From Candidatus Anstonellales archaeon (GTDB lineage: Archaea; Micrarchaeota; Micrarchaeia; Anstonellales; J096): a DNA stretch of 64,000 bases. Numbering within the stretch: the stretch's first letter is position 1; every line of letters begins with the position of its first letter. The notes beneath the pieces were generated by a model. That model saw only the letters and a list, made by a program, of their open reading frames with translations. It was not told where the DNA came from and did not search any database. Position numbers and translations under genes: made by a program. The stretch spans positions 64,001-128,000 of the forward strand of contig JAWACY010000002.1 of assembly GCA_038896535.1 (NCBI GenBank), given 5' to 3'. This document shows, piece by piece, positions 1 through 64,000 of this stretch.

Positions 1-94
1 ATCCGCCTTCTTTTTTTGCATTTGTCGCTAAATCTAAAAGCTTCCTCTTCAAATCATCGGGCAAATCAAATTTTATATATGGTTGCTTTGCCAT
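1..94 (-). CDS. rpl7ae: 50S ribosomal protein L7Ae (5' part; runs off the window edge)
   Basis: Hand translation from ATG at 94 gives MAKQPYIKFDLPDDLKRKLLDLATNAKKEGG, matching the archaeal L7Ae N-terminus. GAGGTG RBS upstream. Not in the ORF track. Confidence 0.85.
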   Translation of the reverse strand, partial: MAKQPYIKFDLPDDLKRKLLDLATNAKKEGG

Positions 95-161
95 TTTTCC
101 ACCTCATTCATTAAAATCATTTCATTGGTTATTATGCTATTTAATAGAAGGTTTTAAAATA

Positions 162-509
162 CTATGTAAATGTGCAAGTTGCTGAATCCCATGTTTTGCC
201 TATTAATACTCCTAATATATAAGGAACAATTATTATCAGCAAAATTCCTATAACAGCCCCTGAAAGCATGCTCTGACTCCACACAGTTGCTCTTGCTCTT
301 AATTCGGCTCCTAAAAATTGTCCTGCTGTATATGCTATGCTTGATAAAACAATCATAACGCTTGCTAATGTGCCTACAACATCAAACAAGAAAGTACAAA
401 AACCTTGTAAAGTTTGTTGAAGCTGGCTTTGGGCAATATAAATATTAATAAAAAAGAAAAAGAGAAAAAACAAATTTATTACTGCATTTAATCGCATCAT
501 ATCAGCCAT
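162..509 (-). CDS. Small membrane protein, VirB2/TrbC-like pilin candidate
   Basis: Signal-like N-terminus, then two hydrophobic helices split by a basic loop (AGQFLGAELRARATVWS). Paralogous to 523..876. Start uncertain (track uses TTG 539). Confidence 0.6.
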   Translation of the reverse strand: MADMMRLNAVINLFFLFFFFINIYIAQSQLQQTLQGFCTFLFDVVGTLASVMIVLSSIAYTAGQFLGAELRARATVWSQSMLSGAVIGILLIIIVPYILGVLIGKTWDSATCTFT

Positions 510-522
510 ATAAAAAAAGATT

Positions 523-876
523 TCAACAAGCAGTTTCAATGTTTATTTCCGGCACAAGCTGTTTGAATATAAATGGGGTTATAACATAAATTATTATGCC
601 TATTGCTGCAAAAATCACTATGTTCAATGCCCAGCTCTTTGCTCTTGCTCCAAATTCTTGGCCAAGCACATGCCCTGCTCCATATATTACTGCTGCTAAT
701 ACAATAGCAAGTATTATCAATGGGGCTAAAACGCTTTTTAGCAAATCTACTAATGCACATAATGCACTTTTTATTCTTTCTCCAGCCTCTTCTCCTGTAA
801 CTTGGGCAAATAACAAATAGGAGAAAACTGCTAAGCAAAGAAAAACTGCTATTCCCTTCCTTAACATTCCTAGCAT
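523..876 (-). CDS. Small membrane protein, VirB2/TrbC-like pilin candidate
   Basis: Same architecture as the neighbour (AGHVLGQEFGARAKSWA loop). GGTGA RBS precedes ATG 876. Confidence 0.6.
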   Translation of the reverse strand: MLGMLRKGIAVFLCLAVFSYLLFAQVTGEEAGERIKSALCALVDLLKSVLAPLIILAIVLAAVIYGAGHVLGQEFGARAKSWALNIVIFAAIGIIIYVITPFIFKQLVPEINIETAC

Positions 877-920
877 TAAATCACCAAAAAACATTTATCA
901 ATAATATTTAAAAATATTAA

Positions 921-1640
921 CTAATTTAACTCAGCATCAGCACAAGAGTTTAAAAAATGCTTAAAATAAATATCTGTTTCTGCAATTGATATGATTAAAT
1001 TAGCAAGCAAACTATAATATTTATCTACATTTTTATTCTCCATCATATCATATATTACTGCATGTGATAAAAAGATATTTTTCATTTTTCCATTCCAAGT
1101 TAATACTTTATAAACCAACTCTGCTTTTTTTCTTTCTTCTGTGCTAAAATTGGAGATAAAGGCAAAAGCCCTTCTTTTATCATTAATGTATCTAAGCCAG
1201 TTAGATGCAAAATTTTCATCTTCCATTTCTTTTTTTATTGCATATAAATCAAATGCTTTTGTACTGCCACATATGGCATAAAAAGAAATGCCTTCAGTAA
1301 TTACTAACAATAATGTCTTTAATAAGCCAATAAAAATACTTTCATTGTTGCTAAAGCCTAACTTAATGAATTCAATGCCTTGGGGTGTTAATGAAAATAA
1401 AATATTTGAAAGGCAAGCAATCTTTGTGCATGCAGTGATTTTTTCAATCTCAAGCGAGATGAATAATTCCTTCAACTCTCTCTTTTTATTTTCTGATAGA
1501 TTTTTATAAGCAACATTTGTGAATTTCCTATTAATTAAAACCATTCTTTTTATAATTTTTCTTTTTTCCATATAATTTTTTAATCTCCTGAATTTTTCTG
1601 CCATATAGAATTTAATGCCCATTTTATCATAGCACTCCAT
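921..1640 (-). CDS. Hypothetical protein, probably membrane-associated
   Basis: 239-aa ORF with central hydrophobic segments. Overlaps the upstream ORF. No family recognised. Confidence 0.6.
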   Translation of the reverse strand: MECYDKMGIKFYMAEKFRRLKNYMEKRKIIKRMVLINRKFTNVAYKNLSENKKRELKELFISLEIEKITACTKIACLSNILFSLTPQGIEFIKLGFSNNESIFIGLLKTLLLVITEGISFYAICGSTKAFDLYAIKKEMEDENFASNWLRYINDKRRAFAFISNFSTEERKKAELVYKVLTWNGKMKNIFLSHAVIYDMMENKNVDKYYSLLANLIISIAETDIYFKHFLNSCADAELN

Positions 1641-1845
1641 TATAATTTTCTATCACTTCTTCAAACTCATTTAACCTGCCAGTTCTCAAAATTTTCTTCA
1701 TTATCAATTCTGCGAGTAGATAATCACTAAATTTTCCTGTTTTTGTGATCATATTATAGAGCATTTCAATTTTTTCTATTTCTGCCCCTCTATCTTTAAA
1801 CTTGTTCGGACTTTTAAAATCTAGCAGAATGCTTGCTTTTCTCAT
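1627..1845 (-). CDS. Hypothetical protein
   Basis: 72-aa ORF coupled by ATGA overlap to 1842..2261. Confidence 0.5.
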   Translation of the reverse strand: MRKASILLDFKSPNKFKDRGAEIEKIEMLYNMITKTGKFSDYLLAELIMKKILRTGRLNEFEEVIENYNGVL

Positions 1846-2261
1846 CTCATAAGTTTTAAAATATAAATATCATCAAAAATACGATCTAAAAATTTTGCAT
1901 TGCGTAAAATCACATAAATGCCGGAGGCAAACAAAAAAGGCAATGCTAGCATGCTAAAAAAGCAAGCATTACTTTCAAAGCACATGCTATTTGCTGGTTT
2001 TAGCAATTTTTTAATAAATGGAAAAAATAATGTATATTCAAAAAAAGAGATATTTAACAGGAGAGAGAATTTTTTTAATTCATGGGATGCTATTCTAATC
2101 CTGTATTCCCTTATATCATCTTTTGAAAGATGGCTTAATAAAACTCTTCTGAATACTTTTCTTTTTTCCATCCTATGCTTATGATCCATATTATTATGAT
2201 CTTCATTTACATATAATCTAAATTTCCCGACATTTCTGACAGCAGATCTATGCCATAGCAT
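1842..2261 (-). CDS. Hypothetical membrane protein
   Basis: 139-aa ORF with basic N-terminus and two hydrophobic segments. TTTAAA box about 25 nt upstream. Confidence 0.55.
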   Translation of the reverse strand: MLWHRSAVRNVGKFRLYVNEDHNNMDHKHRMEKRKVFRRVLLSHLSKDDIREYRIRIASHELKKFSLLLNISFFEYTLFFPFIKKLLKPANSMCFESNACFFSMLALPFLFASGIYVILRNAKFLDRIFDDIYILKLMR

Positions 2262-2363
2262 ATTAAAATAATGTTCAGTAAAATTTAAAAAGCATCATTT
2301 AACTTTTCTTTTAACAATTAATTTAATTTACTCCTTTATTTTCTATTATTTTCTTTTTATCTT

Positions 2364-3065
2364 CTATTTTTTCCTTTTCTGTACTTTTATTTCCCTCACT
2401 TCATTTTCGCTGCTTTTTTCATTATCCTGCTTATCCTGTTTTGCTTGTTTAAAAAATCTTCCGCCATCTTTTGTTATTACAAAAATGTCTATCCCATCTC
2501 CACTTGCACTATCTCTATTCATCGCTGCATTAACTGCTTTTACTCCTATATTTATTGCCTCATCTACTTTTATCCCATCTTTATATAAAGAATCCAGCAC
2601 ACCAAAGGCTATAAGGCTTCCAGAACCAGAGCTTGCTATCCTTTCTTCTGTGACCCCCCCTATTAAATCTATGCTGTATAAATATGGTTTATTTTCTTCA
2701 TAATCATAACCAGCAAGCAAATTCATGACCCAAAAAGGATAATATCTATAACTAGATAAAATATTTGCTAACAATACTGCTGCTGATTTTGGACTCATTG
2801 GTTTTTCTTGCTCTCTCTCATATCTTTGCACTTCTATTGATAGCCATCTCCCTATAAGCTGGTTATCTCCAACTGCTCCTGAAAGTGTTATTGCTAAATG
2901 CTTTGCAAATGGTATGATTTTTGTTATTTCCTTGCTTAAAATATAATTTGACATTGTAACCCTTTTATCAGCAAGTAAAACAACGCCATCAGATGCTTTT
3001 ATGCCAACTGTTGTTGTGCCTGTTGTAAACTTTCTTAAATCCTTTTCATTTTCTATGCTTTGCAT
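2364..3065 (-). CDS. psmB: Proteasome subunit beta
   Basis: Propeptide then G|TTTVGI catalytic Thr site, DKRVT, SGAVGD, SGSGS, RDSASGDGIDI. GGTGG RBS before ATG 3065. Confidence 0.97.
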   Translation of the reverse strand: MQSIENEKDLRKFTTGTTTVGIKASDGVVLLADKRVTMSNYILSKEITKIIPFAKHLAITLSGAVGDNQLIGRWLSIEVQRYEREQEKPMSPKSAAVLLANILSSYRYYPFWVMNLLAGYDYEENKPYLYSIDLIGGVTEERIASSGSGSLIAFGVLDSLYKDGIKVDEAINIGVKAVNAAMNRDSASGDGIDIFVITKDGGRFFKQAKQDKQDNEKSSENEVREIKVQKRKK

Positions 3066-3121
3066 TTTACCACCAAAACAATATGATAGCAAAATATTTA
3101 AAATCTTTTTATAAAACATCT

Positions 3122-3164
3122 TTTTATAGGATTAAATGAAATCTTTTATAGGATTACATGAAAT
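3122..3164. repeat. Tandem 21-bp direct repeat (period 22)
   Basis: TTTTATAGGATTAAATGAAAT (3122-3142) and TTTTATAGGATTACATGAAAT (3144-3164), one mismatch. Confidence 0.8.
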
Positions 3165-3593
3165 TGCTGATCATGCTGTCTATATAATGTTTTGCCTTTT
3201 CAATGACTCTCTTGCTGTTCTTATATGTTAATCTTTTTCTTGCTTGCTCATAATCAAGCCATTCATAGCCTATATGCTCATTAGATAATTTAACATCTTC
3301 CTCATCAACAAAGCATAAAAAAACAAGACCTCCTTATAAATAGTTTCATTATCCATATAACGTGCTTTAAAATAGTATTTTATTTTTTGTTTAAATCCAT
3401 CTATTACATTAACTTTTTTAATCCCTGTTTCTTCTTCAAGCTCTCTTAAAGCAGCTTGCTCAGGGCTTTCATCTTTCTCTATATGCCCCTTTGGAAAGTC
3501 CCAATGCCCCTCTTCATAATGTAAAATTAAGAACTTCTTATTATTTGGATTATATACTACAAAACCAGCAGATTTTTCTTTTCTCATACCCAT
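3154..3593 (-). pseudogene. Nudix hydrolase (Ap4A hydrolase/NUDT2-like), split by a frameshift at a T7 run
   Basis: Nudix box GHIEKDESPEQAALRELEEETG. The family-typical C-terminus (FLCFVDEEDVKLSNEHIGYEWLDYEQARKRLTY) continues in the -1 frame after the run at 3317-3323, to a stop at 3154. May be a sequencing error. Confidence 0.75.
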
Positions 3594-3612
3594 TCATTTT
3601 ATTTCTTTCCAT

Positions 3613-3765
3613 TTATTTCTTTGCCTTTAGCCTTTTGTTCTTTTGCCTCATATATCTTGATCCACATTTTCTGCATCTCTTTGCATTTTTGCTATTCCTA
3701 GTTTTGCATCTTAAACATATTAATGTATCATTTATCAGTTTTTCTGCTTCCGGGAATTTTGCCAT
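3613..3765 (-). CDS. rpl40e: 50S ribosomal protein L40e
   Basis: MAKFPEAEK...ICLRCKTRN...CRKCGSRYMRQK Zn ribbon. GGTGG RBS before ATG 3765. Confidence 0.95.
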   Translation of the reverse strand: MAKFPEAEKLINDTLICLRCKTRNSKNAKRCRKCGSRYMRQKNKRLKAKK

Positions 3766-3796
3766 CTTACCACCACATAAATATTTATACAAAGTA

Positions 3797-5308
3797 TTAA
3801 AAAACAACCCTCTTTATCATAGCCCTTCCATCTGATGTTGCATTTATGCCAAGCTTTAACAAAATGCTTTCCTCCTCATTTGATAACATATGCGTTGTAT
3901 GCATTTCTGCCCCATTTAAATTATTTAGCATAGCCATCATTTTCTTTGCTTTTTTATTTTTCTCAGAGCTTATTGATAATAATATAAGCATTTCTTTTAT
4001 TGTCAAATGTGGGTCTTTATCTTTATATACAATGCTCCTTAGCTCCTTTACCCTTTCTATTGCATTCTGCCATAAAACATGCTCTTCTTCTTTTATATTC
4101 GCTATGTATTTAAGTGCTTTTATTAGAACAGATGCTTCTGCATGCATATTTTTTCCATCCTTTGCTGATATTATTTTGCCATTTATGTATAAAGCACAGC
4201 CAACATGGCTGCCTTTTGCTATTTTCCTGGCTTCATAAACTATCGGCCTTTCCTTTTTTATTGAGAGCTTATGCTTATTTATTATTTCCTTTGCTCTCTT
4301 ATATGCTTCATAACTCGAACTACCTTTCAGAAAATCGACATAATACCTAAATGCCCTTCTTATAATTTCTTGTTTTGCTGCTTTTTCACAAAGCCTTATA
4401 TCAGTTATGGCATCTTTAATTGTATTTATCCCCATATCTGTTGGTGATTTATAATTATGCATGAAATTATCTTTACTTATCAATCTTTTTATCAATATTT
4501 TAAGAAGCCCAAATGTTTCAACATCCCTATTGTAGTTAACTGCTTTTATGCCATAAGCCTTTAAATGGTAGGGGTCTATTACATTATAATCCCCTATGTC
4601 AGCTGTTGCTGCTTCATATGCTATGTTTATTGGACTGTTTATGCTTATATTCCATACAGGAAATGTCTCAAATTTCGCATAGCCAGAATCAATGCCTTTT
4701 AAGTAATCTTGGTATATCATTGCAAGGCATGTTGCCATCTTCCCAGAATTTGGGCCAGCTCCAGTAACAATAACTATGTCTGCATTTGTTTTTATGAAAG
4801 GCTTTTTTGCAAATCCCTTTTCTGATGTTATTGCCTTTATATTTTTTGGGTAACCATCTATATAATTCATAAAATAAACATTCATGCCCTTTTCCTTCAT
4901 AAGCTGTGAAAATGCAATTGCCTTTTTTTGCTTGTTGAAAAAGTTTATTACGCACGTATTTATTTTAAATCCAAGATTCCTTATTTCAGATATCATTTTT
5001 AATGTAAAGTCATTATAAGTCATGTTAAGGCTTCCGAGCTTTTCTTCTTTCTCTATATAATCAGCATTAACGCACAAAAGAAACTCTATATTTTTCAATT
5101 TTGCTAATTTTTTCACGGTTTTCATTTTTGCATTTATCTCATAACCTGGCAAGACTCTTGCTGCATGATAATCATACATCAGCTTGCCTCCAAATTCTAA
5201 ATAGAGCTTCTTAAATCTTGATGCTCTTTTTATAATTTCGCTTGATTGTAAATTAGTATAATAGTTGCAATCAAAACCTATTTTGCCATCATATCTTAAT
5301 ATGGTCAT
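3797..5308 (-). CDS. DUF1846 (UPF0371) family protein
   Basis: LYLEFGGKLxxDYHAARVLPG, GPNSGKMATCL, GYAKFETFPVWN, AYEAATAD, NYNRDVETF, YKSPTDMGIN motifs. Confidence 0.9.
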   Translation of the reverse strand: MTILRYDGKIGFDCNYYTNLQSSEIIKRASRFKKLYLEFGGKLMYDYHAARVLPGYEINAKMKTVKKLAKLKNIEFLLCVNADYIEKEEKLGSLNMTYNDFTLKMISEIRNLGFKINTCVINFFNKQKKAIAFSQLMKEKGMNVYFMNYIDGYPKNIKAITSEKGFAKKPFIKTNADIVIVTGAGPNSGKMATCLAMIYQDYLKGIDSGYAKFETFPVWNISINSPINIAYEAATADIGDYNVIDPYHLKAYGIKAVNYNRDVETFGLLKILIKRLISKDNFMHNYKSPTDMGINTIKDAITDIRLCEKAAKQEIIRRAFRYYVDFLKGSSSYEAYKRAKEIINKHKLSIKKERPIVYEARKIAKGSHVGCALYINGKIISAKDGKNMHAEASVLIKALKYIANIKEEEHVLWQNAIERVKELRSIVYKDKDPHLTIKEMLILLSISSEKNKKAKKMMAMLNNLNGAEMHTTHMLSNEEESILLKLGINATSDGRAMIKRVVF

Positions 5309-5358
5309 AAATGCATATTAACATAGCAATATAAAAATATTTTGCAAGTAATTAGAGC

Positions 5359-5823
5359 ATGAATGTAATTGGGAAAATAAAGAAGAGAAAAGATGCTAGC
5401 TATGTTATCAATAGCTCTGGCGATATAATAGAGGAGAGGGTAATAGTAAAAATTGTTGGGAAAATAAAAAGAAAAGAAGGAAAAGAATATGTAATTCAAA
5501 AAAATGGAGATATAGTTGAAAAAGATGTAATGAATTTAACGTTTGATGAATATAATAAGCTAAAAGCTTCTGGAAAGCTTGCTGAAGAGATAAAAAAAGG
5601 AAAAATAATAAAAATTGTTTATGAAGATTTGCCTATCTCAGCATTGCAAAAGATTGAGGAGCATTATATTAAAGAGCAGATATTGGGAGCAACAATATTG
5701 GGGACTGAAATTATAAATAATAGTGATGGAACAAGAGAGATGAGGATAAAATTGGACAATAAGAAAACAATAGTATTAAGAGAGGGCCTGCTTGTGCAAG
5801 GCAGTGTTATTGAAATAGAATAA
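5359..5823 (+). CDS. Hypothetical protein with a duplicated ~30-aa N-terminal repeat
   Basis: VIGKIKKRKDASYVINSSGDIIEE and IVGKIKRKEGKEYVIQKNGDIVEK repeats. Confidence 0.7.
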   Translation: MNVIGKIKKRKDASYVINSSGDIIEERVIVKIVGKIKRKEGKEYVIQKNGDIVEKDVMNLTFDEYNKLKASGKLAEEIKKGKIIKIVYEDLPISALQKIEEHYIKEQILGATILGTEIINNSDGTREMRIKLDNKKTIVLREGLLVQGSVIEIE

Positions 5824-5859
5824 GGCTATTTTTATTGTTTTATTTAATGTTGTGATAAC

Positions 5860-6318
5860 ATGTTTATGAAAAAATATTTCATATTAACATTGCTTGCATT
5901 ATTAGCGTATTTCCTTGTTGGCTGCATAAATGGCATAAACGGGAATGTTAATGATATAAACAATAGCAAAAATAATAGCAAAGTAGAAAATGTATTTAAT
6001 AAAACATTATTAAAAACGACAGAAGAAAATGAATACAAAATCTTAATATATTTGAAAGGTGAAAATCTTTCTATATATGTCTCAACTGAAAAGCCAACAC
6101 TTGGTTATAGCTTAAAGATAGATAATTACAATATATCAGATAATTCAATAATCCTTCATTTAACAATAAAAAAACCTGGACAAAGCTGCTTTGTTGGGCA
6201 GGCAATAACAGAAATAAAAGATAGCATAAATATAAAAATGCCAAAACCAATATCAGAATCTGAATTTAATAACTTAGAAATAATAATAAATGATAATACA
6301 TATGTATATGAGTGTTAA
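5860..6318 (+). CDS. Putative lipoprotein with PrcB C-terminal-like domain
   Basis: Signal peptide with LVGC lipobox. EKPTLGYSLKI...PGQSCFVGQAIT resembles the PrcB_C motif. Confidence 0.65.
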   Translation: MFMKKYFILTLLALLAYFLVGCINGINGNVNDINNSKNNSKVENVFNKTLLKTTEENEYKILIYLKGENLSIYVSTEKPTLGYSLKIDNYNISDNSIILHLTIKKPGQSCFVGQAITEIKDSINIKMPKPISESEFNNLEIIINDNTYVYEC

Positions 6319-7565
6319 TCCTTTTTCCCTGCCCCTTTTTTCTCTGTTCTCATTTTCTCTATAGCACTTTTTATATCATCCTTTTTTGGTTTTATTGAGC
6401 CACTCTCTATTAATTTATATATCTTTTCTATTTCATCACTGCTTGCCCCTAAAGATAATGCAATTGTTCTTGCATGCAGTTTCATATGCCCCTTTTGAAT
6501 TCCAGATGTAGCTAAAGCAAGCGTTGCTGCAAAATTGTTTGCAATTCCAACACAAGCAATGATCATAGCCAATTCATTAGCGCTTTTTGGTTTTGTTATT
6601 TCCATAGATGCTTTTGAATGATTTAATATATTTACCAAGCCCCCTTTTATGCCGACAGCAATTGGAATTTCAGCATTGGCCTTTATTCCTTTTTCATGCT
6701 CAACAAAATCAACTAATGGAAGCATGTTTTTTATGCTATAACTATGCAAGCATGCTTCCAATGCTCTGAAGTCTTGGCCAAAAGCAATTGCTACAGCATC
6801 AGCGCCATTCATAAATCCTTTATTATTTGTTACAAGCCTGAATATGTCATGCTTTGCTAGCTCAAATGCATCAAGAAATGCCTGCTTTTCTTCCTCATTT
6901 AAATTAAATACTGCATTGGCCTTTATTTTTCTATAAATTGCATAATTACTCAATATCCTCAATATAGCCTTTCCATTTGCTGTTTTTTCTAGTTCAGGGG
7001 CAAGTGCTTCTGCTGTGCTGTTTATTATATTTGCCCCCATTGCATCAGCAGTATTTACAAGAAATTTAAAAATAACAAATTCTCCTCTGCTGCATATAAG
7101 TTTTTCTGTAAAAAAACCCTCCCAATGGCCACCATATTTTTCAAGCTCTTTTGTTAATTCTCTGCCCATCTCATTTATTTCTCTTTTATGCTCGTTTATT
7201 TTCTCAATGCTTTTATCTGCATTTTCAACTTTTAATTGTATCATTCCAACCATATCATTGCCAAGTGCTTCTGCTGAGAAACCGTTTGGCAAAGCCAATT
7301 TGCATGCCTTATTTGCTGCTGCTATAACAGATGGCTCTTCTATAGCCATTGGAATAACATAATCATTCCCATTCATCCTCAAATTAGTCAATAGGCCTAA
7401 TGGCAAGCTTGCTATGCCAACAGCATTCTCTACTATTTTATCTGCTTGCTCTATTGATATTGGATTGGTAATATTATTTAATACATCAATGCCATACAAT
7501 GCTTTTATTATTTCATGCCTTTCTTTTATGCTTTTTTTATAAAACTTATCAAATTTTTCCATCAT
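6315..7565 (-). CDS. mvaA: HMG-CoA reductase, class II (MvaA-type)
   Basis: ENAVG, PMAIEEPSVIAA, DAMGAN, RILSNY, TNNKGFMNG, GQDFRALEA and GIQKGHMKLH class II motifs. Confidence 0.95.
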   Translation of the reverse strand: MMEKFDKFYKKSIKERHEIIKALYGIDVLNNITNPISIEQADKIVENAVGIASLPLGLLTNLRMNGNDYVIPMAIEEPSVIAAANKACKLALPNGFSAEALGNDMVGMIQLKVENADKSIEKINEHKREINEMGRELTKELEKYGGHWEGFFTEKLICSRGEFVIFKFLVNTADAMGANIINSTAEALAPELEKTANGKAILRILSNYAIYRKIKANAVFNLNEEEKQAFLDAFELAKHDIFRLVTNNKGFMNGADAVAIAFGQDFRALEACLHSYSIKNMLPLVDFVEHEKGIKANAEIPIAVGIKGGLVNILNHSKASMEITKPKSANELAMIIACVGIANNFAATLALATSGIQKGHMKLHARTIALSLGASSDEIEKIYKLIESGSIKPKKDDIKSAIEKMRTEKKGAGKKD

Positions 7566-7598
7566 AATAAAACCTTTTTATGTTTTTATATACCTTGT

Positions 7599-8069
7599 TT
7601 AATGTTTAATGCCAACTTGCAAACTGTTTATTGGCTCTTCCATTGAATGCATTATGATATCAAACCGCTCTTTGTAAATTCTTGATAATATATTGTATAA
7701 ATTCTTTTCAACGCCGTCGCCCATAATGTAAGCATTATTTATCTTTTTCACTATTCCTTTTTCTTTCAGCCTTTTTACATGATAATAGATAGTTTTTATA
7801 CTCATATTATGTATTTTATCCGCCCTTTGTTTTATATCAGATATTGTTAATGGAATGCCTGCATTAAGGCCTTGTATAAGGGCATATAAAACAGCAACCA
7901 TGCCTAATCTGCTCTCGCCTTCATTGATAAGGCCCAAACAAAGTGCAAGCCATTCTAACTTTTTTTCTTCATTTACTCTGTAATCCATATTGAATGGTAT
8001 TTTTTTCAATATAAGCTCCATATCAGCCCTTTGATTAATGCCTTTTTTAATGCCTGCCATTAAATGCAT
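7599..8069 (-). CDS. Winged helix-turn-helix protein, putative regulator
   Basis: LTISDIK...SIKTIYYHVKRLKEKGIVKKINNAY wHTH pattern. Confidence 0.7.
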   Translation of the reverse strand: MHLMAGIKKGINQRADMELILKKIPFNMDYRVNEEKKLEWLALCLGLINEGESRLGMVAVLYALIQGLNAGIPLTISDIKQRADKIHNMSIKTIYYHVKRLKEKGIVKKINNAYIMGDGVEKNLYNILSRIYKERFDIIMHSMEEPINSLQVGIKH

Positions 8070-8109
8070 ATGGCATTATTTTTTTAAAGAATGCCTAATA
8101 AATGCTTTT

Positions 8110-9255
8110 ATGGATAGCAAAGATTTATCTGCAAGAGTTTTGAAGACTGCAGGGCATAATATGATATTAAACAATTACTATGATGATGCTATAATGTTCT
8201 ATAAAGAAAGCAAAAACATAAAAGATGATGCTGAAACAATATATTATTTGGGCATTGCTTATTACAAAACAGGAAAGATAAAAGGCAGCAAAATATATAT
8301 AAGAAAAGCAATGCAAATGTTTCAGACATTAAAACAATCTAAGATATTGGAGGATGAAGCAAACTATTATCTTATGCTTATATATTCAGATTTGAGGAAC
8401 ACAAAGGAATTAAAAGAAACGCTAGAATTACTTAAAGGCCTTGACCTATTTGAAAACCAAGCATATGTTGCTGGAAATCAAACATTTATTGTTGCTAAAG
8501 AAAAAAGAAAATTTGAATATGATCAAAGCATAGATAAAGAAATAGTAGATGACCCAGTATTAATAGAGATATACAATTTTATTTATCCTTATGTAAAAGA
8601 GCTTTATAATTTAAGTGATGAAGATACAAAAAAAATTGTCAGTAGGAGGATTATCAATACAAATAAAGAAGTTTTAAAATATTTTGGCAAGATGCAGATA
8701 GTGCCATTATCAATAGGAATAATAATAGGCATTATAAGAGATAAAAAAACGGCATTGAGGTTTCTTGAAATAACAAAAAGAACTGGTATGATAAGAAGGG
8801 AATTTATAGAAAGTCTGCCAGTCTTTACAAGATATGTTGTAAAGGAATTTCTTAAAAAGATGGGATTAACATTTGAAAAAGAGCATTTGGCCATGCCTTA
8901 TGTTGCTGAAAAGAAGATTGAAATATTAAAAAGTGCAATAGATACATTAAAAACATTCGAGCAAAAAAAAGACAAAGAGAAAATTAAGAAAGCACTTATC
9001 TCGCTCTCTGTTTATGATGAATATAATGACTTAAAGCCTATATTGGATGATATAAATAAAGCTATGCCAATATCTGGCTTCATGTTAAAAAAATCATTCT
9101 CTTCTTTCATCATAAATCAGTTGAGGGACTTAAAAAGGGCGCTTGCAGCATTTTATTCAGAAGACCAAGCAGGCCTTATATTAAAAGTCATTGTATCTGA
9201 CTTAGATTTAGAAGAAAAGGATAAAATAGATATATTATTTTTATTGGGTATTTGA
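8110..9255 (+). CDS. Tetratricopeptide-repeat protein
   Basis: N-terminal TPR-like helices (YDDAIMFYKES, AETIYYLGIAYYKTG). Start refined to ATG 8110 to avoid overlap with the divergent gene. Confidence 0.7.
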   Translation: MDSKDLSARVLKTAGHNMILNNYYDDAIMFYKESKNIKDDAETIYYLGIAYYKTGKIKGSKIYIRKAMQMFQTLKQSKILEDEANYYLMLIYSDLRNTKELKETLELLKGLDLFENQAYVAGNQTFIVAKEKRKFEYDQSIDKEIVDDPVLIEIYNFIYPYVKELYNLSDEDTKKIVSRRIINTNKEVLKYFGKMQIVPLSIGIIIGIIRDKKTALRFLEITKRTGMIRREFIESLPVFTRYVVKEFLKKMGLTFEKEHLAMPYVAEKKIEILKSAIDTLKTFEQKKDKEKIKKALISLSVYDEYNDLKPILDDINKAMPISGFMLKKSFSSFIINQLRDLKRALAAFYSEDQAGLILKVIVSDLDLEEKDKIDILFLLGI

Positions 9256-9295
9256 TAGATATAAAAATATAAAGATTTTGCTAACAAAATAATTC

Positions 9296-9637
9296 ATGCA
9301 GAAAAATGATAATGAGCAGATTGATGATGAATTAAATAGAATAAAGCAGGTCATAATAAAAAAGCTTGAAGAAGTTAACGACCCAGAGTTCGGCGTTGAT
9401 ATAGTGAATCTTGGGCTCATATATGAGATTAAAATAAACAAAGATGAAAAAAAGGCATACATAAAAATGACAATGACTACACCAACATGTCCTTTTGCTG
9501 CACTCATATTGAGAGAAGTGCAGGAAAAGCTAAGCAAAATAGATGAGCTTGATGAAATACATGTTGAGCTTGTTTGGGACCCACCTTGGAGCGCAGACAT
9601 GATGTCTGAAGAGGCAAAATTAATGCTTGGTATTTGA
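9296..9637 (+). CDS. Metal-sulfur cluster assembly factor (DUF59/SufT/MIP18 family)
   Basis: DPEFGVDIVNLGLIYEI, MTMTTPTCP, VWDPPWSADMMSEEAK. Confidence 0.93.
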   Translation: MQKNDNEQIDDELNRIKQVIIKKLEEVNDPEFGVDIVNLGLIYEIKINKDEKKAYIKMTMTTPTCPFAALILREVQEKLSKIDELDEIHVELVWDPPWSADMMSEEAKLMLGI

Positions 9638-9645
9638 GGGATAAA

Positions 9646-10137
9646 ATGAAAATAACAACAAAAAGAGGAGATAATGGAAAAACTGAACTTGCTGGAAAAA
9701 TATTGAATAAACAAGATAAAGAAATAAAGGCTTTGGGCCTTATTGATGAACTGTTAACGCAACTTGCACTGGCAAAGTATGAAACGCAATTTAAAGAGCT
9801 TGATAAATTGATTGATTTTTGCTATCATGCTATGGCTTATATAAATGGGGCTGATGTAGAAATAAGAAAATGGCAGGAATTCTTTGATGACATATGCGAA
9901 AAAGGCATAAGTGATAATATAAATTTATTTGTAAAACCAAATGGCAGATCATGCTATATACATGTTGCAAGAGCAAAAGCAAGGCAAGCAGAAATAGCAG
10001 TAATAGAAGCTTTCGGCGTTTGCGAGCTTTCAAAGGCATTTAACAGACTTTCAGATGTTTTATTTATATTTGCTTATGAATACCAAAAGGCAGAGGGCGC
10101 ATTAGATTTCTTTCAAAATGACCCAAAAAAGATTTAA
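9646..10137 (+). CDS. ATP:cob(I)alamin adenosyltransferase, PduO type
   Basis: KITTKRGDNGKT, GLIDEL, HVARAKARQAE, NRLSDVLFIFA. Confidence 0.88.
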   Translation: MKITTKRGDNGKTELAGKILNKQDKEIKALGLIDELLTQLALAKYETQFKELDKLIDFCYHAMAYINGADVEIRKWQEFFDDICEKGISDNINLFVKPNGRSCYIHVARAKARQAEIAVIEAFGVCELSKAFNRLSDVLFIFAYEYQKAEGALDFFQNDPKKI

Positions 10138-10170
10138 AAAGAAAAATGCTAAATCATTATGGCGATATAA

Positions 10171-11016
10171 ATGGGCGGGAAAATAAAAAATGCACATCCA
10201 AGAATTTGGCATTCAAAAAATTTGCATTTAATCTTTTTAATCTTATTTATTTTATTCATCCCATTATCATTTTCAGCTATAAATGTAACAAATGTGTTAA
10301 CAGAAATAACATTGAATAAAGATGGCACTGCTACAGTGCAGGAGAAAATAAGCATATTCATAAGCAATGAACTTGACATAGTTGATTACAATAAAGCAGC
10401 TGAAAAAAATAATATACAGGCATGGCAGCAACTTCTTAATAATGATGAAGTAAGGCTTCATGTTGACTTATCAAAAGTACAGCTGATTGGCGATATTAAG
10501 ATAAGCCCACAACCAATAAAGAGCACAATACAAGGATTCTCAGGAGTTATAATAATAAATTACAGGGTCTCTGGCTTGTTTGAAGAAAAAGTAATAAAGC
10601 CCAGGGTAATGTCATATAAGCTTAATAGCAATGCATTATCATTCAAAAAAACAGATGCAGGAAATTTAATATTAAAAAATAATGTTTTATTGCAAATAAA
10701 TCTGCCAGATAATGTTTATGTATCTGATATAAATCCGCTTCCTTCAAACATAAAAAGTGAATCAGATTTAATAAATGCGAAATCATTTTATTGGAGAGAT
10801 ATCATAATGGTTGACCCAAAACTTGAGGTTATATTAGAACAGCCAATAAGTGAGGAGATAAATGCATTTTTTGAATCTCTTGTTTCATATATTTTCTCTC
10901 TTACTGCGAAGCAAGAAACACTTATCTATGTCGCTTTAATAATTGTGCTTGTTTTTCTCTACATTTACATAATATCAAACATAAAGGGATGGAAATATGG
11001 AATTAGCAAGAAATGA
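10171..11016 (+). CDS. Exported protein with C-terminal membrane anchor
   Basis: Signal peptide, beta-rich body and C-terminal TM helix. Overlaps the pheS start. Confidence 0.7.
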   Translation: MGGKIKNAHPRIWHSKNLHLIFLILFILFIPLSFSAINVTNVLTEITLNKDGTATVQEKISIFISNELDIVDYNKAAEKNNIQAWQQLLNNDEVRLHVDLSKVQLIGDIKISPQPIKSTIQGFSGVIIINYRVSGLFEEKVIKPRVMSYKLNSNALSFKKTDAGNLILKNNVLLQINLPDNVYVSDINPLPSNIKSESDLINAKSFYWRDIIMVDPKLEVILEQPISEEINAFFESLVSYIFSLTAKQETLIYVALIIVLVFLYIYIISNIKGWKYGISKK

Positions 11017-12394
11017 AATATTAATATTAAAAGCTTTGAAGAACATAAGAGAAAGCAGTGATTTAGAGCTGGCAAAAATTACTGGCTTAAACATGGATGG
11101 CGTTAGGAGGGGGTTATATTTCTTAAGTGAAAAGGGCCTTGTTAGGATATTTGAAGAGAAAAAAATAAGCTATAAAATAACTGAAATGGGCATTGATGCA
11201 ATAAAAAATGGCATGCCAGAAGAGAAAATAACAAAATACAAATATCTAAAAGAACTGCCAAAAGATTTATTCTTTATTCTTGGGCAGTTAAAACAAGCGG
11301 GATATTTGAAAGTAGAAAATGGAAAAATAGTAATATTGAAAAACATTGATGGATTAAAAATCATGAATTTCAAGAAGGCCATTGATAATGTTGATATCAT
11401 AAATAGTTTTGATAAAGAATTAATACAAGAGCTTCTCAGAAGGGGCTATTTAAAAGAAGAGAAATTGATAAGCATTAATGCATCAATAACAGAAAAGGGC
11501 ATTTTATATGAAATAGATGAAACATTTGCAGGAAAATTAACAAGAAAAATGCTTGAAAATAATGAATGGAAAAATCTAACTTTTAGACATTATGTAATAA
11601 AAGAGAATGAAGTAGAAGAAGAAAAATGTAGCAATGAACATCCTTTGAATATTGCAATAAATAACATAAGGCAGATATTTTTGAGCATGGGATTTAAGGA
11701 AATGACTGGCAATTATGTTGAAACCTCATTTTGGAATTTTGATGCTTTATACCAACCCCAGGACCATCCATCAAGAGAACTTGCAGACACATTTTTTTTG
11801 CCTTTTAACAGCAATGAAAAGATCCCTGATGAAATATTAGAGAAAGCCAAAGTAGAGCATGAAGCAGGATGGAAGCAAAAATGGAAAATAGAAGAAGCAA
11901 AAAAAGCAATTTTAAGAACACACACAACAGTTTTATCTGCTAGAACATTGGCAAAATACAAAAGAGGAAAGTTCTTTGCAATAGGCAGGGTTTTTAGAAA
12001 TGAGGCAGTTGATTACAAACATCTTGCTGAATTTCATCAAGTGGAAGGCATAGTAGCTGACGAGAATGTTAACTTTAGACATTTACTTGGCATATTAAAA
12101 GAGTTTTTTACAAAACTTGGATTCCCCAAGATAAGGTTTAGGCCATCATTCTTTCCATACACAGAGCCGAGCTTAGAAATAGAGGTTTATTTTGATAAGA
12201 AAAATGATTGGATAGAAATAGGTGGAGCAGGCATTTTCAGGCGGGAAGTTTCTAGAATATTGAATTGCACATATCCAGTTTTAGCATTTGGCCTAAGCTT
12301 AGAAAGGCCATTAATGATGCTGGCTGGACTTGATGATATAAGAGAGTTCTACAATAACGATTTTTCAATATATGACATTAAATATGAGTTTTGA
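10997..12394 (+). CDS. pheS: Phenylalanine--tRNA ligase alpha subunit (archaeal type)
   Basis: FWNFDALYQPQDHPSRELADTF, LRTHTT, FRNEAVDYKHLAEFHQVEG, FPYTEPS, plus N-terminal wHTH extension. Confidence 0.97.
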   Translation: MELARNEILILKALKNIRESSDLELAKITGLNMDGVRRGLYFLSEKGLVRIFEEKKISYKITEMGIDAIKNGMPEEKITKYKYLKELPKDLFFILGQLKQAGYLKVENGKIVILKNIDGLKIMNFKKAIDNVDIINSFDKELIQELLRRGYLKEEKLISINASITEKGILYEIDETFAGKLTRKMLENNEWKNLTFRHYVIKENEVEEEKCSNEHPLNIAINNIRQIFLSMGFKEMTGNYVETSFWNFDALYQPQDHPSRELADTFFLPFNSNEKIPDEILEKAKVEHEAGWKQKWKIEEAKKAILRTHTTVLSARTLAKYKRGKFFAIGRVFRNEAVDYKHLAEFHQVEGIVADENVNFRHLLGILKEFFTKLGFPKIRFRPSFFPYTEPSLEIEVYFDKKNDWIEIGGAGIFRREVSRILNCTYPVLAFGLSLERPLMMLAGLDDIREFYNNDFSIYDIKYEF

Positions 12395-12448
12395 TGAATG
12401 TATTGATAAATATGGGTTTTGAATATTTTATGGGTTTTGACTGATAAA

Positions 12449-13237
12449 ATGGCAGAAAATGAAAAAAAACATTTTCCATACGAGATAATAGGGGATATAG
12501 CAATAATAGAAATAGATAAAAAACATGGGGAAAAAATAGGCAAGCAAGCATTGGAATTTGCAAACCAATTATTAACAATGCCCTATATAAAAAGCGTGTT
12601 TATTAAATCAAGTGCTGTTTCTGGCAGTTTTAGAACAAGAAAATTAATATTTCTAGTAGGCATAAACAAAAGCGAAACAATTCATAAAGAGCATGGCATT
12701 AAACTTATGCTTGATATAAATAAAGTTTATTTTTCTCCGAGGCTTTCAGAAGAAAGAAAAAGGATAGCAATGCAAGTAAAAAATAATGAGAATATTGCAG
12801 TATTATTTGGTGGCATAGCTCCATATGCGCTTGTTATATGGAAGTATAATAAAGATAAAAATATTAACATAATGACAATGGAGCTAAATAGAGATGCTTG
12901 TTATTATGCCAAAAAAAACATAGAGATTAATAAAGCGCAAGATAAAATAAAAGCAATATGCGATGACGTTAAAAATATATATGAATACAAAAATTATGAA
13001 TCTTGGGCTGATAGAATAATAGCACCACTGCCAAAAGATGTTATAAGCTTCTTTGATGAGATAAAATATGTTGCAAAAGACCATGCTATTTGCCATATTT
13101 ATGTTTTTGCAAAAGATGAAAAAGAGGCAATAGAAAAAACAAAGGCGCTTGGAAATATAATATTTGCAAAACAATGCGGAAGCTATAGCAAAGATATATC
13201 AAGATTTGTCGTTGATATCGAAATAAAAAAATCTTAA
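12449..13237 (+). CDS. trm5: tRNA (guanine37-N1)-methyltransferase Trm5 family
   Basis: YEIIGDIAII, TIHKEHG, KVYFSPRLSEERKRI and SAM-binding LFGGIAPY (Met-10+/Trm5 family). Confidence 0.85.
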   Translation: MAENEKKHFPYEIIGDIAIIEIDKKHGEKIGKQALEFANQLLTMPYIKSVFIKSSAVSGSFRTRKLIFLVGINKSETIHKEHGIKLMLDINKVYFSPRLSEERKRIAMQVKNNENIAVLFGGIAPYALVIWKYNKDKNINIMTMELNRDACYYAKKNIEINKAQDKIKAICDDVKNIYEYKNYESWADRIIAPLPKDVISFFDEIKYVAKDHAICHIYVFAKDEKEAIEKTKALGNIIFAKQCGSYSKDISRFVVDIEIKKS

Positions 13238-13541
13238 CTATTGCTCAACTATTAATTTCACGCTTTTTCATGCTTTTTATGGGCTTAATTTATCTCTCTA
13301 TTTATTTATCTTCTCATTAAAACTTAAATCACAAGTTAAACCCAAGGCAAAAATTCCTGCCATCTACATTTCTAGCATATGCTATTCTTTTTTACAGCTT
13401 TACTCTTCCTTCTTTCCTTCTATCCCGGCAGAGCATCTGCAAATTTTCTGTCCTGCTTATTCTTATGCCCTTACTTCTACCCTTCTATTTTGCCTCATAC
13501 TGCCAATGCTCTGCTCTGCTTTGCCTTTATCATTTTTAAGA

Positions 13542-14408
13542 TTAATTTAACGTCACAACCATTGAGACAGATGCTGTTATTTTCACTTTCTTTGTTTCTA
13601 TTTGTGTTTCTGCTGCTTGAGATAGATATGGGCCATATGGAGATTTTGCATAATAAATTGGTATTGGATAAGCCAAGCCAGATGAAACAGACATTTCTTT
13701 TATATTTACAACTTCCTTGTTTATTTCTTTTGCTACTAATTTAGCTTTATTTTCTGCATTACTTATTGCAATTTTTAATGCCTCTTCTTTCTTTTGCTCT
13801 TCCAAGTCATTTGTCAATTTGTAATTAATATAACTTATGCTTGTATTATCAAAACTTGCTATTGCATCTATTACTTTTCCTGCTAAAGTTATATTATTCA
13901 CCATAACGCTTAAAGTATGCGTTGTCATATACCCTTTAAATACTGTTTTTTGCTCATTATTTAGATATATGTATTCATAATAAGGATTTATTGTATATTG
14001 CTCCGTTTGTATTGATTTCTCATCTATACCTATGCTCTTTAACTTTTCTTTTATTGATGAATATATAAATGCATTTCTTTCTGCTGAATAGCTGGCATTT
14101 GTCTCAAGTGTTTGAATATAAAAACCAATAACAAGCAAGTCTGGATTTACTTCCAAAACAGCAGTTTCTGTAAAAGATAGCTTTGTTAACTTGCCATCGT
14201 TGTTTTGCTCTTGGCCATTTTCTTGATTGCTCATTGCCTGATTTTGCTGGCTATTAAAAGCACTTTGCTTATTTATATTTTCCACATTTTGGCTCGTTAA
14301 GTTTGTCTGCATATTAGAAGCTTTCGACTGCACTGTATAATAAGATAAAAATAATAATATAGCAAATAAAACAACAATAATAATGATATTGTTAAATTTT
14401 GAAAGCAT
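13542..14408 (-). CDS. SIMPL (DUF541) domain protein
   Basis: N-terminal TM, then VNPDLLVIG, IQTEQYTINPYY, ALKIAISNAENKAKLVA. Confidence 0.9.
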   Translation of the reverse strand: MLSKFNNIIIIVVLFAILLFLSYYTVQSKASNMQTNLTSQNVENINKQSAFNSQQNQAMSNQENGQEQNNDGKLTKLSFTETAVLEVNPDLLVIGFYIQTLETNASYSAERNAFIYSSIKEKLKSIGIDEKSIQTEQYTINPYYEYIYLNNEQKTVFKGYMTTHTLSVMVNNITLAGKVIDAIASFDNTSISYINYKLTNDLEEQKKEEALKIAISNAENKAKLVAKEINKEVVNIKEMSVSSGLAYPIPIYYAKSPYGPYLSQAAETQIETKKVKITASVSMVVTLN

Positions 14409-14548
14409 GTAATGATTAAAATGCTTTATTTTTTAAATATATGTTTTTTACTTGCTTTTTAACTTATTGCTTGTATAACAACAAATTATCTTGGTTTTGG
14501 GGCAGGGCTAGAAGCTGTTAAATTTGGTGAAGTTAATGAAGTTAAAAT

Positions 14549-15337
14549 TCATATTATTTTTACTTCTTTGATTGTTAAATTACTATTGATTATGAGCAAT
14601 GTACCAAAGTTTATTTCTTTCCAGTCTTCATCATCGGTTAATTTTTCTGAGCATAATAAAACTGCCTTTTCTCCATTCAAGGATTTGCTTGTAATCAACG
14701 CTTTTGTCTCTTTAGATACATATTGAGCTAGTTCTTTTGAAGATGGGTCCCTTTCTAGCTTGAACAGTGAATAATAATTTCTTGAAGTATTTGAATACCT
14801 AAAAGCATAAAGAGAGGCGCCATCTGATAATAGGAAATTTAGGCCAGTATAATTACTTTTTATAATGTTATTTACAGCTTCTTTAATTCCTAAAGCCACA
14901 TTTTTGTTTTTTTCGATGCATTGAAGTAACCAGTAAAAATAAACTTCTGAGTCAGTCTCTCCTTTTAATTTAATCTTATTGCCCCCATATTCAAGCGTTA
15001 AAGATTTTAATAAATACTCTCTGTCAACAGAACCATTATGGGCAAAAATCCAGTTTTTGCATTTGAACGGATGTGAATTTTCTTTTGCTGGCTTTGCTCC
15101 AGTTCCCCTTCTTACATGCGCTATTATTATTTTTGATGTAACATGCTTAGAATAATTAGAGAATTTGCCATTTTTTGATGCTGAGTAGCAGTTTTTTTCA
15201 ATTTTTGCTTCCCCATCTTTATACCAACCGATTCCCCAACCATCAGGATTCTGAGCTGCGAATTTTTCTTTGAATACCCCTAATGAAAATTCGAGATCTA
15301 CAGGTTTATTGGCAATTATTCCAAGTAACCTACACAT
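14549..15337 (-). CDS. Class II glutamine amidotransferase (YafJ/EgtC-like)
   Basis: MCRLLG N-terminal nucleophile start at 15337, NPDGWGIGWY, AHVRRGT, NSHPF, FAHNG, GETDSE. Confidence 0.92.
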   Translation of the reverse strand: MCRLLGIIANKPVDLEFSLGVFKEKFAAQNPDGWGIGWYKDGEAKIEKNCYSASKNGKFSNYSKHVTSKIIIAHVRRGTGAKPAKENSHPFKCKNWIFAHNGSVDREYLLKSLTLEYGGNKIKLKGETDSEVYFYWLLQCIEKNKNVALGIKEAVNNIIKSNYTGLNFLLSDGASLYAFRYSNTSRNYYSLFKLERDPSSKELAQYVSKETKALITSKSLNGEKAVLLCSEKLTDDEDWKEINFGTLLIINSNLTIKEVKII

Positions 15338-15410
15338 TTTTCCTAGCCTTTCTAACTCTTTAAACACTATTTTAATATACCTTTTTTAAATATATCTACA
15401 TTAGAGTTTT

Positions 15411-16859
15411 ATGCAAAATAAATGTTATATAACGACCCCTATATATTATCCAAATGCTGAACCACATTTAGGCAGTGCTTATACAACGATTGTTGCTGAT
15501 TTTCTTGCTAGATTTTACAGAGATGTTGGTTATAAAACATTTTTCTTAACTGGCCTTGATGAGCACGGGGAAAAAATAGAAAAGACAGCAAAAGATAAAG
15601 GCATTGAGCCAAAAGCTTTTGTTGATGAGATGGCAGCATTATTTAAAAAAGCATGGGAAAGGCTTGGCATAGAATATGACTATTTTATAAGGACAACTGA
15701 TGAGAAACATAAAAAAGGTGTGCAGGCATTCTTGGAAAAAGTAATGGAAAATGGGGACATATATTTAGGAACTTATGAAGGGTATTATTGCGTTGGATGT
15801 GAAAGGTATTATACTGAAAAAGAACTTCTTGAAGGCCTTTTATGCCCCTTGCATTTGAAAAAAGTCGAGGAAAAAAGGATAGAGTCATATTTTTTTAGGC
15901 TATCAAAATACAAAGAAATGTTGCTTGATTTTTATGATAAAAATAAGAACTTCATTCCAGATTATTACATTGACCAAATAAAGAACAACTTAAAGGAACT
16001 GAAGGATTTAAGCATATCAAGGCCAAAATCGCAAGTTAGCTGGGGTATTGAGCTACCATTTGATAAAGAGCATGTTGCTTATGTTTGGTTTGATGCATTG
16101 CTTAATTACTATACCGCTTGCCCGAAAGATATGTGGCCGCCTGATATGCAGATAATTGGAAAAGACATTCTTTGGTTTCATGCAGTCATATGGCCAGCAA
16201 TGCTAATGGCAGTAAAAGAAAAGTTGCCTTCAAGAATATTAGCACATGGTTTCTTAACAGTAGATGGAAGGAAGATGAGCAAAAGCCTTGGCAATGTCAT
16301 AAACCCAATTGAGATGGCAGAAAAATATGGAAATGATGCATTGAGATATTATTTAATAACAAAAATAGCTTTTGGTGTTGATGGTGATTTTTCAATCAAT
16401 GCATTTAAGTATGCTTACAATAATGAACTAATAGGCCATTATGGGAATCTTGCAAATAGGCTTGCTGCTCTTTCAAACAGCATTGGCTATGAAAAAGCAC
16501 TCTACCATGATAATGAAAAAATAAAAGAAGCAATAGAGGTATTGCATAACAGTGCAAGATTATATAATGCTGAATCAATAATAAAATGCTATACTGATAA
16601 AATATGGCCCATAATATCTGATATCAATGCATTTCTTAACAAAGAAGAGCCATGGAAAAAAAAGAACAATAGCAAAAATGTTATCGGGCAATGTCTGAAT
16701 GCATTTTTCAATGTCTCTGTTTTATTAAGGCCTTTATTACCAAATGCAACAAGCAATATATTAAACAATAATATAAAAATAAGGGATATAAGGGAAGATA
16801 TCTCAATGCAATGGAATCCAGTAAAAAAGCAGTATGTTGTTTATAAAAAAGTTGATTGA
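15411..16859 (+). CDS. metG: Methionine--tRNA ligase (short, single-knuckle type)
   Basis: YITTPIYYPNAEPHLG, GLDEHG, YVWFDALLNY, IGKDILWFH, KMSKS. Confidence 0.97.
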   Translation: MQNKCYITTPIYYPNAEPHLGSAYTTIVADFLARFYRDVGYKTFFLTGLDEHGEKIEKTAKDKGIEPKAFVDEMAALFKKAWERLGIEYDYFIRTTDEKHKKGVQAFLEKVMENGDIYLGTYEGYYCVGCERYYTEKELLEGLLCPLHLKKVEEKRIESYFFRLSKYKEMLLDFYDKNKNFIPDYYIDQIKNNLKELKDLSISRPKSQVSWGIELPFDKEHVAYVWFDALLNYYTACPKDMWPPDMQIIGKDILWFHAVIWPAMLMAVKEKLPSRILAHGFLTVDGRKMSKSLGNVINPIEMAEKYGNDALRYYLITKIAFGVDGDFSINAFKYAYNNELIGHYGNLANRLAALSNSIGYEKALYHDNEKIKEAIEVLHNSARLYNAESIIKCYTDKIWPIISDINAFLNKEEPWKKKNNSKNVIGQCLNAFFNVSVLLRPLLPNATSNILNNNIKIRDIREDISMQWNPVKKQYVVYKKVD

Positions 16860-16871
16860 AGGCAAGAGAGC

Positions 16872-17432
16872 ATGATAGTAATAGAAGGTATTGATGGAGC
16901 AGGCAAAACAACGCTTGCGCATTACTTAAAAGATAAGTACAAGTTGCCTTTATTTGCTTTTCCTGATTATAAAAATTTTGATATAATAAAGAAGTTTCTG
17001 CATGGGGAAATAAAAATGAATGAAAAAGCGGCTTATCTGCTTTTTTTAGCAAACATAACAGCAAAGCAGGAGGAAATAGAAATGGCTAAAAAATGCATAA
17101 TTGACAGATATGTTTTTTCAACAATTTCTTATGCACATAGTGTTAATTTAAATATTGCAATGAATGTTGTTAAGCATTTAAAATTAAAAATGCCGAAAAT
17201 TGTTATATATCTTGATATAAATCCTAGGGTAGCATTAAAAAGGAAAATGCAACAACTCAGTAATAAAGGTTTAAGCATAAGAGAAAATATTAAAGTTCTT
17301 GAAATCGTGAAAAAAAGATACCTTTATATGGCATCAAAAAACTTCTTAACAAAATGGTATATAATAAATGCAGAAAATGATGTAGAGGAAATAAAAAAGG
17401 AAATAACAGGCATAGTTGATAAATACATATAA
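16872..17432 (+). CDS. tmk: Thymidylate kinase
   Basis: IEGIDGAGKTT P-loop and DRYVFSTISY. Confidence 0.92.
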   Translation: MIVIEGIDGAGKTTLAHYLKDKYKLPLFAFPDYKNFDIIKKFLHGEIKMNEKAAYLLFLANITAKQEEIEMAKKCIIDRYVFSTISYAHSVNLNIAMNVVKHLKLKMPKIVIYLDINPRVALKRKMQQLSNKGLSIRENIKVLEIVKKRYLYMASKNFLTKWYIINAENDVEEIKKEITGIVDKYI

Positions 17433-17447
17433 TTTTAGGTGTTTTTA

Positions 17448-18944
17448 ATGTCCAATATGATTGGTAATATAGCCCTAAGACCATACCAAAAAGAAATAAT
17501 AGATAGTATAATAAAAAATGGCAATACGCTTGTTATATTACCAACAGGCACAGGAAAAACGCTCATTGCTTTTTATGTTGCCTTAGAATTTATGCCATGC
17601 ATAATGCTTGCCCCAACAAAGCCATTAACAGAGCAGCATTACAGGAATTTTATGAATTTCATAAAAGATAAAAAAAACATAAGGGCATGCATTATTACAG
17701 GTGAAATAAAAAGAGAAAAAAGAAAAGAACTTTATGCATATGATGTAATATTTGCAACCCCACAAACACTGAGTAATGATTTAGATTTAGTAGATAAAAA
17801 TCTTATAAAGCTCATCATTTTTGACGAATGCCATAGGGCAATAGGTAATTATGCTTATGTAAAAATAGCAAACTACTTTAATCAAAGCCTTATAATAGGT
17901 TTGACTGCTTCTCCAGGGAGCGATAAAGAAAGGATATATGACATAATAAAAAATTTGAGGATAGAAAATATAGAGATAAGAACTGAAAGTCAGCTTAAAG
18001 AATTTCTGGCAAGTAAAGATTATGAAAAGGTTTTTGTTGAATTGCCAGAAGAGATGAAAGATATAATTAAAGTGCTAAAAAACATGGCTCAAACGCTAAA
18101 AAATAAGCTTAACGAACTTGGTATATATGTGCCTAATAAGAAAAGTGAATTTCTGGCTATTGGCAATAAGATAATGTCTTCTGATTCAAAATATAAATTT
18201 GCAGCAATGCCGTTCTATATAAGCTTATTGCATGTTATGCACATGCTTGAATTGATAGAAACTCAGGGCGTTAATGCATTCCTTTCTTATGCAAATAATT
18301 TAAAAGAAGAAAAAAAATTCAGCATAAGAAAGCTTGTGACTGATGAATCTTTTATATATGTATTAAAAAAAGGTCATGAAGCAATAAGCAGAGGCATAGA
18401 CCATCCAAAAATGCTGGCTTTGTTAAATTTGTTAAAAAATTTTGATAAAAAGAAAGTGATTGTTTTTGTGCAATATACAGAACAAATAAATAAGATAGTA
18501 AAATTTCTACAAGAGCATGGCATAAATGCAAAAGCATTCATGGGCAAAAAGCACGGATTTAACAAAGACAAACAAAAGGAAGTTATGGAGCAATTCAGAG
18601 AAGGCCTATTTGATGTTCTTGTTTCATCAAGTATAGGGGAAGAGGGCATAGACATACCAGAAGTAAATGCAGTCATATTTTATGAAGCCGTGCCAAGTGC
18701 TATAAGGAGCATTCAAAGAAAAGGCAGAACTGGAAGGGTAAATGCGGGGCATATAATATTTTTAATAGCAAAGGGCACTAGAGATGAAAGCTATTTTTAT
18801 GCTGCTTCTGCAAAAGAAAGAAAGATGCTCGCAATAATAAATGAAATAAAAGATATGCTAGCAAAAAAAAGAACAACAAAAAAAGAAAATAAGAGAATAA
18901 ACGGCAGTGGAAAAACCCAAAGAACAATATCAGAATGGTTTTAA
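17448..18944 (+). CDS. Hef/FANCM/Mph1-like SF2 helicase without ERCC4 nuclease domain
   Basis: LPTGTGKT, DECHRA, LTASPG, HPK, EEGIDIP, QRKGRTGR. C-terminal PIP-like QRTISEWF. Confidence 0.9.
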   Translation: MSNMIGNIALRPYQKEIIDSIIKNGNTLVILPTGTGKTLIAFYVALEFMPCIMLAPTKPLTEQHYRNFMNFIKDKKNIRACIITGEIKREKRKELYAYDVIFATPQTLSNDLDLVDKNLIKLIIFDECHRAIGNYAYVKIANYFNQSLIIGLTASPGSDKERIYDIIKNLRIENIEIRTESQLKEFLASKDYEKVFVELPEEMKDIIKVLKNMAQTLKNKLNELGIYVPNKKSEFLAIGNKIMSSDSKYKFAAMPFYISLLHVMHMLELIETQGVNAFLSYANNLKEEKKFSIRKLVTDESFIYVLKKGHEAISRGIDHPKMLALLNLLKNFDKKKVIVFVQYTEQINKIVKFLQEHGINAKAFMGKKHGFNKDKQKEVMEQFREGLFDVLVSSSIGEEGIDIPEVNAVIFYEAVPSAIRSIQRKGRTGRVNAGHIIFLIAKGTRDESYFYAASAKERKMLAIINEIKDMLAKKRTTKKENKRINGSGKTQRTISEWF

Positions 18945-19030
18945 ATGCCTGCCTTAAAGCAAGTAAAGAAAGCAAGTAAAGCAAGTTTTTAGTAAGTTTT
19001 TTAAAGAGAAAGGATAATATAATATAAATA

Positions 19031-20665
19031 ATGCAAGATAACCAACATAATAACCAATATAATGAACAACAAAGAATTTTAGGAACTTTAGTAAAGAGAA
19101 ATGGGGGAAAAGGAAGGAGAGGAGAAAATAACAACTTTAGCAGGCAGTTAAGCCTTTTTCAAGATTATTTGCTAAACCCCGACAAAATAAATGATAAAAC
19201 AGATGAGATAAAACCAGATACACTAGATAGAATTTTATATAACAACACATTAGACCATGAAATAGCTAAAAATCTTTACAGCAAACTTTTTAGACATCAA
19301 ATTAATGCTTTGCCATATCCATGGAAAGGCAACACTGCAATATTAATGCCTACCGGCTCAGGCAAAACAGAGCTTGGATTCTGGGCCATGCTCTATTATA
19401 GGGAAAATGGAAAAAAAGCATTTTTCCTTGCCCCAACATTAGCATTAGCAAAACAGCAATACAACAGATTTTTGTCTTTATTTGGGGGGCATGAGAAAAA
19501 AAATGTAAGCATATTAACTGGCGAGATAAATAGCGATAAAAGGAGCTATGATGCTGATTATATTTTTGCAACACCGCAAACATTATATAATGATCTTGTA
19601 AATGGCCTGCAAAAGCCAGCTAATATTTCAATTGATAGCATATCAATTATTGTATTTGATGAAATGCATAATGCAAGAAAAAGTGAAATGGGGAATGGGC
19701 ATGCCTATTATAAACTATCTGAATTATTAGCAAAGAGTAGCGTTAAAATACTTGGCTTAACTGCAACATTTGGAACAAAGAGATTGAGGAAAATGATAAT
19801 AGATGCAATGAAAATTAAAGACATAAAAACAGGCAATGCAGAAATAGAGAGAAGAGAAATAAAGATATATTTTGAACTCGATGAGGATATGCTGAAATTA
19901 ATGAAAAGCATAAAGGCCAAGATTGATGAATTAAAAGATGAATTTGAAGGGATATGCTCATTTTACAAGTTAAAGATGCCTAAATCAAAAAGTGAAAGAA
20001 AGAAAATAAAAGACATGCTGCCAAATAATGACATAGAAGCATTAAAGATTTACTGGCTTTATGATTTTTTAAACGATTATTATGATAAACTTGTTTCATA
20101 TGGATTAAGGGCTTTTTTATCTTATGCAAAATTAAAACTAAAAACAAATACTGGAAGAAAAGTATATGCATTATTAAAATCTGATATAGAGAAAGCAGTT
20201 GAATTATTAAAAAAAGGCTATGAGCATCCTAAGATAAAGGCATTAAGTAATTATATAAAAAATGGTAAAAAAACAATAATATTTGTAAATTTCTATTCAG
20301 AAGCTTTAGTCATAAAATATTACTTAGATAAATTAAATGATAATAGTATAAGGCCATTAATATTTGCAGGGAGGAAGTATATGAATGATAGGGAGAGAGA
20401 AATGGCAATTCAAAAGTTTGCAAATGGAGAAATAAATACATTGATATCGACAAGTGTTGCAGAAGAAGGCATAGACATAAGCGATGTTGATAATATCATA
20501 TTTTTCGAACCAATCCCAAGTGCTATAAGAAAAATACAAAGATCTGGGAGAGCAAGAAAACAGGGTTCAAATGTTTGGATATTCATAACTGCTGGTAGCA
20601 ATGAAGAGCTATACTCTTTAATAGCTGATAAAAATAGCAGTATTATACTAAATAACGATATTTAA
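19031..20665 (+). CDS. Second, divergent Hef/FANCM-like SF2 helicase
   Basis: MPTGSGKT, DEMHNA, LTATFG, HPK, EEGIDI, QRSGRARK. About 80-aa N-terminal extension. Confidence 0.85.
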   Translation: MQDNQHNNQYNEQQRILGTLVKRNGGKGRRGENNNFSRQLSLFQDYLLNPDKINDKTDEIKPDTLDRILYNNTLDHEIAKNLYSKLFRHQINALPYPWKGNTAILMPTGSGKTELGFWAMLYYRENGKKAFFLAPTLALAKQQYNRFLSLFGGHEKKNVSILTGEINSDKRSYDADYIFATPQTLYNDLVNGLQKPANISIDSISIIVFDEMHNARKSEMGNGHAYYKLSELLAKSSVKILGLTATFGTKRLRKMIIDAMKIKDIKTGNAEIERREIKIYFELDEDMLKLMKSIKAKIDELKDEFEGICSFYKLKMPKSKSERKKIKDMLPNNDIEALKIYWLYDFLNDYYDKLVSYGLRAFLSYAKLKLKTNTGRKVYALLKSDIEKAVELLKKGYEHPKIKALSNYIKNGKKTIIFVNFYSEALVIKYYLDKLNDNSIRPLIFAGRKYMNDREREMAIQKFANGEINTLISTSVAEEGIDISDVDNIIFFEPIPSAIRKIQRSGRARKQGSNVWIFITAGSNEELYSLIADKNSSIILNNDI

Positions 20666-21693
20666 GAATATTTAACCCCACCACCAATTTTTGCAACTTT
20701 CATTATGCTTGCTTTTTTTGATATTAAATCAAAGATTTCATTCAAATATTCCTTTTTTGTTATGATGATTGGATTTGGGCCAGCATCGAATGTATAGCAT
20801 GCTTTTGCTTTACCATGCTTTTCATTGACATCATTTATTATATCCATTATAGAGAAGCTTTTATCATTCAAATAATGTATTGCTGGTTTAGTAGCCAAGC
20901 ATATTGCATGGAAGTTATTGCTTGCTTCATTAACAATACTTGAAAATAAATCAAAATCTCTATTTTTAATTGCTTTTATAAGTTTTGGCATCAATATATT
21001 CTCTTCATATTCAACCCATTGCCAATAAAATGGGCATGTATTTATTGACTGTTTCATACCAGCCCTGCTTTTTATCTTTTTTTCTTTCTTTGATAAAGCT
21101 ATGTATATTAATCTTAAATCCTTCCAATGCTCTCTTTTGAATAGTGTTTTTGCATAACTATCAAATACACCAGCATTTTTATCAGCTTTATTCCATAATA
21201 CAAAACCACCTTTAAATGTTGCGCTCCTAGAAGCAGAGCCAGAGCCCAGCCTTGCTATTGCTGTTATTTGTTTCTCATTCAAATTTAGCTCTTTAAAACA
21301 GATTGCCAAACAATGTGCTAAAGCAGCAAATCCTGAAGCTGAGCTGGCAAATCCAGCAGCAATCGGAAAATTTGATTTTGTATCTATTTTATAATCATAA
21401 TTTTTAAGCATTGGAAATATGGAATATAATTTTTCGAAAAACGCTCTTACATTTTCATCAACTGCTTTTTTACCATTTATAGTAAAATATATTTTCCCGC
21501 TGCCTTTTTTTGCTTTCATGTTTGTTTTTGTATAAAGGCCGGCTATTGTTATTGATAAGGAGCTCTTTGTAGGAAAATGATCATTCTCCCTCTCTGGCAT
21601 TTTTCCCCAGTATTTTATCAAAGCAATGTTTGTTGGAGCAATAACGCTTGCCTTCCTTATTTCTCTTATTTCTCTTATTCCCTGCATAAGCAA
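20662..21693 (-). CDS. mvaD: Diphosphomevalonate decarboxylase family enzyme
   Basis: APTNIALIKYWGK, NFPIAAGFASSASG, RLGSGSASRS, YTFDAGPN. Mono- versus diphosphate substrate cannot be told from motifs. Confidence 0.9.
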   Translation of the reverse strand: MLMQGIREIREIRKASVIAPTNIALIKYWGKMPERENDHFPTKSSLSITIAGLYTKTNMKAKKGSGKIYFTINGKKAVDENVRAFFEKLYSIFPMLKNYDYKIDTKSNFPIAAGFASSASGFAALAHCLAICFKELNLNEKQITAIARLGSGSASRSATFKGGFVLWNKADKNAGVFDSYAKTLFKREHWKDLRLIYIALSKKEKKIKSRAGMKQSINTCPFYWQWVEYEENILMPKLIKAIKNRDFDLFSSIVNEASNNFHAICLATKPAIHYLNDKSFSIMDIINDVNEKHGKAKACYTFDAGPNPIIITKKEYLNEIFDLISKKASIMKVAKIGGGVKYS

Positions 21694-21834
21694 ATTACAA
21701 ACAAAAAAATAAAAATGCTATATATTTTATATTTCAAACTATTTGATGTTTCAAGCATGCAATAAAGTTTAAAAATGTTTTTATCTATTAATTTAATTGT
21801 CTCTTTATATTTATTTTATTCTGTGGTGAATTTA

Positions 21835-23721
21835 GTGTCAGATTTAGAAATAACCATAAAAAAGCTTGTGCCGAATGCAACAAAAATAGAATATTGGGGC
21901 TCATCAGTTGCAATATATGTGCCAGATTTAAAAGAATTCTATGAAGATAAAACAAAGATAAGAAGCATAGCAACAGAGATAAAGAAAAAAGTGCTTATAA
22001 GGGCAAACCCAGAAAATAGAAAAAATGAAGAAAAAACAAGGGCCTTAATAGAAGAGCTAGTAAAAGAAGCAGGCATTACAAATATATACTTCAATCATTA
22101 TCTTGGAGAAGTGCACATAGAAGCATTAAAACCCGGCATAGTAATAGGGAAAAATGGAGAACACTTAAAAATAATAGCTTCTGAAACAGGCTGGGTGCCT
22201 GTTGTTTTAAGAACACCAACAATGCCGTCAACGATAATAGATGGAAATAGAAAAAGTGATATAGCATATGCTGAAGAAAAAAAGAAATTCCTTATTAAAG
22301 TAGCTAAAAGCCTTGAAAGAAAGTCAAGTGAGCATTCATGGATAAGATTCGTTACTCTTGGGGCATTCAGAGAGATTGGCAGAAGTTGTTTATTAATACA
22401 AACAAAGAACAGTAAAATCCTGATAGATGCTGGAATACATACAGGCTTAAATCCTCTAAATGCAAGCAGTGAGGATTTATATCCATATGTTAACATGCTG
22501 GGTTTTCCAATAAATGATTTAGATGCAGTTATCTTGACTCATGCGCATGCTGATCATGTAGCTTTTCTTCCATTCCTTTTTGCTGCTGGTTATGATGGTC
22601 CTGTTTATGCAACTCAACCAACAAAAGATTTAACTGCACTCATACAAAACGATTATTTAAATGTACTTACAAAAGGTTATGGGGCAAATACGCCATATAC
22701 AAAAAAAGACATACAAAAAGAGCTCAGGAATTTCATAACTGTTAATTATGAAGAGATAGTTGATATAACGAGCGAGATAAAATTAAGCTTCTATAATGCA
22801 GGGCATATATTAGGCAGTGCTATAGTGCATTTAAACATAGGTGAAGGAAAGCATAATATATTGCATACAGGAGATTTAAAATTTGGTTTTGGAAGATTGC
22901 TGAATCCAGCCCATACAAGCTTTCCAAGGGCAGATACATTATTTATAGAATCCACATATGGTGGGAAGAATGACGTAATGCCCCAAAGAGCAGAGAGTGA
23001 AGCAAAGCTTATGTCAATAATAAATGAAACATTATTAAATAAAGGCAAAGTGCTTATTCCTGTTTTTGCTGTTGGCAGAGCACAAGAAGTTTTATTGGCA
23101 ATAGAAGCACATGTAAAGCAAAATAAAGATTGGAATTACCCAATATATATCGATGGTATGATACTTGAAGCATCTGCAATACATACTGCTTATCCGGAAT
23201 ATTTAAAAGAAAATATAGAAAAAAGAATATTGAGCAATGATTCGCCATTTGAAATAGAGCACTTAAAAATAGCAGTTGGTATGGATAAGCAATCAATAGC
23301 AGAAGGTGAGCCGGCAGTTATTCTTGCCCCTTCTGGCATGCTTACTGGAGGGCCATCTGTTGAGTATTTAAAATTACTTGCTGACGATACAAAAAGCACG
23401 CTTATATTTGTAGGCTATCAAAGTGCATTAAGCTTAGGAAGTAAAATACAACAAGGCATAAGGGAATTTCAACTTCCTGATGAGGATGGGAGCAAGCATT
23501 ATACATTAAAAATGCGCGTTGAAACTGCAGAAGGATTTTCTGGTCATAGCGATAGAAGGCAATTGATGGCATGGATAAAGAATATAAATCAAAAATTAAG
23601 GGCAGTTTACACAATGCATGGGGATTATAATAAAACTGATGAGTTTGCAAAGGACATAGCAAAAACATTCAGAGTGCATGCAGAAGCTCCATTCAACATG
23701 GAGGCGAGAAGATTAAAATAA
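21835..23721 (+). CDS. Beta-CASP ribonuclease aCPSF1 (FttA)
   Basis: N-terminal KH domains (KPGIVIGKNG), HAHADH, AGHILGS, ESTYGG, FSGHSDR. Probable GTG start at 21835 after GGTGA (track start 21775). Confidence 0.95.
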   Translation: MSDLEITIKKLVPNATKIEYWGSSVAIYVPDLKEFYEDKTKIRSIATEIKKKVLIRANPENRKNEEKTRALIEELVKEAGITNIYFNHYLGEVHIEALKPGIVIGKNGEHLKIIASETGWVPVVLRTPTMPSTIIDGNRKSDIAYAEEKKKFLIKVAKSLERKSSEHSWIRFVTLGAFREIGRSCLLIQTKNSKILIDAGIHTGLNPLNASSEDLYPYVNMLGFPINDLDAVILTHAHADHVAFLPFLFAAGYDGPVYATQPTKDLTALIQNDYLNVLTKGYGANTPYTKKDIQKELRNFITVNYEEIVDITSEIKLSFYNAGHILGSAIVHLNIGEGKHNILHTGDLKFGFGRLLNPAHTSFPRADTLFIESTYGGKNDVMPQRAESEAKLMSIINETLLNKGKVLIPVFAVGRAQEVLLAIEAHVKQNKDWNYPIYIDGMILEASAIHTAYPEYLKENIEKRILSNDSPFEIEHLKIAVGMDKQSIAEGEPAVILAPSGMLTGGPSVEYLKLLADDTKSTLIFVGYQSALSLGSKIQQGIREFQLPDEDGSKHYTLKMRVETAEGFSGHSDRRQLMAWIKNINQKLRAVYTMHGDYNKTDEFAKDIAKTFRVHAEAPFNMEARRLK

Positions 23722-24437
23722 TATATAATAATAAATTGCCTTCTGTTATTATAGCATCTTATCTAAAAAATTTTATCAATATTGATATGCTAGAAGTTGA
23801 CAATTTATTAGATTTTTCCTGTAATGATGAATGCATTGTTTTAAGCCCGCACAGAAGTAAGGATAAAAAGCCAGCAATAACAGTACACATCCCAGGAAAT
23901 GCTGGAAAAGCGCATTTTTATGGCATGGACTTTATGCTCAATATATCAAATCCAGTCCTTATGTTTAGAATATTCATTGAAACACATAAACTTTTAGAGC
24001 AAAATAGAGAAGAAATAAAAATGACTTATGAAGCAGACCACCATGGCCCGAATATAGAGAAGCCAATATTATTTTATGAGCTTGGGAGCACTGAGCAGGA
24101 ATGGGCAAATAAAGATTTATGCATACTTATGGCAAATGCATTGAAAAATGCATTATCAAGCAATGAAATGCCCAGCATTACTGCTTGCTATTTTGGTGGA
24201 AATCATTATGCCAGCAGATGTAATGAATTGACAATAAAAAATGGATATGCATTTTCTCATATAATAGCAAAGTATTCATTGGATGAAACAAATGAAAATG
24301 TGGTTAAGCAAGCATTGGAGAAAACTACACAAAAAATAGATATTGCAATAATAGAAAAGGACGGAACAAAAAGAATACACAAAGATAAGATAATCCCAAT
24401 ATTAGAGCAGCTTGGCGTAGATTACAAATTATTGTAA
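23712..24437 (+). CDS. dtdA: D-aminoacyl-tRNA deacylase (archaeal DtdA/DTD2)
   Basis: LSPHRS, TVHIPGN, YEADHHGP, FYELGSTEQEW, FGGNHYA, SHIIAKY. Start uncertain (ATT 23712 proposed; track uses TTG 23736). Confidence 0.88.
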   Translation: MKIIYNNKLPSVIIASYLKNFINIDMLEVDNLLDFSCNDECIVLSPHRSKDKKPAITVHIPGNAGKAHFYGMDFMLNISNPVLMFRIFIETHKLLEQNREEIKMTYEADHHGPNIEKPILFYELGSTEQEWANKDLCILMANALKNALSSNEMPSITACYFGGNHYASRCNELTIKNGYAFSHIIAKYSLDETNENVVKQALEKTTQKIDIAIIEKDGTKRIHKDKIIPILEQLGVDYKLL

Positions 24438-24488
24438 ATAAATTATTGTAAAGCAAGCTCACAATTTATTGTTAAAAGAATAAAGCAT

Positions 24489-25082
24489 TTATTTAGAACA
24501 TTGGCCTTGTCTCAATACCTCAAATGCTTCAAATGTTGCATGAGCTAATTGCTCAAAATTACTGGCTAACTTAAAAAAAAGTTCTGGATTCTTGCTTATT
24601 TTGCTGTGCAATAAATAATAGGACTGGCCAATTTCCATATAATCATCAACAGTCATTGGAGGAGAAGCTTCAATTCTCTTCCTAAAAAAAGAAACAAGCA
24701 CAAGGCATGTATCCCCTATTAGTCTTGCACAAGTAAAATAATTTTGTTCTTTTAAAATATCTATGACTCTTTTAAATTCTATTTGCTGATCAGTAAAAAG
24801 CCTGCTTACATACGTGTAGCATAAAAAATTCTCTTTTATTCCGCCAAGTTTTGCTGCTAAAAAACTGAAAATAAAATGTCTGATTTTTGACATGTCCTTT
24901 TCAATTTTCAGCTTATTGCCTAAAACTTCATTTCTTATATTTCCTATTCCTTCTTCTTCAAATCTTCTGAATGCATTTATTATGGCTCCATCATCCAATT
25001 TTTGTTTTTCGCCTCCGCCCCCGTTCTTATGCTTTCCGAGTTTCTTCTTTGCCTCATCAAATGAAATTAAATCTCCCATCAT
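24489..25082 (-). CDS. Hypothetical alpha-helical protein
   Basis: 197-aa ORF with IGDTCL...DYMEIGQSYY...LFFKLASNF pattern. Confidence 0.7.
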   Translation of the reverse strand: MMGDLISFDEAKKKLGKHKNGGGGEKQKLDDGAIINAFRRFEEEGIGNIRNEVLGNKLKIEKDMSKIRHFIFSFLAAKLGGIKENFLCYTYVSRLFTDQQIEFKRVIDILKEQNYFTCARLIGDTCLVLVSFFRKRIEASPPMTVDDYMEIGQSYYLLHSKISKNPELFFKLASNFEQLAHATFEAFEVLRQGQCSK

Positions 25083-25246
25083 ATTTATATCAATCAGGTA
25101 GTTTAAAAATTTTTCTATATTTTATGGTTTTTGTTTTTATGATTTTTGTTTCTATAGTTTTTGTTTATGCTGGCATGTTGCTTTTTTATAACTTTTTTAA
25201 ATATACCGCCCAGCATGGGAAGCATTTTTTATGCAGCCATACTTTT

Positions 25247-26029
25247 TTATTGCCCACTATTATTGCTATTGTTCTCATTATTTTGTCTTTCAATCCTTAA
25301 TTTTAGGGCAACATATATAAATACAGCAAGAAACGAGCCATAAACAAATAAGTATATGCTATCAATCATTGCAGCATAAAAAATGCCTATATCATAGAGG
25401 AAATAAAATAAAACATCGTTCAAAGTGTTCAGCATTATTATCAAAATAAGTAAATATATATTTTTTTCATGATGCTTGAATGTTAAAAATATCGCATATA
25501 TTATAGTAAATGAAAACAGCAAAGATAAGATATTTGAAACTGGCAACACGTGATAATTAAGCAAAAATGCACTTACAATGATCATAAAAGCAGCATAATA
25601 GTAAAATGTTTTATTAAAAAGGTCAAAAATGCTTGTATTGAAATTTGACATAAAATTAATAAATCTTAATACAAAAACAAATAGTAATATATTGCTAATT
25701 AACCAAAGGCCATATCCAAAATCAGGATTATTGAGGAAATAGAAATTTGCATAAGCTATTGTGTATATAAAAAAACCCAGCAATAAAGTTATTGCCTCTT
25801 CTTTTACAAAACCAACAGTAATATATGATAGGTATAATAAAACAATATTTATTAGTACTAATAATAAAAATGATATAGTCCAAATTATTGATAACGCTCC
25901 ATAAACAGCAGCTTGACTAAAAGATAAATATGATGCCATTAATAGCAATATAAAGTAAATTGCTGTACTCGCATAAAAAAGCCCGCTATAAAAAAATCCT
26001 TGCCCTTTTGCAACTTCCATATTTACCAC
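25247..26029 (-). CDS. Polytopic membrane protein (about 7-8 TM)
   Basis: Almost entirely hydrophobic helices. Last gene of a three-gene run. Confidence 0.75.
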   Translation of the reverse strand: MVNMEVAKGQGFFYSGLFYASTAIYFILLLMASYLSFSQAAVYGALSIIWTISFLLLVLINIVLLYLSYITVGFVKEEAITLLLGFFIYTIAYANFYFLNNPDFGYGLWLISNILLFVFVLRFINFMSNFNTSIFDLFNKTFYYYAAFMIIVSAFLLNYHVLPVSNILSLLFSFTIIYAIFLTFKHHEKNIYLLILIIMLNTLNDVLFYFLYDIGIFYAAMIDSIYLFVYGSFLAVFIYVALKLRIERQNNENNSNNSGQ

Positions 26030-26038
26030 TTTGACCTT

Positions 26039-26968
26039 TTACTTTAAAATATTTTCTATATTATACTCATTCTTTAAATCATAAGCAAATATTGTATTTA
26101 AAAATGCTGCATGTGTGCCTAACAAAAAATAACCCGCTTTTTGTGCAATAACAGGCATTGGCAATACTGATTTATCAAAAATATGGCTGTATTTCATTAT
26201 TAAACTTCCTTCAATAAATTGCTTTCTTGCTAATAATTGTAATATAAAATCATCTGCCCCAAATTCTAAACCATTGGTAATATTTCTATACATTAAATCA
26301 GCATATTCTTTATCTTCAAAATAGCCGAGGCCTATTGCTTCAAGCATATACTGCCTTAATACTTTCATCCTCTCATTCTCATTAATTGTTGAAAATGTTG
26401 CAATTCCATACAATAAAGACGTCTTGGTAAAAATATGCTTATTATAATTATAACCTACTAAAAAACCAACTAAAGTCAAATATACTGCTTCAAGTGATGA
26501 TAAAGGCCTGGCGTTGTTTACTGGTTCTTCTAATTTAAAGAACATACCTTCAAATGCCTTTTCTGATTTAATAGTGAATTTGAGGTTTTCCAATTTATCT
26601 TGCGGGGTTTGTTCAATAACCCTTCTTACCTCATCACCTATTAATGGAATGTATGGAACTATGAATGGCTCCTTTTTCTCGTTTTTTGCTCTTATCCATG
26701 ATGCAGTTGCTATTTCATTATTATCTCCTTCAACATAAGTAAGAGCAACAAGATACTTTAGCCATTCTGCCTCAGTTTTTCTGCTTAAAAAATATCCTAA
26801 ATACGGGTCAACATCCTCTGGATCTCTGTTCTTTTCATAACACATTCTCAAAATTGCCCTCCTTAATTTTACCCTCTCCCCTTCATCTTTTGGATTAAAC
26901 AACTTTATTTTTTTCGCGCATTCCAATATAAGCTTTTTATCTGCTTTTGCCCCCGTATTTCCAGCCAT
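26039..26968 (-). CDS. Hypothetical soluble protein
   Basis: About 309-aa ORF. AGGAGG RBS before ATG 26968. Confidence 0.75.
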   Translation of the reverse strand: MAGNTGAKADKKLILECAKKIKLFNPKDEGERVKLRRAILRMCYEKNRDPEDVDPYLGYFLSRKTEAEWLKYLVALTYVEGDNNEIATASWIRAKNEKKEPFIVPYIPLIGDEVRRVIEQTPQDKLENLKFTIKSEKAFEGMFFKLEEPVNNARPLSSLEAVYLTLVGFLVGYNYNKHIFTKTSLLYGIATFSTINENERMKVLRQYMLEAIGLGYFEDKEYADLMYRNITNGLEFGADDFILQLLARKQFIEGSLIMKYSHIFDKSVLPMPVIAQKAGYFLLGTHAAFLNTIFAYDLKNEYNIENILK

Positions 26969-26969
26969 T

Positions 26970-27404
26970 CTATCCCTCCTTATCATCAAACACAATAAGG
27001 TCAACATTATTGCTGCTCATATAATCATTTAACATTTTTAAAAATCTCTGCTTCTCCATATCATTAAGGCCAAAAAGTATTGGTTCAAGTGATTCAATAT
27101 ATATAGCTTGTGGCCTAATCCTTTGTACAAATTGCTCGAGGATAAGAAATAATGAAGTCGGATCATTGGCATTACTTATTTTCAAAACCCCGCTTTGTTT
27201 TTCACTTCCGCCTGTCTGTGTTAAATCAACACATGCCCATGCTTTCTTGCCCTTTATATATTTCTCCACTTGCTTAAATGGGGTTTTTGTTAGAATAATG
27301 AGCTTTATCCTTTTATCCTTATTTATACGCTCAACAAACTTTTCCTTTACAACTAACAAAGCCAAAGCATAAATTAAAGGCATAATCATATATTTAGGAA
27401 ACAT
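26970..27404 (-). CDS. DUF835/degenerate KaiC-RecA-like domain protein
   Basis: IILTKTP, DPTSL, AIYIESLEPILF...FLKML pattern. No Walker A. Confidence 0.55.
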   Translation of the reverse strand: MFPKYMIMPLIYALALLVVKEKFVERINKDKRIKLIILTKTPFKQVEKYIKGKKAWACVDLTQTGGSEKQSGVLKISNANDPTSLFLILEQFVQRIRPQAIYIESLEPILFGLNDMEKQRFLKMLNDYMSSNNVDLIVFDDKEG

Positions 27405-27471
27405 ATTTAAATGTTATTACTCAAATAAATCAAATAAAAATCGCTTACTTACATACAATATCGGCGGTTTT

Positions 27472-27933
27472 ATGCGAAAATTTAGGGATATAAAAGAAAA
27501 ATATAAAAAAGCTGAACAAAAAGCACTGGAAAAAATAGATAAAATAGCAGATAAATTAAGAAAATCAAAAATATTAAAACCATTGTATGAAAGAAGAAAA
27601 AAACTTGGCCCTTTTATTGCTTATGGTGATGTGTTAATAAATACAGGCATTCTATACCTGACATTAAAAAATAAATTGCTTGGCATATCCTCATTATATG
27701 CTTATGCTTATGCAAAAGATGCTTTTAGGGCTTTGCAATTTTTTACAAACGAAACAAAAAGTCCGCTGGCTAAGTATTGCATGCTATACTTCTCATTAAA
27801 TATCCTAAGCTTTGGCTTTTATTCTCTAATGCCGTTTGAAAGTTATTTATCATTATATTTCTACATTAAGACAAATAGAAAAGCAGATCATAGAAAAGAA
27901 GATTATGGGAAAGACAATAATGACAATATTTAA
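27472..27933 (+). CDS. Hypothetical membrane protein
   Basis: Basic N-terminal helix followed by hydrophobic segments. Confidence 0.6.
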   Translation: MRKFRDIKEKYKKAEQKALEKIDKIADKLRKSKILKPLYERRKKLGPFIAYGDVLINTGILYLTLKNKLLGISSLYAYAYAKDAFRALQFFTNETKSPLAKYCMLYFSLNILSFGFYSLMPFESYLSLYFYIKTNRKADHRKEDYGKDNNDNI

Positions 27934-27955
27934 ATTATTTCTTATATAAGCATAT

Positions 27956-29206
27956 ATGCTTGATCCAGATTTTATAAGAAATAACCATGACATAGTAATA
28001 AAGAAATTTGTTGACAGAGGGTATGATAAAGGGCTTGTCCTAGAATTTTTAGAGATAGATAAAGAATGGAGGGCAGTAAAACAAGAAAGCGATAAAAAAA
28101 GGGCTGAGAAAAATATCATATCAAACAATATAAAAGAGCATATTAAAGAGAAAAAGGACATAACAAAATTAAAAGAACAAGCACTTGAACTTGATAAGAA
28201 AATAAAGGAGCTGGAGCAAAAAGAGAAGGGCCTTGAACAAAACAGGAAAAATATATTGTTGCAAATGCCAAATTTACAGCAAGATGATGTGCCAATAGGA
28301 AAAGATGAAAATGACAATGTCGAAATAAAAAAATGGCTTAAGCCATCAAAAACAAGCAGTGATATAAAACCACATTACGAGCTGCCTTTTTTTGATTTCG
28401 AAAGAGCAGCAAAAATATCGGGCCATAGGTTTGCTTTAATGTATGGCCATTTTGCAAAGCTTGAAAGAGCATTAATAAACTTCATGCTTAACATGCAAAT
28501 ATTAAATGGTTATAAAGAGGTATGGGGCCCGCATTTAGTATTAACAAAAGCAATGATAGGAACTGGGCAATTGCCAAAATTTGAACAGGAACTTTATAAA
28601 ACAGATGACGATTTATGGCTTTTGCCAACAGCAGAGGTCATGCTTGTCAATATTTACAGGGAAGAAGTTTTAGAAAACCATTACCTACCAATAAGGTTGT
28701 GTAGCTATACTCCTTGTTATAGAAGAGAAGCAGGAGCTTATGGCAAGGATATTAAAGGTTTTTTAAGGCAGCACCAATTTGATAAGATAGAGCTTGTATC
28801 AATAACAAGAGCAGAAGACAGCAAAACAGAACATGAAAAAATGCTTTCTGATGCAGAATCAATACTAAAAGCCCTTGAACTGCCATATAGAGTTATGCTA
28901 TTATGCACTTCTGACCTTGGCTTTGCATCTGCAAAAACTTATGATATAGAAGTATGGCTTCCAAGCCAAGATAAATATAGAGAAATAAGTTCAGTCAGTA
29001 ATTGCCTTGATTTTCAGGCAAGAAGGGCAAACATCAGATACTTAGAAAGGGGCGAGCTATATTTTGCCCATACATTGAACGGGTCTGGCCTTGCTGTTGG
29101 GAGGACACTCATAGCATTAGTAGAAAACATGCAGGAAAAAGATGGCATAAAAATACCAAAGGCATTACAACCATATTTTGAAAGCGATTTCATACATTTT
29201 GATTAA
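27956..29206 (+). CDS. serS: Serine--tRNA ligase
   Basis: Coiled-coil arm, GTGQLPKF, PTAEV, RREAG, RQHQFDKIE, EISSVSNC, HTLNGSGLAVGR. Confidence 0.97.
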   Translation: MLDPDFIRNNHDIVIKKFVDRGYDKGLVLEFLEIDKEWRAVKQESDKKRAEKNIISNNIKEHIKEKKDITKLKEQALELDKKIKELEQKEKGLEQNRKNILLQMPNLQQDDVPIGKDENDNVEIKKWLKPSKTSSDIKPHYELPFFDFERAAKISGHRFALMYGHFAKLERALINFMLNMQILNGYKEVWGPHLVLTKAMIGTGQLPKFEQELYKTDDDLWLLPTAEVMLVNIYREEVLENHYLPIRLCSYTPCYRREAGAYGKDIKGFLRQHQFDKIELVSITRAEDSKTEHEKMLSDAESILKALELPYRVMLLCTSDLGFASAKTYDIEVWLPSQDKYREISSVSNCLDFQARRANIRYLERGELYFAHTLNGSGLAVGRTLIALVENMQEKDGIKIPKALQPYFESDFIHFD

Positions 29207-29218
29207 ATTTAAATATGT

Positions 29219-29827
29219 TTAAATGATTTTAATGCTTTTCAATGCTTTATGTTTTTGCAGCTCTATTAATAAGCGCTTTGCTGCTTTCCAATCTTCCACC
29301 CTTTTTATGTTATCATGCTCTAAGCCCTTATTATAAGGCTTGTCCATTAATAGAACAAATATTCCATTTTGTGCTGCTTTAAAAGCAAAGTCCTTATTAT
29401 CTTCTACAAGTATTTTTATGCCGATTTCTCTGCAAATAATTTCTTTTGAATTCCTTGTTTTATCGAGGAAAAAAACGTCTTTTATTTCTGGAAAGTGCGT
29501 TCTTATCCAGAAAATAGTATCAGAATAAAGGCTATTATGCCTGGATGTAAGAGCATATATTTCATAAATCTTGGATAATTCTTTAATTGCTTCTTTTGCA
29601 TATGGTAAACATGTTAGCTGCTTTAATTTGCCTGAAGCATAAAAATTATCAAGCAATCTTCTCTCTTCTTCCTTAGTTATGCCAAAGCATTTACTAAATT
29701 CCCAATGGCATATATGATATTCCTTATAACCAGTGCCTTTCAAGGCATTGAAAAAATCAAGAAATGCTTGCAAAAAATTTGCCAAAACTCCGTCAATATC
29801 AACAGCCAGCTTTTCCATATTTTTCAT
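29219..29827 (-). CDS. HAD-family 5'(3')-nucleotidase (NT5C-like)
   Basis: AVDIDGVL, LTSR, VEDN, DKPYN, RVEDW. Confidence 0.88.
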   Translation of the reverse strand: MKNMEKLAVDIDGVLANFLQAFLDFFNALKGTGYKEYHICHWEFSKCFGITKEEERRLLDNFYASGKLKQLTCLPYAKEAIKELSKIYEIYALTSRHNSLYSDTIFWIRTHFPEIKDVFFLDKTRNSKEIICREIGIKILVEDNKDFAFKAAQNGIFVLLMDKPYNKGLEHDNIKRVEDWKAAKRLLIELQKHKALKSIKII

Positions 29828-29947
29828 AGCCCCCCTTAAATGCCTGATTAATAGCATAATTAATTAAAATGAAATTGAATGAAACAAATTGAATGAAATT
29901 GAATAAAAATAATAAAAAATAATTAAAAAATGAAAATCTGGTTAAGA

Positions 29948-30313
29948 TTATTCAACTTTTATTTTTGGCGGCACGATTGGTGGCCTATAGTTTAAAACCC
30001 TTGCTATAAGTGTGCCATGAGATGAGCCAAGATAGTTTATAATATTTATCAATCTTTCTGTCTGCTCTTTATCAAGCTTTTTATTCTTCTTCCATTGCTC
30101 AACAACATCTTTTGGTTCATCTCTGCCAAAAAGAACGCCTTTTAATGTTATGCTGCCAACGCCCTTATATTCAACTGTATATACATAATGGTATTCTATC
30201 ATGCCTTCATTCTCTTTTACATCACTTATACTTATATTTATGCCCATGCCTTCATGCTCTTTTCTGTCATTTATTTTGGCATTTATTTCATCAACTCTGT
30301 CTCCTAATATCAT
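29948..30313 (-). CDS. Conserved archaeal hypothetical protein (possible SecB/Arcadin-1-like fold)
   Basis: Four beta strands, then WKKNKKL helix pair and C-terminal PPIVPP. GAGGT RBS. Confidence 0.65.
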   Translation of the reverse strand: MILGDRVDEINAKINDRKEHEGMGINISISDVKENEGMIEYHYVYTVEYKGVGSITLKGVLFGRDEPKDVVEQWKKNKKLDKEQTERLINIINYLGSSHGTLIARVLNYRPPIVPPKIKVE

Positions 30314-30487
30314 ATTCCTACCTCTTAATGTATTATGCTCGTATTTATGAAAACATCAGAGCAAACATTTTAAAAATGTATTACTACCATAAATATATTA
30401 TTAATAACATTTTGATTTCATAATTATGATAAGCAAAGCAAGAAAGAAAAGGCAAGAAAAAAGAGTGAGATAAAGAAGAGTGAAATT

Positions 30488-31549
30488 ATGGTCCTAAGAA
30501 ATAATATTGCAAGCAAGAATACAAACAAGAATGCAAGCAAGAATAATATTAAAAGCAGGAATATTAATAAAAGCATAAGCATTCAGGGGCCTTTTGTTTA
30601 TATAAAGCAAAAAAGGCCATCAATAGTGGATATAGGACATAAATATCTGGAAGCACTTGAAAAAGAAGATATGCTTGGTAATTTGAGCAGGCCTTATGAG
30701 ATAAAGGTGCATATAATAACTTCTGTTAGGCTAATGAGGCATATAAAAGAATCTTGCATAAAAATGAGTAATGAGATAAATGAATTAATAGCATTACTTG
30801 AACAAATAAATAGCATATTAGTGAAAAAAGGAGCAACAAGCGCAAGTGTTATGCATAACCTCTATTTTATTGAGAAAAAAATAAAGTCAAAATATTCATA
30901 TGAATGGCAACAAGCAAAATCAAGATTAGAAGAAACATTAGAAAAACTTGAAACAAATATTGATAAAAGCAATGAAAGAAATAGGCCGAACGCAGCTGCC
31001 TTAGTTGTATCAATAATAAACAGGCTTAAAAAAAGGCACAGAAATCTGCAATCAATAATGTCTTATGCATGCAATAATGAGCAATTGCTTGAAAAGGAAA
31101 TGAGAAATTGGCTTGCATTGTGGCTTCAAAAAGCCATCGAAAAAACAGCAGAATTAAAAAAAGAGATTGAATCATTTAAGCAAGCATCATCTTTATTATG
31201 CCAAGAATATTGGGAGATTGATGCGATGATTGAAAATTCAAGAAGGGAGAGGAGAGAATTGTTAAAGCTGTTGGAGAAGAGGCGCAGTGCTGAAAAATTA
31301 AAAGACATCGGTAAAAAAATCGATAGCATGCTAATGCAAATAAAAAAGCAATTCTCTTATTTATATGATGAAGTAAGGTTTGAATTATTAGCAGGAAAAC
31401 CCTGGTTTATATCTTCTGAGCTTATTAAGAATGGAGAAACAAATATTGGTAATTTAATAGAAGAAGCAAATAGGCATATTTTAAAAGGAAATTTAGAAGA
31501 AGCAAGAAAAACATTTAAACAAGCGCTTGCATTAATTAAGCAAAATTAA
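30488..31549 (+). CDS. Hypothetical coiled-coil protein
   Basis: 353-aa helical, heptad-rich ORF with low-complexity N-terminus. Confidence 0.7.
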   Translation: MVLRNNIASKNTNKNASKNNIKSRNINKSISIQGPFVYIKQKRPSIVDIGHKYLEALEKEDMLGNLSRPYEIKVHIITSVRLMRHIKESCIKMSNEINELIALLEQINSILVKKGATSASVMHNLYFIEKKIKSKYSYEWQQAKSRLEETLEKLETNIDKSNERNRPNAAALVVSIINRLKKRHRNLQSIMSYACNNEQLLEKEMRNWLALWLQKAIEKTAELKKEIESFKQASSLLCQEYWEIDAMIENSRRERRELLKLLEKRRSAEKLKDIGKKIDSMLMQIKKQFSYLYDEVRFELLAGKPWFISSELIKNGETNIGNLIEEANRHILKGNLEEARKTFKQALALIKQN

Positions 31550-32533
31550 TTAAGCAAAACCTTTACTTGCGCTTGCACTTATGTGCCTTTTTTGTATTAC
31601 TTTAAACGTCTCAAACGCATATCGCATTATTTCATCATCATTATAATTTAGCTTCAACCAGTTTAATAAACCATTTATCTGTTCAAGTGTTTCCATTCTA
31701 TCCAGTATCATCTCAATTACAGCATTATTCTTGTATTCTGGAAACTTAGAGAAAAATTCATCCAGCACTTTATGGCCTTGCTTTTTAAATGCTTTAGCAA
31801 GTGCTTTTCCAATAATGAATAGAGAGTGTAAATAAAGTTCCTTCTTCTCCTCAAATGCATTGAACAGCCAAATCTTAAATTTATCAGCTAAGTAATGGCA
31901 CATTCCAGCATCAAAATCTTTATCATCTTTAAAATCAATCACAAATGATATTACAAGCATCGTGCAAAGCTTTTTATCTAAAGGCATTTGAGTTTCCATA
32001 TCCCTTTCAATTGCTTTTATGTAAAATTCAGGCCTTTCTTCAGCAAGCAATTTGGCAAATGAAAAAACAGCTTCAAATGCTGTATCAAAGTCATCTGATT
32101 TTATAGAATTATATAGCAAAGGCAATATTTCATTTAACCTCCTTATTTTTTTCCCGCTTGTTAAAATATTTTGCAATGCAATAATGCAGGCCATTCTATT
32201 AATATCAAATTCCTTTATTATAATTTCCTCTAATTTATTCTGGTTATTCTGTAATAAATAAGGAGTAATGATAATTAATGCTTCTCCTCTTTTGTTTTCC
32301 TCAATACTAAAAAAGTGCTCAGCGACTTCAAGTGCTTCTTCTATTATTTTATTTCCTTTAACAATTCTTAAAATGTTCGGATTTGTTAAAGAATAAGCCC
32401 AAAAATCCCTTATTAATTCAAGTAATGTTCTCTCTTTAATGTCCTTTCTTTGTAATGACCCATAAGTAGCTCTATTTATTAACCTACTCCTCATACCATA
32501 ATTACCTAATTTATCTAATACAATTTCCCTCAT
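31550..32533 (-). CDS. Hypothetical alpha-helical (HEAT-like) protein
   Basis: Long ORF. AGGGGG RBS before ATG 32533. Confidence 0.7.
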   Translation of the reverse strand: MREIVLDKLGNYGMRSRLINRATYGSLQRKDIKERTLLELIRDFWAYSLTNPNILRIVKGNKIIEEALEVAEHFFSIEENKRGEALIIITPYLLQNNQNKLEEIIIKEFDINRMACIIALQNILTSGKKIRRLNEILPLLYNSIKSDDFDTAFEAVFSFAKLLAEERPEFYIKAIERDMETQMPLDKKLCTMLVISFVIDFKDDKDFDAGMCHYLADKFKIWLFNAFEEKKELYLHSLFIIGKALAKAFKKQGHKVLDEFFSKFPEYKNNAVIEMILDRMETLEQINGLLNWLKLNYNDDEIMRYAFETFKVIQKRHISASASKGFA

Positions 32534-32803
32534 AAAAGCCCCCCTATTGTTTTTCTTATTTTTCTTATTTTTTCTTATGTTTTCCTTATTTTTGTTATGC
32601 TTTTTATAAAAATATTTATTATAGGAAAGGTTTAAAAACACATATATTGAAAAATTAGGACTATAAAATCATATTAATCATAATTAGAAAAATAATTAGA
32701 AAAAATAGAGGAGCAAGAGAAACAAAAAGCAATGAAATAGGGCAACATAAAAATAAGGCAATAAAAGCATTAATATTTTAAATAGTTGCTCTAATTTAAA
32801 AAT

Positions 32804-33613
32804 ATGGTAAATTTTAATTTCACTGGCATTCCATTCAAACCATCTTATAAATCAATATTTTCCCATATATTTGTCCCATTGTTATTTGCAGTCTTATTTT
32901 ACAGTTTCATTTTAATGCTCGAATCATTAATAGGGCTGTTTGCCAGCATAAATTTATCTTCAATTTTTGCTATTCCGCTTGTATTAATAATACTAATTTT
33001 TGCCTCATATTATGAAATAAAAAGGCACTACACAGTATATAAGATTGATAATAATGGCATAGAGATAATAACAGGCATAATAAATAAAAGAGAGGCAAAA
33101 GTACCATATAGAAATATACAAAACATCTTTGTAGAGAAGCATCTTGTTGATAGATTATTAAACATAGGAACTGTATATATAGAGACTGCAAGTGCAACAA
33201 AAGAAGAAAAAGACAGAATAGAGCTTTATGGGATTGAAGAACCAAATTTATTCTCTGATAAGATTAGCGAGAAGATAACGGCATTAAGCAAAGAAAAAAT
33301 AGAAAATAAGGAATATGAAAGGATAAAGGCTGAGATTGAGAACATTAAAAAAGACTTGGCTGCTGTTAAAGAGGCAATAGAAGGTTTTGGGCAGCATGTT
33401 GAAATGCATGAAAATGAAGTAAATTATATAAAATCAGAAATTGAAAAGCTTGATTCTCAAATTAAAATTATTGTAACAAGGCTGGATATAATAACTAATG
33501 AATACTACAGCCAAAAAAATGAAAAAACAGATTCAAAAATAGCTGGAGAAACAAAGATAAGGAAAATTAGAAAGAAGAGAAAACAAAACGAAGATGAAAC
33601 AGATGAAAAATAA
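32804..33613 (+). CDS. Membrane-anchored bacterial-PH-domain (YdbS/YdbT-like) protein with coiled coil
   Basis: Two TM helices, YKIDNNGIEIITGII...VPYRNIQNI...DRLLNIGTVYIETA, then a coiled-coil tail. Confidence 0.85.
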   Translation: MVNFNFTGIPFKPSYKSIFSHIFVPLLFAVLFYSFILMLESLIGLFASINLSSIFAIPLVLIILIFASYYEIKRHYTVYKIDNNGIEIITGIINKREAKVPYRNIQNIFVEKHLVDRLLNIGTVYIETASATKEEKDRIELYGIEEPNLFSDKISEKITALSKEKIENKEYERIKAEIENIKKDLAAVKEAIEGFGQHVEMHENEVNYIKSEIEKLDSQIKIIVTRLDIITNEYYSQKNEKTDSKIAGETKIRKIRKKRKQNEDETDEK

Positions 33614-33651
33614 ATAAAAGTAAATTAATAATCTATTTATATTTCGCTTAT

Positions 33652-33735
33652 GCTGGGGTCGCCTAGCCCGGTATGGCGGCAGCCTGCTAAGCTGCTTCCC
33701 GAAAGGGTTCGCGGGTTCAAATCCCGCCCCCGGCG
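33652..33735 (+). tRNA. tRNA-Ser(GCT)
   Basis: Acceptor GCTGGGG/CCCCGGC, anticodon arm GCAGC-CTGCTAA-GCTGC, long variable arm CCC-GAAA-GGG, T-loop TTCAAAT, discriminator G. CCA not encoded. Confidence 0.96.
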
Positions 33736-33918
33736 TTCTAAAAAAAGAGATAGAAAGAAGCAATAATAAAATTAAATGAAAAAATGAAAATATAATGATA
33801 TATGGAAGTAAAATAATAAAATAAAAAGATTAAATAAAAAAAATAAAAAATAATTTATTCTGAAGTGTTCTAAAACATTTTGCACATTTTGCAATTTCAA
33901 TTATTTCAATTCACTTTT

Positions 33919-34074
33919 TCATGCATTGCCCAATACTTTCCATACGGCTGTGTTGCAATTAGGACATTTTCCATTCAAGAACTTCTTTTTCCCTCTTTTA
34001 GTATCTTTAACTACTTCCTTTGCATCTCTCATTTCTACATTAGCCTTACACTTTACGCAATATCCTTTTGCCAT
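33919..34074 (-). CDS. 51-aa basic Zn-ribbon protein (DUF5679-like, CC1-like)
   Basis: Hand translation: MAKGYCVKCKANVEMRDAKEVVKDTKRGKKKFLNGKCPNCNTAVWKVLGNA. GGTGG RBS and TTTATAAA box upstream. Below the ORF-track size cutoff. Confidence 0.85.
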   Translation of the reverse strand: MAKGYCVKCKANVEMRDAKEVVKDTKRGKKKFLNGKCPNCNTAVWKVLGNA

Positions 34075-34115
34075 TTTAACCACCCTTGTTTATATGGAAT
34101 TATATATTTATAAAC

Positions 34116-35048
34116 TTAACCAATGTCAGTATTTAATAAACCAGCATGCTTCAAAAATCTGTGTGCATTCATAAAAAATATATTGTACAACTCTGCTTTT
34201 GAAAAGTTTTTACGCATTTTAAGTTCAAGCTTTTTTAATTCATTTGCTTCTTTTATTGGCATTATTAAATCTTTCAATTTTATCCCATACATGTCAGAGC
34301 CAAGGGCAACAGCATTTTTACCAACATTATCAATCATTGCATCAATGCACTTTATAAAAGTATTCAAATCTTTAACCATATTCTTTGATATTGCAATTCC
34401 AACAATGCCTTTATTATCAGCAACTTTATTAGCGCATTCCATATCTATGTTTCTCTGCTTATCAAAAAATTCCTTTATCCCAGTATGTGATACAAAAACC
34501 CTTCCTTTATCTGCAATTTTTTCATTTAATATATCCATAATACTTTTCCTGCTTAAATGGGCCAAGTCAATTAAGCAATGTTTATCCATGATAATGCTTA
34601 CTGCCTTTGACCCAATTTCTGACAATCCATTATCTTTCTTATCACTGCATCCAGAAGAAAATGCATTGCCATAATTCCATGTAAATCCGTATGATGAAAT
34701 GCCCAAATCAGATAAAGCCTCTATTTCATCAAGCTCCAAGCCATAACAGCCTTCTAATGAGATAAGCATATTGAATTTTATTTTATTACGCATTTTCTTA
34801 TAAAACATAAGCTGCTTTATTATCTCTCTAAAAGCATTTAGCTCATAAACGCCTGCTTCAGTATAATTTAAAGGGAATATTGCTGCAATTATAACTGAAA
34901 ATTGGTTGTTCATATTCTTTATTATATTATCAGAAAAATCGTCATAACAAAGCATCCAAGGCTGTCTTGCCCTTATTATAAGGTCTTGATGCAGATCTAT
35001 GTATTTCATAATTTTCTTTTGTATTATCATTTTAAATTTATTATACAT
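34116..35048 (-). CDS. Membrane/renal dipeptidase (peptidase M19) family
   Basis: IDLHQD, SLEG, TWNYGN, GLSEIG, IDLAHLS, VSHTG, RNID, LGSDM. Confidence 0.88.
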   Translation of the reverse strand: MYNKFKMIIQKKIMKYIDLHQDLIIRARQPWMLCYDDFSDNIIKNMNNQFSVIIAAIFPLNYTEAGVYELNAFREIIKQLMFYKKMRNKIKFNMLISLEGCYGLELDEIEALSDLGISSYGFTWNYGNAFSSGCSDKKDNGLSEIGSKAVSIIMDKHCLIDLAHLSRKSIMDILNEKIADKGRVFVSHTGIKEFFDKQRNIDMECANKVADNKGIVGIAISKNMVKDLNTFIKCIDAMIDNVGKNAVALGSDMYGIKLKDLIMPIKEANELKKLELKMRKNFSKAELYNIFFMNAHRFLKHAGLLNTDIG

Positions 35049-35097
35049 TTACTCATCATTTCACTCAATACTTTTTTCATTATTTATTTTCATTGAT

Positions 35098-35988
35098 TTA
35101 CTTTGATCGCAATTTGCTTGTTAAATCAAAATTTAGCGTTATGCCCATTTCAAATAATGTTTTCCAGTCTTTATAAATAATAGGAAATCCATGCCATAAA
35201 GATAGGTCAATAACGTTCTTACTATCTATTGTCATATAAGCAGTGTATAGAGTTGATCCATATGTATTTAGAACAAGCTGTTCATATGCTGCTATGCCAA
35301 GAGCATCGCAAATTTTCTTATATACTGGATAAGCATAAAATGCCCAATCTTTGCCCCCCATATGTGGCATTGTTGGAGCAACACTATAAGCAAGAACAAA
35401 CCCAGGCACTGTTAAATGAAACACTCTTTTCTTTAATAGCTCAAATACTGCATATGGATGAATATTACTTATATCTTCATAAGTCAGCTTTTCCAGCTTT
35501 TTTTCTTCATTAAATTTCCTCAACGCTATTTTCTCTCCCATGGCTTTTAATACATCAACAAAATATATGCCGTGGCCTTCATAAAGTGCTTGCAAAGTAT
35601 CAACTATAACATCATAAACACTATTGAATGTGATAAACCTGCTTTTAATGTCCAGCAATGAAAATATTGTATTAAATGTCCTTACTACCGCTTCATTAGC
35701 TGGTAGCCCAACATTTTCTGCGAATATATCACGCAATATTAGAAGCCTTTCTATATAAGCATTTCTCTCCTGTTTGCTAAGTAAATTAAAAGCTTGCGTG
35801 CCTTTTATTCTATTAACTGCACTGTTTATGAATGAATTGCTTATAAATTCAATGAATAATGGAGAAAATGTTTGAAATACATATGGAACATTTTCCTCGT
35901 CTTTTTCGAATATTCTTGGAGATATTATATTGCTAGAAAATCTTAACACATGCGCTGAATCCGCCCTTGGCATTGCGAAATCTAGCAC
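35098..35988 (-). CDS. Hypothetical protein
   Basis: 296-aa ORF overlapping the upstream ORF end. No family recognised. Confidence 0.7.
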   Translation of the reverse strand: MLDFAMPRADSAHVLRFSSNIISPRIFEKDEENVPYVFQTFSPLFIEFISNSFINSAVNRIKGTQAFNLLSKQERNAYIERLLILRDIFAENVGLPANEAVVRTFNTIFSLLDIKSRFITFNSVYDVIVDTLQALYEGHGIYFVDVLKAMGEKIALRKFNEEKKLEKLTYEDISNIHPYAVFELLKKRVFHLTVPGFVLAYSVAPTMPHMGGKDWAFYAYPVYKKICDALGIAAYEQLVLNTYGSTLYTAYMTIDSKNVIDLSLWHGFPIIYKDWKTLFEMGITLNFDLTSKLRSK

Positions 35989-36398
35989 ATGCAGACTGAA
36001 TAAAGGCCTCTTTCTCTAAGTGCATCAACTAAAAGCATTGAGAATATTTTATCTGCTGAAATATTTGGGGATGTATGCGAAAAGCTTGTAGTAAAATCTG
36101 GTTTTATTCCAGCAATTTTCTCAAACCCGGCTGTAAATGCTTCTCTTGCCTTAGGGAATAATGGCTTTATCTCTTTTGATTCTCTTATCTTTCTTTCGTT
36201 CTCTTCTATTAATGCATTTACTGATGGTCTGACAATGCCATATTTAAAATTCTGATTCAATAAAACAGAGCCAGCTAAATTATTAACTTCTAACCTCCCC
36301 GCCATATTAAAAGCTGCAGAAATTTCATTAAAACATTCATATTTTTTATTAACTTTAACATAACTAACACCAAAATGTTTTTGTTGCTCCATATACAA
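35982..36398 (-). CDS. Hypothetical protein
   Basis: 138-aa ORF with TATA-like TTTAAAAA upstream. Confidence 0.6.
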   Translation of the reverse strand: MYMEQQKHFGVSYVKVNKKYECFNEISAAFNMAGRLEVNNLAGSVLLNQNFKYGIVRPSVNALIEENERKIRESKEIKPLFPKAREAFTAGFEKIAGIKPDFTTSFSHTSPNISADKIFSMLLVDALRERGLYSVCMC

Positions 36399-36444
36399 TG
36401 TTGTGTTTAGAAAGATTTTTAAATAATGGCCTATAATTTAATTA

Positions 36445-37119
36445 ATGCTCAATATTGCAAAAAAGGAGATAGAAAAAAATTTTCCATATTTCATACTCGG
36501 ATTCCAAGATGGGCTTGTTAATGTATTTGGTGTCATAATGGCAGTTGCTGTTGGCACTGGAAATGTTGCTGTAACAATTTTAGCTGGTCTCGCAGCAACA
36601 TTTGCTGAAAGCGTATCTATGGGCGCTGTTGCATATACAAGCACAAAAGCAGAGAGAGCATTAAATGAAAAGAAATTTGCTGAGCTTAATAAAAAAAGCA
36701 GAAATAGCTTGAAAATGCACATAAAGCATGTATTAAAAAGTCTCGATATGAAAGAAAGGGAAGCTAATGAAATAGCAAGCATAATGTCAAAAAATAAAAA
36801 GGCAAGCTTAAACTTCCTTATTAGCAATGAAATGAAGTTAAGCCCTGAGATGAAAAATCCTTTAAAATATGGCATAATTGTTTTACTCTCATCTTTTATT
36901 GGCTCTTTTGTGCCTTTAATAAGTTTCTTGTTTTTTCCTATAAAAATGGCTATAATTTATACTATATTATTTTGCGCCATATGCCTTTTCTTTGTCGGCG
37001 TTTATAAATCAAGGCTTTATAAGACAAACCCATTAAAAGAAGGCCTTGAATTATTAATTATAGGCATGACTTCTGCATTCATAGGATTTATAACTGGATA
37101 CATGTTTGGAGCAAAATGA
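36445..37119 (+). CDS. VIT1/CCC1 family Fe/Mn transporter
   Basis: ILGFQDGLV, AESVSMGAVAY, SFIGSFVPL. Confidence 0.92.
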   Translation: MLNIAKKEIEKNFPYFILGFQDGLVNVFGVIMAVAVGTGNVAVTILAGLAATFAESVSMGAVAYTSTKAERALNEKKFAELNKKSRNSLKMHIKHVLKSLDMKEREANEIASIMSKNKKASLNFLISNEMKLSPEMKNPLKYGIIVLLSSFIGSFVPLISFLFFPIKMAIIYTILFCAICLFFVGVYKSRLYKTNPLKEGLELLIIGMTSAFIGFITGYMFGAK

Positions 37120-37199
37120 TAAGGCTAAAAATAATAAAGAAATCAAAGTAAATAAACTAAAGAATAATGATTTAAAATATTGCCTTTATAAATTATAGA

Positions 37200-37730
37200 A
37201 TGCCAAGAAAAAAAACAAATGATAAAGAAAACAATGATAAGGAGATGAAAAAAGCAAAAGGTATTGATAAAAAAGAAGAAAGGCGGGATAAAGCACATAA
37301 AAACAAAGAGCAAGACTTTGAATACACAAGTTATGACAAGCTTATAGAGAGGGCTTACGAGCTATTGCCATCGAGTAAACAAAAGGCTGGGGAGAGGTTC
37401 CAAATGCCAGAAATGGACATAATAATTGAAGGAAATAAAACAATAATAAAAAATTTTCAGCAGATAGCAGAAAAAATAAGAAGGCAAAAGGGTGACATTG
37501 CTGCTTATTTAAAAAAAGAACTTGGGGCTCCAGTAAGGGTAGAGGAAGCAAGCTTGGTAATACAAAAGAAAATAAAGCCGGAATTTTTAAAAAGAAAAAT
37601 AGAGCTTTACATAGAGGATTTTGTCATTTGCCAAGAATGTAAAAGGCCAGATACGCATATTGCCTCAATACAGGGCATAAGATTTATAATATGTGAAGCT
37701 TGCGGAGCAAGAAGGGCGTTGAGAAAATGA
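37200..37730 (+). CDS. Translation initiation factor aIF-2 subunit beta
   Basis: ERFQMP, GNKTIIKNF, KELGA, CQECKRPDT...CEACGA. Confidence 0.95.
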   Translation: MPRKKTNDKENNDKEMKKAKGIDKKEERRDKAHKNKEQDFEYTSYDKLIERAYELLPSSKQKAGERFQMPEMDIIIEGNKTIIKNFQQIAEKIRRQKGDIAAYLKKELGAPVRVEEASLVIQKKIKPEFLKRKIELYIEDFVICQECKRPDTHIASIQGIRFIICEACGARRALRK

Positions 37731-38032
37731 AGAAGGATGAAATTAAAAATGAGGAAATAACTCATGTTTTATTGCCAAAAGGTAATGAAGTATTTGGCTT
37801 AATACTTTCTGAGCTTGGCGGAGCAAGGTTTGTATGCCTATGCTCAGACAAAAAAGAAAGGATATGCAGAGTTCCTGGCAGGCTAAAAAGGGATGTATGG
37901 GTTAAAGAAGGCGATTATGTAATAATAAAACCTTGGGATGTTGAAGGAGATAAAAAAGGTGACATAATATATAGATACAGGCCTTTAGAAGTTGAATGGT
38001 TAAGAAAAAAGGGCCTTTTAAAAGAACTCTAA
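37727..38032 (+). CDS. eif1A: Translation initiation factor aIF-1A
   Basis: ELGGARF, CRVPGRLKRDVWVKEGD, KGDIIYRY. ATGA overlap with aIF-2beta. Confidence 0.95.
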   Translation: MKKDEIKNEEITHVLLPKGNEVFGLILSELGGARFVCLCSDKKERICRVPGRLKRDVWVKEGDYVIIKPWDVEGDKKGDIIYRYRPLEVEWLRKKGLLKEL

Positions 38033-38047
38033 TAATGGCTGTAAAAA

Positions 38048-38740
38048 ATGGCAGAAAGATGGAAGATAGAGGAACTAGTTTTTGATAAGAGGGCATTATT
38101 AACAATAGCAAGGATAATGAAAAAAAATATAATAGCAAACATAGACTTTCCCATCTCGACTGGAAAAGAAGCAATAGTATTTAGAGCAAAAACAAAAACC
38201 GGATTTGCTGCTTTGAAAATATATAAAATAGAAACAACTCATTTCATAAAAAGGACTGATTATTTATATGGTGATCCAAGATTTAAGCATGTTAAAAAAT
38301 CAATTGCTGATATTGTTTATGCATTCACAAAAAAAGAGTACAAAAACTTACTCATAGCAGAAAAAGCAAAAATAAATGCTCCAAAAGCATATTACCAAGA
38401 GAAGAATGTTATAGTCATGCAATTTTTAGGAATAGATGGACTGCCTTTCCCGAAGCTTGCAGAATTAAAAGAAGTTGAAAAAGATTATTTTTACTCAATT
38501 ATTGAAGATATAAGAAAGTTATACAAAGCAGGGCTAGTGCACAGCGATTTAAGTGAATTTAATATTCTTGCTGGTGATAAGCCATATATAATAGATTTTG
38601 CGCAGGGCGTTTTAACATCGCATCCTTATGCTGATGTATTTTTGAAAAAGGATATTGAAAATATCGTTACATTCTTCAATAAAAAAGCCAATATAAAAAT
38701 GGGTATAGAAGAGGCATTAAATTATGTTAAAAACAATTAG
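38048..38740 (+). CDS. rio1: RIO1 family Ser/Thr kinase
   Basis: ISTGKEAIVF, GDPRF, KEYKNL, LVHSDLSEFNIL, IDFAQGV. Conserved position after aIF-1A. Confidence 0.94.
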   Translation: MAERWKIEELVFDKRALLTIARIMKKNIIANIDFPISTGKEAIVFRAKTKTGFAALKIYKIETTHFIKRTDYLYGDPRFKHVKKSIADIVYAFTKKEYKNLLIAEKAKINAPKAYYQEKNVIVMQFLGIDGLPFPKLAELKEVEKDYFYSIIEDIRKLYKAGLVHSDLSEFNILAGDKPYIIDFAQGVLTSHPYADVFLKKDIENIVTFFNKKANIKMGIEEALNYVKNN

Positions 38741-39572
38741 CGAATGGGCAAAGTTATTCAGAATAGAGCATGGCATAATGCTTAGCATATCTGCATATAT
38801 AGGATTAAAATTAGCTAAATATGTGAATGAATTAAACATCATATTTTACATGCTTGTGCCATTGCTAATACAGATGGGGGCTTTTGCATTAAACGACTAT
38901 TTTGATATAGAAGCAGATAAAAAAAATAAGAGATATGAAAGGCCATTAATAAAAGGCACAATAAAACCAATGCATGCTTATATTGCTGGCATCACATGCC
39001 TTTTTATTGGCATCATTACATCAATGCTTATAAATGAAAAAGCATTTTTATTTGTCATATTTCTGGCTGTGCTTTCATATCTTTATAATACAAAATTGAA
39101 AGACATTGCAATAGTTGGAAATATATACATTGCATTTACAATGGCTGCTCCTTTTTTATATGCCTCAATAGCAACGAACAGGTTTAACAATGCTCTTATG
39201 CTCATATCAATTTCTTCCTTTCTTATCGGGCTTGCAAGAGAAATAATAAAAACAGTGCAGGATTATGAAGGAGATGTAAAGGCAAGAAAAAGTAAAACAT
39301 TGCCCTTCTATATAGGAAAAAAGAACAGCATGAATTTAGCATCATTCATTTTGCTCCTATTCTTTATACCAGCTTTTATTCTCTTATATGAACTGCATAC
39401 AAATTATGATATAAAAATGCCTTTTATTTTTACTTCTCTTTATATAATATCAATAGCTATTGTTGCTTACTGCCTTGCATATGCAATAAAAGATATGCAT
39501 TATGAAATGATAAGAAAAATGACTTTATTTGCCATTGCACTTACTCTACTTTCACTAATATTGGGGTTGTAG
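38724..39572 (+). CDS. UbiA-family prenyltransferase, probably DGGGP synthase
   Basis: NDYFDIEADKKNK-ERPL and AREIIKTVQDYEGD motifs, multiple TM helices. Confidence 0.88.
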   Translation: MLKTISEWAKLFRIEHGIMLSISAYIGLKLAKYVNELNIIFYMLVPLLIQMGAFALNDYFDIEADKKNKRYERPLIKGTIKPMHAYIAGITCLFIGIITSMLINEKAFLFVIFLAVLSYLYNTKLKDIAIVGNIYIAFTMAAPFLYASIATNRFNNALMLISISSFLIGLAREIIKTVQDYEGDVKARKSKTLPFYIGKKNSMNLASFILLLFFIPAFILLYELHTNYDIKMPFIFTSLYIISIAIVAYCLAYAIKDMHYEMIRKMTLFAIALTLLSLILGL

Positions 39573-39635
39573 GATAACCTGGTAGTCTGCTGCCTTCGGG
39601 AGGCAGAGGTCCCGGTTCAAATCCGGGCATCCCCA
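39563..39635 (+). tRNA. tRNA-Pro(CGG)
   Basis: Acceptor GGGGTTG/CATCCCC (one T-T mismatch), anticodon arm CTGCC-TTCGGGA-GGCAG, T arm CCCGG-TTCAAAT-CCGGG, discriminator A. Confidence 0.93.
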
Positions 39636-40150
39636 TTTTTAATGGCACCCCTATTTTTAATAAAAAACCTCGTAAACGGCTTAGCATAAAAAATGCCATT
39701 GCTAAACAATACGTCAGATATGTAAATATCAATGTTGTCATATTCAATAATAGCATTTTTCACTTCATATTTGCCTTTATCGCTACATAAATAAAGCTTA
39801 TTATCAGATATGCTTGATTTTGCATACACATTAAAATAGCCCCTACCATTTAACTCTTCAAGGCTTAAAAATTTCGAATGCTTTATTACTTCAATGACTG
39901 ATAATGGAGTTGTGTATATAGCATTATTTCTTATTTTTGCATTCATTATCTTTATTTCATCTCTTGCTTTTATATTTTTTATATGCATTGGCAAAGCATA
40001 AACAAATGCTTTATTGTTATTCTGCATAATACTGAATCCATGCCCATAAACATGTAAAACAACTGCATTTGATATTTTTACATGGTCAAGTTCTTTTACT
40101 TTATATATGTCATTTAATAAAAAATCAACAGCCATAAATAAATAACTCAT
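39617..40150 (-). CDS. Hypothetical protein, possible degenerate OB folds
   Basis: IKARDEIKIMNAKIR...SVIEVI resembles an RPA/SSB OB-fold end. 3' end overlaps the tRNA. Confidence 0.55.
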   Translation of the reverse strand: MSYLFMAVDFLLNDIYKVKELDHVKISNAVVLHVYGHGFSIMQNNNKAFVYALPMHIKNIKARDEIKIMNAKIRNNAIYTTPLSVIEVIKHSKFLSLEELNGRGYFNVYAKSSISDNKLYLCSDKGKYEVKNAIIEYDNIDIYISDVLFSNGIFYAKPFTRFFIKNRGAIKNGDARI

Positions 40151-40180
40151 GCTTTTTTAAACTTTATTACAAAAAGTTTT

Positions 40181-40873
40181 ATGGCATTTTTTAAAGATAG
40201 AACTTATTCCTTATCTCCTTCTTCCTTAGCTTTATTCAAAGAATGCAAAAGATGCTTCTGGCTTCATATAAATAAAAGGTTTAAAAGGCCTACATCTGCA
40301 TTTCCTTCATTGCCATCTGGTATAGATAAACTTATAAAAGAGCACTTTAACTATCATTTAGAAAGCGGCACAAGGCCAAAGGAACTTTCATTCTTATCAG
40401 AAAAGATAAATCTCTTTTCAAATAAAGAAATACTTAAAAAATGGATGGCAAATATTGAATGGCAAGACGAAGAAGGAAATAAGTTAAATGGTAAAATAGA
40501 CTATCTTTTAGAAGATGAGGAAAAAAGGGCTATAATAATAGATTTTAAAACAAAGGGCAGTTATGTGAATGAAAACGATGTTAAGAATATAGAAATTTTT
40601 TACAAACCGCAGCTAGAGATTTATGCATATTTAGTAATGAAAAACGGCTTTTATGTGAATAACTATGGCTATTTGCTCTATTTCTACCCTAAAAGCATAA
40701 ATGAAGACGGAAGCTTCGTATTTGGCATTGAAGGAAAAAAAGTTATGCTTGATATTATGCAAGCAGAAGCATTATTTAAAGATGCAATAGAAACATTAAG
40801 GGGCCCATTGCCAGAAAGCAGCAAAACATGCGATTTCTGTTCCTGGGCTGATAAAAGAGCATATTTTATATAA
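40181..40873 (+). CDS. PD-(D/E)XK nuclease, Cas4/RecB-like (stand-alone)
   Basis: LSPSSL, CKRC, GKIDYL, IIDFKT, QLEIYAYL, CDFC. Confidence 0.9.
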   Translation: MAFFKDRTYSLSPSSLALFKECKRCFWLHINKRFKRPTSAFPSLPSGIDKLIKEHFNYHLESGTRPKELSFLSEKINLFSNKEILKKWMANIEWQDEEGNKLNGKIDYLLEDEEKRAIIIDFKTKGSYVNENDVKNIEIFYKPQLEIYAYLVMKNGFYVNNYGYLLYFYPKSINEDGSFVFGIEGKKVMLDIMQAEALFKDAIETLRGPLPESSKTCDFCSWADKRAYFI

Positions 40874-40918
40874 AGTACATTTTATACTTTTCTTAATAGC
40901 CAACTTTGTTCAAATAAT

Positions 40919-41497
40919 TTAAACTAATCTTTTGTAAGCTGTCAGGCCATAATGCCCTTTGAAAAACTTATAATTTGCATTATACAAAGCTCTTTCTAGT
41001 TTCGTGCCTCTTTTTTCAATTACATAATTTAGCTCGTCTTCTTTTGGATTTTCCCCGCATACACAAACAACGTAGTTTAATTTTTTCTCTTTTGCTCTTT
41101 GCTCTGTAAGCTCTATAAGCTTTTCTCTTATGCCATGTCCCTCAAATGCTATTAATATTGCTATATCCTGTAAGTATAGAGTGTTTGCTTCATTACAGCT
41201 ATATAGGGATTTTGTCAGCTCGTTAAAGCATAAAGGCCATGATAATGATAAACCAACTAAAAGTCTATCGACATATGCTCCATAACTCGTTTTATATCTT
41301 ATAATTTCTTCCAGCTCTTTTATTTCTTTTTCCCCTATTTCAAAAGCAGTCCTTCTCAGAACTGATACAACATCATCTATATCTTCTTTTTCCAATAGCT
41401 TAAATTCCGTCTGCTCACTATCAACTGCAAAACTCTTAATACGCCTTCTTTCTAATGCTATTGGCTCTTCTATCTTCTTTTCTTTTGTTTTTTCCAC
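40919..41497 (-). CDS. GNAT-family N-acetyltransferase
   Basis: LYLQDIAILIAFEGHGIREKLIELTEQRAK acetyl-CoA-binding pattern. GTG start. Confidence 0.75.
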   Translation of the reverse strand: MEKTKEKKIEEPIALERRRIKSFAVDSEQTEFKLLEKEDIDDVVSVLRRTAFEIGEKEIKELEEIIRYKTSYGAYVDRLLVGLSLSWPLCFNELTKSLYSCNEANTLYLQDIAILIAFEGHGIREKLIELTEQRAKEKKLNYVVCVCGENPKEDELNYVIEKRGTKLERALYNANYKFFKGHYGLTAYKRLV

Positions 41498-41611
41498 ATT
41501 TTATATAATTGCATAAGTTTTTAAAGCCTTTATACAAATATTTTTTTAGTGATGACATGAACAACCTCTGAACATATGATGAAGCTGACAGCGTCTGAAT
41601 TTGGTGGTAAT

Positions 41612-42028
41612 ATGTTTTTTGATCCTTTTGAATACATTGAAAGAATGAGAAAGCATTTTGATAAGCTATTTAAAAATAAGGAAGTTGGTATATTTACTAT
41701 TGCTCCTGTCAATGCATATAAAGATGGTAGCAATGTTGTTTATGAATTTCATATGCCTGGGTTTAGAAAAGATGAAATAAAAATAAGTTTATATGATGGC
41801 ATAATACATGTAAAAGCAGAAAAGAAAAGTGATATAAAAAAGCATGGCAAGGAAAAGAGTAAAGAATATTTCTATGAGGAAAGGGCCATAACAAAAATGG
41901 AAAGAAAACTGCCTATTCCTGATGGGGCAATATTAGAAAAAATAAGTGCAGAATATAAAGATGGCATATTAAAACTTGTTGTGCCAATTAAAACAAGCAA
42001 GAATAAAAAAGACATAAGCATAAAATAA
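41612..42028 (+). CDS. Small heat-shock protein Hsp20
   Basis: MPGFRKDEIKI, ERKLPIP, ISAEYKDGILKLVVP. GGTGG RBS. Confidence 0.93.
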   Translation: MFFDPFEYIERMRKHFDKLFKNKEVGIFTIAPVNAYKDGSNVVYEFHMPGFRKDEIKISLYDGIIHVKAEKKSDIKKHGKEKSKEYFYEERAITKMERKLPIPDGAILEKISAEYKDGILKLVVPIKTSKNKKDISIK

Positions 42029-42312
42029 AAATAAGCATTTTATATTAATCATTTTCTATCAATCTATCCTGCAATCCAGTTTTTATTCTACCAAAATGCT
42101 AACCCAAGATAGCCCACAGATAATACACAAGATAAATCAATAAAGTTAATAAAAAACAAATGAAAAAAGCGATAAACAATAAAAATAAAAAATAATAAAA
42201 TAATAAAAAAAGAAAAAAGAAAAAAATCAAAAAGAAAAAATCAACAAAAAGCAAATAAAAAAGCAAAACAAATGTTTAAAAATGTTGCATAACATAAATT
42301 ATTGGTGGTTTT

Positions 42313-44499
42313 ATGGTTGAGAAACTGCAAAGCCCTCCTCCAGCATATGAGGAAATAAATAAAAACACGAAGGATGAATCAAGAAAGCTGGCATTGGAAG
42401 CCCTTAACTCCCTCAGAAATAACCCCAAATTCAAACAAGAATGGTTAACAAAAGAATTAGGAGAAAAAATCTCATCAATAACAAAGAAAATAATAGAAAA
42501 CACATCAGGAGAATCAAGAAAGTGGGCATTCGAAGCTCTTAACAACCTCCTACAAAACCCAAAATTCAACCCAGAATGGCTAAAACCAGAATTAGGAGGC
42601 AATATATCATCAGTAGTTAATAAGATTATGAGAAACGATTCACTAAGTGAAGAGCAAAAAAGGGCCTCATTAAATAATTTAAATGGACTTCTTCAAAATG
42701 CAGAAAATCCCATACGGATATTGTCAGGACAAGGAGCCACACAACAAACACCAACAGTTAGAGGAGAAGTGGCAAGAAGAGCAAGGAGCCAGATGCAAAG
42801 TGAAAATTATTATAGAGGCATTTCTACTGCTCTGGCTTATTATTTAGTTGGTAAAACTAAATATGAATATTTAATAGCGGAGCAAAGGGATCAACTCCAA
42901 AAATATGGAGTTGATGAAAAAACATTTAATGCTTATATTAAATATTTTAGGGAAAAGGGGGTAAAAAGTAGCATTGTAGATAAAGACGCTTATATTAGGG
43001 GCGTGCCTTTAGAAGAAGCACTTTTTGTAATACTTGTAGTAACAGGGACTGGACCAGTTGGAATGGAGACAATAAGAGAGATAACTAAGAATTACAATGA
43101 AACAAACAAAATGAAAGATATTAACGATTTATTTGGAGGGTCTTTGGCCCACTTAAGTCAACGAGGTGTAAGGGGAGCAAGTGGCTATAAACAGTATTTT
43201 GGTGGTGTGATTGATTATCTAACATGGGAAAGTCCTCAAACGCAAGCAGGACCTTTAGAAGCAATTGGAGATATATTAAGAATGGCTAATGATAACAGAA
43301 AGAATTGGGGAGAAAAAGCTGTAAAAGAAGCATTGGATAACATTAGGGGGCTACTGGCTCAACCAGCACCACCTAAAGTTGAAGAAGGAAAAGTTCCACC
43401 AGCAACAGAACCTATAATTGGAAGGCCAGGTGCTCCCCCTCATGCTGAACAACAACCTGCGCCTCCTATAGCAACACCAAAGCCCGCTGTCACCGCACAA
43501 CCACCAGAAAAAGTAGAATTATTATCGCAGGGAGATTTGCAGAAAATAGTTGATAAATTAAACCAAAATCAAAATAAACCGCCTTATACTAAGTATGGTG
43601 TAGATGAGAGTGAGAATAAAATTAATGTTGCTTATGAAGTGGTTAAAGTGTTGGGGCTTGGTGAAGGACTCACACAAGACATAGAAGAATCAAGAAGGCA
43701 AAGAGCAGCAGTTGATCATGCATATAAGATTATAACTAATTTATCACCAAATGTTGAGGAAAGGAGGCTTTATTTAAAGAATGTAAACCCAGCAGCATTT
43801 GAGGATTTGAGGAGAATATTAAGTGGAACATATGCTTCTAAACTTTTAGATGACATTATAGGTGATGAAGCTGGTAGAAAATATATAAACTTAAAAAACC
43901 TTGATGCATTATATACAACACTTACTAAAGATGGTAGACATGTGTTGATAAAAAGTTTATTGAACGCTGCTGGCGTTAATGAAAATGATTTCTTAGATTT
44001 TATTAATTGGGATAAAGATAAAAAGGAAATTAAAAGTCTTAAAGACTTATGGGAAAGGCTTAGCGATGATGAAACAGGAGCAATGCTGGGAACTGCTGTG
44101 ATGTTTATTGCTGGGTATAAGGGTAATTATTTATACACATCTTATCGCAGCAGGGAGGGCGCAAAAACAGAAATAAGTTTTACTACAGAAGATGTTGAAA
44201 GCAAAATAGGCAAAGGTGGGGGAGTTGTATTAAGTATTAGGGCGCGCTATGGAAATGGACCAATAGAAACAATAACAGAAAAAGAAAAAGGAAAGGGGCC
44301 AATAAGTGAAGAAGATAAGTCAGCACAACCAAGTCTAACGCCTGGCGGTGGAGGGGCTGAGACCCCCCCCACAGCGGAGGGAGGAGGAGAAGGAGAAAAA
44401 AGAGAAGGAACAGAAAGCCAACAACAAGAAAAAAAAGAAGAAAAACAAACAGAAACACCACAAGCACCAGAAGGACCAGGAGGACCAATAACACCATAA
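42313..44499 (+). CDS. 728-aa orphan protein with helical repeats and Pro-rich/acidic disordered segments
   Basis: Long ORF with GGTGG RBS. No signal peptide and no recognised family. Confidence 0.85.
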   Translation: MVEKLQSPPPAYEEINKNTKDESRKLALEALNSLRNNPKFKQEWLTKELGEKISSITKKIIENTSGESRKWAFEALNNLLQNPKFNPEWLKPELGGNISSVVNKIMRNDSLSEEQKRASLNNLNGLLQNAENPIRILSGQGATQQTPTVRGEVARRARSQMQSENYYRGISTALAYYLVGKTKYEYLIAEQRDQLQKYGVDEKTFNAYIKYFREKGVKSSIVDKDAYIRGVPLEEALFVILVVTGTGPVGMETIREITKNYNETNKMKDINDLFGGSLAHLSQRGVRGASGYKQYFGGVIDYLTWESPQTQAGPLEAIGDILRMANDNRKNWGEKAVKEALDNIRGLLAQPAPPKVEEGKVPPATEPIIGRPGAPPHAEQQPAPPIATPKPAVTAQPPEKVELLSQGDLQKIVDKLNQNQNKPPYTKYGVDESENKINVAYEVVKVLGLGEGLTQDIEESRRQRAAVDHAYKIITNLSPNVEERRLYLKNVNPAAFEDLRRILSGTYASKLLDDIIGDEAGRKYINLKNLDALYTTLTKDGRHVLIKSLLNAAGVNENDFLDFINWDKDKKEIKSLKDLWERLSDDETGAMLGTAVMFIAGYKGNYLYTSYRSREGAKTEISFTTEDVESKIGKGGGVVLSIRARYGNGPIETITEKEKGKGPISEEDKSAQPSLTPGGGGAETPPTAEGGGEGEKREGTESQQQEKKEEKQTETPQAPEGPGGPITP
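42376..42636 (+). repeat. Intragenic tandem repeat, 135-nt (45-aa) period
   Basis: GAATCAAGAAAG starts at 42376 and 42511. ESRKLALEALNSLRNNPKFKQEWL versus ESRKWAFEALNNLLQNPKFNPEWL. Confidence 0.85.
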
Positions 44500-44881
44500 A
44501 ATAATAAATACAGAACAGAGAACAGGACATTCGGGCAATGAGGGGGTTAGGTAGGATTGTTAGGTGGGGGCAGGGGGAGGTTGTTTTAGATGGGGTTATT
44601 TGGGCGGTTGGTTATTTATGAATACTGATGGAGAGATAGGATAAAAAGAATAAAAAGTTGAGCTTATTATATCACTTATCTTATGATATTATAGAGTAAA
44701 TAGATAAAGACAAATAAAATCAATGAGAGATGAAAAAAACACGATAACAGATTTGGGGAGAAGTGTTAAAAATAAGAGCGTGTGCTTTGTATATGGGCTG
44801 TTTTATCTCAAAAAATATCTCAAAAAAATCAACATGCGGAATTATATAGTATAAAAAGCAATAAAAACCAAATAAAATTCA

Positions 44882-47800
44882 TTATTTCTCTTCTTCAAGT
44901 TTTTTCTCTAATGCTTTCAAATCCTCAATGAGTTTATCAAATGTTTTTTGTTCGGATTGCTCTCGGAAAATACTAGGGGCACTAACCCTCAAAAAATTAA
45001 AGTACTCTTCATACCTGCCGCTGAAATCTCTAAAACACAGACCAGGCATATTATAAAGATCGTTTATATCATCCCTCATTTGGTTTTTGAATTCTTGTGA
45101 TGTTGTTTTTTTAGTGGCCATTTCTTGTGCTGTCTTTAGAAATTGCGCCTCATAACTATCTGGCACTAGTAAAAAATATGATTCAACACCATCTTGACCT
45201 ATTTTTCCTCCTACTGCTTTTATATAACCTAACGGATTATTTACGATAGATGTATAAAGATTTATTACCTTCTTGATTGAACTAAACTCCGTTTGTTCTT
45301 TTTCTGCTTCCTTTTGTTCTTGTGTTGGTTCTAGTTTTTTGTATAAATCGTTAAATAATCTTGTAATTTCCCCTTCGTTGCCAAGCAATTTTTTCAACGC
45401 TTCATATTCACTTTCTCCCAATATCTCTTTAGCGAGTTTTCCGTCTTCTACTTCTAGTAAAGGAGTATAATAATATATAATGGGCTCTAAATTCCTCAAA
45501 ACTGTTAAAACATCTTCAAAATAGCTTAAATAAGCATTTCTTATTTCACTCCTTATTTTAGATATTTCAAGCAACACATGATATTTAGCCCTTTCTGACA
45601 AATTAAATTTTTTCAGCTTCTCAATTAGTCTTCTCTCTTCTTCCTTTAACTCATTTATTCTGTCTTTGGTTTTTTCCAATGCCTCGTTATTCAATTTTTC
45701 TAATTCATTTATGTAGTTATTTATTGTTCCGCTGTCATATTTTGATAAAAAATCATGTAATGAAACCTGCTCTCCGTTAAAATAAAACCTATAATGAAAA
45801 GGCGTAAATGGTTCTTTAATACCAAGCAAGCTTAAAAAAGGCGACAAAAGTGGCACTCTTGCTTTTTTCTCATCCTCATACTGTTGTTTTACTATTTCTC
45901 TAAATCTATTATCGATCTTACTAATCACATTGTCTTTATCTAAACCAAATTTCGTTGCAAATGACTCCGCAATTCCAGTCTTTATCTCCATAAATGGCGC
46001 TGCACTACCATAATTAACCTTAAAAAACATGAAATCTATTAAAGCTCTATAATCAAGCTTAATATAATCAGCGGCTTCCTCAATAGAAACACCGTATGTT
46101 TTTGCAAGCGCTAAAATCCTTCTTACGGAATAAGAAAGAGCACTTATTACATCCCCTGTATAATTCCATTTCCTTTCATATATAAGAGCCCCTACATCTT
46201 TCTTAAATTTTTCTATGTTGCTTATTCCACTCAATTTTTCTACTGCTTTAACCAATACCTCAACAACATCGCTTTCCTTCATATCGCCAGAAAGATAAAA
46301 AACAGGTGAGCTGGGGTTTCGAATATCTATTTTTGTACTGAGATATGTTATTATTGCAGCCATTTCTCTTATTTGTTCCGGCTTTAGAGTATTCAGGTTA
46401 ACAAGTTTATTTAATCTTACGTATCTCTCCCTCATTTTTTCTGCTATTTTTTCTCTTAACGTTTTTCTTGCTTCGTCTCCATTATAAAAACTATAACTTA
46501 TCCATTGCTTCTTTTCCTCTTCCAACTCTTTTATCTCTTTTTCTCTTTGCCCCCTTATTATATCCCATGCTTTCTTGAATGCTTCCCCTCCTTGTTCAAC
46601 AAGAGTAAATATAAATTTCGGTGGAAAGCCAAAAGTTGATATATCCTCCAATTTCGATATTGATGCAAATTGCAATGTTTCATAAAATGCTTCTAATGAT
46701 GCATACACATAACTATTCTTGCCAAGAGGGTTTTTTCCATTTTCCAGTGCTTGCAGGATTCTTTCCATTAAACCCTTTGCTCTTATAATATCACCAAAAA
46801 TAAGAAGTTTATAAACAATTTCCATATGTTTTGACAGATCTTCTGTTTTTTCTATTTTTATCTCAGTCTTCAACAAATTATCTGCCAACACTGCAGTTCT
46901 CTTATAAAAATCAAAAGCCGAACTTAATACGTTCTTAGCTGCTTCCAATGGGGATATGCCAAGTTTTTTTATGTATTCTAATGCTGCTTCACCTGTATAA
47001 ACTATAATCTCTCCTGATTTGCCTGTTTCTACATAAATCATACCTCTTGCCCTTATATCTCTTTGATATTCACCACTAAATGCATTATTTACATACATAG
47101 CCAAAATATAAAATGCTGCCATTTGTGTATTTGTAAAAACAAATTTCCCAGATCTTATATTTAATGCGCCAGCCGGTGTTTCAAGGCTTAATTTACCGCC
47201 AGCCAGCCACCTAAAATCGAGTAAATCCGGGGCTAATGTAATGCCTGCATATGGCCCAAACTTATGAGACACTCCTGCTAAAAATTCTTCAACCTCGGCC
47301 TGAACATAAGGGTTCCATTGTGGCACTTCTGCCCCAATTGCAACGCCAGAACTAGAAGTTGGAACTTGCATTCTTCTGCCTTCAGGATGTGGTATTTCTT
47401 GTATTGTTCTTTCTTCTACCCTAACTCCAAATCCAGCTGTTGGTTGGAGCTTTTCTGTTGGGGTAATTATCACACCGAAACGAGGGCCTGCCTCTAACCT
47501 TTGTTCATAATAATTAGTTATTGCTGTTGTACCTCTGTTTATAAATACTTCCTCTAAAGCGTTTTTAATATCTTCCAAATTCGCATGTCTATTTTTTGAA
47601 CTCTTGTAAAGAGATTCAACTAGGCCCTCTAAATCTCCTTTTGTAAGATAAACAGTACCCCCCAACAGTTCTTTTATCTTCTGTAGTTCTCCTTCTGATA
47701 GTAAAATACCGCCAGACCCAGCCAAAGCTTGTGGGCCAGCTAATAAATCAATAGGTAGAACAAATACTCGACTCTCTTGATCATATATAACTACTTCCTT

Positions 47801-47986
47801 GCCATTATAGGTTATCTTACCATCCCTCCCTATTTTATAACCAGCATTTTTCATCTTATTTAAAAGCCAATCATAAACCTTTCTCCATGGTTCTCTCTTG
47901 TATTCTTGCTTTTTTCTTTGCTCCTCTGCCTTCTCTGCTGTTTCCCTTGTTCGTTGTTCCAGTTTACTTCCTTTTTCTTGCCCCAA
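44882..47986 (-). CDS. 1034-aa orphan protein; amphipathic beta segment followed by long helical region
   Basis: Long ORF, TTG start after GGTGG. No signal peptide. Confidence 0.85.
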   Translation of the reverse strand: MGQEKGSKLEQRTRETAEKAEEQRKKQEYKREPWRKVYDWLLNKMKNAGYKIGRDGKITYNGKEVVIYDQESRVFVLPIDLLAGPQALAGSGGILLSEGELQKIKELLGGTVYLTKGDLEGLVESLYKSSKNRHANLEDIKNALEEVFINRGTTAITNYYEQRLEAGPRFGVIITPTEKLQPTAGFGVRVEERTIQEIPHPEGRRMQVPTSSSGVAIGAEVPQWNPYVQAEVEEFLAGVSHKFGPYAGITLAPDLLDFRWLAGGKLSLETPAGALNIRSGKFVFTNTQMAAFYILAMYVNNAFSGEYQRDIRARGMIYVETGKSGEIIVYTGEAALEYIKKLGISPLEAAKNVLSSAFDFYKRTAVLADNLLKTEIKIEKTEDLSKHMEIVYKLLIFGDIIRAKGLMERILQALENGKNPLGKNSYVYASLEAFYETLQFASISKLEDISTFGFPPKFIFTLVEQGGEAFKKAWDIIRGQREKEIKELEEEKKQWISYSFYNGDEARKTLREKIAEKMRERYVRLNKLVNLNTLKPEQIREMAAIITYLSTKIDIRNPSSPVFYLSGDMKESDVVEVLVKAVEKLSGISNIEKFKKDVGALIYERKWNYTGDVISALSYSVRRILALAKTYGVSIEEAADYIKLDYRALIDFMFFKVNYGSAAPFMEIKTGIAESFATKFGLDKDNVISKIDNRFREIVKQQYEDEKKARVPLLSPFLSLLGIKEPFTPFHYRFYFNGEQVSLHDFLSKYDSGTINNYINELEKLNNEALEKTKDRINELKEEERRLIEKLKKFNLSERAKYHVLLEISKIRSEIRNAYLSYFEDVLTVLRNLEPIIYYYTPLLEVEDGKLAKEILGESEYEALKKLLGNEGEITRLFNDLYKKLEPTQEQKEAEKEQTEFSSIKKVINLYTSIVNNPLGYIKAVGGKIGQDGVESYFLLVPDSYEAQFLKTAQEMATKKTTSQEFKNQMRDDINDLYNMPGLCFRDFSGRYEEYFNFLRVSAPSIFREQSEQKTFDKLIEDLKALEKKLEEEK

Positions 47987-48039
47987 TATCCCACCATTTA
48001 TTTATTAAAATATTCATTTCCTCGGCATGTGCACAATCA

Positions 48040-51000
48040 TTACCTAGTAGCCTTCAGTTTTGAGATCCTAAAAATGGCATCAAAATATGCTTTCACTACC
48101 TCTCCTGTTCTTTGAATGTTCAGTGCTATGTCGCCCCCATATTGACTTATTTCTGCGGGCCATGTCTCTGATATTGCCATACTACCATACACAACAATTC
48201 CTTGGAGCAGTTCATTACTTAGATCTTTACCAATAACTGTGGCTCTATACACACCACTACCAAGACGCCATGTCTCATCACTTATATTATTAAAAACAAT
48301 CTCACCATTCTTGATGCTATAATTTATCTCTCTTACTTCATTGTTGAAAGTAAAATCCCCCCTTACACCAGTGCCACCTGGAGTCATGCCTGGCCCACCT
48401 ATATCATGAGTATAAACACCAGTTGCAAGCCAACTTTTATATTTACTGATCTGCCCAATAATAATATCTTCCCTTTCTTTATTTTTTATCTTTACTCCCT
48501 CGCTCGTTTTAACTCTCTCGCCAAAAGCAAGTTGAACATTTGTAACTCTTCTAAGACCAGTTAGATATGTGTTAACTAAATTAAATGTGCCTGTCATTCT
48601 TCTGGCTATTAACTCATCTGCCTTTTCTCCTCCTGCTCCTACATATTGTGTCCCCCCTGTTCCGAAAAATAGCCACTTATTATCTTCTCCTGCAAGAAAG
48701 CCAAGCCACCCACTTGTAGCATCTTTTTGCCCCTTAGCTATATCTATATTTGTTCCTATTAATAACTTACCACTAACAAACTTCGCCTCTAATCTCCCCT
48801 CTAATGCTCCGCCTGTTATTGTTATCCTCTCCTTGCCATTAATTGTTTTGCCGTTTAAATTTTTTAAAACCGCTTCTCCTGTCTTTAAAGGCCCTAAATT
48901 TCTTGTCCACCCACCTAAAACAATAAGCCTCCCTTCTTGGTTTGGGGCAAGAGCAACAATTGCTGATATCTTATTCTTATCATCAAATTCAACATGCACA
49001 AAAGCATGCCTAACCTCCAAATCCTCTATTTTCTCTCTTCCAATACCAGCAATAGCATTAATGGTTTCTGTATCTAAACCTGCGTATGAAAGAAATTGCA
49101 AAACAGTCTTAGGATCTCCTTCTTTTTCTCCATTAACTATCAAAAGGTAATCCCTTAAAAAATACGTAAGAGCTGCTTGTAAACGCCTCCTCCCCTCATT
49201 AAAGTTGTTTATAATACCAAATTGAAAATCAGTACCAAAACTTTGAAGAGTTTCTATTTGTTTTTTTAATAGTGGATCACCTAGATCCTCATTTATTGTT
49301 CTCACAGAATACCCTAATGCTGCTAAAGCAATTGGTGCATTCCTGTATGGATTTGTATATTGAAATTGTGCTCCATATTCTAACTGTACTTTTTTAGGTG
49401 TCCAATGCTTAGTGACTTTATCAACAAAACCTTTTGCTTCCCAATTTGTTGTTCCTGGGGGCGCACTTATCCCACTAATATATACGCCCCGTCTTCCCAT
49501 TACGTCATAAATTTTACCTACGAAGATACTATAATTCCTTTGATCAAGATAGGATAAACCACCTAAGCCACCACCACCAATTGGTAAGTTCTGCCCAATT
49601 AAAAAACCGCCCCATTGATTAACCTGAAGTGCTGGGGCTGCTACAAAACCATCAATACTTGGTTTATTATGCAAGGCTATAACAAGACCATCTAGACTAG
49701 CCAGAGTTGTTCCCTTTGTTTCTCTTCCTCCTTGCACACCAGTTTCAATCACCAATCCCTGCGCCTTTGCCAAATTCCCCTCCTTTGCCTTTTCCCTTAC
49801 CCCTAAGTTATTAAGATAATTTATATACTCCTTTGCTTGTTCTTGTGGTACATAAAAGTATCCTGCTTCTGCATAAGTTCCATTTGGTTGTCTATAAAAA
49901 ATTCTTGCTTTATACTCTCCTTTCTCTATTTCCCCTCCTTTTGTTTTTTCGAAAACAAGGCCAGTTTCAACACCAGTCGGTAATAATAAATTCAACTTGT
50001 CCAAAGTTGTTAATTCTTTTGGCCCTTTATAAGATGCGTTGGCTTCAACAGTCCACAAAGTATTCCCGTCGTTGAGATTCACTCTTTTAAATCTTCCCTC
50101 TGCTATTGTTACTGCCCCCGAATCACTTGAGCCCCCGCCACCACTCAACTCAGCTTCTGTTCTGGTTATGCCTGGAAAGGCCCGTTGAATGTAGCTAAGT
50201 CTTCCGCTGAAATATCTACTCCATTGTCCCTCGCCATTTCTTTCCGCTCTGTAAGTACCGCCAAACGTTCCTTCAATAACTTTAAATGTCAGAGGTCCTT
50301 CAATTGGCAAATACTTGCTCAATATCTTGTTTAATTTACTATAATCAAATGTAAAATAAGGCAAGATTAATTGCAATGCTGGTGTGGTTAAATTAAATTC
50401 CAACATTTCTCCGTTTTCTATTGTTTTTCTGAGTTCTTCAAATGTTTTTGGTAGTGCAGTTGGTATTTCGCCAGGAAGAAGATAACCATGAAGAGAATTA
50501 TACACGGTTCTTGGAAGGTTGATATTGATCTTTAAATCTGGTATATTTACAGTAAAACCTTGTTGTTCTGTTTGTGTTATTTTTATTTTAAAAGTTTCTA
50601 AGCCAGTAGTCTGGTCTCTTTCAACTTTAAGATTTTCCATTTTTATATCTTGAATGGTTGGAAATATTTTATTTAATTCAGTTCCGACTTCACGCAGAAA
50701 ATTTATTGCGCCTGCTGTATAATTACTTTCATATAATGCCTGCGCACTACCTAAAATCAAAGACAACCCATGGCTAAGTATCTCAGTGTTGCCTTGTTTG
50801 CTTACAAAGGGCGTTAGATAAACTGCAGCAGCAAAATGCAGCTCAGGGCGTATCATAGAAAGATTCTCAATAAAAATCCTTAATTTTTCTCCTTCTACTG
50901 TCTTAAGAAATTCTCTAATTTTACTCATCGTTATACGTTCAGGGTCTCCGCCAAGCAAGGAAGCGGCATGCTTGGCTATATAAATTTGTGCGTAGTAATT

Positions 51001-51834
51001 AAGTAGCGCGAACTGTTTCTGTGTTGTCGTATTAGATCCTAAGGCCTCAAAGAATTTATTTCTAATTTCTAAATCTTTTGCCAAATTTTCATCACCATAG
51101 GGCAATATGAATTTTCTCAGTTCTGCCATTTGTTTCTCATTTTCAATTTCAATTTTGCCGTCATAATAAGCAAAAATGTCAGCTATAGCAGTTTGTCTTC
51201 TTCCATAAAATGTTGATAGAATTCTATGGAACAGCGTTCTTGTATCAAGATTGAGATTACTCAAAAGATCTTCGAAATCCTTGAGATCTCCATCTTTCCT
51301 TTTAATCTTTTCTTCTAGAACTTTCTCTAATTTTTCTCCTAATAGCCTTTTGTATTTAGTTTCAAGTTTTTTTAGGTTACCCCAAACTTCTTCTAATCTC
51401 TTTATAAAATCATCAATCTTTCCTCTTACAGTTTTTGCGTCTGCATCGGGGGGAATATTTAGAAAACAATCCGCATAAGCATCCTCTATTATTTTAGCCT
51501 GGGAGGTTAATTCATTTAATAATTTCTTATATTCTTGTATGAGCTCCCTTTCCTTCTCTGAAAAAAAGTCTAGATTAAGTTTACTTAAATATTGAACAAA
51601 CTCATTTAATGTTCTGTAGTTCAAGGCGTATTGGGTATATTTAGGCACTTCTTCCTCTATTTTCTGTGGAGCCTTCATATTAAATAGAAGCGTTAAACCC
51701 ATTACTACGCTCTCTCTTTGCTTCTGCGCCTCATTTGCTGTTTCTATTGCTCTTCTTTTTCCTTCTGTTAGTTCTTCTGTTAGTTGTGGTGTTTCTTTTT
51801 TTCCGACCGGACTTTTTTCTTGTGTGGCTGGCAT
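48040..51834 (-). CDS. 1264-aa orphan protein; helical N-half, Gly-rich beta-strand C-half
   Basis: Long ORF with TTTAAA box about 25 nt upstream. No signal peptide. Confidence 0.88.
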   Translation of the reverse strand: MPATQEKSPVGKKETPQLTEELTEGKRRAIETANEAQKQRESVVMGLTLLFNMKAPQKIEEEVPKYTQYALNYRTLNEFVQYLSKLNLDFFSEKERELIQEYKKLLNELTSQAKIIEDAYADCFLNIPPDADAKTVRGKIDDFIKRLEEVWGNLKKLETKYKRLLGEKLEKVLEEKIKRKDGDLKDFEDLLSNLNLDTRTLFHRILSTFYGRRQTAIADIFAYYDGKIEIENEKQMAELRKFILPYGDENLAKDLEIRNKFFEALGSNTTTQKQFALLNYYAQIYIAKHAASLLGGDPERITMSKIREFLKTVEGEKLRIFIENLSMIRPELHFAAAVYLTPFVSKQGNTEILSHGLSLILGSAQALYESNYTAGAINFLREVGTELNKIFPTIQDIKMENLKVERDQTTGLETFKIKITQTEQQGFTVNIPDLKININLPRTVYNSLHGYLLPGEIPTALPKTFEELRKTIENGEMLEFNLTTPALQLILPYFTFDYSKLNKILSKYLPIEGPLTFKVIEGTFGGTYRAERNGEGQWSRYFSGRLSYIQRAFPGITRTEAELSGGGGSSDSGAVTIAEGRFKRVNLNDGNTLWTVEANASYKGPKELTTLDKLNLLLPTGVETGLVFEKTKGGEIEKGEYKARIFYRQPNGTYAEAGYFYVPQEQAKEYINYLNNLGVREKAKEGNLAKAQGLVIETGVQGGRETKGTTLASLDGLVIALHNKPSIDGFVAAPALQVNQWGGFLIGQNLPIGGGGLGGLSYLDQRNYSIFVGKIYDVMGRRGVYISGISAPPGTTNWEAKGFVDKVTKHWTPKKVQLEYGAQFQYTNPYRNAPIALAALGYSVRTINEDLGDPLLKKQIETLQSFGTDFQFGIINNFNEGRRRLQAALTYFLRDYLLIVNGEKEGDPKTVLQFLSYAGLDTETINAIAGIGREKIEDLEVRHAFVHVEFDDKNKISAIVALAPNQEGRLIVLGGWTRNLGPLKTGEAVLKNLNGKTINGKERITITGGALEGRLEAKFVSGKLLIGTNIDIAKGQKDATSGWLGFLAGEDNKWLFFGTGGTQYVGAGGEKADELIARRMTGTFNLVNTYLTGLRRVTNVQLAFGERVKTSEGVKIKNKEREDIIIGQISKYKSWLATGVYTHDIGGPGMTPGGTGVRGDFTFNNEVREINYSIKNGEIVFNNISDETWRLGSGVYRATVIGKDLSNELLQGIVVYGSMAISETWPAEISQYGGDIALNIQRTGEVVKAYFDAIFRISKLKATR

Positions 51835-51864
51835 AGAAAAATTTGAATAAATGAGTTTAAAAAT

Positions 51865-53712
51865 CTATATGAAATACTTGCAAGGAGAATTTAAAAGCGT
51901 TAGATTAATATCGCACTTATAGTCTAATTCTTTCGTTGCTCCGCCTATATTTCTTTGCACATTTTCTATTGTTAAATTAATTGTATAACTCTTTTTTTCG
52001 TCTTCACGCATATTATTAAAACCGTCCCTTGATGCTGTGGCATTAAATAGCATATAAGCTTGTTTTGGTTGAGATGTAGTCGTGTCGTTAACAATACTTA
52101 TTAATGCTGATAATTCAGCCAATAAATCACTGCCATCTTTAACCCCATACTTAGGAGCATTATCACAGCTCAAATATCTGTTTTGAGATATGTCAAAACC
52201 GCAAAATATATAACTGTATTTAAGAGTGCCGGGCAGCAATATAACTTTAACCGGCTGAGGAGAGCAAGCCAAAGATCCCATGCAATAAAACACCCTACTC
52301 TTATTGTTATCATCCTCATTGCTTTCAGCTATACTATTTTCAGGATCAGCACTCGTATTTACCTCTATTATTTTAAATTCATCTTCGCATATTAAATTGA
52401 ATTTTACTATATTATTATCTGGTGATAGCTCATATTTATCCTCTATTATTGTGCTTTGTGTTTGTGTTGTTTCTTTAATTTTCAATGATAAATTTGCTTT
52501 TCCTTGTGGCGGGAAATTTTCAAAAATAATCGATGCATTACACTCATAACTTCTGCCTTGGCCTATTTCATTGCCATTAAATGGGCATGATATGTCTGAT
52601 TTTAAGTTTGGTGTCAATATATTTACTGTTATTTGTGTAGTTATTGTATAACCACTACACCCAGATTCTAATGATTGAATTGTAACATTAAATGTCAGGC
52701 TTGCTGGCATTGGTTGATTGCCATTATAATTTAAATCCCCTGTTACATCAGCACTACTGCCACTAGCTATTTCCACCTGATTATCAAGAGAAAAAGCGAA
52801 ATTATTATCATTAGGCACTACAGATATAACTTTTATCTTCTCTTCTCCATTATTTGTGACTTTTATTGTAACTTTTGTAGGGTTTCCAGTATATACAATT
52901 CCATTACTTGATAACTGAACATTTATTAATTTACAATATGGCACATTAACCGGCAAGCTTATTGAGTAAGCATCTGTAGGTTGCCTGAAATATCTTATTC
53001 CTTCCCTAAAAGAAAAATAAGTATCATTCATATCAACAAGTAAGACACAAAAATAATTGGCATTTGCATTTATTGAATTTGGATTATTACTTATTGTGAA
53101 AGTTTTGGCAAAACTATTGCCTGATTCGCCACTTATAGATTGATAATAATTGTTAACAGATATATCCCCATGACAATACATTACTGCTGAACCATTTGAG
53201 ACTTTCCAGTTATTATCATTATTATAATATTTAACATTTACTTGCCTCCCGTTTGAAATTGAGAAAGCACATGAACCAGTTTTATTAAAATAATAATAAC
53301 CAACGCCATTACCAAAATCTGTTTTACAATTGTTTGATGCGTCGAATGGAAGCGAGCCTTGTTGGATAAAATTTACTGTTAAATTTTGCAATCCGGGCCC
53401 AGTTCCGCCAGTCGAGCCAAATGAAGAGCTTGTTGATGATATTACATCACCAGTAGGCCAAAACTTTAAAGTTAGGTTTGCTAAAACGTTAAATGGTTTA
53501 TTTGGTATTACTTTTTGAACTCTTACACCATTTTGATAAAAATCAACTGAAAAGTTAAATAACCATGAAATTGGAGCAATTAAATCAAAATTAGTTTGTT
53601 GCCCTGAACGAGGAGCATTTCCTGCCTTATATAAGTCACTTCCAGATTGTGATGTTTGTGCACTAAAAACAATTGTTAAAATTAAAAATAAAAAAAATAT
53701 TTTTTTTATCAT
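51865..53712 (-). CDS. Secreted Ig-like/CARDB-domain surface protein
   Basis: Signal peptide MIKKIFFLFLILTIVFSA, Asn-rich with many N-x-S/T sequons and paired Cys, CARDB-like ADPENSIAESNEDDN. Confidence 0.8.
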   Translation of the reverse strand: MIKKIFFLFLILTIVFSAQTSQSGSDLYKAGNAPRSGQQTNFDLIAPISWLFNFSVDFYQNGVRVQKVIPNKPFNVLANLTLKFWPTGDVISSTSSSFGSTGGTGPGLQNLTVNFIQQGSLPFDASNNCKTDFGNGVGYYYFNKTGSCAFSISNGRQVNVKYYNNDNNWKVSNGSAVMYCHGDISVNNYYQSISGESGNSFAKTFTISNNPNSINANANYFCVLLVDMNDTYFSFREGIRYFRQPTDAYSISLPVNVPYCKLINVQLSSNGIVYTGNPTKVTIKVTNNGEEKIKVISVVPNDNNFAFSLDNQVEIASGSSADVTGDLNYNGNQPMPASLTFNVTIQSLESGCSGYTITTQITVNILTPNLKSDISCPFNGNEIGQGRSYECNASIIFENFPPQGKANLSLKIKETTQTQSTIIEDKYELSPDNNIVKFNLICEDEFKIIEVNTSADPENSIAESNEDDNNKSRVFYCMGSLACSPQPVKVILLPGTLKYSYIFCGFDISQNRYLSCDNAPKYGVKDGSDLLAELSALISIVNDTTTSQPKQAYMLFNATASRDGFNNMREDEKKSYTINLTIENVQRNIGGATKELDYKCDINLTLLNSPCKYFI

Positions 53713-53724
53713 TTTTTCACTTTA

Positions 53725-56700
53725 TTATGTAGATTCAGCATTCTTAAATAATTCTTCTGCCATTTCTTCTGGATCTCTTGTTATTGTTCTCCCCCATGCA
53801 TCTACATCTTCTGTTCTTAAACCTATCTGTTCTAAAAGCCAATTAACTGCCCTCTCTGCTCCAGACACAATAACTGTAAGTATTGGGACAAAGTAAGGGC
53901 CTACTTGAATAACAGAAATGCTAGGGTTAACAGACCAGTTCTCTCGCTCATAACTAACTGTATAAGTATTTATTAATCCCACTGATGGAATTGGGCTCCT
54001 TGCCCAAGATAAACCAAATTTTCCACCGCCAATTGCATAACTAGCTCCTGCTCCCCACATTAAACCGGCGCTGCTAAAACCAACAAATGGAGAAACAGTT
54101 AAATCTCCTAATCTAACATATGGGGACAGAGCAGCCATTCCATAAATAGCGAGGGCATTAGTTGCACTAGCACTAAGAAGCCAGGCAAGTCCAACATTCT
54201 CATTCCCAAATATTGGGAATGCAGTACTTATTCCAACTCCGGGATTTACAAATTTTCCATTAACAAACATAATTTGTGGCTGAATAGTAAATGGCCCCTC
54301 ACGAAACTCTAAGCCAACAATTGCTGTCCTTCTCAATCTATCAGCAAATAATTTTTGCTTTTCTTTTAATGTTAATTCTCTTGGCCTCTGCTCTCTTACC
54401 TCTTTTATTATTGGTTTAATCTTCTCTTGGTCTTTTTTATCAAATTCAAGCCCGCCTAATTTCTGGCCATTACTGTCTTTTACTTCAATAAATATTTTAT
54501 CATTTGTTTCTGTTACTGTATAATTATAATTCCTAAGATTGTGAGCCACATTTTTAAGTCCTTCTTTTGTATTTTCTCCTATATTAGGTATCTGATCGAT
54601 CTGATCATCGGTTGGCACATTAACGACCCAATTACCATTTTGCTTCGTGAGAGTTAAATTTTGCTGTAATTTCTTTATTGCTTCTTCAGCAAGGTTGCCG
54701 CCTACATCAGAAGGTAATATTGAACGAAATTCCGTCAAAGATATTTCATAACCAACAACTTCTGTTCTTATTATTGATTCCGTTGCTGTTGTTGGTAGGC
54801 TAACTACTGGCACAACTGGAAGGAGTGTTAAGTCTGGCTTTCTTGGCTGAATAAAAATTGGTGTTCCTACATTATCTATCATACCATAAAATTCTACTTT
54901 TGGCAGTTGCGGAGCTCTACTAACACTTTCTGAAGGAACAGGCATAGTTATAGAAAATTCTCCTCCCCACCTTGAAACGCTGCCATAACCAAGCTCAACA
55001 TCGCCATTCAATACAAAATAGTTGCGCCATATAAGTGCATCTTTTTTGTTATCCTCTTCTTTTTCATTCTTTTGTGATAGCATTAAAATTGCCATACTGG
55101 CACTTGATGCCATTATTATATTTTCTCTATCATTTTCTGGTGTCAGGACAAGCCTATCATTTTTCGTTACTAATATATCATCTTTTGCGGCTGCGTTAAC
55201 TGTTACATTCCCTCTATTATCAACATTAACTCTATAAACTGTTATTCTTTCACCATTTGGCTTTAAGATATCTATGTTATAAGTTCCGGGCTTTAAATTT
55301 TTTGCTTTAATTGTCTCTTGAATATTTTCAATCTTTTGTTGACTGCCAAACACATTTCTGTTTATATTGATGCCTTCTGTTGCTTTTTGCCATCCAGCTA
55401 TCCAATTTTGAGCATTAAATGCATTTCCAACCAGATCTTCAAATGGATATTCAACTGCCTGTATTGCAAACAAAACTGCTGCAGCATCTTCAACCGATAT
55501 TTTATTACTAAGGCCAAGTTCTTGTATCAATTTTCTTGCACTATCTCTTAAGTTATTCTTTTCTGTATCAGACATGGAATCAAAAATCCTTTGTGTATTA
55601 TTCAGAAAGTAATCAAAAACCGCGTTATATCTCCTCCTATATACTTCATTAGCTTCTTCGCTTACATAACCAAAATACCTTCTTATAACAAATTCTTTTA
55701 GGCCATTCAAATCATTTACTCTGCTGCCTTTAGCATATTTAACAATCCAAGCAACAGATGGATAATAGCCAAGAAATTCTTGGCTGTATTCATAACTTGC
55801 TGTTATACTATAACCTTTACCTTTCTTCTTTTCTCCTGCTGGTTTATAATATACTCTTGTCTCTGTTGCCCCTTGTGGTGGTTGTGGCTGCAGTGGTGAT
55901 TCAGGTGGTTTTTGTTCAACTTCAACATACTTAACCGGTAGCTTTGGTTGTATGCTTTCTACAAGTTTTAGAATACGCAAACCCTGCTTTTGCTCTTCTG
56001 ATCCTTTAGCAAAATATTCGTTTTTATTAAGCTCTTCATTAAAAGCAGAAATCTCATTATCGGTTTTTAAATGCTCCTTTATAATATTAAGCACATCGAC
56101 CTTTTCATTATCAGGCAACTGCTTATTCATAATTTGTATTAATGCTATTCTCCTGATTAAAGGCTCTAAAAACAAGGGCATAAAATCTTCTTCTATCCCT
56201 ACTCTTTTTGCCAGTGAAACAAGCTCACTCCTTATATCATTATCCTCTTTCTTTAACTGTTCTATCTGTGCAATAACATCTTTTAGATTAACATTATTCT
56301 TCAACATAAATACAACATCATTTATATCATAACCATAATCCCATAATAAACTTTTTACATCTTCCTCATTATTTTCATTGATAGTAATATTTTTTTGTTT
56401 TAATTTTTCTTTTATTTGCTGCCACACAACATCTGACCATTTTTCTTTTATTTTGTCTTCCAGATATTCGTTAAAATCTCTATACTTCATGCTTCTTAAG
56501 TTAATACTTTTTTCATACCAGTCTTCATCCAAAAGTTCAGCAACAAATGATAAATATTCATCCGCTGTCATTGAATTCATTATTTGAGTCAAAAAATTTT
56601 GCCTTCTCATAGAAACAATTGAAAATGCTTCTCTATCCCCTGCACTTCTATATGATAATCTTTCTTGAATAAGAATTAAAGCAAATTGGTTTGCAACTGT

Positions 56701-57681
56701 CATTGTAGAAGCTTTTGCATTCATATCAGCAAATGTTTTTGCCAGCTTTCTGTATTGCTTTTCAAACTCTTCTTTTTCTTGATCTCCTGAATTTTTACTT
56801 ATACTGTCTTTATAGAATTTTTGTAGTTTATCATAAAATTCTGAGACAATAAGATAAATAGATGCCAGCTTTCCTGCTTCTGCATCAAAAAGATGAAGAT
56901 ACTTACTTGGCAATTTTCCTCCTTCTACCAATCTTTCTACTACTCCCCTTAAGTCATTCATGCCTTTACTCAACTCATCGTAAAAATCATTCATCGATTT
57001 TGTTAGGTCTACTTTTTGTTCTCTTTCTCCTATTTGTTCATTAGAAATTAAAATGGAATAACCCTTAGCTAGAGTCAAATTCAAATATGCAACAGAATCA
57101 TAAAGCTCTTTGCCGGTTTTGAGCTTTTTTTCATCAAATAATGCTTTCATAATAAGTCCTATTGTTGCTTCCATATATACATTTTTTTCTTTTGCTGGCA
57201 ATTCTAAACTTTGGCCAATTGAATCAAAACCATCATAAGCAATGCCAATAACTTGCAATAGACTAAGCCTTATTCTTCCAGCTTCTGTTCCAACATCTTT
57301 TAACTCTGCAAGAGATTTTATCACATCTGCAATCTCTTCATCCCCTAATCCTTTCCTTTTTGCAGCTAATTCAACAAGCATTGCTGCTTCTATTGTTGAC
57401 GCATATCTTGCCTTTTCTTTAGGGTCTTTTTCATTCAATATACTCTCTATAAGTCCCCTATCAGTCCTTACAAGATAGGCAATTCTACCAAAAAAAGTTC
57501 TAGGCCATATTTTTGCATAACCTTGCTTTACTAATCTATCTATTAACTCACCTTCATTTTTTATTTGAAATTTGTTTACATATGCACTTAATACTTCTTC
57601 GCTTACCCCATATTTTTGTGCTAATTGCTTAACATCAATTTGTTTTTCAGTTGCTGTTTGATCAGGCATTTTTACACCCAT
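53725..57681 (-). CDS. 1318-aa orphan protein; helical N-part, C-terminal beta-barrel-like block
   Basis: Long ORF with no signal peptide. C-terminal ~155 aa of alternating hydrophobic beta strands. Confidence 0.88.
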   Translation of the reverse strand: MGVKMPDQTATEKQIDVKQLAQKYGVSEEVLSAYVNKFQIKNEGELIDRLVKQGYAKIWPRTFFGRIAYLVRTDRGLIESILNEKDPKEKARYASTIEAAMLVELAAKRKGLGDEEIADVIKSLAELKDVGTEAGRIRLSLLQVIGIAYDGFDSIGQSLELPAKEKNVYMEATIGLIMKALFDEKKLKTGKELYDSVAYLNLTLAKGYSILISNEQIGEREQKVDLTKSMNDFYDELSKGMNDLRGVVERLVEGGKLPSKYLHLFDAEAGKLASIYLIVSEFYDKLQKFYKDSISKNSGDQEKEEFEKQYRKLAKTFADMNAKASTMTVANQFALILIQERLSYRSAGDREAFSIVSMRRQNFLTQIMNSMTADEYLSFVAELLDEDWYEKSINLRSMKYRDFNEYLEDKIKEKWSDVVWQQIKEKLKQKNITINENNEEDVKSLLWDYGYDINDVVFMLKNNVNLKDVIAQIEQLKKEDNDIRSELVSLAKRVGIEEDFMPLFLEPLIRRIALIQIMNKQLPDNEKVDVLNIIKEHLKTDNEISAFNEELNKNEYFAKGSEEQKQGLRILKLVESIQPKLPVKYVEVEQKPPESPLQPQPPQGATETRVYYKPAGEKKKGKGYSITASYEYSQEFLGYYPSVAWIVKYAKGSRVNDLNGLKEFVIRRYFGYVSEEANEVYRRRYNAVFDYFLNNTQRIFDSMSDTEKNNLRDSARKLIQELGLSNKISVEDAAAVLFAIQAVEYPFEDLVGNAFNAQNWIAGWQKATEGININRNVFGSQQKIENIQETIKAKNLKPGTYNIDILKPNGERITVYRVNVDNRGNVTVNAAAKDDILVTKNDRLVLTPENDRENIIMASSASMAILMLSQKNEKEEDNKKDALIWRNYFVLNGDVELGYGSVSRWGGEFSITMPVPSESVSRAPQLPKVEFYGMIDNVGTPIFIQPRKPDLTLLPVVPVVSLPTTATESIIRTEVVGYEISLTEFRSILPSDVGGNLAEEAIKKLQQNLTLTKQNGNWVVNVPTDDQIDQIPNIGENTKEGLKNVAHNLRNYNYTVTETNDKIFIEVKDSNGQKLGGLEFDKKDQEKIKPIIKEVREQRPRELTLKEKQKLFADRLRRTAIVGLEFREGPFTIQPQIMFVNGKFVNPGVGISTAFPIFGNENVGLAWLLSASATNALAIYGMAALSPYVRLGDLTVSPFVGFSSAGLMWGAGASYAIGGGKFGLSWARSPIPSVGLINTYTVSYERENWSVNPSISVIQVGPYFVPILTVIVSGAERAVNWLLEQIGLRTEDVDAWGRTITRDPEEMAEELFKNAEST

Positions 57682-57731
57682 TAAATTTTTATTTAGTTAT
57701 ATTTAAAAATGTTGCTAAAATAAAAAAAGGT

Positions 57732-58310
57732 ATGAAAGCAATTTACATACATTTGTTTTGTATTGGCCTTATGTTATTAATTTTATTTGCTTCATTTATA
57801 ATAGCAAAACAGGAAATGCAAAGAAATACACTGCTTATAAGTGCTTTTGGATTCCTTGCCCTTTTATGGCTTATTTTTACAACATCATTGACAATTGCAA
57901 TTAAATTCCTGCCAAATAATGAGATATTGAAATTCTTAATAAAAGAAAGAAGGATTGTTGGGCTTTATGGCTTCTTTTTTGCTTTGATACATATCACTTT
58001 AGTACTAAACTTTTTTTTCAGATGGGACATTGAAAAGGCAATTTTTGGTAATACTTACAGATTTATTGGCGGGATCGCACTGCTTCTTTTATCATTATTA
58101 GCAATAACAAGCAATAATTTCTCTATGGCATTATTAAAGAAAAACTGGAAAACATTGCATTATTTAATATATATAATAATAATTCTAGCGCTAATTCATG
58201 CAGCAAACATAGGCTTAATTTTCATGAAAAATGATTACATAAAATATGGCATAATACTTTTATCAGCAGCAGTTTTATTATATAAATTTAAAAATCTTTT
58301 CTTAAAATAG
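57732..58310 (+). CDS. Ferric reductase-like transmembrane (MsrQ/YedZ-like) heme protein
   Basis: RRIVGLYGFFFALIH, LAITSN, WKTLHYLIY, LIH. Confidence 0.88.
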   Translation: MKAIYIHLFCIGLMLLILFASFIIAKQEMQRNTLLISAFGFLALLWLIFTTSLTIAIKFLPNNEILKFLIKERRIVGLYGFFFALIHITLVLNFFFRWDIEKAIFGNTYRFIGGIALLLLSLLAITSNNFSMALLKKNWKTLHYLIYIIIILALIHAANIGLIFMKNDYIKYGIILLSAAVLLYKFKNLFLK

Positions 58311-58313
58311 AGT

Positions 58314-58745
58314 ATGGAGTATAATAAATTTTATGCTTTATTCCTTATATTGATGCTAATTTTCTTATATGGCTGTTATCAAAGCACAAGCCCATCAAAT
58401 ACTGAAATCAAAGAGGAGTTAGCAAATATTAATAAAAGTAATGAAAGCATTAATGTAATTAATATAACAAGCAGTGGTTTTATACCAGACACAATAAAAA
58501 TAAAGAAAGGCCAGGCAGTGAAATTCGTTAATGTCGATACAAACAAACATTGGCCAGCATCAGATGTCCATCCAACACATAATGTATATCCTGAAAAAGG
58601 GGGTTGTATAGGGAGTAAATTCGATGCATGCAAGCCCTTGCAAAAAGATGAGTCATTTATATTTGTATTCAATGAAATAGGAACTTGGGATTATCATGAC
58701 CATCTAAACCCTGGATTAAAAGGTAAAATTATTGTTGAGGGCTGA
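58314..58745 (+). CDS. Cupredoxin-fold lipoprotein
   Basis: YGC lipobox, GFIPDTIKIKKGQAVKFVN, GTWDYHDHLNPGLKGKIIVE. Confidence 0.85.
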   Translation: MEYNKFYALFLILMLIFLYGCYQSTSPSNTEIKEELANINKSNESINVINITSSGFIPDTIKIKKGQAVKFVNVDTNKHWPASDVHPTHNVYPEKGGCIGSKFDACKPLQKDESFIFVFNEIGTWDYHDHLNPGLKGKIIVEG

Positions 58746-58800
58746 GAAATAAAAAAGAAAAAAAGCAAACATATTTATTATTTTACACCCTATTTATTTT

Positions 58801-59211
58801 ATGTTCTCAAAAAAATTTCTCTATACATTGGATGCAGATGAAGTTATTGATATAACACATGATATAAAAAATGCTGTTGAAGAAAGCAAGATAAAGAATG
58901 GCATATGCAATGTTTTTGCTAAAGGTTCTACTGCCGCATTAATATTGAGTGAGTATGAGCATGGCCATATAAAAGATTTATTTAATGCAATGGAAATAAT
59001 AGCGCCATCAAAAAATTATTATGAGCATGACAAAGCATGGCATGATGGCAATGGAAAAAGCCACATAAGAGCAGCATTTTTACAGCAACATTTGACAATG
59101 CCATTAATAAACAAAAGGCTTGAAATAGGCCAATGGCAAAACATTCTATTGATAAATCTTGATACAAGAAAAAGAGAAAGGGAAGTATTGCTTTCTATAT
59201 TGGAGGGCTAA
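58801..59211 (+). CDS. YjbQ/UPF0047 family protein
   Basis: IDITHDI, GSTAAL, YEHD, NGKSHIRA, LEIGQWQNI. Confidence 0.92.
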   Translation: MFSKKFLYTLDADEVIDITHDIKNAVEESKIKNGICNVFAKGSTAALILSEYEHGHIKDLFNAMEIIAPSKNYYEHDKAWHDGNGKSHIRAAFLQQHLTMPLINKRLEIGQWQNILLINLDTRKREREVLLSILEG

Positions 59212-59212
59212 A

Positions 59213-59584
59213 ATGAGAAAAGGCATAAACGCAGAAAGAGAGCTTTTTCATTTACTAGAAAATAAAGGGTTCTTCGTAATAAGGGCTGCTGGTTCAGGGC
59301 ATCTAAAAAGCCCTGACTTACTTGCTTTTAAACTCGGCACTTATATTGGTTTTGAAGTAAAGGCACACAATAAAAAAGAATTAAGATTTAGCAGAGAGCA
59401 GCTGGATAATATGGAAAAATGGGAAAAAAACACAGGCATTGCTTTATACATAGCATGGAAAGTGCCCAAAAAAGGTTTTTTGTTTCTTCCTACAAAATAT
59501 ATAAACAAAAACGACGGAGCAAAAACTGTTAGCATAAAACTTGATGAAGCTTATAAACTTGCTTACAAAGAATGGGAACTTTAA
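59213..59584 (+). CDS. hjc: Holliday junction resolvase Hjc
   Basis: KGINAEREL, VIRAAGSG, PDLLA, FEVK. GGAGG RBS before ATG 59213. Confidence 0.93.
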   Translation: MRKGINAERELFHLLENKGFFVIRAAGSGHLKSPDLLAFKLGTYIGFEVKAHNKKELRFSREQLDNMEKWEKNTGIALYIAWKVPKKGFLFLPTKYINKNDGAKTVSIKLDEAYKLAYKEWEL

Positions 59585-59585
59585 C

Positions 59586-60881
59586 TTATGCTCTTGGCTT
59601 TTTTTCCTTCGGCGGAGGGTATGTTTTTTCTTCTCTTGGTTTTTCCTGGGCCGGATATTCAGCATAGTAATACCTAATCGGATCTGGATTCCAAGGGTTA
59701 GTTAAACCGGCCGCGATAAACCTTGCTATAACATGTTGTAATATTTCTGCTTCTGAAGCAATATTTTTCATTACATCTTCTTTTATTCCAAGGGCACTTA
59801 TGTTTTTAAACAATTCATATTCATCTCCTTTCGTATAATCACCCCCTCGCGGTAGATAATATGAATTAATCTGTGTTAAAAAAGAAAATGGTTTATCACT
59901 AGATATCATGTTTGTTGCTTCTATTAAATATTTTCTAGCTTTCTCTCCTTCACCTATTCCAATAATAAGATTTGTATGCCCAACAAATGAATCTTCTTTC
60001 TTTTTATCTTCTTTTAATAAAAATGCATTCATGTAAGAAATGCTGACTTTTTCTTTTTCATTTCTAAGAGCTATTGATAAAAAAGACCCTAAAAGAAATG
60101 AGCTAGAATCACAATCTAAGACTCTTTCATTCATTGCGCTTACAAGATCAGCTGTTGCTTTTGGCTTATAACCCAACATCCACACAGATAAAGTCATTGA
60201 TATAATAGCAGCTTCAATCTTTTCTTCAGTAGTCAAATACCTCCTTTCCTCTGATATAGTTTTAGAAATTATTCCATTATAAAGTGCCTGTGTTAAAGTC
60301 ATTATGCGCAAAAAATTTCTAACTTGATTCTTTACTTCTCTATATTTTTTATTTCCCATCTCTGCTTTCAGATGATCAAACTTATTATAGAACTGTTCTT
60401 CATTTTCATATCCTATTGATCCTAAGAATACAATTATCTTTTCATCTACCATATCTTCTGCTAAAAGCTCTGGACTCATAATTTTTAATACATCTGCCGG
60501 CCTTTTTTCTTTTTGCCCATCAATTCTTGCTGCTATAGTATTTCCTCCTTTGCTGTATTCTATTATTAATGAGCTAATAGCAAGGCCGTGCTGTTTAAAC
60601 TTGTTTTCTAATATTTCTTTAACCATATTTATCTTTCTGCCAACTTCTTTTTCATCTCCTTCCCTATGCAAGAAATAAAGCACTAACTTCCCTGTCTTTT
60701 TAAATTCTTCTACTGCTTTCTTGTAAGCATCAATATTTACCCCTGTCATTTTTAATTGAGTGATAGTATGTTGTGATAATAAAACTTCATTGGCAAATCT
60801 CTCTCTGTCTTTTTTATCTTTTAAATCATATTTAGTTTTTTCTTGCTTTTGCTCTTTGCTCTTTTGCACACCATTTGCCAT
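59586..60881 (-). CDS. Orphan protein with transglutaminase/papain-like triad
   Basis: LDCDSSSFLL, VGHTNLII, YLIEATN in the expected order. Confidence 0.65.
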   Translation of the reverse strand: MANGVQKSKEQKQEKTKYDLKDKKDRERFANEVLLSQHTITQLKMTGVNIDAYKKAVEEFKKTGKLVLYFLHREGDEKEVGRKINMVKEILENKFKQHGLAISSLIIEYSKGGNTIAARIDGQKEKRPADVLKIMSPELLAEDMVDEKIIVFLGSIGYENEEQFYNKFDHLKAEMGNKKYREVKNQVRNFLRIMTLTQALYNGIISKTISEERRYLTTEEKIEAAIISMTLSVWMLGYKPKATADLVSAMNERVLDCDSSSFLLGSFLSIALRNEKEKVSISYMNAFLLKEDKKKEDSFVGHTNLIIGIGEGEKARKYLIEATNMISSDKPFSFLTQINSYYLPRGGDYTKGDEYELFKNISALGIKEDVMKNIASEAEILQHVIARFIAAGLTNPWNPDPIRYYYAEYPAQEKPREEKTYPPPKEKKPRA

Positions 60882-60927
60882 ATTAACATTAATAGTAGAT
60901 GTTTTTAAATTTTTAGTGTCTCGAAAG

Positions 60928-62679
60928 TTAAATAATTTCTAATGTATCAATGTTTAAAAGTTCTAAGCATGTTTTTATTACTGCTAAAAATCTTTTTGTC
61001 AGAAAAAGGCGTTTATGTGCTTGCTCTTTATCTTCGCTTATTATTTTGTATTTCTCATAAAATGTATTGAATGCATTGGCAAGTTCAAATGCATAATCTG
61101 CAATGACATTTGGCTCGAAAGTATTTGCAGACTTTTGGACATAATATGGAAATTGCCATATCAATCTTGCAACTGCCCTTTCATCCTCATTTAATACAAC
61201 ATTTAGAGATAGCTGCTTTTTTTCCATTTCTTTATACTCAGCATTATAATCAGCAATATCGCTTTTAACTTTATTTAAAATACTATTTGCCCTTGCATAG
61301 GCATATAGTAAATAAACACCGCTTGCCCCATCTAACTTCAATGCTTTATCCCAATCAAAAACAACAATGCTGTTGTTTGCCATTCTCAACATTGAGTATT
61401 TAATTGCAGCAAGTGCTATTTTTTTCTTATCCCCCCTCTCAATCCTTGCAATGCCCTCATTAAGCAAATCATCTGCAGTAAAACCTATCCATGTGCCTTT
61501 TCTCCCTGAAAAACGCTCTTCTTTTTTTCTAACATGGCCATAAGATACATGGAAAAAGTCATTTTCATTAATAATGCCCATCTCAACTAATGCTTTCTTC
61601 AATACATTTTGATGGGGCTGTTGTTCCTGCCCAATAACATTTATGATGATTGGGTCTTTCACATTATAAAAATTAAGCCCTTCATCAGAGGATTCATAAA
61701 TGCCATTATGAGATTTAAATAAAATGCAACATAAATGGCCTGCTTTAAACATATGAAATATTATGTCTTTTCCAAGATATGTTGGTATGCCATTGCTTCT
61801 AACAATCACTTTATATTGATTATCATTTTGATTAGCATCATTTATTTTTATTACAACGCAATCTTTATACTCTCCTTGCTCCGGCATTTCAACATTTTTA
61901 AGTGCCTTTATTTTTCTTATCCCATCATCAAATAATTTTATAACATCGCTTTCATAAATTGCAAAATCATGCCTTACTCCATATTCCCTAGCAGTCTCCC
62001 TTTGTGCATTTACAACATTTCTTATGAATTCCTTAAAACCTTGCTCTTTTCCGGCTTCAATATTTTTCATTAATTCTGCTATTTCTTTTATATTCTCTTC
62101 CTTCTCAGCCAGTTCATTTGCTTTTATATAATCAAGCCCAATATCAAAATCAAATTTCCCAGTGTTTTGTGTTTTGCCAAATTTTTTATAATACCAATAA
62201 CTTTGTGCAACCTGAAGGCCAAGGTCATTTATATAGTCCATTCTTATTACATCATAGCCATAATAATGCATAATATTCGAGATTGCCATGCATATAAGTG
62301 CATTTCTTAAATGGCCAATATGCCATGGTTTATTTGGGTTAACAGAAGGCCCCTCTATTATGCAATGTCTCTTTTTTCTCTCAAATGTATAAGAAGAGAA
62401 TAGCAAATTTTTATTATCCGCATAGAGGTTTAAAAATCCGTTAATGGCTTTTAAACGAAATCCGCTTAAATTGTATTTATCAAGATCAATGCTTTCTAAA
62501 TCTTGGGCAATTTTATAAACATTCCCGCCTTTTTCTTTTGCTATTTTGAATGCTATTGTACTTGCTATGTCCCCCTGCTCTTGAGATTTTGGCAATGATA
62601 TTGTATTAAAAACAAGCTCATTTGCTAATCCTGTTTCTTTTGCTATAGCATATGAAAACTTATTTATAACATCAAGCAC
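60928..62679 (-). CDS. argS: Arginine--tRNA ligase
   Basis: SVNPNKPWHIGHLRN, YINDLGLQ, RSNGIPTY, FSGRKG, YLLYAYARANSIL. GTG start after AGGTGG. Confidence 0.96.
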   Translation of the reverse strand: MLDVINKFSYAIAKETGLANELVFNTISLPKSQEQGDIASTIAFKIAKEKGGNVYKIAQDLESIDLDKYNLSGFRLKAINGFLNLYADNKNLLFSSYTFERKKRHCIIEGPSVNPNKPWHIGHLRNALICMAISNIMHYYGYDVIRMDYINDLGLQVAQSYWYYKKFGKTQNTGKFDFDIGLDYIKANELAEKEENIKEIAELMKNIEAGKEQGFKEFIRNVVNAQRETAREYGVRHDFAIYESDVIKLFDDGIRKIKALKNVEMPEQGEYKDCVVIKINDANQNDNQYKVIVRSNGIPTYLGKDIIFHMFKAGHLCCILFKSHNGIYESSDEGLNFYNVKDPIIINVIGQEQQPHQNVLKKALVEMGIINENDFFHVSYGHVRKKEERFSGRKGTWIGFTADDLLNEGIARIERGDKKKIALAAIKYSMLRMANNSIVVFDWDKALKLDGASGVYLLYAYARANSILNKVKSDIADYNAEYKEMEKKQLSLNVVLNEDERAVARLIWQFPYYVQKSANTFEPNVIADYAFELANAFNTFYEKYKIISEDKEQAHKRLFLTKRFLAVIKTCLELLNIDTLEII

Positions 62680-62732
62680 ATAACCACCTGGTCTCAGATT
62701 TTTAAATAAATAAAGTCAATTTCATAACGTTT

Positions 62733-63410
62733 TCAGCCATAAACTTTTGGTTGCTCTGATGGAAAATGAATAAATATTTTACTTATTTCTTCCTTTATTT
62801 TCTCTTTCTCTTTCTTATCTATTTTTATTTTATCTAATTTCTCCTCCCATTGTTTTAAAGAATCAAGCACTGCTGCTAAAAGTTCATCTTTTGTAATGTC
62901 AGAGAGCACTATTAAGAGTTGTGCTGCATAACTGTTTTTTGATTGCCCCAACCCTTTTATCGCCCTCAAAGATAAAAGCCTCGATTCCTGCGTATTAAGA
63001 TTTAAATATCTCGTCAGATGGAAGCTTAATAATTTCAAGCTCAATGTATCATCAAAATTTAGCAATAATGATAAAAAGTCATCTATGCCATCAAAAGAGG
63101 AAGTGTAATCAAGCACTGCTGTTGTTATATCTTCTGCTTTTATATTTTGCCCCCTTTCTTTTGCAAGTGACATGCTTAAAAAATCTCTAAAATATCTAAA
63201 TGAGCTTAACCTTTCATTTATTATGGCTATAATATAACCCTTTATTACATCATCATTTTTTTTGTATATCTCTACCAATTCCTTTTTCAAGCTCTCTTTA
63301 TCAGCCCATGATAATGCAACAGGATAAGATGATATATCACTAATAATTTTTCTTACCCTCTCTCTTATAATTTCATAATTCACATTTTCTTTTGGCATTT
63401 TATCCCTCAT
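62733..63410 (-). CDS. Hypothetical alpha-helical (HEAT-like) protein
   Basis: 225-aa ORF coupled by ATGA overlap to the upstream gene. Confidence 0.7.
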   Translation of the reverse strand: MRDKMPKENVNYEIIRERVRKIISDISSYPVALSWADKESLKKELVEIYKKNDDVIKGYIIAIINERLSSFRYFRDFLSMSLAKERGQNIKAEDITTAVLDYTSSFDGIDDFLSLLLNFDDTLSLKLLSFHLTRYLNLNTQESRLLSLRAIKGLGQSKNSYAAQLLIVLSDITKDELLAAVLDSLKQWEEKLDKIKIDKKEKEKIKEEISKIFIHFPSEQPKVYG

Positions 63411-63820
63411 ATGATTTTTATTTCTAAATCAGCAATTAAATGTGAGGCATAGGATATAAAAGCATATACTACCTGCTCTTGGATAATAAAAAATATAAAA
63501 CCAGTATATAATAACAATGCAACAATCGAATGCGTAAAACCCCTATGCCTTGGTATAAAAACCACTGTTAATATATAAACAATTAAAACAATTGCACTAT
63601 AAAGAACATTGTTTGTGAAAAGCCATAATGCAAATGCAAAAGCAATAGATAAGGCAAAAACAAGTTTTCTTATTATGCTTGTTCCTATGTCTATGTCTGG
63701 GAGAAGTGATGATATAATTATTAATGGAACTGCCATCATAAAATTTTCTATGTCATTTTTATAAAATGCTGCAAAAAGGCAGAGAACAAGTGCTACTATG
63801 ATATGCATATACCATTGCAT
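63407..63820 (-). CDS. Membrane-bound metal-dependent hydrolase (YdjM-like)
   Basis: [22 protein letters not shown]. Confidence 0.88.
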
Positions 63821-63868
63821 AATAAAGAAAAAATGATAAAATTTAAATACTTATTACAAAATGATATT

Positions 63869-64000
63869 ATGTGCGGTATAACTGGTTATATAGGAAAATT
63901 GCCTGCATCAATAGAAGCAATAAATGCGTTGTCAATACTCGAATATAGGGGATATGATTCAGCAGGCATAGCTGCAAGTAATGGAAAAAATATTATAACA
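63869..64000 (+). CDS. glmS: Glutamine--fructose-6-phosphate aminotransferase (5' part; runs off the window edge)
   Basis: Hand translation MCGITGYIG...[13 protein letters not shown] is the GlmS N-terminal signature. Not in the ORF track. Confidence 0.9.

Follow-up and report, generated by a model that had tools for sequence, protein, structure and literature searches.

Very large proteins include the SPEARE proteins of Nanohaloarchaeota. In the symbiont Apilactobacillus kunkeei, giant surface proteins are encoded by a gene cluster, Giant1-5 (PMC12863079). Both sets of proteins are exported and carry recognisable adhesin, protease or Ig-like domains. Type Va autotransporters, found in diderm bacteria, join a large passenger-like region to a C-terminal beta-barrel. 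Micrarchaeota are described in bioRxiv 10.1101/2021.04.28.441871 as having an S-layer over a single membrane, and no published description of a cluster of giant, barrel-like proteins in this phylum was found in the literature searched. Here we analyse five consecutive large genes within a 64,000-nucleotide stretch of DNA (the window) from a Micrarchaeota genome of 752 kb, of which they occupy about 2.0%. In this tiny symbiotic archaeon the genes may encode a cell-surface or host-contact structure not yet described.

Genomic features of the cluster

The five large ORFs noticed in a sequence-only reading of the window, encoding 728, 1034, 1264, 615 and 1318 aa (A728, B1034, C1264, D615 and E1318), were confirmed at their coordinates (Table 1), as was the co-directional arrangement of four of them: E1318, D615, C1264 and B1034 follow one another with intergenic gaps of 12, 30 and 53 bp. 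In 50 shuffles of the region the longest stop-free frame was 209 codons, which places the five ORFs far beyond chance. B1034 starts with a TTG codon preceded by a GGTGGG motif. The flanks hold housekeeping genes (aIF2-beta, aIF1A, RIO, UbiA, Hsp20, Hjc and ArgRS). The region had been judged G+C- and Gly-rich by eye. Its G+C content is indeed 0.33-0.38 versus about 0.30-0.31 in the flanks; the excess sits in the first and second codon positions, GC3 is genome-typical (z -1.3 to +0.7) and codon usage falls inside the genome's range. With third-position G+C normal, the higher G+C is due to amino-acid composition. Gly enrichment is confined to A728 (8.9%) and C1264 (10.0%), the mean across the genome being 5.6% (sd 1.9), and the Gly content of B1034, D615 and E1318 is ordinary. 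B1034, C1264 and E1318 are rich in Glu, Lys and Leu. The five genes are real and native to the genome.

The relic of some mobile element, such as an integrated virus or plasmid, that encodes structural proteins could account for G+C above that of the flanks, for orphan genes and for a surrounding gene order that is not conserved within the genus, but the native GC3 and codon usage argue against it. As the sequence-only reading had it, Pfam scans of the five proteins and of 53 neighbouring ORFs of the window identified no integrase, capsid or transposase; nor was a terminase found at the cluster or among the scanned neighbouring ORFs. Of the five proteins only B1034 matched anything in PHROGs, weakly and to a single family of unknown function (E 0.0075); PADLOC gave no match, a viral fold library returned no confident match (TM <= 0.11), and neither a tRNA nor a repeat flanks the cluster. 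For B1034, nothing was found in viral contigs, five related genomes, Pfam, NCBIfam or PADLOC, and in a database of 5.8 billion proteins it matched only itself. We consider an origin from a mobile element very improbable indeed.

D615 has a strongly hydrophobic N-terminus, with a 13-residue Kyte-Doolittle maximum of 2.98 versus 0.30 in A728, 1.41 in B1034, 1.52 in C1264 and 0.52 in E1318. The claim that four of the proteins lack signal peptides thus stands, there being no N-terminal hydrophobic segment in any of these four. Export through a VirB2-like pilus, also proposed earlier, finds no support at this locus: a Pfam scan of 53 other ORFs of the window detected no VirB-type gene.

Table 1. 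Genes and domains of the cluster, with positions in the window
Feature	Position	Strand	Description
A728	42313..44499	+	ORF; no Pfam family; no signal peptide
A-domain (A728 residues 151-345)	42763..43347	+	Three-sequence profile
B1034	44882..47986	-	ORF; orphan; last gene of co-directional run
C1264	48040..51834	-	Family profile A3 matches residues 74-1250, E 1e-132
C1264 beta-meander region (residues about 515-1254)	48073..50292	-	AF2 secondary structure (predicted)
C1264 helical bundle (residues about 280-400)	50635..50997	-	AF2 block, pLDDT 60-91
D615	51865..53712	-	ORF; signal-like N-terminus; predicted secreted, cysteine-rich
D615 CARDB-like domain (residues 405-472)	52297..52500	-	Pfam PF07705, 19.0 bits
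E1318	53725..57681	-	ORF; orphan; first gene of co-directional run
E1318 barrel-like hydrophobic domain (residues about 1112-1277)	53851..54348	-	Single-sequence AF2 (predicted)

A Micrarchaeota family of giant proteins

The profile match makes C1264 a member of a rare family of giant Micrarchaeota proteins (the C family). An exhaustive profile search among 1.84 billion representatives recovered 35 clusters, 25 of them at E <= 1e-30, with members mostly 1200-2420 aa long and a patchy distribution (20 of 401 genomes of the phylum). The last residue is F, W or Y in 23 of 34 family representatives, versus 66 of 700 ORFs of the genome, and in many members a signal-like hydrophobic stretch comes after a charged leader (12 of 26 when a strict threshold is applied). 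C1264 itself has neither a C-terminal aromatic residue nor a convincing signal peptide. Because its relatives usually carry a signal-like stretch after the leader, the missing signal looks like a degenerate state of C1264 and not a family property. At C-family loci elsewhere, an SLT transglycosylase and GDSL lipases adjoin the giants, and one C-family protein (P0026) contains a PG_binding_1 domain.

The AF2 model of C1264, of low confidence (mean pLDDT 55.5), runs from a charged leader through a helical region into a long beta meander. Its best-predicted part is the helical bundle, comprising helices H2-121 of the model; the meander has about 29 long strands and two helical inserts, and its pLDDT stays below 60 for the most part, rising to 74-91 in patches. 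All 50 matches listed by VIA-align are outer-membrane-type barrels (Z 10.0 to 7.3), and 23 chains among these matches listed have Z of at least 8. The top Foldseek matches include the ushers FimD and PapC, which are the best (E 3e-5, although with TM of only 0.11-0.17), together with CirA and BamA. The predicted strands are weakly amphipathic, with face hydropathies of 1.06 vs -0.62, and carry many charges.

Some matches would suit a role for the giants as accessory or alternative S-layer components, that is, as structural parts of a proteinaceous cell wall. An S-layer protein of genome G235, itself a match to Pfam S_layer_C, shows weak similarity to residues 1015-1119 of C1264 (phmmer E 3.7e-5 in a 24-sequence set), and the Deinococcus S-layer complex SDBC appears at Foldseek rank 40 for the C1264 model. 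In a larger set, however, the similarity to the G235 protein falls to 12 bits (E 0.0026), and C1264 does not match the genome's own S-layer orthologue, which lies elsewhere (G000:C1:28602-31364). None of the five proteins contains a Pfam S-layer family, and the C family is too patchy for a core wall component. The S-layer explanation is accordingly given little probability.

A predicted barrel-like domain at the end of E1318

The N-terminal part of E1318 is long and rich in Glu, Lys and Leu. The protein matched only itself among the 5.8 billion proteins and nothing in five related genomes; its C-terminal 269 aa gave one weak, stop-interrupted match among 175 other genomes of the order. The AF2 model of this end (mean pLDDT 51.9) contains a domain of about 165 residues, predicted from the single sequence at low confidence (11-12 strands, pLDDT 32-61); a helical tail of some 40 aa comes after it. 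VIA-align places the domain closest to TMB10 (Z 11.3, rmsd 3.7, 140/143 residues), KdgM (10.7), EstA (10.6) and NanC (10.5), although soluble 10-strand barrels match nearly as well (Rv2717c, Z 10.3; nitrobindin, 9.2), and Foldseek gave no match at E <= 0.001. One strand face is hydrophobic (mean hydropathy 1.73, versus 0.05 on the other). The last residue is not aromatic. The low-confidence models thus suggest barrel-like folds for C1264 and E1318, and the earlier description of helical regions joined to amphipathic beta blocks is borne out, at that confidence, by C1264 and the end of E1318.

Should the barrel-like models be artefacts of weak predictions, A728, B1034, C1264 and E1318 might all stay in the cytoplasm as a cytoskeleton-like or membrane-shaping scaffold, anchored from inside by the C-terminal domain of E1318. 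Such a scaffold would agree with the low pLDDT of the C1264 and E1318 beta regions, with the helical N-terminal part of the C1264 model and the Glu-, Lys- and Leu-rich composition of three of these proteins, with the lack of N-terminal hydrophobic segments in all four, and with the genome, in which no Omp85/BamA was found. It is harder to reconcile with the signal-like stretch of many C-family relatives, the strong aromatic bias at their C-termini, the clear export signal of the operon partner D615 and the envelope-directed domains within or beside family members elsewhere, and we regard it as unlikely.

D615, A728 and gene order in related genomes

By its sequence features D615 is a secreted, cysteine-rich CARDB-type surface protein, as had been predicted. 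Its own CARDB match falls short of the Pfam cut-off of 22.7 bits, and the orthologue in genome G153, of the same genus, passes it at 26.7 bits. The N-terminal half is variable; the C-terminal half is conserved and closes in the motif C..N.T...N.PC.Y.I. Alignment A4, of D615 with three same-genus orthologues, contains 35 invariant columns, 7 of them Cys, and an ADPEN...E.NE.NN stretch is conserved among the orthologues.

At its N-terminus A728 has two helical repeats, each of about 47 aa; after these come the conserved A-domain, a linker rich in Pro and a tail rich in Gly, Glu and Pro. Its relatives are found only in the same-genus genomes G153 and G151. The A-domain profile, built from three sequences, finds A728, residues 225-400 of L031 in G153 and residues 48-212 of L016 in G151 (residues 6-170 of P0004) at E 1e-64 to 1e-87, and recovered no further protein in the sets searched. 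In the sister species G151 the A-domain forms the N-terminus of a C-family giant; A728 and the C1264 family are linked by this fusion.

The gene order of this type of cluster recurs in related symbiotic archaea. In six genomes (G193, G216, G212, G205, G133 and G238) an upstream giant is followed by a mid-size protein and a C-family giant, sometimes with another giant next; in G151, G108 and G202 a C-family giant precedes another giant. The D family lies directly behind a large signal-less protein with a beta-rich end in G000, G151, G152, G031, G130 and G270, which represent two genera. From one genome to another, the proteins encoded upstream of D-family members show no detectable homology. 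The 'conserved pair' is therefore open to other readings, and could be a positional coincidence or a case of non-orthologous replacement. The conserved co-occurrence sought by the sequence-only reading holds for sub-modules only: the D and C families occur together only in this genus.

A candidate cell-surface complex

The reading we prefer, tentatively and at slightly less than an even chance, is that the locus is a strongly diverged version of a Micrarchaeota-specific giant envelope protein cluster whose products work in one cell-surface complex. E1318 and C1264 would be large scaffolds, anchored in a layer of lipid, or one associated with the S-layer, by their barrel-like domains: a compact hydrophobic domain of 10-12 strands in E1318 and a very long beta meander in C1264. 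D615, exported by the Sec route, would be an exposed, disulfide-stabilised binding module docking on the protein encoded just upstream. A728 may bring, as a separate polypeptide, the domain that is fused to a C-family giant in the sister species, and B1034 may be an accessory subunit. The complex would most likely serve in contact with a host cell or with the envelope of the symbiont itself. In outline this agrees with the earlier proposal of a surface adhesin plus membrane-inserting proteins, in that D615 lies beside signal-less giants and barrels are predicted in C1264 and E1318; membrane insertion is suggested by these models, and attachment to or breaching of a host would be a further step. 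Several observations weigh against a complex of this kind. Both models are of low confidence, with low Foldseek TM values for C1264 and no E1318 match at the threshold used; soluble barrels rival the membrane barrels as matches to E1318, and the C1264 strands are charged. The genome lacks Omp85/BamA, the phylum is described as having a single membrane beneath its S-layer, and neither protein has a terminal aromatic residue or a convincing signal peptide. E1318 and B1034 have no relatives, the upstream partners of the D family are not detectably homologous, and the D and C families meet in a single genus.

Alternatively, the giants may be putative pore-formers or effectors delivered to a host, whose barrel-like domains enter the host membrane as a nutrient pore or conduit with D615 as the targeting adhesin. 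The organism is a Micrarchaeote, a group described in papers as host-dependent, and its genome is small; with no Omp85 and, by the description in bioRxiv 10.1101/2021.04.28.441871, no outer membrane of its own, it would have nothing to receive a barrel. Sequence divergence is extremely fast and the family is patchily distributed, as would be expected of host-interaction genes, and related clusters include domains of the lipase, lytic transglycosylase and peptidoglycan-binding types. However, the proteins show no likeness to known pore-forming toxin families, Pfam and NCBIfam giving sub-threshold noise only (for example, alpha-xenorhabdolysin A at 16.6 bits vs a cut-off of 125), and no secretion system was detected nearby among the scanned ORFs of the window. 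Delivery of this kind is judged clearly unlikely.

Comparison with known systems

The preferred reading, an envelope-bound complex with a possible role in host contact, can be compared first with the autotransporters. E1318 and C1264 likewise have a large passenger-like region before a C-terminal barrel-like beta domain, and the autotransporter chains EstA 3kvn, AIDA-I 4mee, NalP 1uyo, BrkA 3qq2, Hbp 3aeh and EspP 8qp5 are among the best structural matches to the low-confidence models, at Z 9.2-10.6 for E1318 and 8.5-9.1 for C1264. Many C-family members also share a leader with a signal-like stretch and an aromatic last residue. Unlike autotransporters, the cluster proteins occur in an archaeon with no known outer membrane or Omp85/BamA, and show no sequence similarity to them; neither E1318 nor C1264 has a clear signal peptide or a terminal aromatic, E1318 continues into a helical tail, and the roughly 29 strands of C1264, interrupted by helical inserts, contrast with the 12-strand autotransporter barrel.

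The end of E1318 superposes, along almost their entire length, on the small outer-membrane barrels KdgM 4pr7, NanC 2wjr and OpcA 2vdf and the designed transmembrane barrel TMB10 8uzl, of 10-12 strands (140/143 residues for TMB10, and 158/171 and 161/204 in this group; rmsd 3.7-4.0; Z 10.5-11.3; across the small membrane barrels matched, rmsd 3.3-4.0), and has one hydrophobic strand face; unlike them, it is the weakly predicted end of a signal-less protein of 1318 aa. The large monomeric barrels FimD, PapC, BtuB, CirA, BamA and LptD are the top Foldseek matches of the C1264 beta region (E 3e-5 to 3e-3; by VIA, BtuB Z 9.8 and PapC 8.8), and the C1264 model shares their long antiparallel hairpin meanders of >20 strands. 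As TM is only 0.09-0.17 and rmsd large, only the strand arrangement is common to both. C1264 has neither plug nor POTRA domains, does not resemble these barrels in sequence, and its strands are only weakly amphipathic.

D615 and its orthologues resemble CARDB surface proteins (PF07705) in their predicted signal peptide, CARDB-type domain and Cys-rich extracellular look. They differ from them in the sub-threshold score of D615, in the remaining 500 or so residues that belong to no family, and in a conserved C-terminal Cys motif specific to the D615 family. Four of the five cluster proteins, unlike Giant1-5 and SPEARE, have no recognisable domain or clear export signal. What the cluster has in common with these systems is a run of consecutive genes for very large, fast-evolving proteins that fills a considerable part of a symbiont's small genome.

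Gene layout and composition

The cluster makes up 2.0% of a genome of 751,790 bp (five contigs, 91% complete), and the window that holds it sits on contig C2. Its five large ORFs, A728, B1034, C1264, D615 and E1318 (A to E in short, the numbers giving the lengths in amino acids), lie exactly where the sequence-only reading had placed them (see table). The intergenic gaps measure 12 bp between E and D, 30 bp between D and C and 53 bp between C and B; A728 and B1034 are convergent, with 382 bp between them. In 50 shuffles of the region the longest stop-free frame was 209 codons. The genes on either side are consistent with an archaeon (aIF2-beta, aIF1A, RIO kinase, UbiA, Hsp20, Hjc and ArgRS), and the stretch is present in six DNA datasets from two hot-spring studies and in no RNA dataset listed. 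Relatives of the same genus do not keep the flanking gene order: PDDEXK alone was found there, plus UbiA in one genome.

The region had appeared by eye to be richer in G+C and glycine than its flanks. The G+C excess is real in the overall figure (0.33-0.38 compared with about 0.30-0.31) but does not extend to GC3 or codon usage, which are typical of the genome; it is confined to codon positions 1 and 2, with GC3 z values from -1.3 to +0.7. The cluster DNA is therefore native. Glycine is enriched in A728 (8.9%) and C1264 (10.0%) relative to the genome mean of 5.6%, but not in the other three ORFs. Lysine accounts for 5.5-9.6% of the five proteins (genome mean 9.8%), which are therefore not lysine-free giants. 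Reading by eye against the archaeal consensus, we found TATA-like boxes some 25-30 nt ahead of the C and E starts and GGTGG-type ribosome-binding motifs ahead of A and B. A scan for bacterial-type promoters and terminators was uninformative (70 sites, 67.5 expected).

Several smaller features lie in or beside the cluster. The spacer between A728 and B1034 holds a G-rich stretch, with four to five G per run and short spacers, although the genome has only about 31% G+C. The stretch is single-copy in this genome and could encode a small RNA, act as a G-quadruplex-type element or belong to a terminator region. The start of the Hsp20 gene is overlapped by a weak match to C/D-box sRNAs (Rfam sR2, 25.7 bits with a gathering cut-off of 42; sR14, 22.3 bits with a cut-off of 38), and a very A-rich tract of imperfect repeats stands immediately upstream of the promoter-like region of A728. 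A ferric-reductase-like ORF, listed with a TTG start, overlaps the divergent start of E1318 by 31 bp; its real start is probably further downstream. Elsewhere the genome encodes several other giant proteins with classical signal-like N-termini (see table).

Features of the cluster and related loci (G000, the genome under study; other G numbers, related genomes)
Feature	Sequence	Position	Strand	Length (aa)	Remark
A728	window	42313-44499	+	728	
B1034	window	44882-47986	-	1034	
C1264	window	48040-51834	-	1264	
D615	window	51865-53712	-	615	
E1318	window	53725-57681	-	1318	upstream partner of D family in G000
C/D-box sRNA-like match	window	41545-41600	+		weak
A-rich repeat tract	window	42134-42263			imperfect repeats
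G-rich run	window	44530-44620	+		A728-B1034 spacer
Ferric-reductase-like ORF, overlap	window	57651-57681			overlaps E1318 start
Upstream partner of D family, G151	L028	12324-14186		620	end ...HFTSNVF
Upstream partner of D family, G152				1734	
Upstream partner of D family, G031				1398	
Upstream partner of D family, G130	L049	10451-12265		at least 604	end ...GIGVEF
Upstream partner of D family, G270				at least 351	
Other giant, G000	C3	7081-12375		1764	signal-like N-terminus
Other giant, G000	C3	20599-26742		2047	signal-like N-terminus
Other giant, G000	C1	233878-238800		1640	signal-like N-terminus
Other giant, G000	C1	180326-184192		1288	signal-like N-terminus

Family searches and the origin of the cluster

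None of the five proteins exceeds the Pfam cut-offs, and neither Pfam nor NCBIfam assigns any of them to a curated family of outer-membrane proteins. NCBIfam and PADLOC gave nothing meaningful, and PHROGs a single weak match of B1034 to a family of unknown function (E 0.0075). Sequence searches of the PDB with E, B and A, with profile A2 of the C1264 family and with alignment A4 of the D615 family found no significant relative, and there is no paralogy among the five (blastp, best E 0.09). B1034 and E1318 each retrieve only themselves from a database of 5.8 billion proteins, as does C1264 when used as a single query. Neither B1034 nor E1318 has a relative in five related genomes, B1034 has none in viral contigs, and the ESM Atlas holds no usable match for C1264 or E1318. 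In 175 further genomes of the order, the last 269 residues of E1318 have one weak, stop-interrupted match.

Pfam searches of the five proteins and of 53 other ORFs of the window, which are ordinary housekeeping genes, bear out the reported absence of integrase, transposase and capsid genes. They lend no support to the proposed link with a VirB2-like pilus: no VirB ATPase, channel or pilin family occurs in these 53 ORFs. A viral or mobile origin was considered and rejected on the lack of a viral-contig match for B1034, the one weak PHROGs match, the empty PADLOC result and a viral fold library in which the C1264 model found nothing coherent. The locus shows no hallmark of an integrated element (integrase, transposase or capsid genes, foreign composition, attachment repeats), and scans for Rfam families, tRNAs and tandem repeats revealed nothing at the borders of the cluster. 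That the cluster is the remnant of a mobile element is extremely improbable.

The C1264 family of giant proteins

As a single query C1264 matched none of 150 other genomes of the phylum, and its relatives surfaced only through genomes of the same genus and profiles built from them. A collinear relative with 25% identity occurs in G153, of the same genus; profiles built on this pair extended the family to giants from other genera, 1200-1765 aa in length. When 1.84 billion representatives were searched exhaustively by profile, the family came to just 35 clusters (32 at E <= 1e-10 and 25 at E <= 1e-30), mostly 1200-2420 aa long. Pfam was run on 25 of the 35, the other ten being the self-hit, three proteins known from loci or as shorter forms, and six fragments; 24 carry no family and one, P0026, has a peptidoglycan-binding domain. 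The distribution is patchy: the profile matches 20 of 401 sampled phylum genomes, with 2/2 in the studied genus (g1), 12/76 in family f6, 2/6 in f14, 2/3 in f15, 1/1 in f27 and none in f9 (0/94) or f10 (0/83). C1264 has no paralogue in its own genome.

Residues 74-1250 of C1264 match family profile positions 607-1779 (E 1e-132), collinearly from a helical core to a C-terminal beta region; C1264 is without the first ~600 profile positions. A typical family member starts with a charged leader, often MP and often with RR, followed by a signal-like hydrophobic stretch, which passes a strict hydropathy threshold (>= 1.8) in 12 of 26 full-length representatives. The corresponding stretch of C1264, VVMGLTLLF, is degenerate. 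The C-terminal residue is F, W or Y in 23 of 34 family representatives, compared with 66 of 700 ORFs of this genome; C1264 ends in the non-aromatic ...ISKLKATR.

A link of C1264 to the S-layer was rejected because the similarity is too weak. None of the five proteins matches an S-layer family in Pfam (such as S_layer_C, PF05124), and C1264 does not match the genome's own S-layer orthologue (G000:C1:28602-31364) at E < 1. A role of the cluster products as S-layer accessories is very unlikely.

The A-domain of A728 (residues 151-345) recurs in G153 and forms the N-terminus of a C-family giant in G151 (E 1e-64 to 1e-87). This gene fusion links A728 functionally to C1264, despite the opposite strand.

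Recurring gene order in relatives

In six relatives (G193, G216, G212, G205, G133 and G238) an upstream giant of 1200-1783 aa is followed by a mid-size protein of 340-834 aa and then by the C-family giant; in G151, G108 and G202 another giant follows the C-family giant. The genes of the window, in the order E, D, C, B, form the same pattern. E, D and B show no detectable homology to their positional counterparts in f6 (hhalign probability <= 0.3%).

Envelope-degrading or -binding domains accompany the giants in relatives (L019:5389-7542, L020:4941-7445, L017:13202-15175 and P0026). The mid-size protein between the two giants has a GDSL-lipase domain in G193 and G216, an SLT lytic-transglycosylase protein adjoins a second C-family member in G151, and PG_binding_1 lies inside one C-family protein. 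Archaea lack murein, and these domains are therefore odd partners here.

D615 and its upstream partner

D615 had been described as a secreted CARDB-type protein. Its N-terminus is indeed classically signal-like, and its CARDB match (PF07705) falls under the gathering cut-off (19.0 bits, cut-off 22.7) but that of its G153 orthologue, which shares 27% identity with it, lies above (26.7 bits). Each of the other three genomes of the genus has an orthologue. In the family alignment the N-terminal half varies and the C-terminal half is conserved, with seven invariant Cys and a fixed C-terminal motif. Across the order the family is found in 14 of 176 genomes, chiefly in family f1 (10/18), with none in genus g14 (0/40).

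The gene immediately upstream of the D-family gene in six genomes, from two genera, is large and encodes a protein that lacks a signal peptide and has a beta-rich end (see table). Within genus g2 these upstream proteins are related to one another and have no detectable kinship to those of g1, and the three g1 proteins are mutually unrelated: hhalign comparisons of the C-terminal parts of E1318, the 620-aa protein of G151 and the 1734-aa protein of G152, also with the g2 trio, gave probabilities of at most 0.4%. The endings of the G151 and G130 partners resemble bacterial outer-membrane beta-signals; neither protein is detectably similar to E1318.

By a crude measure, the 13-residue hydropathy maximum within the first 90 aa is 2.98 in D615, 1.52 in C1264 and 0.52 in E1318. 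That the cluster products build a cytoplasmic scaffold seems rather unlikely.

Predicted folds of E1318 and C1264

A single-sequence model of E1318 residues 1040-1318 has low confidence (pLDDT 51.9) and shows 11-12 strands over residues ~1112-1277, followed by helices. In VIA-align the domain matches small membrane barrels across nearly their full length: the designed TMB10 (Z 11.3, rmsd 3.7, 140 of 143 residues), KdgM (10.7), EstA (10.6), a Legionella porin (10.6) and NanC (10.5). Soluble 10-strand barrels come close behind (Rv2717c 10.3, nitrobindin 9.2). Foldseek gave no match at E <= 0.001; porins, VDAC and Tom40 make up most of its weak rows. Of the two faces of the predicted strands, one is hydrophobic (mean hydropathy 1.73) and the other neutral (0.05), a pattern to be expected of a lipid-facing barrel.

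For C1264, residues 280-1264 were modelled with AlphaFold2 from a 36-row alignment that excluded the self-hit and a 127-aa fragment. Confidence is again low (mean pLDDT 55.5, pTM 0.41). A helical bundle is predicted well (block pLDDT 60-91), and after it come about 29 long, weakly amphipathic strands (patches of pLDDT 74-91). Foldseek places the FimD and PapC ushers, CirA and BamA at the top of the PDB matches (E 3e-5 to 3e-3), but at TM-scores of just 0.09-0.17. Against 48,161 chains VIA-align returned 23 at Z >= 8, and all 50 matches listed are, by their titles, outer-membrane-type barrels or complexes containing one; the best are OmpT (Z 10.0, rmsd 5.9, 159 aligned), BtuB (9.8), CdiB (9.5), and Hbp and EspP (9.1). 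Because a best Z of 7-8 is common in models without a true match, this result is suggestive and short of proof. That the products are delivered pore-formers is decidedly unlikely.

Function and significance

Our best reading is that the cluster is a diverged member of an undescribed Micrarchaeota cluster type encoding giant envelope proteins with barrel-like beta domains. The five products may work together as one envelope or host-contact complex, which we propose tentatively. It is unlikely that Micrarchaeota have genuine lipid-embedded beta-barrels without a BamA-type insertase, with E1318, C1264 and their relatives inserting in the symbiont's disputed outer layer or in the host membrane and forming a conduit by which the cells attach to their hosts and draw resources. 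If true, archaea would have invented or acquired the outer-membrane-protein fold with no classical outer membrane. Should the barrel-like domains be real membrane barrels, the notion of transmembrane beta-barrels as an exclusively bacterial and organellar outer-membrane trait would need revising. If the barrels are not real, the locus still defines a rare, fast-evolving giant family and a conserved two-gene module of the D family and its upstream partner. To our knowledge, no molecular parts for host attachment or exchange are known in Micrarchaeota; the cluster offers concrete, testable genes on the open question of how DPANN archaea attach to and exchange with their hosts.

Comparison with bacterial outer-membrane proteins

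Our literature search, which took in passages of PMC11329633, PMC8784108 and PMC12228718, found no published account of these genes, nor any of Micrarchaeota barrel proteins. One paper mentions no more than a possible distant porin-like relative in Altiarchaeales (PMC12228718). The closest known systems include the bacterial outer-membrane barrels and type V autotransporters, and filing the cluster with them is disfavoured on three grounds. First, Pfam found no Omp85/BamA family (PF01103) in this 91%-complete genome, although the same search matches 7 of 14 control genomes. Second, a clear signal peptide and a terminal aromatic residue are missing from both C1264 and E1318. Third, a preprint abstract describes a cultured Micrarchaeon as having an S-layer over a single (cytoplasmic) membrane (10.1101/2021.04.28.441871); another paper likewise reports an S-layer envelope (PMC11329633).

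Feature by feature, the bacterial proteins carry an N-terminal Sec signal peptide, which by the crude hydropathy measure neither C1264 nor E1318 has. They end in an aromatic beta-signal, which is missing from C1264 and from E1318 (...FKNAEST), whereas most members of the C family do have an aromatic end. They also form a closed barrel. The low-confidence models of C1264 and E1318 (pLDDT 55.5 and 51.9), weakly matched by Foldseek, fit membrane barrels best by VIA-align, and E1318 is matched by soluble barrels too.

Follow-up and report, generated by a model that had tools for sequence, protein, structure and literature searches.

The locus analyzed here raises the question of whether an archaeon can encode a very large membrane β-barrel and, if so, into which membrane such a protein would be inserted. 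In the textbook view, single-chain membrane β-barrels belong to the outer membranes of bacteria and to the organelles derived from them, and they need an Omp85 insertase. The window, by which we mean the whole stretch of 64,000 nucleotides that was analyzed, stems from the genome of a Candidatus Anstonellales archaeon (GCA_038896535.1; 752 kb, 91% complete, here called G000), and the archaeal markers recognized by Pfam within it are Hjc, aIF2-β, HMG-CoA reductase and a UbiA prenyltransferase. G000 also contains a gene for an S-layer protein that scores above the Pfam cut-off. An initial annotation, made from the sequence itself, had pointed to a glycine-rich β region of about 750 residues between positions 48040 and 50290 and proposed that it forms a very large β-barrel without a signal peptide, acting as a pore or translocon that might be inserted into a host membrane.

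Layout of the P0001 gene product

The region from 48040 to 50290 corresponds to residues ~515-1264, which make up the C-terminal part of a single ORF of 1,264 residues (P0001, 48040..51834, minus strand) that lacks a leader and is predicted to consist of a helical N-terminal region followed by a plug domain and a β-barrel. The glycine content of residues ~515-1264 is 13.5%, compared to 4.9% in residues 1-514, and all nine strand motifs quoted in the initial annotation are present, at residues 521, 541, 594, 818, 970, 1135, 1156, 1232 and 1249. The C-terminal residue of P0001 is not aromatic, and a short basic tail follows the last strand.

Residues 1-388 (50671..51834, minus strand) probably form a soluble helical region, of which residues 294-388 are a conserved helical bundle; the model of P0001 reaches pLDDT values of 74-93 for residues ~304-393, and helix periodicity is visible in the family columns. 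It is followed by a conserved IP-x-I-x-P-K/R-x-VY domain at residues 389-491 (50362..50670, minus strand), predicted from a homologue model and family homology to be a plug within the barrel. This domain falls just outside the region singled out initially and was missed there, as was the family context described below, with signal-like leaders in many relatives and, in many of these, a putative internal promoter and a start that skip the leader. For the first half of the β region, residues 515-830 (49345..50292, minus strand), both a profile match and predicted strands were obtained, and residues ~616-676 contain a conserved unit of three strands plus a helix, located in or on the putative barrel. 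The second half, residues 831-1246 (48097..49344, minus strand), has strands predicted at low pLDDT and no detectable family homology. No 19-residue window in P0001 exceeds a hydropathy of 1.08, and so the protein has no transmembrane helix.

A family of large Micrarchaeota proteins

Searches with P0001 as a single sequence returned one protein, namely P0001 itself, and later three, with two partial relatives gained and none in two metagenome scans, and a first profile (A3) again returned one protein only. The ESM Atlas gave no usable match (all below 0.9), a sequence search of the PDB produced only PDZ matches with E values of 0.8-0.9, and Pfam gave no match for P0001 and no credible one among 28 family members. 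Profiles built from more rows revealed a family of Micrarchaeota proteins of 1,200-2,200 residues, of which P0001 is a divergent member, and in which a variable helical region is followed by the conserved helical bundle, the IP-x-I-x-P-K-x-VY domain and a Gly-rich β region. Members are labelled Micrarchaeota by their sources, and one of them comes from Ca. Bilamarchaeum dharawalense, a genus placed in Anstonellales.

A three-row profile gave matches in 12 of 176 genomes of the order and an 11-row profile in 23 of 401 genomes of the class. With 26 rows, 23 of the 176 genomes of the order were matched, including all three other genomes of the genus of G000, and with 28 rows 23 of 401 sampled genomes of the phylum, in families f1, f9, f16, f20 and f26; these later counts include the rows from which the profiles were built, and the alignments exclude two genomes in which the gene has masked bases. 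The 28-row search found no member in the large families f15 (0/94), f19 (0/83) or f6 (0/30), counts that describe the sample and do not imply absence.

A profile built without the genus of G000 matched residues 358-830 of P0001 at an E value of 2.3e-14, the next ORF of G000 appearing at 2.2, and the plug and barrel motifs are retained in order. For P0001 itself, homology thus covers the helical bundle, the plug and the first half of the barrel. Residues 790-1264 obtained a leave-one-out family score of zero or below, within the range of shuffled sequences, and for the part from residue 831 to 1264 the link to the family therefore consists only of continuity and of predicted strands. P0001 sits on a long branch of a quick tree, and its best identity to the family is 23%.

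Predicted fold of the β region

The structure prediction that the initial annotation had proposed as a check was carried out for residues 294-1264 of P0001 with an alignment of 34 rows. The resulting model is of low confidence (pLDDT 52.7, pTM 0.34, with pLDDT below 50 for 460 of 971 residues) and contains helical and loop insertions together with 28 strand segments between residues 518 and 1246. It nevertheless resembles membrane barrels, since the titles of 49 of the 50 listed VIA matches denote membrane barrels, most of them running from the first strand to the last, and the best has a Z of 13.1 with an rmsd of 9.2 over 263 aligned residues. A homologue from genome G103 (956 residues, 32 rows) was modelled better, with a pLDDT of 76.5, a pTM of 0.58 and, beyond the conserved domain, 35 strands, and here all 50 listed VIA matches carry the title of a membrane barrel, most covering the first to the last strand (best Z 15.6, rmsd 13.0, 261 aligned). 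The ushers FimD and PapC are the top Foldseek matches of both models, at E values of 1.3e-8 for the homologue and 1.7e-4 for P0001, the TM-scores for the homologue model staying below 0.2.

TM-scores of the models against any solved barrel do not exceed 0.21 and the rmsd values are high, and the predicted resemblance to solved barrels is one of shared architecture rather than of demonstrated homology. Closure of the barrel was judged from the match ranges and the contacts, not from coordinates. The number of strands is estimated at ~26-32, the homologue model having 35 of which 11 do not contact the plug, and 28-32 strands correspond to a diameter of 52-59 Å at an assumed shear, i.e. a barrel ~5-6 nm across. 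The folds that had been named as refuting a barrel (a solenoid, a propeller, Ig repeats, or the lack of an outward hydrophobic belt) did not turn up: solenoid, propeller and Ig folds are absent from the VIA matches, and with Foldseek a few propeller- or Rhs-containing entries rank low, at TM values of 0.04-0.09. Collectively, the models support a very large single-chain membrane β-barrel for the family. For P0001 the original claim of such a barrel draws mainly on the homologue model, the fold matches and the two faces described below, and weakly on its own model.

A predicted plug domain and the two faces of the putative barrel

When the conserved domain of the homologue was folded against its own β region with a second predictor, the pair scored 0.73, with 0.00 for the best of three controls and a score mark that was passed by 116 of 157 solved complexes and by 2 of 215 mismatches; the two partners are parts of one chain, so that resemblance to plugged barrels of known structure may have contributed to this score. 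The plug-barrel runs agreed in at least 87% of the contacts, and the partner pLDDT was at least 68. In the homologue model an antiparallel meander surrounds the plug, and the plug domain contacts mostly alternate residues on 24 consecutive strands of the 35.

This alternation defines a plug-facing and an outward side. In the family columns the fraction of charged residues is 0.24 on the plug-facing side vs 0.10 outward, and that of large hydrophobic residues 0.28 vs 0.46, while in P0001, with 41 mapped positions per face, large hydrophobic residues make up 0.46 outward vs 0.39, and charged residues 0.07 vs 0.15. A polar inner face around a plug combined with a hydrophobic outer face is what we would expect from a plugged membrane barrel, and is the opposite of a lipid-carrying groove.

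The alternation of hydrophobic and small residues had been claimed for P0001 itself, and on its sequence alone the claim is not confirmed, since the alternation does not exceed that of shuffled sequences: a crude strand count gives 22 vs 21.9 ± 3.3 in shuffles (273 of 500 reach it), and the face difference on the strands of its own model is 0.245 vs 0.215, a value reached by 363 of 2000 shuffles. On the family columns the alternation is significant, at 0.968 vs 0.781 ± 0.049 and a maximum of 0.916 in 300 shuffles, and on the strands of the homologue it was equalled by none of 2000 shuffles. An aromatic last residue (F, W or Y) is found in 19 of the 24 complete homologues vs 46 of 487 ORFs in G000.

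Leaders, internal starts and putative promoters

The absence of a signal peptide from P0001, as noted initially, agrees with its best N-terminal hydropathic segment (1.75 over 12 residues), which aligns with a helix of the homologues, and with the mere 30 nt between the ATG and the upstream stop. A leader missed upstream is excluded for P0001 by this gap and for six leaderless homologues by reading in three frames. A crude rule called 20 of 34 N-termini in the family signal-like, with false calls in both directions, and by reading about 10 of the 34 members have no leader, P0001 included, two of these coming without DNA to check. On at least four branches of the quick tree, in which branches are long, leaderless members and sisters with a leader stand side by side. 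In most relatives the conserved leaders combine basic residues with a core of weak hydrophobicity, and in family f16 they look canonical.

A TATA-like 8-mer located 27-33 nt before an in-frame ATG just past the leader was found at the 5' ends of 15 of 28 barrel-family ORFs (L033, L032, L035, L070, L071, L072, L036, L037, L034, L039, L077, L115, L083, L003 and L080) vs 3 of 108 controls, where the controls are other ORFs of the same loci and one of the three positives has the same 5' DNA as a family gene, and where the pattern was defined after the motif had been seen, in related genomes, and is such that T-rich boxes like that of P0001 escape it. None of the 15 genes shows an equal pattern before the start of the leader itself. 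The internal TATA word stays AT-rich even in genomes of 57-65% G+C, and its distance to the ATG matches the spacing before real starts in G000, where TATA-like 8-mers peak at -32..-25 (19% per bin vs 3-7%). The internal TATA box sits inside the coding leader and is visible in the protein as a conserved 'NIN/NIK', located ten codons ahead of the Met.

In G000 a TATA-like T/A-rich box, identified by eye and outside the strict 8-mer pattern, is located at 51856..51863 (minus strand) within the 30-nt gap, at -29..-22 from the ATG, which suggests that P0001 may have a leaderless transcript of its own. The simplest reading of these sequences would be that a leaderless product is normal for the barrel family and that many members can make a leader-bearing one as well.

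Neighbouring genes and insertion machinery

The barrel gene of G000 belongs to a run of four genes. Upstream is a gene for a secreted protein of 615 residues with a weak CARDB match (51865..53712, minus strand), which is conserved in the genus but, in the other genomes read, is not adjacent to the barrel gene. It is preceded by a gene for a leaderless protein of 1,318 residues with a β-rich C-terminus (53725..57681, minus strand), a protein found in none of 30 relatives; β strands likewise form the C-terminal end of the products encoded at this position in G001, G002 and G011. A leaderless, β-ended gene precedes the CARDB gene in four genomes (window 53725-57681; L014:1324-3186; L012:645-5849; L015:1136-4861), two of the products having a terminal Phe, and these genes, which share no detectable identity with each other, could possibly represent a second, smaller barrel family. 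A small hydrophobic protein with a common motif is encoded after the CARDB gene in G001 (L011:15942-16403) and G002 (L013:15939-16334).

Downstream of the barrel gene lies a gene for a leaderless protein of 1,034 residues (44882..47986, minus strand). The position after the barrel gene is taken by large genes in G001 and G002 as well, and the 1,034-residue protein has no detectable homology to their products. The convergent gene at 42313..44499 (plus strand) encodes a protein of 728 residues, of which residues 235-424 match the N-terminal part of the G001 barrel homologue at an E value of 3e-7, and which is possibly a detached module of the barrel system; its N-terminal helical repeat of ~75 residues is common to two other G000 ORFs (at the start of contig C3 and at C1:389083-389814). 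Four more secreted proteins of 1,400-2,050 residues are encoded in G000, at C3:7081-12375, C3:20599-26742, C1:233878-238800 and C5:12612-16823.

Family f9 shows a three-gene order in which a giant protein and a protein of 330-830 residues precede the barrel (L033, L035, L037, L038, L040, L070, L073, L075 and L115), and this set is often located near a phosphohexomutase-like gene (named by eye). No convincing counterpart of the two f9 upstream genes was found in G000, the best match having an E value of 1.6e-4 over ~110 residues elsewhere on contig C2. At L032:10360-15456 and L073:34-5772 a second giant protein, helical and then Gly-rich and β-like, and without a match to the family profile, is encoded directly after the barrel gene, and in L032 the second giant gene has the DNA from the TATA box to the N-terminus in common with the first, which could reflect either a duplication or an artefact of the assembly. 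In G001, genes resembling two pilus/secretion ATPases and two membrane platform proteins by eye (L030:488-5354) lie back to back with the barrel gene.

With respect to insertion machinery, Omp85/BamA (PF01103) was not found in G000 (91% complete) nor in any of five other carriers, a search that a divergent insertase could escape, and TamB was found in none of the five genomes searched. SecY is present in all five genomes and TatC in none, which rejects the Tat route.

Discussion

Taken together we tentatively favour, with nearly an even chance of being right, the reading that a plug-gated single-chain barrel, itself predicted with fair support, is made without a leader, enters the cell's own membrane from the cytoplasmic side and lets large cargo pass. 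The barrel, of ~26-32 strands and ~5-6 nm, would hang from the soluble helical region; a leaderless transcript would be translated in the cytoplasm, and the product would enter the cytoplasmic membrane from the inside, independently of BAM and with the helical region pointing inwards. As long as the plug shuts the pore the membrane would remain sealed, and a shift of the plug would allow large cargo such as polymers, nucleotides or proteins to pass, most likely upon contact with a host cell. No cell is known to place a barrel of this kind into an energised membrane from the cytoplasmic side. The signal-like leaders of most relatives (20 of 34 under the crude rule) point to export and to the opposite topology.

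The same plugged barrel could indeed be exported, through Sec when a leader is present and through a dedicated or piggy-back route when it is not, and enter a host membrane as a feeding or delivery pore, which was the destination considered initially. A pore in a foreign membrane would be costless to its maker, and the conserved coding leaders in most relatives, canonical-looking in f16, and the pilus/secretion-ATPase-like operon back to back with the barrel gene of G001 (by eye) are consistent with such a role. We consider it somewhat unlikely for a protein that has neither a leader nor room for one, for whose leaderless form no export route was found, whose source genome has no known host, and whose plug would be needed more in the cell's own membrane. 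One gene might also provide two forms, a leaderless one made from the internal TATA promoter for the own membrane and a leader-bearing one exported into the host membrane, which jointly would make up a gated cell-to-cell channel; we regard this as unlikely, and equally so that G000 has retained only the leaderless form of the gene, as the two-form reading would have it. A second, outer membrane, in which the barrel would reside as a gated transporter or as a translocon, in the manner of TonB-dependent receptors or ushers, would account for the OMP-like terminal aromatic residue and the leaders of the family and for the plug inside the barrel, and two membranes have been hypothesised earlier for Micrarchaeota, according to the accessible part of that report (10.1101/2021.04.28.441871). 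The same part of the report describes a cultured Micrarchaeum whose cytoplasmic membrane is covered by an S-layer, an S-layer protein above the Pfam cut-off is encoded in G000, Omp85 and TamB were not found in the genomes searched, and Sec cannot bring a leaderless chain to an outer membrane, all of which makes a resident outer-membrane barrel quite improbable.

Two further explanations concern the fold rather than the membrane. The family may form barrels while the copy in G000 has diverged or decayed, so that its C-terminal half is no closed membrane barrel and the protein serves as a soluble or membrane-associated scaffold. This would fit the long branch and the best identity of 23%, the missing terminal aromatic residue, the unalignable residues 790-1264, the insertions, the pLDDT below 50 for 460 of 971 residues and an alternation within that of shuffles; set against these are an intact, full-length ORF with plug and barrel motifs in order, a model that still matches barrels from the first strand to the last, and a homologue in all three other genomes of the genus, and we judge decay to be distinctly unlikely. 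An open, taco-shaped sheet with a hydrophobic groove ferrying lipids, like AsmA/TamB, VPS13 or lipovitellin-type proteins, appears most improbable of all. Foldseek does list lipovitellin, MTP, vitellogenin and ApoB for the homologue (best E 6.6e-7, TM 0.08), and lipid import would be useful to a host-dependent cell, but no such protein is among the 50 listed VIA matches of either model, HMG-CoA reductase and UbiA prenyltransferase are encoded in the window, and in the homologue the concave face is polar, charged and filled by the plug whereas the hydrophobic face points away.

The closest architectural counterparts of the plug-gated barrel proposed here are the TonB-dependent receptors (BtuB 1nqe, FyuA 4epa, ShuA 3fhh, OprC), which like the barrel family have an N-terminal plug inside a C-terminal single-chain barrel and an aromatic end, and whose VIA alignments to the homologue begin in the plug region (model residues 128-138; Z 9.5-12.2). 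TonB-dependent receptors have 22 strands, whereas at least 24 strands contact the plug and up to 35 are predicted in the homologue. The barrel family also differs from them by a helical region of 400-1,200 residues before the plug and P0001 by the lack of a leader, and no Pfam domain of TonB receptors or their plugs was found among the 28 family members. The ushers FimD and PapC, LptD, MtrB, Deinococcus SlpA and SprA of the T9SS are similar in size class and in having a plugged or partner-filled lumen, and SlpA, LptD, MtrB and SprA also appear in the fold-search lists, with identities of 5-13%. All of these are known from diderm bacteria, where they depend on Sec for export and on BAM for insertion, and no gene for any of their partners turned up in the loci read. 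In layout P0001 resembles TonB-dependent receptors and ushers, and it departs from them in strand count, leader, terminal residue and insertase.

A literature search, including term look-ups in PMC13607799 and PMC12892359 and with subscription papers and supplements outside its scope, produced no description of the barrel family, while the accessible part of one paper mentions a possible distant porin relative in Altiarchaeales (PMC12228718). As far as the accessible part of the tomography study of Microcaldus variisymbioticus ARM-1 goes, an unidentified barrel-shaped complex 21 nm wide is located at the host contact site (PMC11329633). Like the predicted fold of the present family it is barrel-shaped, and it lies in the envelope of a Micrarchaeon, but 21 nm far exceeds a monomer of 5-6 nm, and the complex is thus too wide to be one such chain. 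Exchange of material between DPANN archaea and other cells is described as unresolved in the part of a review that was accessible to us (PMC6349945).

The barrel family is a concrete candidate for this exchange. If very large plugged barrels do exist in single-membrane archaea in which no Omp85 was found, and often without a leader, a new route of insertion would be needed, and a channel built from two forms, if true, would be the missing molecular conduit of DPANN symbiosis.
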